NCBI GenBank assembly: GCA_977020255.1
Contig: CDROCS010001585.1
Span: 496,001 to 560,000 of the forward strand
Length of the DNA: 64,000 nt
Origin: Obrimoposthia wandeli
Lineage: Eukaryota
Direction of reading: 5' to 3'
Under the pieces are notes generated by a model, which was given only the letters and a program-made list of their open reading frames with translations, made no database searches and was not told where the DNA came from. Shown here piece by piece: positions 1 to 64,000 of the stretch (positions are counted from its first letter, which is position 1; each line of letters opens with the position of its first letter). The position numbers and the translations under genes are program-made.

Positions 1-1149
1 TCACTATATAGTACTTTATGAATTATTTAGAGTAATGTATAAGTGCTTTTCAACTCTTCCCACCACAAAATACTAACTAACCCCATTTAAGAGCCCTTAA
101 AACGGAAAATCTTATAGTACACCCACAGAGTGAAGGAGGGTCTGAGAGGCCATCTGAGAGCCAACGTTTGTCCTTCGAGCCCGCGGTGGTCCAATGAGCA
201 ATATACATACAGGGTCAGGAGAAAATAAAATCGTGCCATTAGGTACGAAAAATCTTTTTGTTTAAGTATTTATATCTATATAATGTTTTTTCCAGTTTAA
301 ATCTCTTCCATTCCAACTGCACACATTCAATAAAATCTTATCAAAATACTACGATTTTTTGAATAAATTAATTGAAAATATTTTTCGACCCCATGATACA
401 CACATACACACAGACGTAATCAAAATTTTAAGAAAATACTACTAATTTTCAAATAAATTATTTGAACAACACGCTTTTATTAAATGATGCAAAAGCCACT
501 GCTCGTCTGTCAATTTCAGCGGAAACAACAAGGATACCGTTGGAGATACCGACGAAGAATAGGAACAATCTCTTCGAAAATTTCGAGGTTGGAATCAAAA
601 GTCAATGTCAGTGGAAGATGACCCCATTATTTTAGCTGGAAACAGTCCTCGTACCCGACTTCGACGAGGAGCATTTCAGTGATGAAGTAACGTCGACTCA
701 GGATGTAAAGGAAGATAATGATTGGACTCTTTTTATCGACGAGTGGGAAGGTCTCACCCCGAGTCTCTCAACCAATAGCTGTGCTGCAGCCAGAAATGAC
801 TCTATGATTGCTGAGTTAGACGAGGATGAATGGAGTCTCTTCACAGTGGAATGGGACGGCCTTACACCTGATGCTACTCCGACTCCGAATCCAACTGCAG
901 ACAAAAGGGTGCCTTAAATATTCAGAAAACCACAATCTCATTTGAGAAGTTAGGAGAATAAAAGCGACGAATGAGGTTAGATTATTTATTTAATTCATAT
1001 GATGTTTTATTTTTTACATAAACTTCCAGTGGATATAGCCACGTATGTGACTTAATTGGGAAAGCTGATTAAACCAGAGATCTAAGCGATTCAATGCAGT
1101 CAAAGGTGAACAGTGATGTGATATCTGGTTTCTTTGGATAATATTAATG

Positions 1150-1700
1150 TAAAATATATTCAATTATTAATATGGGAAGCCGACCAGGTGAAACACGTGG
1201 TGGAGAAGCTGGGAGAGGCTACTCCTATGTTACCAGTGGACCGGAAACAGGCGGTGGTGCGAAAATCCAGAAAGCACCGAACAAAGACGCAGACAGTTCG
1301 GAGAAAGAATGATGATTGGAGGATGAAAAATGCGTATTCTTTGATGAGTGTGCATTCAATATTTGGGTGCAAAGCAGAAGAAGTTAGTCACACCAAGGAG
1401 AATGGCTCTACAATATGTTGCAAAACTCCAGAAACCCTAACATCAGCCTCCTGCTTGCTATTCGTCGATCTGGGCCGATTCATTTTAAAATGATAAAAGG
1501 CTTTTCAAAAAAGAATCTTACCTGGAATTGATCACTGAGATCTGAACTAAATTGGACCCCGAGAAGAATCTGGTACATGCTAATGCCTCCATTAATGGTG
1601 GCGTTGTTGCGATGAATGGCAATCACACGACAGTGAATTTGCCCCCATAATTGAAAGAAATGAATGGGCTAGTTCAAAGCGAGCTCACACTGAATCAGCA
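1150..1700 (+). mobile_element. Tc1/IS630-like DDE transposase fossil (stops and frameshifts)
   Basis: A frame not in the ORF track reads CVFFDECAFNIWVQSRRS*SHQGEW...NISLLLAIRRSGPIHFKMIKG, then LVHANASI. This matches the IS630/Tc1 pattern VFIDESGFN...N.TL..AI...G...I.DNASIH. Boundaries approximate. Confidence 0.6.
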
Positions 1701-3298
1701 GATGGCGAAGATGGTGAATATGATACAAACCTCAATCCAGGAGCACCAATTCCAAAACTTCAGTAATCATTATCGTTATATAAAATTAGTTTTCTTTCAA
1801 TGTTTGGACAACGATGATATTTTTGGCGAATGAGTGTAGTTTCATAGAATTTTAAAACAATAATAACCTTTTCTTATCTTTGTCATGTACAATAATCCAA
1901 TTTACTTCAAAATTATACAAAAAATCAGACAGTAAAAGTACATACTTGCTGAGTGAGTGGCACTAAGCATATTGCTATCAGCGATATTCATTTTGATTAA
2001 GTGTATTCAACATAAATAAATAATACAATTTAAATTTCGTGTTCGATTGTTGTTGGATTGAGTTGAGGCTGATGTGTTTCAAACTGATGAAGACGACAAA
2101 ATAGTACTGAAAATTATGTAGATGTTGTGGATAACTTATTTTGCGTTGCATGAGTTGATATTAATGGCCAAGATGAAGACAATATTGATATTGATACGAC
2201 TATTCGATTTTGAATGGAGTTGACGTATTGCAAGATAAAGACGTGTAATACAATACAATTTATTTACTAGACGACAGTTACTTGGAGTTTGTGTACACCT
2301 AACTTCCGTATTTGAAAATAAAATTAACTGAACTACTCAAAACACAAATTTTTAAGGCCATTACACTGTGTGCCAATAGAATATGCAGCTACGACACACA
2401 TATCGAATTGAAATGAATCATGTTATAGGAATACACATAGATATGAAATGACCATTCCAGTAATTCAAAGAAGGACCTCTAATTGGGCATATGTTATAAA
2501 TCTGACATAATTTTTGAATAGGTTCGTTATTCGAATACGTATATGTATGTAAAGGTTTCCGGCGTATATAAAAACATTTCTATTAACGAAAATTAATGCA
2601 ATGAGCTTATATTATTTTTCATTAAGAAAACCAAATTATTTTTGTAACTTGAAACTGACTTATAGCTAAATTATAGATATTGATATGTAAATGAGGTTAA
2701 AAACTCTCAAATGTCTTCAACCTAGTAAAAATAAATTCGTTGACAAACATTTAATAAATATATTGAAAATCTGCTAACTATTTATGTATATATTTAAATC
2801 TATCTATTTATTGCAGACTGTAGACAGGAAAATAGAATCATTTTGAAAATGTTGAAATACATCAATTTAAAAATGAATTATAGTTTTTAATATATTGTTC
2901 CATTCAAATTACAATAAAATGATTTTGAAATTAATTTTTAGATCATTCAAAAATTTTATAATAAATATAAGTTGCCTACAGACGAAATTTTTTGAGAAAC
3001 ACTGTATAATATATAGTGTAGATAAAACAGCAATTTAATTTAGGATTCTGTTTTAATTCACTAATAATATCAAATTTTGTAATTTAATTTTTCAAATATT
3101 GCTATTCGAAAATTTTACTTCATACTGAAATTATTTACACTTTGCAGTTCTGATATTTTTCGAATTCGAAATGATTCTTTCAGATCTAGATGTGGTTGCA
3201 CCTAATTTATTGATGTTGGTCAATGTAAGCAGTAATACAACAATACCTTATAAAAAATCGGTACCCCTTTACTTTTTCAAGTTTGACTCTTTTGTCAG

Positions 3299-6200
3299 GA
3301 TCTGGTATTGGGTTGTGCTCTATCAATAGCAGGAAATCTATTGATCAGTGTCTCACTGAATGTACAGGTTTGTTTATACGCTTGTAAAGGAGAAACATAT
3401 ATTTAGATAGCTTTCTAAAGGGTTGAAATTGGAAATTAGCCTTAAGAAATATTTTTAGCGAGTTTTGTATTCAATTTATATCTAATTACAAGTTATTGTA
3501 AAAAATAAATAAATTTTATGTAAGTTGCAGTCTAAGGGACTTTCATTAAATTTGACATTTTCGATGTGCAGAAGTACGTACATCTGAGAAACAGTCGTAT
3601 CGAGAGACCGCTCCATTATTCTCGCCTGCCTTTATGGTGGTTGGGACTGTGTCTCATGATCCTCGGTGAGGTAGGCAACTTCGTGGCATTCGGTCTCGCT
3701 CCCGCCTCGATGATCGCTCCCCTGGCTACCACCACCGTTGTATGTGAGTCATATGCAGTCATACAGGGTAGGCCAAATGAAGTCGGGCGATTCTTAAGCT
3801 TAATAACTCTTTCTTTACTATCAGTTAGAATGTTAAATTTTTCTTGTTTAATCTATCACTATTTTATATTTTGGAATTACTAAAATTCTGAATCATTTGA
3901 TGCAACGCAACATTGATGTAGGAAGACTAAAAATGTCATATTTGGCACAATGAGAGTGAGAAAAGGTGATGAATGGAACCTACAAAAAGAGAAACAATCA
4001 ATAATTTAGTAAAGAAATCTGAATTAGCAAGCTGTGTGTGTTAGCAAGAAACATGTGAAGAATTGTCGCGGTCAGAAAGTATCTTCATCTGGGAACCATG
4101 ATACGAAATTTTAAGCAGCAATTCACTTTAATTATCAGCACGTCGAATTTCTCCAGAATTGAACTTAACGAAGCAAACATAAAACGCTTATATCGAAACG
4201 AAATAGCCATTTAAATCGCGATTAATCCACGTTTTGCAGTTATATGTGTGATGAAGTGGTGACAAATAGAGGTTTGAGTTAAATGGATATTTAAATAATT
4301 ACAATTGTGTGTACTGGCCAGAAGAAAATGTAAATGTAGCCGAAAAGGCGGGGTGACGTTTCTTGATCTTAATGTCTGAGCTGATATTTCCTCATCTGAC
4401 ATAATTTCCTCATAACCTTCTTTGATGGAACCGTTACGGGTGAGAAATATATCGATTTGCTTGCATGACGGTATCTTGTTGTTTACTTTTAATATATGCA
4501 AATAATGCATAACCTCATTACTCAAATAGCGTTAGCACATTATTTAATGAAAATTATCCCAGACGTTGATGAAACCAGCTGAAGTTTTCCTAGGGGTCTA
4601 CTGGAAACATTCGATATATCCAAAGCATTCTGTACTTTCATCTAACAAGAATGATTACCAGAGTGTAAATGAAAGTTTCCCAATATTTATGCATTTTGGC
4701 TATGGGTAAATATCTGAAATATTAACTGTCCTATTTCACTATTCCACAATCACAATACATTTCTTAAGTAGGTACTTATAATGAAGTAAACCAATGTCCA
4801 GATTGGACAGTTTCCCACATTACAATGGTTATTACATTACAAAAGGCAGATTAAATTCTAGCAAAGAAAACGACCAAAATATCAGTTTAAGAAAAAAAGA
4901 AGTTTATGCATAAAAAATATCTGCAATCACATTTTAAATATATTCAAATAATTTTATCGATATGTCGCGAAATCAAAGTTTTGGTTGTTTGCTATATGAA
5001 ACAGCTGAAACATAATGTAAGTCATTTCTGACGGTATGTAAATTTGGGGTTCCCAACCTATTTGAGTGAAGGGCCAGATTCACAAATTAGGAAGTCTCGT
5101 TCTCAAATATTACTATACTTTATTTACCAAATACTATCAAATCAATTTAAATCAATTAGCGTCAGCTTTAGCTAATTTCTTTAATTTAATAATATATTTA
5201 CATTAAAGGGTTGTGGGCCGGAACGTATACAAAATTGACTTTGGGAATTAAATTAAGGGAAAAAACCATAACATTAAGAATGTATATTCAAATAAATATG
5301 AACCGGAGAAAAACAAAGGAACATTGTTACTACATTGAGTTGTTACCCTATCAAGTCACAACATTCTCGTCGAGAGAGAGATGAATACAATTCTTAATTT
5401 TCATAACGCCAAACTTGTTCTATTTTTCGTTTGCATATGGCTAATGCTGTAGAGGACGGTTTTTTAACAGCTTCCTTTAAATAATTCCATAAATGTTCAT
5501 TTGTGTGATAAATTCTGGTGACATTTTCTTCAAGAAATCCCCTTGTCGATCATGAAGTATTACATGTTGCTCCATCATGTTGAAAGATGAAGCAAGAAGC
5601 GTATATCAATATATACCCTCTGATATTCATTTGAATCGACGTTATTAATGCAGCATTGTACCATCGCTTTTCGTCAAATCTTAACATTTAGTCTAAGGGA
5701 TTGAACGATTATGCAAATAACAAACAAATGTATTTTTTACGTTCACCATATTGCTTATGTAATTATTTTTAATTGAGCTAAACTAATTTTTAAGAATATT
5801 TTTTAGTTTCGGAAAATTTGTAGTAATTTTTTCTGTTAAAAATATATTTTCTACAAATTATTTTTCCACTTTGTAAATTCAATAATGGTCAAAAGGACTT
5901 TCGCATTTAGCCAATATGGTGATAGCTGTCGTTTTCCTGAAAGAAAGACTACGGCCTGAAGACATATTCGGTGAGTTGACCTCGAAATCATAGTAAGGAA
6001 ACCTTTCGATTGAATGATAATTGTTTGGTAATTAATCATGGTCATCAGTCGTGGCGTGTTCTTTAGTTTTCTGTAATAAAAAATTTCCGTTCTATTTTAT
6101 ATGTATTTTTATTAATCTCCAAGAAATTTGAAAGATTTAAGCTTTCAGAAATATTGTGGGTTTCCTAAATTCATCTATCAAACATTAAATAAAGATGCAG

Positions 6201-9200
6201 TTTATCGAAAATAATATTTAAAGATTACACATACATTTACTAGGCAATAATCCCAACTAGGTACATATAAATATTAAAATAAGCCATTTTAAATAAAGGC
6301 AAGTATTTATAAAATTTTGCATTTTCATTATTTATAACTACTAAACTACTAAACTAATAAAATCTGAGAAATTTTGAACAAACATATCAGATCGATTTTG
6401 TTTAAATGTTTTCAAATAGTCAAAATTAAAAATGAATGGGATTTTGAAAGAATTATTTTTACGATAATATATGTAGATTTAGTATTCTTTTAATGGAATA
6501 AAAGTAAAATTAAAAACATGAATACCTTAGAATTATTTAGAACTTTACATTAAATTTTATTTAACAAATATTATAACTTTTGAAGTAGTTTTTATGTTCA
6601 ATCTCAAAATTATATTTTAACCTATATTAAATCACATTTTAAATAACTTGATTAAGTATGTAATTTAAAATATTATAAACGTAAAACAAGAATTATAATA
6701 TTTATTTATTACTTATGTTTCCTGTTAATAGATATATTTAGCAAATATTAAACATAGATATATCGTCAACTATTTTATTATTACTTATAAGTGAAATATG
6801 TTTATAAAATAAATTTCAAAAATCGAGCCATAAGAGCCGTTAGAACGAGGATGTGATTTTTTCTATACTAAGGCAACTTTCGATTTAGGAACAACGATGG
6901 CGTTGATTGGAGCTTGCTTGATCGTTAACTTCTCGTCGAAGGTTTGTGTTAGTTTGTTAACAAATATAACCGAAGTTCAAAATAGTTACAATAATATATT
7001 TAATAAAGCCATAATATCTAATAAATCAATGATTAAATACCCAAAAGCTCTTCCTGTTTTCACATAATATTTTCCAAATAGTAAAGTCTTCAGCTGCTTC
7101 TTGAATTTTTCAACATTGTTACAATTTCTTCTGTAGATTATTGTAAATATTCGGAGCATTAATTTCATATATTCCATCAATATGTTATTTGCTTTTGTGA
7201 GAGTATATTTTTTGACTATATGTAGGATTTTGAATTCAATTCTGGTATTGATCGGCGGCTTATAGAGCTTCATTGAAGGTTCACTTATACTGGCACTTTT
7301 CTTTAATTTGAATATAATTCTGATTACTTTGTTTATATATTTTTTCAAGTGGTATAACTTATAAGCTGGAATATAAATAAATAAAGAATTTTGAAAATCA
7401 AATTTTGATGTAATAATAGCATTGTAGTTTTCTCAGAAGTAAGATATTTTTTATTAGATAAATCTCTTTGATATGGCTGTTGCCTGTTTTTATACGTTTA
7501 CTAATTTAACAATTCATTGTAATATTTTCAACAACACAGTAATGTTCTATTTATTTTTTTAAAATAATAATATATCCTGATATGTATGGAACTTCTTTTG
7601 TCTTTAATATGGTTGATACTATCCTATGAACAACATAACCGCAATTTTATTTTCATTCATTTTCAATTTTTTCCAAAAATATTTTCCTTCCCAGAAAATG
7701 TGATTATATAGTAATTAAAACCACAATCAACAAACAGTTGTGTGTCATCATCGTAAGGGTGGAAATAAACAGTATATTTTATAATATTCGCTACGATTGA
7801 CGAAGTATAAATCGAAAATAGGATTGGACCAAGAATTGAACGCTGAGGAACACCGCATTTTAAGTATTGATTCCAATATTTTCCAAATATGTACATATGA
7901 TACTTCTAGATCATTTGATACTGTTAGTCATGAAATATTGTTAAAGATTTTAATACAATTTTTACCCCAATCAATGCCGTCTTTTACTCTGTAAAATCCA
8001 ATTTCTCTTTCATAAACATAAATACTCAAATATCCCAAAAATAAATAAATTCAATATTAAAAAATAATTGAAACATTTTCAAAAACAACATAAACGATTA
8101 AATAATTTTATGAAAAATATACATTTGAAAAATTAATTTATATCTTAAAAATACCTTTAGAAAATCACCACTAATTATTGATGCTAAGAATAAAATAATT
8201 GTATAACATACTCAAAAAATTATAATTTTTAATAAAATTTATTTTCAAAATGTTGAATGTGTTAGTAAAAAATTAATTATTTTATTTTAAAATTCTCATA
8301 ACGTTTGATACAAAGATGCAATATTAACGACCTAAACACCATTTTAATCCCCTAGAGTAATCAATTCAATAAAGACTGTGCTTGATATTAAATATTCTAG
8401 TGGCACCATCATTCGACAAACGGTAAAATAACCACATATCTATCAAATAGAAGAAATGCATGTTGGGATCAGCCCAGACCAGAGTGGGTAATAAATGGCA
8501 CAGGCCGAAAAAAATTAGAGGGGTCTATTTTCAAGTTATTATTTTTGAATAATAATGTAATTCATTACAGTTAAATAATGTATGTACATCAAACAATATT
8601 TTTATTCTGAATACTTTATAAATCATTTATATTAAATTAAACCAATTCGTCAAGTACCTTTAGGGGTCTAAAATTGTCTCTGCCCGAGGCTATCATAACC
8701 TTTGCACAGGTTCGGTTGGATGATATATTACCAAACATTGAATTTATGTTGAATTTCACATCTCAAAAGTATACCAATACATATTCTGGTAATTTTTATT
8801 AAACAATCGTTAGAAAATAAAATGATATCAGAAACGAAAGAAATTGGAGGTTAATTTAAAATTGTAGTTTTAGTATTAAAGAAAAGAAAAGAATAGTGAA
8901 AAGATGAACACATCTATGGAAGACCAGGAATGATATGAAACGACACTAAAGAAGCTTTGAAATGAAACTACCAAAACGTTTGACTGAAGTGGAGAGTGGC
9001 TAAGGACATTTAAGCAGAGTGTGTGAGATATATTTAATATAAATGGGTATAAAAGCGGTAATCGTAAGTTAATTTCAAAGATTTTTTGTCATTTGAATTT
9101 TTTAAATGATCACACTTATTAAATTTTTCAATTCTCAGATTTGTTGAATCATACACTGAGTTGAATTTCAACCTACTCGTATTTTTATTTGATCACATCT

Positions 9201-12200
9201 TAATCATTAGAAATTTATTACTCTAGTTTTAACTGTATTCTTAAGTTATCTTCGAAATAAATGTCAAAATGTTTTAATTTAAACCAATCCTTCAAAGTGG
9301 AGAGTGACTAGTTTTTTTAATGATTCTTGATTGCAGACCCAGTTTCTAATGACGTCGACCTACTTAACAGAGCTACTCATCAAAAAGCCTTTCATCATAT
9401 ATTTCGTGAGTTGTTTTTTGCGTTGTCCCGGTTTATGGGAGAAACGTGCTGTAATCTGGGACTGCGAGAATGTTTGTGCCGTCATGATTGTCTGAATTTT
9501 GTCTTTCTCCATCCTCAGAGTCTGGAGTGCATTGGACTTATCGGACTTCTGGTGGCCTATCACAGATTTGGCTTTGACCATCTTCTCATTCTTCTCGGCA
9601 TCTGCGCCATATTCGGTGAGTCTCCTCACTGTAGTAACAGACAAAATGCGGATTGAAGTCTCAAGTGATTTATTTCTCTAACTTATGTAATCTTTTCGGT
9701 CAATTGTAGCAACAATAATGTTGATCTGGTAATATCAAAATATCAATTTCGTTTGCCGAATTACTCTACTAAAAACATTGCAAAAATCATTGAAATTTAA
9801 AATAAACACAGCCATGAAAATCAGGGCCAAATCCCGCGGTCACTTACTTGTAAACGTTCGTTTTCCTGCAGATACGCGTAGATGCACAGGAAAAATAAGT
9901 GATCAATTAAATGTTTGTTGTCAGATGGAATCGTCGGGTTTCACTTGGCATTTCCTTTAGTATTTTCCAAATTGAATTGTATCCTCATTATTGGGCAATT
10001 TTGGGTCCTACGTAGAAGCTGAGGATAGTTGCTACTTTTAGAATAGGTTTTAATTGCATTTCAAATTTTGATAAACATACCTTGATCGACAGGAAATAAT
10101 TCATACTTTAAGCTGATGTTTAGATTCATCGTCGTATGAATTTGTATTGCCTAGAAATTCCCCCATAAAGTTTTAATTAACAAAAATGAAAATTACGCGA
10201 AATAATTCTTGCAAAACAGCTGCAGACATTCAATCGTACAATTTAAGGAATATTATTACATATTGCATCTAAATATAGTTCAGATTCTCAATTATGATCA
10301 CCACAGCTATTTCCAAAATAATCAATTTTTCATGAATTTAATTAATATTTTTAAGCTTGAGAGATTTTTTTCACATCAATGTTGACTTTAGTAAACTATA
10401 TTTTAATTTATAACTTATTAGGAACTATTCGTGATCATCATATGAACTCTCCACCCTTGTTCAGCCTCTGTAACGGTCATCACCGCCAAAGGAGTCTCCT
10501 CGCTGTTGTCACTCACTCTCAAGGGCGTCACACAGTTTCACTATTTCAACATATACATATATACTGTCTTCATGATAATTACCGGAGTTCTACAAGTCAT
10601 GTGAGTGCCAGATTAGCCAAAGATTGATAAATATGTCAAGGCAGAAATTGTAATTAGGTATTAAAAAAAGTATTTTTATTTCTAGATAATTAAAGAAATT
10701 ATTAAATTAAACCTGACACGCATGCACGAAATTCTATATTATATGAGCATTCTGTGACATTATTACGTTTTACCTATATGTAAATGTGCAAGGGCAAAAT
10801 GACACAAGTTTATAATATACAACTATTAATTGAATTGCTTTTTTTAATATTGACCTCGCGGTTTTTCATTGAACGATCTTTAAAAAGCTCTGTTGTAAAT
10901 TTTGGTATGATATTTTTTAATCGAAAATATTATTGCTCATAATTTTTGTAGGAATGTAATATCAACTAGAGATTTTTAGTGGAATATTTCATTCAATGTT
11001 TCCAACAGAAAAGTTTAAGGTAAATGAAAAAATAAAAACATTTTAATCATATTTCTAAAGTGATTGCATTATTTTTTAATTGTTTAGCTCGATGCGAGAT
11101 CATTTCATTTTTTGACGTGAAGTAAGTAAATAAAAGAGATAATGTAGTCCTGATGTTGCAGTTACTTGAACAAGGCGATGCAACTCTACTACAGTACGGT
11201 AGTGGTGCCCACCAACTTCGTCTTCTTCACCATCACTGCCATATCTGCAGGTGAGATCATTCTCATATCGATCTTTTCTGCCTCTCGGTGCACCAATCCG
11301 GCTGTGCATATGTGCACTATCTCGCTTTGTGTCAGAGATTGGGTGTCTCTGTGTGTGTGTGTGTGCAACAACGTGGTGGTTGTGTTGGCTTTGACTCAGA
11401 TCGACCCTGTAGCGTTCAGAGTTGACAATATTAGATAAATCTATGCAATATAAGGATTACAATTTTTAATTTCTAGGTAAATTATCGATTATTCTGAAAA
11501 ATTACGTTTTTACTGAAGATTTTATACATAGTTTGTCAGAGTTATTGACAATATCACTTATTGTTATGCAACTTAGGACAATGCCATGTTGATTTTTGAT
11601 CAATTCACACAAAGCTTGTTAGCTTATTTGAATACTTTTTTTTCTTACAAATGTTAAACTTTGATCTTATGTGGTATTTCTGTGGGCTTTCGTTTGCTCA
11701 TTATTTAAATGTTGACAATTTTCAGGAACATTACAACAAGCAACAAATATTTTGATGCACTCGTTACTGTGCGCGCATCTTTTATATGTTGTATTATGTT
11801 TTATTAGTACGTAAGTTTCTTTTGTAAAAAGAACCGTCGAGGGAGTCGGATTAAAATGATGACGGGAAAACGAGTGTATTTAAGAAGCAAATGTCACTCT
11901 AAAATATGGTGGCATGTAATTACGACGGATCAACGAGATTGATGGAGTATCACAAATCTAATTACCGGGGTTAGACTGTATTTCTGTAGAAAAATTACAA
12001 AACCTCGAATATTGATAGGTTTCTTCTAATTTAATATATTTTTTGAATTGAAAATTCGAATTTTACAGCACTGCTTATATAGCTTATTATTTCATCTTTG
12101 GTACGAGTAAGTTTTAAAAAATATTTACAAATCGCAATTTGAACATATTTGCTGATTTCAGTAAGCTGTCTTTCGTGATAAATTTTTGACACGCCATTTG

Positions 12201-14312
12201 TACATTATAACACCTAATTATTAAGTGAAAGATATGGACACAGTGTTTTTAGCGGGTGAAAAAGCTAGGGGTCGGATTAAAGAGGGAATTTGATATACAA
12301 AAATATTTATTGGGTTAAAAATGGAGTTGTGGTCGGAATACGAGAGTCGAATTATCAAAGCACCAATGCAATATATCTTCAACCCGTACCCCAGAAAGGG
12401 TTGGATAACCGAGCCGGATTAAGGGAAGCAGACTGTAACATATTTAATACATTTATCAGAAGTTCCTTGACATAACCTCAACAAATCCAACTTAATAATA
12501 TGCTCTATTTAATTTAGTAAATCTATTTTAAGTTTTACCCTTCAACCCATTTACCGATCAAGTTGCGTATAGGCAATGTATTTTTCAACAGATTTTAGTT
12601 CATCTGGTTATAAAACTAATGTTTAGGGCTTCTTCTTCAACATCTTGTCACATTAAATATTTGTTTATTTGTAAATGAAGAATTACTTGCTTTTTTAGCA
12701 ACAAAAAACCAAAGTGCTTCTTCTGGCTACTACTCATACTGCCATATTGGCCATTTAAAAACAAAATATATTACTTATAAATGCTTTTTTTACAAGTATA
12801 CAACATTCATATTAAAGATATTCAAAAAGTGCAGAATAAGATAAGAAGGTATTTTATGGAAGAAACAAATCATACCGAACTGAGATTCAAATCAATCCCC
12901 AAATTTGGTCATTGTTTTAAATGTTTTTACGATTAATTTTTGCGACTATTCACTACTCAATGTTTCAAATGTACACCAAATGCAGGCGTCATTTACTATC
13001 GGGAGTTTTCTGGTCTCAATAGTCTCCAGATATTCATGTTCCTGTTCGGGTACGTTTTACCTTTTTGTTGTTGAAAGTTCTCTTGAAGAATGATATTAGA
13101 CTCATAATGTCATAAGGAAATTTAAAAAGATCTAATTCTATCAACCAAACATATTTACAGGGTTTTATATTTTACTACATGAACTTTCCATTAAAAAAAG
13201 TTATCAACCTTTAAATTCTTTTAATAAATCTGAATCATAAACTTTTGGAAGCTCTAATTTGATTCCAGCCAAAAGTATACGTTATAAGTGAAAGTCAATT
13301 AAAATTATTACATCACTTAGTCAAATACGATTATAAGAGACTGTCATGAAAAGAATTTAATAGTCATAATTTGGCATAATAATAATAAACAGAATGAACA
13401 ATTATTTTATAACCCATATCGGCTTCGCCTTGTCTATTTCATCCTAATTATCTACTCCGTTGGCAATTATTAAGGGTTTAGTACACCCCTTACTTTATCC
13501 AAATGCAAAACATATGTGGTATAAACTGTGTCCGTAAATTAATTTACACGTATCTTCTATAGTATTTATAAGAAACAAGAACACATAAATATTAGAATTT
13601 CGGTTAATTTCTTTGACGATACTTCAAGTGTACGAATTTTTAAATGCCATCTAAACGTCCCAGAAACTCAGCATACCATAAGTTATAATAGAAAAACATG
13701 ACCGAGACATTTGTTGCTAAAAACAGCATTCTCCCATACAAATTTATCCGCAATCCGCAAATGTAGAAGTACAAAAATATTTATAAAAGGTTTGGTAAAA
13801 CAATCAGTATACAACGCAGTATATGCTAATGAAAGTATTATTATTTTACAATTCAAAGACTTTGCGTATATAATATGCACCCCCATTGTCAAGTTGAACA
13901 AGTCTCTTTCATGAGTAACCCAAATAAGTTCTGTTTATAATATCAAAACCAGCAGTAAAAATAATTTTTTTTTTAATTGTACTTTTGCAATTAAACATAT
14001 CACTTTAGTACGTTTATCATTTACGATTCCTCCCAAATATTCGCAATATTTCAGTCACCAACTTTGGTAGTTAGCTTAGCAGAGCGTGTTTATATTAACT
14101 GTCCTCGCGGTTGTTGCAGTTGTCTGCTATCGTGCATCGGGGTCTACTTCATCCAGATAAATCGTCTAGACCCGGAGGAAGTGAAGATGGAATCCCTAAC
14201 TGATAGTGTCAGCGATCAGTTTACCGAAGACTACAATGTCAATGAGGATGATCAGGCCTGGCTGGGTGACCAAGTTATCAAGACACCAGTACAACTGTCT
14301 GGGAACAAGTAG
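3299..14312 (+). CDS. NIPAL2: NIPA-like protein 2/3 (NIPA/DMT-family Mg2+ transporter), spliced; start exon not securely located
   Basis: Exons 3299-3367, 3572-3743, 5911-5970, 6889-6941, 9337-9405, 9519-9615, 10465-10600, 11162-11250, 12986-13049, 14120-14312(TAG). All are GT-AG with compatible phases (1002 nt). Translation DLVLGCALSIAGNLLISVSLNVQKYVHLR...WWLGLCLMILGEVGNFVAFGLAPASMIAPL...FLKERLRPEDIFGTTMALIGACLIVNFS...ASVTVITAKGVS...YLNKAMQLYYSTVVVPTNFVFFTITAISAGVIYYREF...FLFGCLLSCIGVYFI matches NIPAL2/3. The gene symbol is the closest family member, not proven orthology. Candidate first exon 2448-2459 (ATG ACC ATT CCA|gtaatt). Confidence 0.92.
4050..4500 (-). mobile_element. Tc1/mariner fossil in NIPAL intron 2
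   Basis: Minus strand EISAQTLRSRNVTPPFRLHLHFLLASTH resembles the Tc1 HTH/KP region. A downstream RDNSSH resembles QDNA.xH. Heavily decayed. Confidence 0.4.
5200..5700 (-). mobile_element. Tc1/mariner C-terminal fossil
   Basis: Minus strand FIFQHDGATCNTS...LWNYLKEAV...KIEQVW resembles Tc1 FQQDGAPCH...LW..LK..V...I...W. Confidence 0.45.
6980..7990 (-). mobile_element. Non-LTR (CR1/Jockey-like) retrotransposon 3' fragment with an inverted RT segment
   Basis: Minus strand reads CGVPQRSILGPILFSIYT...YDDDTQLF (RT GVPQGS/YADD motifs), then PINTRIEFKIL (CR1-type C-terminus). Plus strand 7890-7960 reads DTSRSFDTVSHEILLKIL (RT AFDTV motif). Confidence 0.7.
11350..11365. repeat. (TG)8 microsatellite
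   Basis: tgtgtgtgtgtgtgtg in NIPAL intron. Confidence 0.9.
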
Positions 14313-16447
14313 TGCCGAATCGATGCTACCGAAATTCTGAGTAGAAATGTAATATTACCTGATGTCTTTTACTCTATGATGCAAATGTTTTTAATTATCT
14401 TACCCATTGTCACCGAATTTATGAGGCATGCATCTTATAGTTTTTTATTTCCAGTATTCCATCTTTGATCAAGATGAATGGTCTACATTCTATTTTCCAG
14501 TTTAATGGCTGCAGCTTTAATTCTACAATGTATAAATGCATTGATCATTAAACAATAGACGTCAGATAAAAGCCAATCCTACAGACATAAGATTAATTCA
14601 GTATGTTTAATTTGAAATGTCTAATAAGTAATTGTAGGATTTTTGTTGCTTTGTTGGTTTTGTTCTAAGACAAATATTGAAATAAGAATTTTAGATATTT
14701 TTGAATTAATGGACAATGCAATGTATAACTTTGTGAAATGAAGGTTATATTTGTGTTTATATGGAATTCTGAAGGTATTTTTGGACACTATTTTTATACA
14801 TTATTTTGCGTTGACTTTTGACTTCGTGTTCTGAAAAAATGTATAGTTTTACCTCAGTATTTTAATACGCAACTATATTCAAGTAGTCTTTTTCGTCAAT
14901 TTTGAGTGGTTATGTTAAGTTAATTCTAAACAGAAGTTGTCTGTAAACAATTTATTTAACCGTTTATTTAAGGCTAGCAAATTCATTTGTAAAAATCATT
15001 CGATCTAGGAAAGGTTAAGCCTAATTTTTCAAATAAGTTTGTTTCTCTATACAGAACTCGGATCTATGGGTACGCTGAAACAATGTCAATTGAACAAAAC
15101 CTAATTATAAAAACGGCTGAACTAAAAAATGATAATTTTCATTTTTGTAAAAGTTAAAATTATATAGGTTAAACTATTATATCTAACCTAAATAAATTTA
15201 CAATTGACGTTTTCCAGAACTAACGTGAAAATTTCTTTTCGTGAACATATTTGTCATATTTTGAAATTTTATTTATTTAAAAAATAGTGTTTTATTTAAC
15301 ATTCAGAATATACAACATTTATTCAACATCCCATTGCGTATGTTGGAGGTTACATTTATTTTGTTTATTTTTCCAAATTTCAGAGTCTTTGTTCAACAAA
15401 ATATGAAAGTAGATTTACCCGAACGTTTTGAGAAAATTTTAAATAAGAAAATCTTCTATATAATTTTATTCGATTTTTATAGAAACCAATTTTAAGCAGT
15501 CATCAACGTGCCCTTTATAAATTAACTGATTGGTGTAGAATTTGAAAAAGGTGTCCACATCATTGAACCATTTTGGCTTATACAGTTCATTCTGAGTCAA
15601 CTTTTAAAATATCTTAAACTTGTGAATGAGTCACATGTCAAAATGTGAAGGGAATTTTCTGCCAACGTTCATTTTTGACTCTAAGAAACATTTCTTAAAA
15701 ATATTAACTAATCATGAGCAAACACACCTTTAAATGAGTAAATGAGTAACAGTGGATATAAATTTTAGCGTCATGAATTACAGCCGTAAAATAAAGATAA
15801 AACTTATTTTGAAAATAATGTTTTTTATAATATTTTAGCATAATATTTAATTATAACACCTTGAGAAATTTTTATATAACCAATAATCCTATATGTTACA
15901 AATTAAGTGTTTGATAAAATATCTGAACGAAATTGACACATGTATATGTTTTATATAGTACGTACTATTTAAATTATAATCTGTTTATTGTAATATTACT
16001 TTTTTTAACATTTTTGAGAATAATCTTTAGCCATGACTGGAGTTTTCACTGGAAATATTTTGTCTAAATATTAAACATTTGATTAAATAATTAAATACAA
16101 TATAGATCTATAAATATATCTGCAAATAAGAAGTATTAAAATATAGAATTTGTAAACACATTTAGAACCTGAATAAAGGATAAAATAAAATTCTTTACCT
16201 TATTAACACAGTAAATTAAAGATATATTATTTACTTCTAACGATGGAACTACCATAACATGTTTTAAAATTCCTTGTAGTTTCCTTGTTAGAAGTGAATA
16301 TAACTGTAGATTTACTATATTATTAAAGGAAAAAAATGCTATTGGAATCATTCATTCCGGTTCTAAGTGATTGATATTATTTTATATTTTAGTGCTTGTT
16401 ATTTGCAGATGTATTTGTAAATCTATATTGAATTTACTTATTTAATC

Positions 16448-18204
16448 GATTCCATGTAAAATGATAAAAAATAAAAAGGTTGAAAAATTAAAGGTCGAAA
16501 AATTAAATGGTCGAAAATGGAAATAGTCGAAAATTGAAATGGTCGAAAATTGAAAGGTCGAAAATTAATAAGGTCGAAAGTAAGTACTAATTTATTGTAA
16601 TGGTGAAGAATAAATAACAAACGAATACATATACATAACTTATGATACTAAACATATATTAAATATCTTTACATTATTTTTGCCACTTTTCCAAAATGAT
16701 TTGAATTGAAGTACTTTTTTCCATTTCAGCGACTACATTTTTTATCTCTCAGCTAGATTTCTGTACTTCAGTCGCATTGCAGGTTGTTTTGCTCCACTCT
16801 GTATTTGTTGAACAATAAATGCACTTTTTGTATTGCTTAGCTTTATTGTCTTTATGAATCTCCAAATATTTTCATGATTATACCGGAACATTCGGTTCTG
16901 GTCATTGTGCAAACCTTCTACTGAATAAGTAGTTTTTGGTAGCATATTTAAGGCTTCTTCATTAAAATTCCCCGATGTATGCATAAATCTTGGCTTGCTA
17001 CTTGCAGGTTCCAATCTCATATATGTTCTTTCACAATATTCAAGAAGTACTGAAAGTTCATGTGGAAAGTAATTTAATTTCTTTAAGGAGTAGTAATTAT
17101 GTTCCACATATATTGCAGGACTTAGTGATAAGCCTGTAGTACTTTTATTTTTAGTTCTTTATTTTTTATTATAAGCATCTACTACACCTAACGATTGAAT
17201 TTTTGCCCATATTGCTTTTCAAAAATTAAAGTAACATTCTTTGTGAAAAGAAATTGAAAATACAGTACCAATTGCATTAATTGTTCTTAATTCAAAATCA
17301 GTGACAATTTAATCGAGACAGAAATTATCAATACATTTTTTATTACACTGAAAAACTTGGAATAATTAAATTCCTTTTTATCAGGTAATAAGCCATATAT
17401 CAAAGAAACAAACCCCCTATCGGAAAAGCCATGCAAAGTATAAAGCTGATAAATAATTTAGGAATACTTTTAAAAGTTCCGTCACCATACCACACATGCG
17501 ATTCTTTTAATATTGTGAGCATTTGATTTGTCATGAATATTAAAATAGTATCACCTTCTTTTATCCCATTATACTTTAAAAATAATTCACTTTCATTGTT
17601 GACTTCTATCATGGCAAGCAAATCAGTAATTATCTGCTCTGATAGAATCTTTTGATAATTTTCGTTTAATCTTCAAATTCGCTGAATTACTTGCTTCATT
17701 TGAAAATCGGTTTTGTTGACAGGAAAAATATCCCGCGGTGTACTTTCTGCACAATACGCTAGTTTCAGCATCAGTATTGACGGCTTTTGATTTAATATTT
17801 TCAGTATTTTCACGACTCTCTATGATATTTGCGTATAGTAAATGAGAATGCTCATCCTTAAGAATTAATTTACTTTCTTTGATCGTAGGACAACGAGTTT
17901 ATCTTTCTTTTTCACATTTCCGATGAGTGGTGCCATTGCAAGTATCCTTATTTTTGTAATATAAAAATCCATTATTCGATAACATGTCCTTATTCTTTCG
18001 AAATTTTATAAATTATAATTTGAATACATCTGAAATTTATCTAATTTAAAAACGGAAAAAATATGATAATTTTCGATATTTTCAATTTTTGACCATTTCA
18101 ATTTTCGATCATTTCAATTTTTGACCATTTCAATTTTTGACCTTTTTATTTTCGACCATTTAAATTTTCGACCATTTCCATTTTCGACATTTTTAATGTA
18201 AAAC
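16448..18204 (-). mobile_element. Mutator-like (MULE, FLYWCH-type) DNA transposon with Foldback-style modular inverted termini; transposase frameshifted
   Basis: Minus-strand fragments HVWYGDGTFKSIPKLF (MULE DDE domain) and LPKTTYSVEGLHN (PRTNN..EG.HN motif), plus a FLYWCH-like YYKNKD...HRKCEK near 17950. About 8 imperfect copies of a ~16-bp GGTCGAAAATTGAAAT unit at 16475-16580, and the reverse-complement array at 18070-18190. Direct repeat ATTTAATC at 16440-16447 and 18205-18212 is a candidate TSD. Confidence 0.85.
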
Positions 18205-20199
18205 ATTTAATCACATGTTAACATTTGGACTAAAATATTTTCTCGTATAAACTCGAACTCGGCCTTTAATTATAAGTTTAAATATTAAAACAAGATTGGT
18301 TCACACCTCTATATTTTTTGTGTTTTGATTCATTTTGATTCAATTGGTGTATTATTATTGAACTAGTATACAAAGAATTGTTCACATATATAGTAATTCC
18401 AATTCTACAATTCATATGCGTTTCATTATATTGGCACTTGAATTGAGTTTCTAACAGAAACGTCTAAAGTAAAACATGAGCACAACAGACTAGAAATTTT
18501 GCGGGGGACAAAAACTACTATATTGATGCATTGATACAATCACAGTGAATGTTACTGACAATGCTTTACATTTCACCATTTGAAGTGATACTGTGTTGGA
18601 ACAGTCAATTGTTAATTGAAAATATCTGTAATTCTTTAGCCAATAAAATGTTGATTTGTGTTAATTTCTTCAACGTTTACTAGAAATTAAATTATTGCAC
18701 TAAACATCATTAAATTGTAAAATGCTTCTTTTAATTTTATTTTAAAGTAAAATTAAAAGTTTAAAGTATTTTGAAGCTTTTACAATTTTTAAACTTTTTT
18801 TCGTAAAAAAATTGCAAATTTTGACAAGATTGTTTATTTATAAGTTTTTAAAATGCGTCATAATTTGAATAATAAATGAACAGTAAAGTGTACAAATTTT
18901 TCAAAAGATTTACTCAAGAAAGAGAAGATATTTATTACTTTTTAAAATTTACTGATGAAAATTATATAATCCTTAAGGTTCTGTTCATATATTGATTATT
19001 TTTAGTTATATTTTGAAATATATTAACAAATAAGTTATATTACATATATATAAATTAAATAGTTACAAATTCATTATAAAATTAATAAAATTATTGATTT
19101 ATAGGTAAAATAATTTTAAAATATACAAATCTTTAAAATCAGTGACTTTATTCGAAAGAAAAGCAAGTTTATAGTCACATGGCTTAGAATTATTGGCATT
19201 TGTTAACAGGCCTAATTCCTCGGCCTAGCACTTGATCACCTCGTCGAGTAATACAGGTGAGGTTCTATTTTATTTTGAGTTGGAACCATTTTTGGTTCGT
19301 AAACTTAACACATTAGAGTGCGTCATAGAAACTTATTAAACTTGAGGCTAGAATTGTGTCGAGTTCTCAAATTTAATACTAATACAAATATAAATGTGTG
19401 AATTAGAAATAAAATGTTAGTGTTATAACTACATGCGAATACCTCACCGTTGGTCCGCGTAGATAATTTTCCTTGATGACATCAGATCAGTTGTCGATGT
19501 TTCAACTCATCTACAGATTTTCTTCTTAATTTAGTCGCTTTTTCAAACCTCTATTTTGTGTTTGTTGACTAAATTTTCGTTTTCTATTTGCTTTCCTTAT
19601 AAAGCAATAGCGTGGATTTCTAATTGGAATTTTCAATTCCATCGACTATTAAACAAAATACGATTTCAACTACTACATCAAGTGACTGAATAGTATTGTC
19701 ATCCGTGTCATATGATGTTAATTATTGACTAACACTGATTAACATTCCATAATTTCCTGTCTATCTTTTCTTAATTCTAAAATTTTAATTTAAAAAAAAT
19801 GGATTAATTTTCTATTTTTGAACCTTATAAATACTAATATTTTAGCAGAAGGTAATTTACTAATAATCAACATAAACATAAATTTGTTTTAGCAGAACAA
19901 TATATCACCACATACAGCCAAAAATTCAAAAAGAATAGAACAATGAAAATTATATACGATTTTTTACCATTTGATATATAATTTTGGTTTACTAGATAGC
20001 GTATTGATAGTAATATAAAATGTATTTATGATTTTGTTTAAGTATTGTGTCATGTAATTGCTTGTGTAACTGTGGTTTACGAACCTACGGGTATTTAGGT
20101 AATATTAATGCTGTGAATGTGTGATTGTGTGGTATGTTTGCAATTCTCAATAATGACCTAAATATATATTTGCAGCGCAACAATGAATGCTGATTTTTT

Positions 20200-21170
20200 A
20201 AACAAGATGCTTGTGTAACGAAACCTCAGATAAGTAGAGGACATGCAATAGGTGAATTGCCTATACGCCATATTATAAAACACTCGAAATAATGTATGTG
20301 ACAAGGCCACAGTGCTTCAACTACTTCTGGTTTTCAAACTACAAGAGACATGAACATTCCTATAATTGACATGGAACGCTTGTAATCAATAGGGATTGAA
20401 GATTGTAACCTAATGAAAATTCCTTAAAGTCAAATAACTATAAAAACTAAAGTATCTTTGAAATTCTATGAAAAAAAACATGCAGAAGAGACTAAAGCTA
20501 CATTTACTGCAAGTTCTGGGTGGTTTTATCGATACAAAAAACGTTCAAGCATTTATAATGTTCATATAACGAGTGAAAGTAAAAGTACTGATAAAGATGC
20601 TGCAGTAAGTTATCCAGCTGAATTGAAAAATATTATTGAGAACGGAGGTTATGCTGATGATCAAATATTTACTGTTGACGAAACAGGTTTGTACTGGAAA
20701 AAATGCCCAATAAGACTAAGTTTACAAAGAAATAAAAATTTCAATCAAATAATTTACGCTAAAAGAGCTTGACGAAATGCTTCGTGATCTTGAATCTCTC
20801 AGGCAAAAATTATGGACGGAGATCCAAATGTTGATCGTACAATGAAGGTACGTCATGAAATAGACCGTGCAATTAGCTGTTATAAAGTGAAATATGACGA
20901 GAAAAATTAAGAAAAAAACGTTTGCCACAATATTTTTAAAAAATGAAAGGTTTCAATAGCACAGGAGGCTGCAATAAATAATAGTTTAAAATAAATGTTT
21001 CGTTTTAATTTATTTCCTTGTTAATTCAAATTATTTTCGAAAACTCGGCACAAATACGGTATATTCCATACGTTATAGTTCCTGATTATTGGGGTTTCAG
21101 TTATTGCGTTTTTTCCTGCCATAATCGGGCAGCATTAACTGCAATAATTGGGGTATTCCTATATAGTTAT
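20200..21170 (+). mobile_element. Tigger/pogo (CENP-B-related) transposon remnant
   Basis: ORF 20458-20772 reads FTASSGWFYRYKKR...DQIFTVDETGLYWKKCP (Tigger F.AS.GWF..FK.R / IFN.DETGL.WK). Possible subterminal inverted match near 20220 and 21070-21100. Ends approximate. Confidence 0.8.
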
Positions 21171-21949
21171 CCCTGATCTTCGGTCTTCTAACATGTTATG
21201 TGAAGAATTTAATTTTATCTACCAACTTATTGTTAAAAATATAAAAATAAACATCAACAAACACGACAAAGAATAAAAGAAGAACATTAAAAAAATTCTA
21301 CAATGTTTTTGACACTTAATCGTTTTAATGTTTTACATTTTTTTAGATGATGAAATTATGACAAAAGAAACTTACTCTGAAATTATGGGCAGTATAAACC
21401 CTATAAAATCTGCAAAAGCGAGGTGACCTGGCTTAAGTTGCTTACATTTGGAAGGAGGGTAATATAACAATTTTATATTTATAAATTTAAATTATATTAT
21501 TTTTTAGATCAGAAAAATATGACGAAGAGTCTTTTTTTAATATTTTGACCATTTTACCTCTTAATTATGCGTCCAGAAGAATTTTAATTTATAAAGTAAA
21601 TATATCTATATCGTAAAGTAGCACATTTTTACGCTTGAAAACAAGTGTCATTTGACATGCTGTTCAATAATTATACAATTTCAGTAGTACTGAAGTTTAG
21701 AATCAGACTTTAGTACATCTATTTTCTTTTTTTTTTCTATATTTTCTTTTTTAATATGTTTTAGACAAATTCTAAAATAGATTCCTCAATGGTTTTTACA
21801 ACACACTCTAGATTATTTTTCAATTTTTTTCTGGCACGCCAGGTCTATCCACATGCCTAATTAGTATACAATAAAGATTGCACTCAACAAATACAATTTA
21901 CCAATCAATGTAAAAAAAGAGTTTGCTTCTGGGCGCACAAGTAGGCAAT

Positions 21950-23600
21950 ATGAAATCAATGGGAGATCGTGGATAACATTCAATATTTCTATATTTATTT
22001 TTGATGTCAGAAAACTCCCTATCACAGAAATAAGACAATAATAATTGCATTAAAAGTTCCAGAGCTTTTTTGAAAAATCTTCAAATTCTCCACGGATGCT
22101 CAGTCAAAATTCACTCGAAGCAAAGACTGGAAATGAGTTGTCAGTATAAAATCCATTTGTATCTCAACGAGTTTCTTTGGTTTTCAAGAAAAAAATCAGC
22201 AGTCTTGGAAATGTTTGGTAAAAATGAATCCCGAACCCATCCATTTGCTTCTATTATAGTATCTACTTCAGGGAAATATTGTTGAAAGTCATATGGAAAA
22301 TATTGTATCAGATCTTTGAAAGCAGCTACTTCAATCTTGTATTCTGAGCGAACTGGATAACTTTTCAAACATTACAATTGAATCTATTTCAACAGCCAAT
22401 TTATAGGTACAATGTTGCCAATAAAATTTTCATTTTTTCAAACTTGATCAGGATATTTATTATCGATATTTTAAATGAGAAATTGAGTTCAATTTACCAA
22501 ATATTCTACTGTACACATTTGGGTAAGTCCTACTCTAAAGTTCCAACTACTTCAGACTTGAATAAAAATGTATTTTTTCATAAATAAAAGTAACTTTTTG
22601 ACTAATACAATTTTCTTTAATGCTGTAATAATACAAAATAATTACTTCTACGAATGTTATTGACAATGAAAACCAACTTTAAAAAATATGCAAAGAAACA
22701 TTTTAACATTAAACTATCACAACTTCTGTCCTCGAAGAAGAAAGAGAAGAAATGACTACACGTGACTTTCATAACCAATCGAACTAATGGAACTAGTGGA
22801 ACTACCGGAGCTGCAAGATGTCGTGGAGAAGATAAGCATAACCAATGTGGTGCTGGCATTCAAGTACGGAGACGTGCCATTTTCGTGGAGGACACAAGTC
22901 TGGGTCTTGAGGCATTGGGTGGGATGTCAGGACCATACATCAAGTTGTTTGGCAATTATCTAAGGTTCAAAAAGTATGCCAGAATCCTGATTATGCTGAC
23001 CGGCTTCAACAACTTTAAAGCGAAGTCCGTGACAGCGTTCTTGTTGAATGACGGCAGTTCCAAAAAAGGAAAGTTGTAAAAGACCAAGTGATGATCTTCA
23101 TGAGTCGGGTAAAGAGTGACACCATATTCGTGACGGACAAGGGAGACAGCAGTATATTTGCTGAAATGAACACTGAACAGAAGAACACACTCTTTCTCTC
23201 CTTGAGAGCCATAGCTTTGGAGACTGTGAGACTATGTGGTATTCCAAATATAGATGCTTTTTTTAAAGGAGCGAATATAATTTTTTAGACTTACTATTTA
23301 ACTATTTATTTTCTACTATATTTAAGTTTTATAAGAAAAGTTGAATAAAAGTAACACCTGGTGGAGATAACCCAGATGACATCAAACTCTTGTATACTAA
23401 GAAATCTATAAACAAAAAAATGCCCTCATAAAATGAAATTCCAAAGCGTATGTCAGCAACACAAACTTTGAAATGGGTCTACATGGCGACATGACAAGCC
23501 TCAATCATCCACGAGCCAGGAAGTAGATCTTAGTTCTTGTGGTGGAAAACGCATTAGTCTACTTTATACTACTTGAGATGAAAGATTTAAATATAAAACA
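21950..23600 (-). mobile_element. hAT (Buster/Charlie, ZBED5-like) fossil interrupted by an ITPA retrocopy
   Basis: Minus strand IFGKLNS and FQQYFPEVDTIIEANGWVRDSF (YFP...WIRDPF). On the far side of the ITPA insert is a decayed YTRV*C..G..QVL (HTEVRWLSRGKVL). Confidence 0.6.
22752..23250 (+). pseudogene. ITPA: Processed pseudogene of inosine triphosphate pyrophosphatase (ITPA/Ham1)
   Basis: Intronless, with frameshifts and deletions: VTFIT..ELPELQ..EKISI...IFVEDTSLGLEALGGMSGPYIKLF...LTGFNNFKAKSVTAF...IFAEMNTEQKNTL..LRAI. The catalytic-region G.IV.PRG..FGWD segment is missing. A 12-bp direct repeat AATAAAAGTAAC lies at 22583-22594 and 23344-23355. Confidence 0.85.
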
Positions 23601-24089
23601 TCTGCAATGTACTTAATAAATATACTTAAATACCATCCAGCTAAACTTTTATTCTCCAGGTTAACTGTATTTTTAAATCTGATACTCACTGTCTGGTCAA
23701 ATCTAGGTCGTATATGCAAAGAGTATGAACTATAAACCGAATTTTACATTCAGATAGCGTTTGTTTCTAAGAGAAGCATGGAGCAATTAGCAAATTGATA
23801 GCAAACAATTTCAACAATATATTACATAAATAAGCAAAGATTCCAGATTCGATGGAACATAGGTAGGATGACTGATTGTTACCGAAGTCTTAAAGACTTG
23901 AAAAATATTTTGAAAAGGATATATAATACGGCGAAATATGAAAATATTCCATTCAATTAATTTAAGCTTTATAGAAGTAGTTTTGATTCCAGAAAAAGAC
24001 AAAAATTATTATATGTATCATCGTGCCTAAAAAAGCCCTTAAACATATTTTAATCCGTATACATTAAATCATCGCTATAAATATTAAAA

Positions 24090-24300
24090 TTTTATATTGG
24101 ATAAAGATATTGAAGAGATTATTATGGAAAATGATATTACGGATACAGATTACGAATCTTTACTGGATCTTTCTAGACTAAAAGCTGAAATATTTAGCTC
24201 ACGTTTGCAACAATGGGATCAATTAGAAATCTATACAAGCATTTCATGTTTTAGCATTTCGAACCCGAAAAATAATTGTTATAGCTAAATACACATTTTC
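24090..24300 (+). mobile_element. Possible Chapaev3-like transposase fragment
   Basis: YESLLDLSRLKAEIFSSRLQQWDQL resembles the L.LSK.KAELL.SRLKQWNLL motif. Family assignment from memory; short match. Confidence 0.3.
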
Positions 24301-25329
24301 ATATACATGTCAAATCTTTATGTTGTATATAAAAATTGTTTTCTGACCATGCTGACGTCTCAAATATTTACGAATGGGAATTTCTAGTAACATTTTCGAA
24401 ATTAAAACTTATGTGGACTATGCTTTTCCATCAAAGGAAAAAATAAAAGATTTTATTTTTAAGCAGTGTAATTGTAAAATAAAATTAATAAATATTATTA
24501 TTACATAAGCAAAACCTTTTTTATTATATTAAAGCTTATTTTAGAATCGAAGAGTAAATTAAATTAAAAAGTTGGCCTAAATTTCTGAAGAATTACAGTT
24601 CAAAATATTATACCCAATTACAGACAAGTGAATATTGGGTTTAGCAAATATTTACCAAGATCTATTTTGTTCTTGGATCGATATGGAATGATAGTCAACC
24701 ACTGCCAAGAAATTTGAAGTGACCCCACTTAACAACTACGAAGCAAACATTCCAGGACTTATTTTACCATCAAAACCAGTAAGAAAAAAGAATTAAAAAT
24801 TCCTAAATATATATACTTAATACTTTGAAAACTCAAATTGAAAATTTATAAATTAATGTTATTACAGGGAAATGTATTATTGTGAAAGCTAGAAAAATTG
24901 GAATATTTACATATAATATACGTAGCATTAGCATGATGAAGGATTTTAAAAACTATTTTTCAAAAAGATTATGTGTTTCTGAGCCATCCTTATTCCTACT
25001 TCATTTGTTTGAAATCCGTTTAAAATTTTATGAGGCAAAATGGATTTTAATTAAATTTATTTATTACTTTGAAAAAAAAGCTTTTTACTCCTAAACCACG
25101 TTTCTGATTTCTTTGGTCAATACACAATAACATCTAGAGCTCTGTGCTGAGAGCTTTTCAAGCAACGGAGTTTTTTTGTTGGAAAATCGTCAGCGGCGAT
25201 AAATAAAAATAATAAAAAAATCTGTTTAATATCAAGGTTTGACCGTCTTATTTAACCAAGTCATCCCACATCGTCAGTGTGTCTTAAAACTGGCCATGTT
25301 TCTTTTCTCATCTTATTTCTATTTGTCAT

Positions 25330-25760
25330 TGCAAGCTATTGTCAAAATTAGAGGGGGAGAAAATGAAAAGAATGAGGATTGTGAACCTGTGTACGATTCA
25401 AAATAGCTTAGCCATGTGGACCAGAGAGAGAGTCGAAGATGCCTTTGTGACGGTTGAAAATTCTTCGTTGTGTGGTAGAAGATGTAGTGCGATGGTACAA
25501 TGTGTAACCGTATCTAAGGGGTCTTAAAATCACGGTGTCATGTGAAGTAATAATAACGTTTGCTTCTTAATTGAGAAAGAAGGGGCCATTCGATCTGTGG
25601 TCGAGTCTTCCTTAGTTTTCTTATAAAATTGACATTATTATTGTTATCTCTGGCTTCGTCGGAATCTCCACTAAGAAGTCAGACATAAAAAGCCATATTC
25701 CTGATGAGCCCGATAGGGCGAAGCAGGTGCAAGACTGTCGGATTTGGACACATTAAAATA
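25330..25760 (+). mobile_element. Probable 3' end / pseudo-LTR of a Penelope-like element
   Basis: The weak translation TRERVEDAFVTVENSSLC resembles the GIY-YIG C-terminus (R..KEAI.I...PSLN). It is followed ~250 nt later by a type I hammerhead, the arrangement expected for PLE ends. Confidence 0.4.
25693..25747 (+). ncRNA. Type I hammerhead ribozyme motif (A15.1>G variant)
   Basis: Stem I ccatattc(25693-25700)/ggatttgg(25740-25747) has 6 WC, 1 GU and 1 mismatch. Core CTGATGA at 25701-25707. Stem II GCCC-gata-GGGC at 25708-25719. GAAG at 25720-25723 (consensus GAAA). Stem III CAG-gtgcaaga-CTG. GTC triplet with predicted cleavage after C25739. Confidence 0.85.
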
Positions 25761-25779
25761 ACCATTATCAAGCAAAATG

Positions 25780-26040
25780 CCAAAGTGCTTAAATCCACAA
25801 AAATTCAATGAATTTATTTAAAAGGAATAGGATTTTCAATGGGATAATTAATATTCCCAGCAACGAAACCTTTCTTGAAACGAGATATCCGTGTTAGGAT
25901 GAGCTGGATAATTATCATTAACAAGACAAACTTTTCAATTTTTATTGTTAACTCATTGTCAAATCCCCGAGCCAATTCTTTCCATATTGTACTGTTTATC
26001 CATGCATTTCTATGTCAGTTATAGTTATTGTTTGGAAGAT
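25780..26040 (-). mobile_element. pogo/Tigger DDE_1 fossil
   Basis: Minus strand AWINSTIWKELARGFDNE...KVCLVNDNYPAHP (AWMTS.IF.EWL..FD / LLLDN.PAHP). Confidence 0.55.
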
Positions 26041-26865
26041 AAGAAATACTTATTAAATATATAAAACTTTAATTTTATTGACGTAGGATAATAATAATAT
26101 ACCTTTAATTAGACTAGTTAACCAAAGTCTACTTTACTTTGTATTACTTATTTATTCTCCATAAATGGTTAAACTGAATTGAATTTGTACATGTTCAAGT
26201 AAAATATATACAGTATTTTGAATATGGCTTTTATTATATCCTCCAAGTATTAGAAACGGACGGTATTAATATAGGAAAAATTATCCATTGACTAAGGATA
26301 TTAAGACTATATAGATATTAGGGCAAGAGGAGTGACTTCCAGAGCCGCACATAGGAACTAAGAGGATTATAGACTAAAGGAATTCGAGGGTCATTCATTA
26401 CGTATGTTCAGCCTCGTGTCTATTAAAATATATATGATACTTATTTAGTGTAGCATAAACATAAAAAAGCTGAAAATTTATATTATATTAATTGTTAAAA
26501 TTGTCAACTTCAAATAGCCAAGCTAGTAAATATAAAGTATGGATATTTGATAGAAAACAACAGATTTAATGAAAGATAATAACTTTATCAGGATGAGAAA
26601 TCAAACACAAACTTCTTTTTTTTCTTTATTTATTTGCAACAAAGTCTGATTAAATGATCCACATAATGTAGTTTATTTTAAATTAGTTCAAAAAAAACAT
26701 TAAAGCTCAAAATAAACAAATCTTCTCCATTCATGTATCTTTCTTTATCAGGGCTCCTGGGCTATAGACTATAATAGCTCATATGTAAATTCAATCTTGG
26801 TGACAACCCTGGAAAGGGGTAAAGTGAAAAACCGAATATATTTGTTGCCTTGTAATCCGGGTCAT

Positions 26866-29800
26866 TCAACCACGGTTCTTCTTGTTGCGCTCGCGCTCCA
26901 TATCTCGTTCGTATAGGTCTCCTAGCCAGCCCTCCATGCGCTCTGGAATGGGTGGCAACGTGATCTCCCTGTAGAGTACCTCCCGAGCCTTGTTCCACGG
27001 CTTGAGGTGACTAAGATTCACCACACTCTCGTGCCGTTTCAGCAGCACATTGGAGTCGATCACCTTGTTGGGGTCGTTTATGTACCACGGTGTGTTGTTC
27101 TTCACCTGCACAATAACACACACAAGCTTGCACAACCTTATCCAATTCAAATATCAAACCAATTCAGTATATATCAGTTACTCGTATACTATTTTGATAA
27201 TTTGCCAATTAAACTAAAATAATTGAATCATGTGAAGTTCATAATGTCTTTATATCAATATTAAAAATGTAACGTATGTGTATAATTTACACAACAAACT
27301 GCCTACCCCATTGTAACGAATACAAATCTATGTATTATCGAGAGTAAAATGTAATAGAACTTCATATGTGACTTAATTTTTTTCTCGTAAATGCTTTATT
27401 AAGCGGTTCAAGTTGTTTTAGCTATTCTAGGGACACTCTTTATCTTAGAAAGTTGAGTGAATCGCAAGCATTTCAATAATCTTATACGACTAACACATAA
27501 TTTTGTGTTATATTAAGTGAAAATTCAATAATATAAAAAATTATTATGAACAATTAATATTGAGTGACGTCTGATAAATTCTCATGTGTAGTATTTCAAA
27601 AAATGCTATTCAATGCATCTAAATGTTTTCGTAGAAGGTCGTCTAATTATCGAAGTCATAAAAATGGAAGTTCGTATTATATAATATAATTGATTGAATA
27701 ATATGTAATATATGTTATAAACTGTAGTTAACTTATATATTTATCATGCACGAGGAAATCATTAAATAGGGACTTTAATATTGGAAAGGCAAAAAAATTA
27801 AATAATTGGAAAAATCTTACGAATTAGATATAGGCTATACAACAGCTTGTTATTTTATTACGTCAAACATTCGATTGAAAAGAGAATGTAGCTCAGGGCG
27901 ACCTTTAGAAAAAAAACTGTCAGATGATCGTCATATAATACGAAGTGATGTTTATAATCGTCAAATCACATCTGAATAAATGGTGAAAAGTTTGGATTTT
28001 TAAATTTTAAGTAGAAGCGTTAGTCGTCAGTTAAAATCATTTGGTTTTAAACATATGAAACAAAAACCGAAATTTTTTCTATAACCTCAAAGGAAACATA
28101 GACAAAATGGTCCATGGGACATCGTTTGTGGAAATGATCCCAATGATCCAGAATTGGGAGAGAAATTGAGGAACATATTTTGCTTGCAGACATCACATAA
28201 ACCTTCTGAGTGTAAATCGTTTTGCCTTATTTTGTTCCAAAATCACTTCAGTTGACCGTAGTTAATAGAATGAGTCCATTTATTCTATCAAAATAAAAGT
28301 GTGCTTTATATATCTTTCATTAAAACCGTGGAGATACAACGATACATTCCAAAGAACTTGATTAGCTATGTAATATTGTTACGAATTCCCTGTTTCTCGT
28401 TGTTAAAACAATATTCAACCTAGTAAAAATTATAAAGGGCTAATTTCTTTGAAGAAAATTAGTAGTTGTGTTGAAATTTTTTACTTTCTAAATTACATGA
28501 TAAATTTTGAATAACTTCATTTACATAATTAATGTTAGCATATCAAAAACCAAATGATTAATTGATAAAATGAAATTACTATGAATTAATTGATGAGAAA
28601 AATAACATCTATACTAACTTAAGTATAATCTTGATATAAATATCATTACAGATCAGTTTATTATAAAGTCAACTCTACATTAATGGACAATTTAAAATCA
28701 AAAGAAAGCATACTGTGAATTTAGTTTGTCTAAAACTGAGACACATGCTCATTTAGTTCCTATGAGTTTATAATTGAGTGTATATTTCGATCACAATTTA
28801 ATTATCTGGTCTTTGAAACATATTAAAGAAACGTCAGCAAATTATGGGCATAAAATTTAAATATAAACACTGACAAAAATCTCGTAAATCTCGTATTCAT
28901 GACTCGATTTCCAATTAACTGTTTTATTTATTGTAGCACACATAAAAGACTTACTCAATTCTGACAAAATTTCAATAACTAATTTACTTAATAGTAATAA
29001 TTCTAGTACATAACTTACCATTTCTTAATTTGTTTAATGAAAAAATTTGTCAATAACTTTTTCGGTTTCACGAAATGTACGTTTAACTTATTTTAATTTA
29101 ACTTCAATATAAATGCAAAGATCAGTTACTCAATTCTATTCATCAGATGCGATTTCAAAAATAGCGTCAACTTCAGTTGTAATTGAAAATTTAACACAAA
29201 AGTGCAATTTTAAGTTCTTTCGTATGTTGTTAATGTTTCTATGGCTGATAAATAGAGCCGTGTTAAGGCAAATGGAGGCCTAAAGGACTAAATTAACCTC
29301 AACACAGTGTGTAACATCGTCTACCGCTATCACGAGTCAAGGATTTTCACAAATGGACGTGTGAATGGCTGTAAGACAAAGACTTCGGAGGCCGCTGGAA
29401 ATTCGTTATTGAGGTTTACAATTAGGACTTCAACGTCATTTTGTCTAGCCGGGATTCAATATACCTAGCACAACTATAGGATTTAAACAAAACTGCATTT
29501 AAGTAGTTATGGGCGTTCTTCATCTATTGTCCAAATTCTATCACAATTTATTAAGAACTTTCAGGGATTTAAGAACCTGAAAGTCGAAACGACGAGGAAT
29601 TTTGATATTTTTCAACAAAAACTAAAACATTACACGAAATACAATACCAAGAATATAAACAGAAGATCATCTAAGTATAATAACGTTAAGTAGCATTTTT
29701 ATAAGAAATATTATAAGAAATCATGTTTTTTTACGCAACTAATTTACTTTTAATATTTCATTAACAAATGTTTATCTGTTCTTCTTTAAAATACTTTTAA

Positions 29801-31146
29801 TTTGTTAATTTTTCAATAGTATTTATTCGTTCTATTATTCAATATCCGAGATTTATTTATTTGTTTATAAAATATTATTGAATACTTCAGGGACAGGCAA
29901 CCTACGTTCCACGAGCCAATTCTGGTCCATGCTCATACTTTATCCGGCCCAGTCGTTAAAAAAATATATTACATTGAAATAGCCTTACATTGTAATTAGG
30001 TTATAAATTCGGTCTTATTCAAATTAATCAAACAATTTTTCCTAGAAAAAATGACTATTTACTTGGTACCGGAACTTAGCGCTGAAAATTAGTTAACTGA
30101 TCTTGATTTTTTGTTGATATCACATCCCATTTAAATGAACTGAATCTGAAACTACAAAAATATTAATATGTCAGCCAATTGTATGAACACAAGGGAATTT
30201 CATAAAAATGTAATGGCAAAACCATTTACAAAATGCCATTTTCTATCATTTTGCACTGGAAAAATATAATGAAAACATTATTTGATGTTTTTACACCAAA
30301 ATTTTGAATAATTTATATTGCAATTTTGAAAGCAGATTTAACGATTTGAAAGTCAAACAGATTTCGATTGAAATAATTTCCATGCCTTTTTTTTTGAAGA
30401 ATTATATTCCAGAAAATTTTCAAATGGAGCTTAGTAAATAATGGCAAGACCTCAAGGCAAAGTTTTATGATATGTCGTTATATGAATTTATAAATCTCCT
30501 TTAAATAATGAAGAATTTTTCAATTTGGTTACTCATGAGACAAATTTATCGTTATTTGGCCGAACTTATAAATGTGAATAAATATTTCCGAATGAAATTA
30601 ACAAAATTTAAATACTTAACTGAAATTATAAAAAATCAAAATCATCAAATGTTTTCTGTTTACACAGAATAAGTTTAATGAAGTGTGTTTACATTTGACA
30701 GAAGGAAAACAAAGACACTCACTTCATAAGCATTATGCCAGTGTGCCTTGACTATCGCATTTTCATTCTCCATATCTGTCTTGAGTACGCGCCTGAAGAA
30801 AGTAGAATCATCCTCTTTTATTGGCATTCCCGACCGAAAATCAACTTCGGTGACGTTTTTCTTCATCTGTGGCATTGGATCCTTAGCTAGCCAGTCTGGA
30901 TGAGTACCATAGAAGTTCATGGGACCCTGTGGAGATAAAGTTATTCAAAGCTGATCATAAAATAACAGTATTGCCTCTAATAAAGAAATCTAACTTTTTT
31001 GTCCTGTTCGGATTCAGCATGAGCAGGAAATATTCTGTGAATAAAATGAAATGGCAAAATAAAACCTCAAGTTACATCTTGCAGTTTGTAAGATATGGTT
31101 GAGTCGTTGGATCATAAATTATTTTGGGCAAATTCCTAGACACCAT
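26866..31146 (-). CDS. Uncharacterised 184-aa protein, 4 exons
   Basis: Exons (minus) 31146-31076, 31034-30995, 30926-30723, 27105-26866(TGA), all GT-AG with compatible phases, 555 nt. Translation: MVSRNLPKIIYDPTTQPYLTNCKIIFPAHAESEQDKKGPMNFYGTHPDWLAKDPMPQMKKNVTEVDFRSGMPIKEDDSTFFRRVLKTDMENENAIVKAHWHNAYEVKNNTPWYINDPNKVIDSNVLLKRHESVVNLSHLKPWNKAREVLYREITLPPIPERMEGWLGDLYERDMERERNKKNRG. Exons 3-4 are GC-rich islands with strong splice sites. Exons 1-2 (41- and 68-nt introns) are less certain. Confidence 0.75.
29888..30640 (+). mobile_element. hAT (Charlie/GTF2IRD2-like) fossil in intron 3 of the unknown gene
   Basis: The 5' end CAGGGACAGGCAACCTACG...ATCCGGCCC is Charlie-like. The C-terminal fragment reads FESRFNDLK...QMEL...DLKAKF...LSLFGRTYKCE.IF..MKLTK. 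Confidence 0.65.
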
Positions 31147-31539
31147 TCTGAATTTTATTAATTGAATATTGACTTTCAATTATAAATTTTGACAAGTTAT
31201 ATTTAGATATTTATATTATTTAAATTATACAAAGAAAACTATAAAATGCAAATAAATGTATGCAATATTAATTAATTCCTAAAGCATTGTCAAAATAAAT
31301 GAACTGTTTTAACTCTATATATTAAATACAACTATTTTTTGAATTTCACTACTGTTTACTTTTATCCATGTTCAATTTAATAGAATATTAAATACTATTG
31401 AAACTATCTGTCTGAAGTCAAATTGATCTACATCTTCATATATTATAATATTATATAAAATTTATAAACTATTCCTTTTTGGTGCCATGTAATACAAAAT
31501 AGTTAAAATCTATTGAAATTGTTATTTTCAGAGGAAATT

Positions 31540-32568
31540 AGTTGCCATGACTTTGTAAGTTCACCTTGAAAGTCTCGCAACTAAAGAAAATTCAAGCCTA
31601 ACTTAGTGAAGTAATGAGTAATTATATTGCATTTGTAAATTTTGTGGAAGAGCACTCTTTAAATTCTAAACTTTTCAATTAAACTATGTGAAAGACATTT
31701 TGCAAACCATCACCAAATATTGTACTATTCCCATGTGCATTGGCTTTCTCGTGAATCAATGTTGCATCATGTGTATGATCTCCACAAAAGGATGTGTGTG
31801 TGCCCCCACAGAAGAATCAAACATTGTCGTCACGATTTGAAGATAAAAATTGAATGCATTGCTACTTAGAAGATTTAATACATATCTCAATAGACTAAAT
31901 GTATATGTGCATAGACAAAACGCTACACTAGTTGAGAGGAGCGAAAAGTTTGCAGTTTTAAAAGAAAACTTGAACTTTGCTCAGAAACATACAGACACCG
32001 AAAACGGCGTTTCTCTGGCTTTATCGTAATAAATGACCACTTTTCTGTAAACATTTGAAAAACCTCACTAAATAACTAAATCGTTATATTCTGGAGATCA
32101 ATGTTGAATTCAGTTGGGTGTGCATTCCTTTTTTATCTTATGGCATGATTCACGAAGGTGCACCCCATGATTATCTAGAAGACAACTTGATTTACAAGTC
32201 GATGGTTCATTTCGAGACACATTCAAAACATTAACTATTACTGCATTTTTGACATCCATAGCATCTAAAAGCAATAGTTGTTAGTGAAGCAAAAGGATCA
32301 TATTGGCTTTTTCAATAACCTATTTATGTGAAGCAGGATTCTTTGCTTTAACTTTCCTCAAACATAATAGAAGCCACTTGAGAAAAGTAATAGTCAATTT
32401 GAAATCAGCCAATGATAAACTGTTTTATTAATCTAAAATTGACTATTATTAAAATTTTAAATTATTAAATTCCTTAGTCCCAAAAATTTCAAATTTGTAA
32501 AATCTGATGTTTTTTATAAAGTTTTAATAAAAATCTCGACAACATACAAAAAAGGTTGGGAATCAGTG
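31540..32568 (+). mobile_element. hAT (Buster/Charlie, ZBED5/SCAND3-like) fossil between the divergent genes
   Basis: Colinear with the transposase: HQILYYSHVHWLSRESMLHHVYDL, YLED..LNRLNV, KHLKNL...RYI...WVCIPF, YLCEAGF. Ends in AAAGGTTGGGAATCAGTG, a Charlie-type 3' TIR. Confidence 0.75.
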
Positions 32569-33046
32569 TTCCACAAAATTTTATCAAACTCAATCTCAAC
32601 TTTCACAGATCAAATAAAGTACTTGTATAAAGAAGATAATGTACGATGAAAAATTTACTATTTTATGTCTTTGGAGAGTATTGGTTTAAATTTACATTAT
32701 ATACTTGTTTCCCGAATAGGAATTAACTAAATATTTTCATTGAAATCTCTCTTTGTCAACTATTTGTATCTATTATTTAAGTGCCCAAACTGCTCATCAT
32801 TAAATCAAAATAAAATAAAAATCATTTTCAATTGAAACACAGATAAATAATCAAAAAATAATTATTTAAGTCGTTTATTATTTTAAATAGCATTTCTTTC
32901 ACCTATCATAAAATCAATCATGTTGACAAAAAAAGAAGAATACTGTTGTTTAAATATTAAATTGCTATGTTATTTTTAATTGTGATATTTCAAACGTTTA
33001 CATTAGTCAAATAGTCTCGTTAATTTTTTTTATTAATTTTAAAAAT

Positions 33047-58511
<25,465 letters not shown>

Positions 58512-58828
58512 ATTGACTAGTAACGAAATGCTATTGTGATTTTAAAAAGCTATCTAAAAGCCATCTTCTGTTTTCTATAAATGATATACAGTCATATACT
58601 ACTCCTGAAAAGATCGCAATCACAATGTAATCCTAATCAATTATATTTAGGCTAGGCAAAACTGTAAACTACCAATTTTGTTGATAAAATTATTTATTCT
58701 TAGTTATGTTTTCTATCATAGACATAATTTAAGAGTCAGATTCCGCAAACACAATATATATTTATACATGCATACAGGTGACCTTATGAACAAGTATTGC
58801 AGGTAAGATATTTCTGGTTTCTGATTAC

Positions 58829-60700
58829 ATAACTCTCCCTTTCACTTTTCAAACTTTCACTTCCTCGGCCATTCGATTCTCCCGAGAGGATTCTTCTTGG
58901 AAACAGATTTGATACCTGTCGTGGAATCAAAAATTATATTATTCTATATGGGCCTTCATACTGGTACTTTTGAATCCTTCTAAACAAGCATCTTTTTATT
59001 TATTTCAAATATTCTATCTCCTCTTATTTCTTTATCTAACGTATCTAACTCTAACGTATAAGCTGTGAATTGTTGATTCTACCGTATGTCTAGAATGATA
59101 TCTTCTTTATTTTTTGTTGTTGCATTTTCAATGTTTCTTCTTCCATAAATGATTTCAAACAGTGAATGTTTTGAAGAACTATTTACTGTTGCATTTATAA
59201 AAAATTCAATTTGTGACAATAAATCGTGCCAGCCTTTTTCTTTTTTAGTAGACGCTATTGTCGCAACAATCATATCTCTTACCGTGCATTTAACTCATTT
59301 TGCTAGACTGTTAGCTTGCTGTTGAAAAGTTGATGTAAGCTTCTGTTCAATACCAAATTTTTGTAGCCAATTCTGAAATAATTTCCAGTATATATTTGTC
59401 CTCTATATGTTAAAATGCTCTTCCCAAATTTATATATCCAATTTATCTCGAGTGCCTCAGTAATTGTTATTTCATATTCTTTTGTCGTTTTTGATAGTGA
59501 TACCAGTTTACTAAATCGATCGATTACTATCAACATATATTTCTTTTTAGATCTTCCTTTCTTCATGTGAGCTATTTCGACAACTATTTGATCTAAACAA
59601 ATTATCTTTGGCCATAGGAATATATATTTCTTTTGACCTGCTTGTTTTAATTTTTTTTTTGGCACAATAAATGCATTTTGATATGCATTCTTTTATTTCT
59701 TGAAACATTCCTTTCAAATATAAGTTATCTTTCATATGGTTATAAACCTTTTGCATTCCTAGGTGACAAAGATATTTGTGAATTTCATTATTAATTTCAT
59801 TAGTGTTATTCGGAGGTATAACAATTAAATCTGTAAATTTTGTTCAAAATAAATGACATCATCGCAAAATTTAGGTGTTTCTATTATCTGAAAAATCCAA
59901 TTTTTTTTGCATTCTGATAAATCCATATGTTCTAGTTGGAGAAAAACTTTCATTTATTTTACGTGAATATTTTCTTCTTGTATTCTTTCTATTTTACTCA
60001 AGAAATTGTCTTAATTTAGTGAGTGAATATATCCTATTTTAGATATATTCTCTTGGGTATCTATATGTTTTGTTTCACATTGAGATTTCTTACGTCTTTA
60101 AAAATACAAATGCTTTATGATCTGTTTTTGACGAAAATTCTGTTCCATATAAATATTGTTTGAAATTTATAATAATTTGGTATTCTGCTAAACGTTTTTT
60201 TCTGGTAACACAATATCCTTTTTCATGAGAAGTCAAATGTCTTGAAGTGTATGCAATCACTATTTTGCCTGGGAAAGTCTAATATGGGAGTTGTTAATTT
60301 TTCTTTGAGGAGTGCAAAACGTGTTTTACAATCTGGTTACTTTTGTAGACTTCTTTTTCCCGGAACCCGCTACATATAGTGGAGCTGCAATTTTAGCATA
60401 ATCTTTAATAATCGTCAGTATTTTTATCAAAACTTAAAGTTATCAAACCTTTCTATATCCAAAAGAACCCATAGATCAGTAAATTCATGGAATTCATAGC
60501 TTGTATTTTTTTATAAATGAAATCAAGTTTATGGTAATTGAAATTTAACTATTGCAAATAATGCCCTCATCTTATAGTGAATTATCCATTTTCAAATATG
60601 TTTGTACGAATATTTCTCTCTGTTTATCACAGTATAATTCTGTATTCAGAACCCTCAAATGAATTTTTATAATTTCTGGATATTTTCTCATAATTTGATG
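58829..60700 (-). mobile_element. Ty3/Gypsy LTR retrotransposon 1 (partial RT, RNase H, integrase, PPT), decayed
   Basis: Minus strand IIKDYAKIAAPLY, LKEKLTTPIL.FP, FKQYLYGTEFSSKTDHKAF, the integrase zinc finger (YLKGMFQEIKECISKCIYC) and YMLIVIDRFSK. Purine tract AAAGGGAGAG (58842-58833) is followed by TGTAA at 58829, a putative 3' LTR start. Confidence 0.85.
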
Positions 60701-61079
60701 TACTTGTATAAGAGTTATTTAATTTGTTGATAAGATTGTGGTGATTATTTCCTAAACTTTTGCACCAAATTTCTGATTTGGACATAATAGTTTCTGATTT
60801 GGATGAATATAAAAATCTTAAGAAGTAATCGATAGACTGATGATTTGTTAATTCTAGTTTCCGTTGCCGTAAATCTAATTGGAAACTGGAATAAATAAAT
60901 CATAAGTCTGAGCTCTAAATATGGACAAGTAAAATTTAACTAACTAAATAAAATTAGCTAAATTTCTAGTTATGGCCAAGGACATTTTGTATTTATTTAT
61001 TTATCCCATAATAAAAATCAAATATGTCAATAAGAATCCACTTTTATTCAACTTTTCAAATTGTACTACTACAAAATCG

Positions 61080-62010
61080 AATATTTAAACAAATTATCAC
61101 AGGCCCATCATTTCACGAAGTCTGACAGGTACGCTGGTCTTCTCTTCACTTCTCCTCACCTTAGAGCTGGACCGTCTGTGTCTACTGTTTGTTCCCCAAG
61201 ATTATAATTCTCATTCGTAAATGCAAAGTTCTGATAACATTTATGGACGAAAGCTTCTTGAATTGCCACATAAAATTTATTTTACTGGTTCTCTTTCTAA
61301 GAAAATTTCACTCTGAACGTTTGATATGTTCCCAGCATCTTTATTCGGTATATTTTTCTAAATTGCAAAACGGCTTGAACCACTTCCGAAAATTGTTAAA
61401 TACAATGAATCACGATAATGTGTAACGTCGATTGCAAGCTGGGACCATACATCATCAACACTTAAATTCCCTTACTCTCAAGATATCAGATTGGAGTCGA
61501 TAGATTTATACTTATAGCAACTTTGAAGTACATTTATTATTTATTTATCAAAGATTAGGTGATGCTGGACATTTTAATTTAATTATCATCATTTCATTTA
61601 ACCAGACTCTCGGTACTCAGGTGAGTCTATCTGATATATTTTTTTCCGATCTTACAAAGCGTTACTGAAATATGTATGTTCATTTCTTCTTAGATATTTT
61701 TTAATGATACCTAGCCGTCTCATTAATAGCAATTCTGAACTACCTCGAGTCTGGAATTTATTTTCTCCAGTCAGTGTGGCCAAAATCCACCAAAAGACCG
61801 TGGTGAGTCAGTCAGTATCTCAATATTATTTAAACTCTATGAAACTCCCAATGTGAGGCCCTTGATAACAGCATCCAGCTCAGCAACATTAATGTGTCCA
61901 TATTCTGTATTTTTCCTAAGATGTGACATATCTTCTAATATTTCATTGTCGATTTCAACACAAGCATCTAACGCGATATTAGTTGCATCACACCACACAC
62001 AATCTGTTAA
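61080..62010 (-). mobile_element. Ty3/Gypsy-like element 2, RNase H + integrase part
   Basis: Minus strand CVWCDATNIAL...LEDMSHLRKN..GHINVAELDAVIKGL...EILTDS...LMRRLGII...VRSEKNISDRLT, then VWSQLAIDVTHYRDSLYLTI...SRFAI and a terminal RRPAYLSDFVK*. Confidence 0.85.
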
Positions 62011-62062
62011 ATAACAAATTAGTTTAATTGTTTAAACAGATCAAAAAATTAAATGTATTTAA

Positions 62063-62875
<813 letters not shown>

Positions 62876-62878
<3 letters not shown>

Positions 62879-64000
62879 CAACTTCTTAACTCTCTTTTTA
62901 CTAACCATGTGCCCTTTATGTTCTGTTTTGATCTTGTGTAACACAAAGCTTAAAATATTATTTGTTACATCACCAATCGCATATGTCCATGCCACTACTT
63001 CAGCTGTACTCTTTATGTAGCTACATGCCAATCTTAGCCATCAACCCACTGAATAGTGTTCAACCAATTGACAACATACTGAGAAAAACTTTATACGAGT
63101 TAGTGGTTAATCGATTTTGTTGTTTCTTGACCACATTAGTAAACCATTTGCCTTATTTAGACACAATCTCAGAACTCTTGCTCATCGATTAGTTCTGAAT
63201 CTTTTGAGACTAGTACATATTTTAATAGATATTTCTTGACTGTATCTACACTTATTTTACTTATGTCAACAACAATGTCGTATATATAACTATATGTCGC
63301 TTCATTTATTGTGGAATCCAAAGATAGAACTTTCTTTAATATTTTATTCATAATTCGTAGTGCACAATTTAAACTGAAACCTACCCGAGTAAGCGTATAA
63401 TTCTTCCAACAGTACCTTCACCAAAATCTGTCTAAAGCAATTTTTAGATAGGCTGTATTTAAATCTAAAAGTGTCACATAATCGACTATTTTCCTCCTCT
63501 CCCTGATCGTTTCATGGCACACAGAAATATCCCCTGAATGAATGGACATGTGTCTATTTAACTGTCTAAAATTAAGAACTGGTCTAACATTCGATTTGTT
63601 CACCTGTTCAACTGTTATTAATGGTGTCAACCCGTAGAATGCAACGTTAAATTCTATGAGCCGACCGCTATCTAACAAAATCTGTTATTCGGCACTCCAG
63701 TCCTTTTTGAATTGAAGTTTTATTTCATAATCACTAACTTTGTTTCGAAGAATGAGTGGATTACAAATCGAAATCCATTTAACATTCCATAAACTTCCAT
63801 CGAACTTTGCACTAAATCTGTAACATCTATGCCAAGGCTTGAATTTACTGAGATGGCAGCGGTGACCTGATTTCCAAATGAAGCACTTACATCTCTAATA
63901 GTATCTCCACCTACTTCATTTATTGCATTCATCCCCAAAATAAAATCGAAGCCAACATGTTATGAGTTCACTACTAAGTATTCCACTGCGCACTTTCTTT
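62876..64000 (-). mobile_element. Ty3/Gypsy-like element 2, protease + RT part (continues beyond window)
   Basis: Minus strand GFDFILGMNAINEVGG (protease tail), GLTPLITVEQVNKSNVRPVLNFRQLN, TLLDLNTAYLKI, YTLTRVGFSLNCA, YSYIYDIVV (YIDD), WLRMACSYIK. Colinear with 61080-62010. Confidence 0.88.

What the first reader, a model, noticed from the sequence alone, without database searches (positions are those of the whole stretch)
25693..25747. Type I hammerhead ribozyme fold in intergenic DNA
All three helices and the catalytic core are visible. Stem I is ccatattc/ggatttgg, followed by CUGAUGA, stem II GCCC(GAUA)GGGC, GAAG, stem III CAG(8 nt)CUG and a GUC cleavage triplet (cut after 25739). The only core deviation is A15.1>G, which turns the A-U pair into G-U and probably weakens or abolishes cleavage of this copy. 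Type I hammerheads are established components of Penelope-like element pseudo-LTRs and of small non-autonomous retrozymes in animals. A weak GIY-YIG-like tail ~250 nt upstream favours a Penelope end. If the family has intact, tandem or circular-RNA-producing members, it would be a self-cleaving retroelement family possibly not yet described in this lineage. It also lies ~1.1 kb downstream of, and antisense to, the unknown gene.
Basis: partly seen in the sequence, partly recalled or inferred. Interest (0 to 1): 0.8.

Follow-up and report, generated by a model that had tools for sequence, protein, structure and literature searches.

The report
Decayed hammerhead ribozyme in LTR fragment
The motif is a real but mutated, probably dead hammerhead ribozyme in a broken end-repeat (LTR) of an old virus-like jumping gene, and that gene family carries the ribozyme backwards, on the strand opposite its own genes, in thousands of copies.

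Summary
On its own it is weak. It fails Rfam, and its lowest-energy fold is not the hammerhead. Homology settles the question: window 25578-25862 is a copy, 71-81% identical to its relatives, of a dispersed repeat whose other members carry intact type I hammerheads. The stems covary and the core is invariant apart from position 7, which is free to vary. A model built without the window copy hits it at 65 bits.

The repeat is neither a Penelope end nor a retrozyme. It is the first 285 bp (the 5' part of the LTR, probably U3) of an LTR. Young relatives are 12-14 kb Ty3/gypsy-type elements with TG..CA LTRs that are 99% identical, a 4-bp target duplication, a primer binding site, a PR-RT-RH-IN pol and a viral fusion glycoprotein gene. 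In both elements examined, the hammerhead lies antisense to the genes, about 120-200 nt from the LTR start. The genome holds 4558 intact core motifs against 0 in the control.

The window copy is a truncated relic, most likely of a solo LTR, and is almost certainly inactive. No GIY-YIG remnant lies upstream. No RNA data were available. This scan had already noted the antisense hammerhead-in-LTR arrangement elsewhere in this genome. I found no paper describing it.

The parts
25578..25862 (-). Truncated fragment, most likely of a solo LTR. It is the first ~285 bp (the 5' part, inferred U3) of an old LTR family. The LTR sense strand is the window's minus strand.
   Evidence: Matches 71-81% identical copies elsewhere in the genome. 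It is collinear with the LTR 5' ends of complete elements. Homology stops at 25578, and the sequence to the left is single-copy.
25856..25862 (-). LTR 5' terminus. It reads TGCTGGG on the minus strand; the family form is TGTTGGGAA.
   Evidence: All copies share a sharp common boundary here. In complete elements this is the TG start of both LTRs.
25693..25747 (+). Degenerate type I hammerhead ribozyme, antisense to the LTR. It has G at 15.1 (25723) and a broken fifth pair in stem III (G25727). The predicted cleavage site is after C25739.
25644..25688 (+). Decayed remnant of the long hairpin that sits directly 5' of hammerhead stem I in all families.
   Evidence: Alignments. The intact 20-bp hairpin in a relative is shown, and the weakened fold here.
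25774..25789 (+). Conserved box AAAATGCCAAAGTGC(A/T)T, 3' of the ribozyme and shared by all LTR families.

Best explanation
Window 25578-25862 is a dead fragment of an LTR: the first 285 of roughly 850-960 bp, most likely from a solo LTR. It comes from an old family within a large group of Ty3/gypsy-type retroelements that carry an envelope gene. The LTRs of this group begin TGTTGGGAA and hold a conserved module about 110-215 nt inside that end. The module consists of a long hairpin, a classical type I hammerhead ribozyme and an AAAATGCCAAAGTGCAT box. The hammerhead reads on the strand opposite to the element's genes, so it can only act on antisense or read-in transcripts.

Shown: the homology, the LTR nature of the relatives, the antisense orientation, the covariation and the decay of this copy.

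Inferred:
- In active elements, antisense RNA crossing the LTR cuts itself after GUC. This detaches the capped leader from RNA complementary to the element's interior. [quoted passage not shown]
- The window copy does nothing. It has A15.1>G in the invariant core, a lost stem III pair and a competing CCUG/CAGG pairing, and the rest of its LTR is missing.
For: Family membership:
- relatives are 71-81% identical.
- a family model built without this copy scores it at 65.1 bits, E=1.5e-18.

The hammerhead is real in the family:
- Relatives pass the Rfam Hammerhead_1 threshold.
- 83-85% of cells pair, against 30-46% when the partners are slid, and 9 pairs change on both sides.
- The core is invariant except at position 7, which is U, C or A.
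- The minimum-energy fold of a young copy is exactly the hairpin plus the three-way junction, z=-6.8.

LTR nature and orientation:
- LTR-type hits occur as same-strand pairs 9-13 kb apart.
- The element at C2299 has 1.04-kb LTRs that are 99% identical, TG..CA ends, a CTTC target duplication and a primer binding site starting TTGGTG. All its ORFs are on the plus strand, while the hammerhead is on the minus strand.
- Pfam finds PR-RT-RNaseH-IN and a viral fusion glycoprotein.
- A second element on C8 is 82% identical inside and has the same orientation. Its LTR aligns with the first only over the 151-bp module.

Abundance:
- 4558 intact core motifs against 0 in the control.
- 1449 motifs lie at a fixed distance from the CCCAACA terminus, against 2 in the control.

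LTR ends in the window's own family:
- 4 of 15 copies show CA plus a 4-5-bp target duplication 840-964 bp from the TG start. I estimate about 0.4 expected by chance; this is an estimate, not a computed control.

Decay of this copy.
Against: - No complete element of the window's own old subfamily was found. Its LTR status rests on homology of the first 285-440 bp to proven LTRs and on suggestive target duplications only.
- The window copy is truncated, so it has no testable target duplication of its own.
- No RNA data exist for this organism in the tools. Antisense transcription, cleavage and any role are therefore untested.
- That G at 15.1 abolishes cleavage comes from general hammerhead mutagenesis knowledge, not from a test here.
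- Copies within a family are related by descent, so part of the covariation signal reflects a few ancestral changes.
Confidence: 0.8

Rival explanations
1. The repeat is the pseudo-LTR of a Penelope-like element, or a non-LTR retrozyme mobilised by one, with the ribozyme in the sense orientation.
For: Type I hammerheads in animals are so far described in exactly these two settings (PMC7761336, PMC7229834, bioRxiv 10.64898/2026.07.22.740005). Copies look 5'-truncated when read on the ribozyme strand.
Against: - No GIY-YIG or RT signal lies upstream, and that DNA is single-copy.
- Helix III is a 5-bp stem, not the minimal Penelope form.
- There are no tandem copies.
- Relatives are bona fide LTRs of gypsy-type elements with the ribozyme antisense.
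Confidence: 0.04
2. The window's old subfamily is not an LTR. It is a SINE-like non-autonomous element that reads on the ribozyme strand, is copied by target-primed reverse transcription, and merely shares a captured module with the LTR families.
For: - On the ribozyme strand there is a sharp common 3' end, while the far ends vary among copies.
- No paired copies of this subfamily appeared among the 40 scored hits.
Against: - Shared features extend beyond the ribozyme to the terminal TGTTGGGAA and the AAAATGCCAAAGTGCAT box, in the same order and spacing as in proven LTRs.
- Candidate CA ends with 4-5-bp target duplications occur at 840-964 bp.
- A close relative (L037) has a glycoprotein-like ORF downstream in the LTR sense.
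- There is no poly(A) or simple-repeat tail.
Confidence: 0.12
3. A chance match to the hammerhead consensus, with no biological ancestry.
For: It fails Rfam, its fold is no better than shuffles, and loose core patterns occur by chance.
Against: The family model hit at E=1.5e-18, and dozens of homologous copies with intact ribozymes.
Confidence: 0.01

Closest known systems
Plant LTR retrozymes (Cervera, Urbina & de la Pena 2016; reviewed in PMC7761336)
   Same: - A hammerhead is embedded in each LTR.
- Target duplications are 4 bp.
- A primer binding site and polypurine tract are present.
- They are linked to the Ty3/gypsy machinery.
- Two ribozymes bracket a unit-length RNA.
   Different: In plants the ribozyme is type III and reads in the sense of the element. 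The element is small (about 1 kb) and non-coding, and its RNA circularises. Here the ribozyme is type I and antisense, and the elements are 12-14 kb and autonomous. No RNA evidence is available.
Animal non-LTR retrozymes (PMC7229834)
   Same: A classical type I hammerhead with a stable helix III, in an AT-rich repeat of a genome that the scan's notes call an animal's.
   Different: Retrozymes are head-to-tail arrays of 150-400 bp without LTR, PBS or PPT. Here the copies are dispersed, single within each LTR, and part of autonomous LTR elements.
Penelope-like element pseudo-LTR hammerheads (Cervera & de la Pena 2014; Lunse et al. 2017, as cited in PMC7761336)
   Same: A type I hammerhead inside a terminal repeat of a retroelement.
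   Different: Penelope hammerheads are minimal (almost no helix III), act as dimers in tandem and lie in the sense orientation next to an RT/GIY-YIG ORF. None of this holds here.
Rfam Hammerhead_1 (RF00163)
   Same: Same core, and the same three-helix topology with helix I open. Young relatives score 35-38 bits.
   Different: The window copy has G at 15.1 and falls below the threshold.

Membership tests
Type I hammerhead ribozyme (RF00163) | Core C3 U4 G5 A6 N7 G8 A9 and G12 A13 A14 | tested here: met
   CUGAUGA at 25701-07 and GAA at 25720-22.
Type I hammerhead ribozyme (RF00163) | A15.1-U16.1 pair followed by H17 | tested here: not met
   G25723 gives G.U, while C17 is present. In the A1 alignment 27 of 30 rows have A-U here. 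In A3, which leaves out the window copy, all 22 relatives have A-U.
Type I hammerhead ribozyme (RF00163) | Three helices with helix I open, supported by covariation | tested here: met
   For the family, 85% of cells pair against 30-46% when slid, and 9 pairs show double changes. In the window copy helices I and II are present, and helix III is reduced to 3 standard pairs plus a G.U.
Type I hammerhead ribozyme (RF00163) | Score at or above the Rfam gathering threshold | tested here: not met
   The window has no hit. Relatives score 35.3-38.5 bits against a cut-off of 34.
Type I hammerhead ribozyme (RF00163) | Self-cleavage | not testable with these tools
   This needs in vitro transcription or mapping of RNA ends. 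No RNA runs are available.
Penelope-like element pseudo-LTR | Adjacent RT plus GIY-YIG ORF, or its remnant | tested here: not met
   No Pfam family is detectable in any frame of 25150-25640, beyond one irrelevant 12-bit match at E=0.2. That DNA is single-copy.
Penelope-like element pseudo-LTR | Minimal hammerhead lacking helix III, in tandem pairs | tested here: not met
   Helix III has 5 bp and a 6-7 nt loop in the family. There is a single motif per repeat.
Animal non-LTR retrozyme | Head-to-tail arrays of 150-400 bp units, each with a hammerhead | tested here: not met
   The window holds one copy only. None of the first 100 of 4558 genome hits has a same-strand neighbour within 1 kb.
Animal non-LTR retrozyme | Abundant small circular RNA | not testable with these tools
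   No RNA runs are on offer.
LTR of a Ty3/gypsy-type retroelement | TG..CA termini, short target duplication, and paired copies flanking PBS, PR-RT-RH-IN and PPT | tested here: met
   Met for the relatives: C2299, C8 and many same-strand pairs.
LTR of a Ty3/gypsy-type retroelement | The same features in the window's own copy and subfamily | tested here: inconclusive
   The TG start is present (25862, minus strand). The copy is truncated, so it has no second end. 4 of 15 subfamily copies show CA plus a 4-5-bp duplication at 840-964 bp. No complete element of this subfamily was seen.

The most novel reading that the evidence does not exclude
The window copy is a fossil of a retroelement lineage that keeps, under selection, a self-cleaving type I hammerhead on the antisense strand of its LTR. 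I found no paper describing such a pairing of ribozyme and retroelement. The ribozyme would process antisense or read-in transcripts. It might blunt double-stranded-RNA or piRNA-based silencing by uncapping RNA complementary to the element. Alternatively it might release unit-length antisense RNAs with ligatable ends, as retrozymes do on the sense strand.
Probability: 0.45. Interest if true: 0.75.

Novelty: new variant of a known kind. Interest (0 to 1): 0.45.

Why it matters
The locus itself is an ordinary dead repeat and needs no further work. The family behind it is more interesting.

So far, classical type I hammerheads in animals have been tied to Penelope-like elements and to tandem non-LTR retrozymes. 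Ribozymes inside LTRs were known only as sense-strand type III motifs in small non-coding plant retrozymes. Here thousands of intact type I hammerheads sit in the LTRs of autonomous gypsy-type elements that carry an envelope gene, and they sit on the antisense strand. They form the one island that stays alignable between LTRs that have otherwise diverged beyond recognition.

If cleavage of antisense transcripts is confirmed, this would be a new use of a self-cleaving RNA by a retrovirus-like element, and possibly a counter-measure to RNA silencing. It also means that hammerhead hits in this genome should not be annotated by default as Penelope or retrozyme.

Tried and rejected
- Rfam at curated thresholds found nothing in the window. 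The permissive scan gave only a sub-threshold Hammerhead_3 hit.
- My own first reading was a SINE-like or Penelope-mobilised element, because copies look 5'-truncated on the ribozyme strand. I dropped it after the scan's earlier notes prompted a test for LTRs, and that test came out positive.
- I looked for a second copy within 10 kb on one side of each of three old-subfamily loci and found none.
- The hairpin's G.U pair cannot be used to decide which strand folds. Another family has A.C at the same position.
- Two searches for sequencing runs returned only DNA-type runs kept as contigs. I did not use read laying, because contigs cannot show RNA ends or strand.
- A protein-atlas look-up of pol gave no clue to the host lineage. 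The organism stays unidentified.
- The core-like motif at 54873-54912 (minus strand) has no homology to the family and no proper helices, so it is a chance match.
- Alignment A2 used wrong coordinates for four sequences. I replaced it with A3.

Full report
**Observation.**
- Stem I is 25693-25700 paired with 25740-25747.
- CUGAUGA is at 25701-07.
- Stem II is GCCC(GAUA)GGGC at 25708-19.
- GAAG is at 25720-23.
- Stem III is CAG/CUG around an 8-nt loop.
- U16.1-C17 is at 25738-39.

On its own the motif is not convincing.
- Rfam finds nothing at curated thresholds.
- The permissive scan finds only an 18.9-bit Hammerhead_3 match.
- The fold is no better than shuffled sequence, and the minimum-energy structure pairs CCUG with CAGG instead of forming the junction.
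- A core-only pattern matches ten times in the window against three expected.

**It is a member of a repeat family with intact hammerheads.**
A search of the window's own 1.35-Gb assembly shows that window 25578-25862 is a dispersed repeat with copies 71-81% identical. The flank at 25150-25577 is single-copy.

Many copies carry an intact CUGAUGA...GAAA...GUC. The genome's best Rfam Hammerhead_1 hits are homologous to the same repeat. Young copies pass the Rfam threshold at 35.3 and 36.5 bits.

On two alignments of the 60-nt motif, 83-85% of cells form standard pairs, against 30-46% when the partners are slid. Nine of 17 pairs change on both sides. Stem III switches between CAGU/ACUG, CGGG/CCCG and CCGG/CCGG. 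A15.1-U16.1 and C15.2-G16.2 are invariant among the 22 relatives. Across families the only variable core base is position 7 (U, C or A), which is the one free position of the hammerhead core. A covariance model built without the window copy finds it, and nothing else in the 64 kb, at 65.1 bits and E=1.5e-18.

The motif is therefore a hammerhead by descent. Relative to the family it carries A15.1>G and a lost fifth pair of stem III. Together these create the competing fold.

**What the repeat is.**
I first read the family as a SINE-like or Penelope-mobilised element, because copies share a sharp end 3' of the ribozyme and vary at the other end. Earlier notes of this scan pointed to LTRs, so I tested that.

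Read on the other strand, the sharp end is TGTTGGGAA.... A younger subfamily, 88% identical to the window over the hairpin and half the ribozyme, occurs as same-strand pairs 9-13 kb apart.

I fetched one such pair, C2299:175400-190400. It has these features:
- LTRs of about 1.04 kb that are 99% identical
- TG...CA ends and a CTTC target duplication
- a primer-binding-like TTGGTGAGCCCGAAG right after the 5' LTR, and a short purine run before the 3' LTR
- every long ORF on the plus strand

Pfam identifies protease, RVT_1, RNase H and integrase in Ty3/gypsy order. It also finds a viral fusion glycoprotein upstream of pol and an RNase_T-like exonuclease downstream. The hammerhead lies on the minus strand, about 180 nt from the LTR start.

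A second element, on contig C8, is 82% identical over 7.6 kb of its interior and has the same arrangement. Its LTR aligns with the first only over the 151-bp hairpin-plus-hammerhead module. A third LTR family, which gave the best Rfam hits, also ends ...CCCAACA about 150 nt 3' of its ribozyme.

Genome-wide, the exact pattern CTGANGAGNCCNNNNGGNCGAAAC occurs 4558 times, against 0 for the reversed control. About 30 of the first 100 hits form same-strand pairs 11-16 kb apart. The ribozyme's 3' half, followed at 160-190 nt by CCCAACA, occurs 1449 times against 2.

**The window's own subfamily.**
No complete element of this old subfamily appeared among the scored hits. Even so, its copies share with the proven LTRs the terminal TGTTGGGAA, the AAAATGCCAAAGTGCAT box, the ribozyme and the hairpin, all in the same order. 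Four of 15 copies have CA followed by a repeat of the 4-5 bp that precede the TG start, at 840-964 bp. I estimate about 0.4 such cases by chance; this is a rough estimate, not a computed control. One relative has a glycoprotein-like ORF downstream in the LTR sense.

I conclude, at about 80% confidence, that 25578-25862 is the first third of an LTR, most likely a solo LTR, whose sense strand is the window's minus strand. The remainder has been lost.

The Penelope or retrozyme reading fails on each feature I could test.
- No GIY-YIG or RT signal lies upstream.
- Helix III is not minimal.
- There is no tandem arrangement.

**How it probably works.**
- Shown: the ribozyme strand is antisense to the element's genes, and the module is the conserved island of otherwise unalignable LTRs. 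In a young copy the minimum-energy fold is exactly a 20-bp hairpin abutting a three-way hammerhead (z=-6.8).
- Inferred: RNA made across an LTR in the antisense direction, from an antisense LTR promoter or from host read-in, cleaves itself after GUC. For a 3' LTR this happens just before the transcript enters the element's interior. The antisense interior RNA is then left uncapped with a 5'-OH. With a ribozyme in each LTR, a unit-length antisense RNA with ligatable ends could form, which mirrors the plant retrozyme geometry on the other strand.
- Open: whether this limits silencing, yields circles, or is a tolerated hitch-hiker. No RNA runs exist in the tools for this organism.

The window copy lacks the invariant A15.1, and from established hammerhead mutagenesis it should be essentially inactive. 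It has no evident role at this locus.

**Comparison with the literature.**
Reviews and primary papers place animal type I hammerheads in Penelope pseudo-LTRs (minimal form) and in tandem non-LTR retrozymes. LTR-borne hammerheads are placed only in plant retrozymes, where they are type III, sense-strand and non-autonomous (PMC7761336, PMC7229834, bioRxiv 10.64898/2026.07.22.740005). Full-text searches found no report of a hammerhead in the LTR of an animal gypsy-type element. The library covers open-access papers only.

**Earlier notes of this scan.**
This scan had already noted the same arrangement on other DNA of this genome: 97 notes mention a hammerhead. My tests agree with those that call it antisense and LTR-borne.

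**Verdict.**
The locus is a decayed relic. The family is a new variant of the known association between hammerheads and retroelements.

Noticed in passing
L044:527-10000 plus L045 (C2299:175926-189913): This young 13.9-kb LTR element has an unusual gene order. After the 5' LTR comes an unknown 459-aa ORF, then two ORFs matching Pfam Monjiviricetes_fusion (a viral fusion glycoprotein). These lie upstream of the PR-RT-RH-IN pol. An RNase_T/DEDD exonuclease-like ORF follows pol, before the 3' LTR.
   Followed up: partly
L046:388-700 compared with L044:527-830: Two elements are 82% identical across 7.6 kb of interior, yet their LTRs align only over the 151-bp hairpin-plus-hammerhead module. The module is the conserved island of the LTR.
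   Followed up: partly
L019:1534-1590 (minus strand); window 25644-25688: A near-perfect 20-bp hairpin sits directly 5' of hammerhead stem I, and an AAAATGCCAAAGTGCAT box follows the ribozyme. Both are conserved across LTR families. Their roles are unknown; they could act in the RNA or as a DNA-level enhancer.
   Followed up: no
L044:1380-1620 and the 3' parts of L022-L029: After a TATA-like CTATAAATAGC, the 3' part of these LTRs holds tandem repeats whose sequence and copy number differ between copies; the period is about 78 bp in the one element checked by self-alignment. The two LTRs of that element differ by one or more repeat units.
   Followed up: no
L020 vs L023 and L037 vs L038: In each pair the 3-kb loci on different contigs are 99% identical across their full length. 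This suggests recent segmental duplications or haplotype duplicates in the assembly.
   Followed up: no
L029:667-1141 and 1294-1794: Two LTR copies of the young subfamily lie in the same orientation about 630 bp apart. This could be a tandem or a nested LTR arrangement.
   Followed up: no
window 54873-54912 (minus strand): A CTGACGAGGCC...GAAAC string resembles a hammerhead core. It has no proper helices and no homology to the family, so I judged it a chance match.
   Followed up: yes
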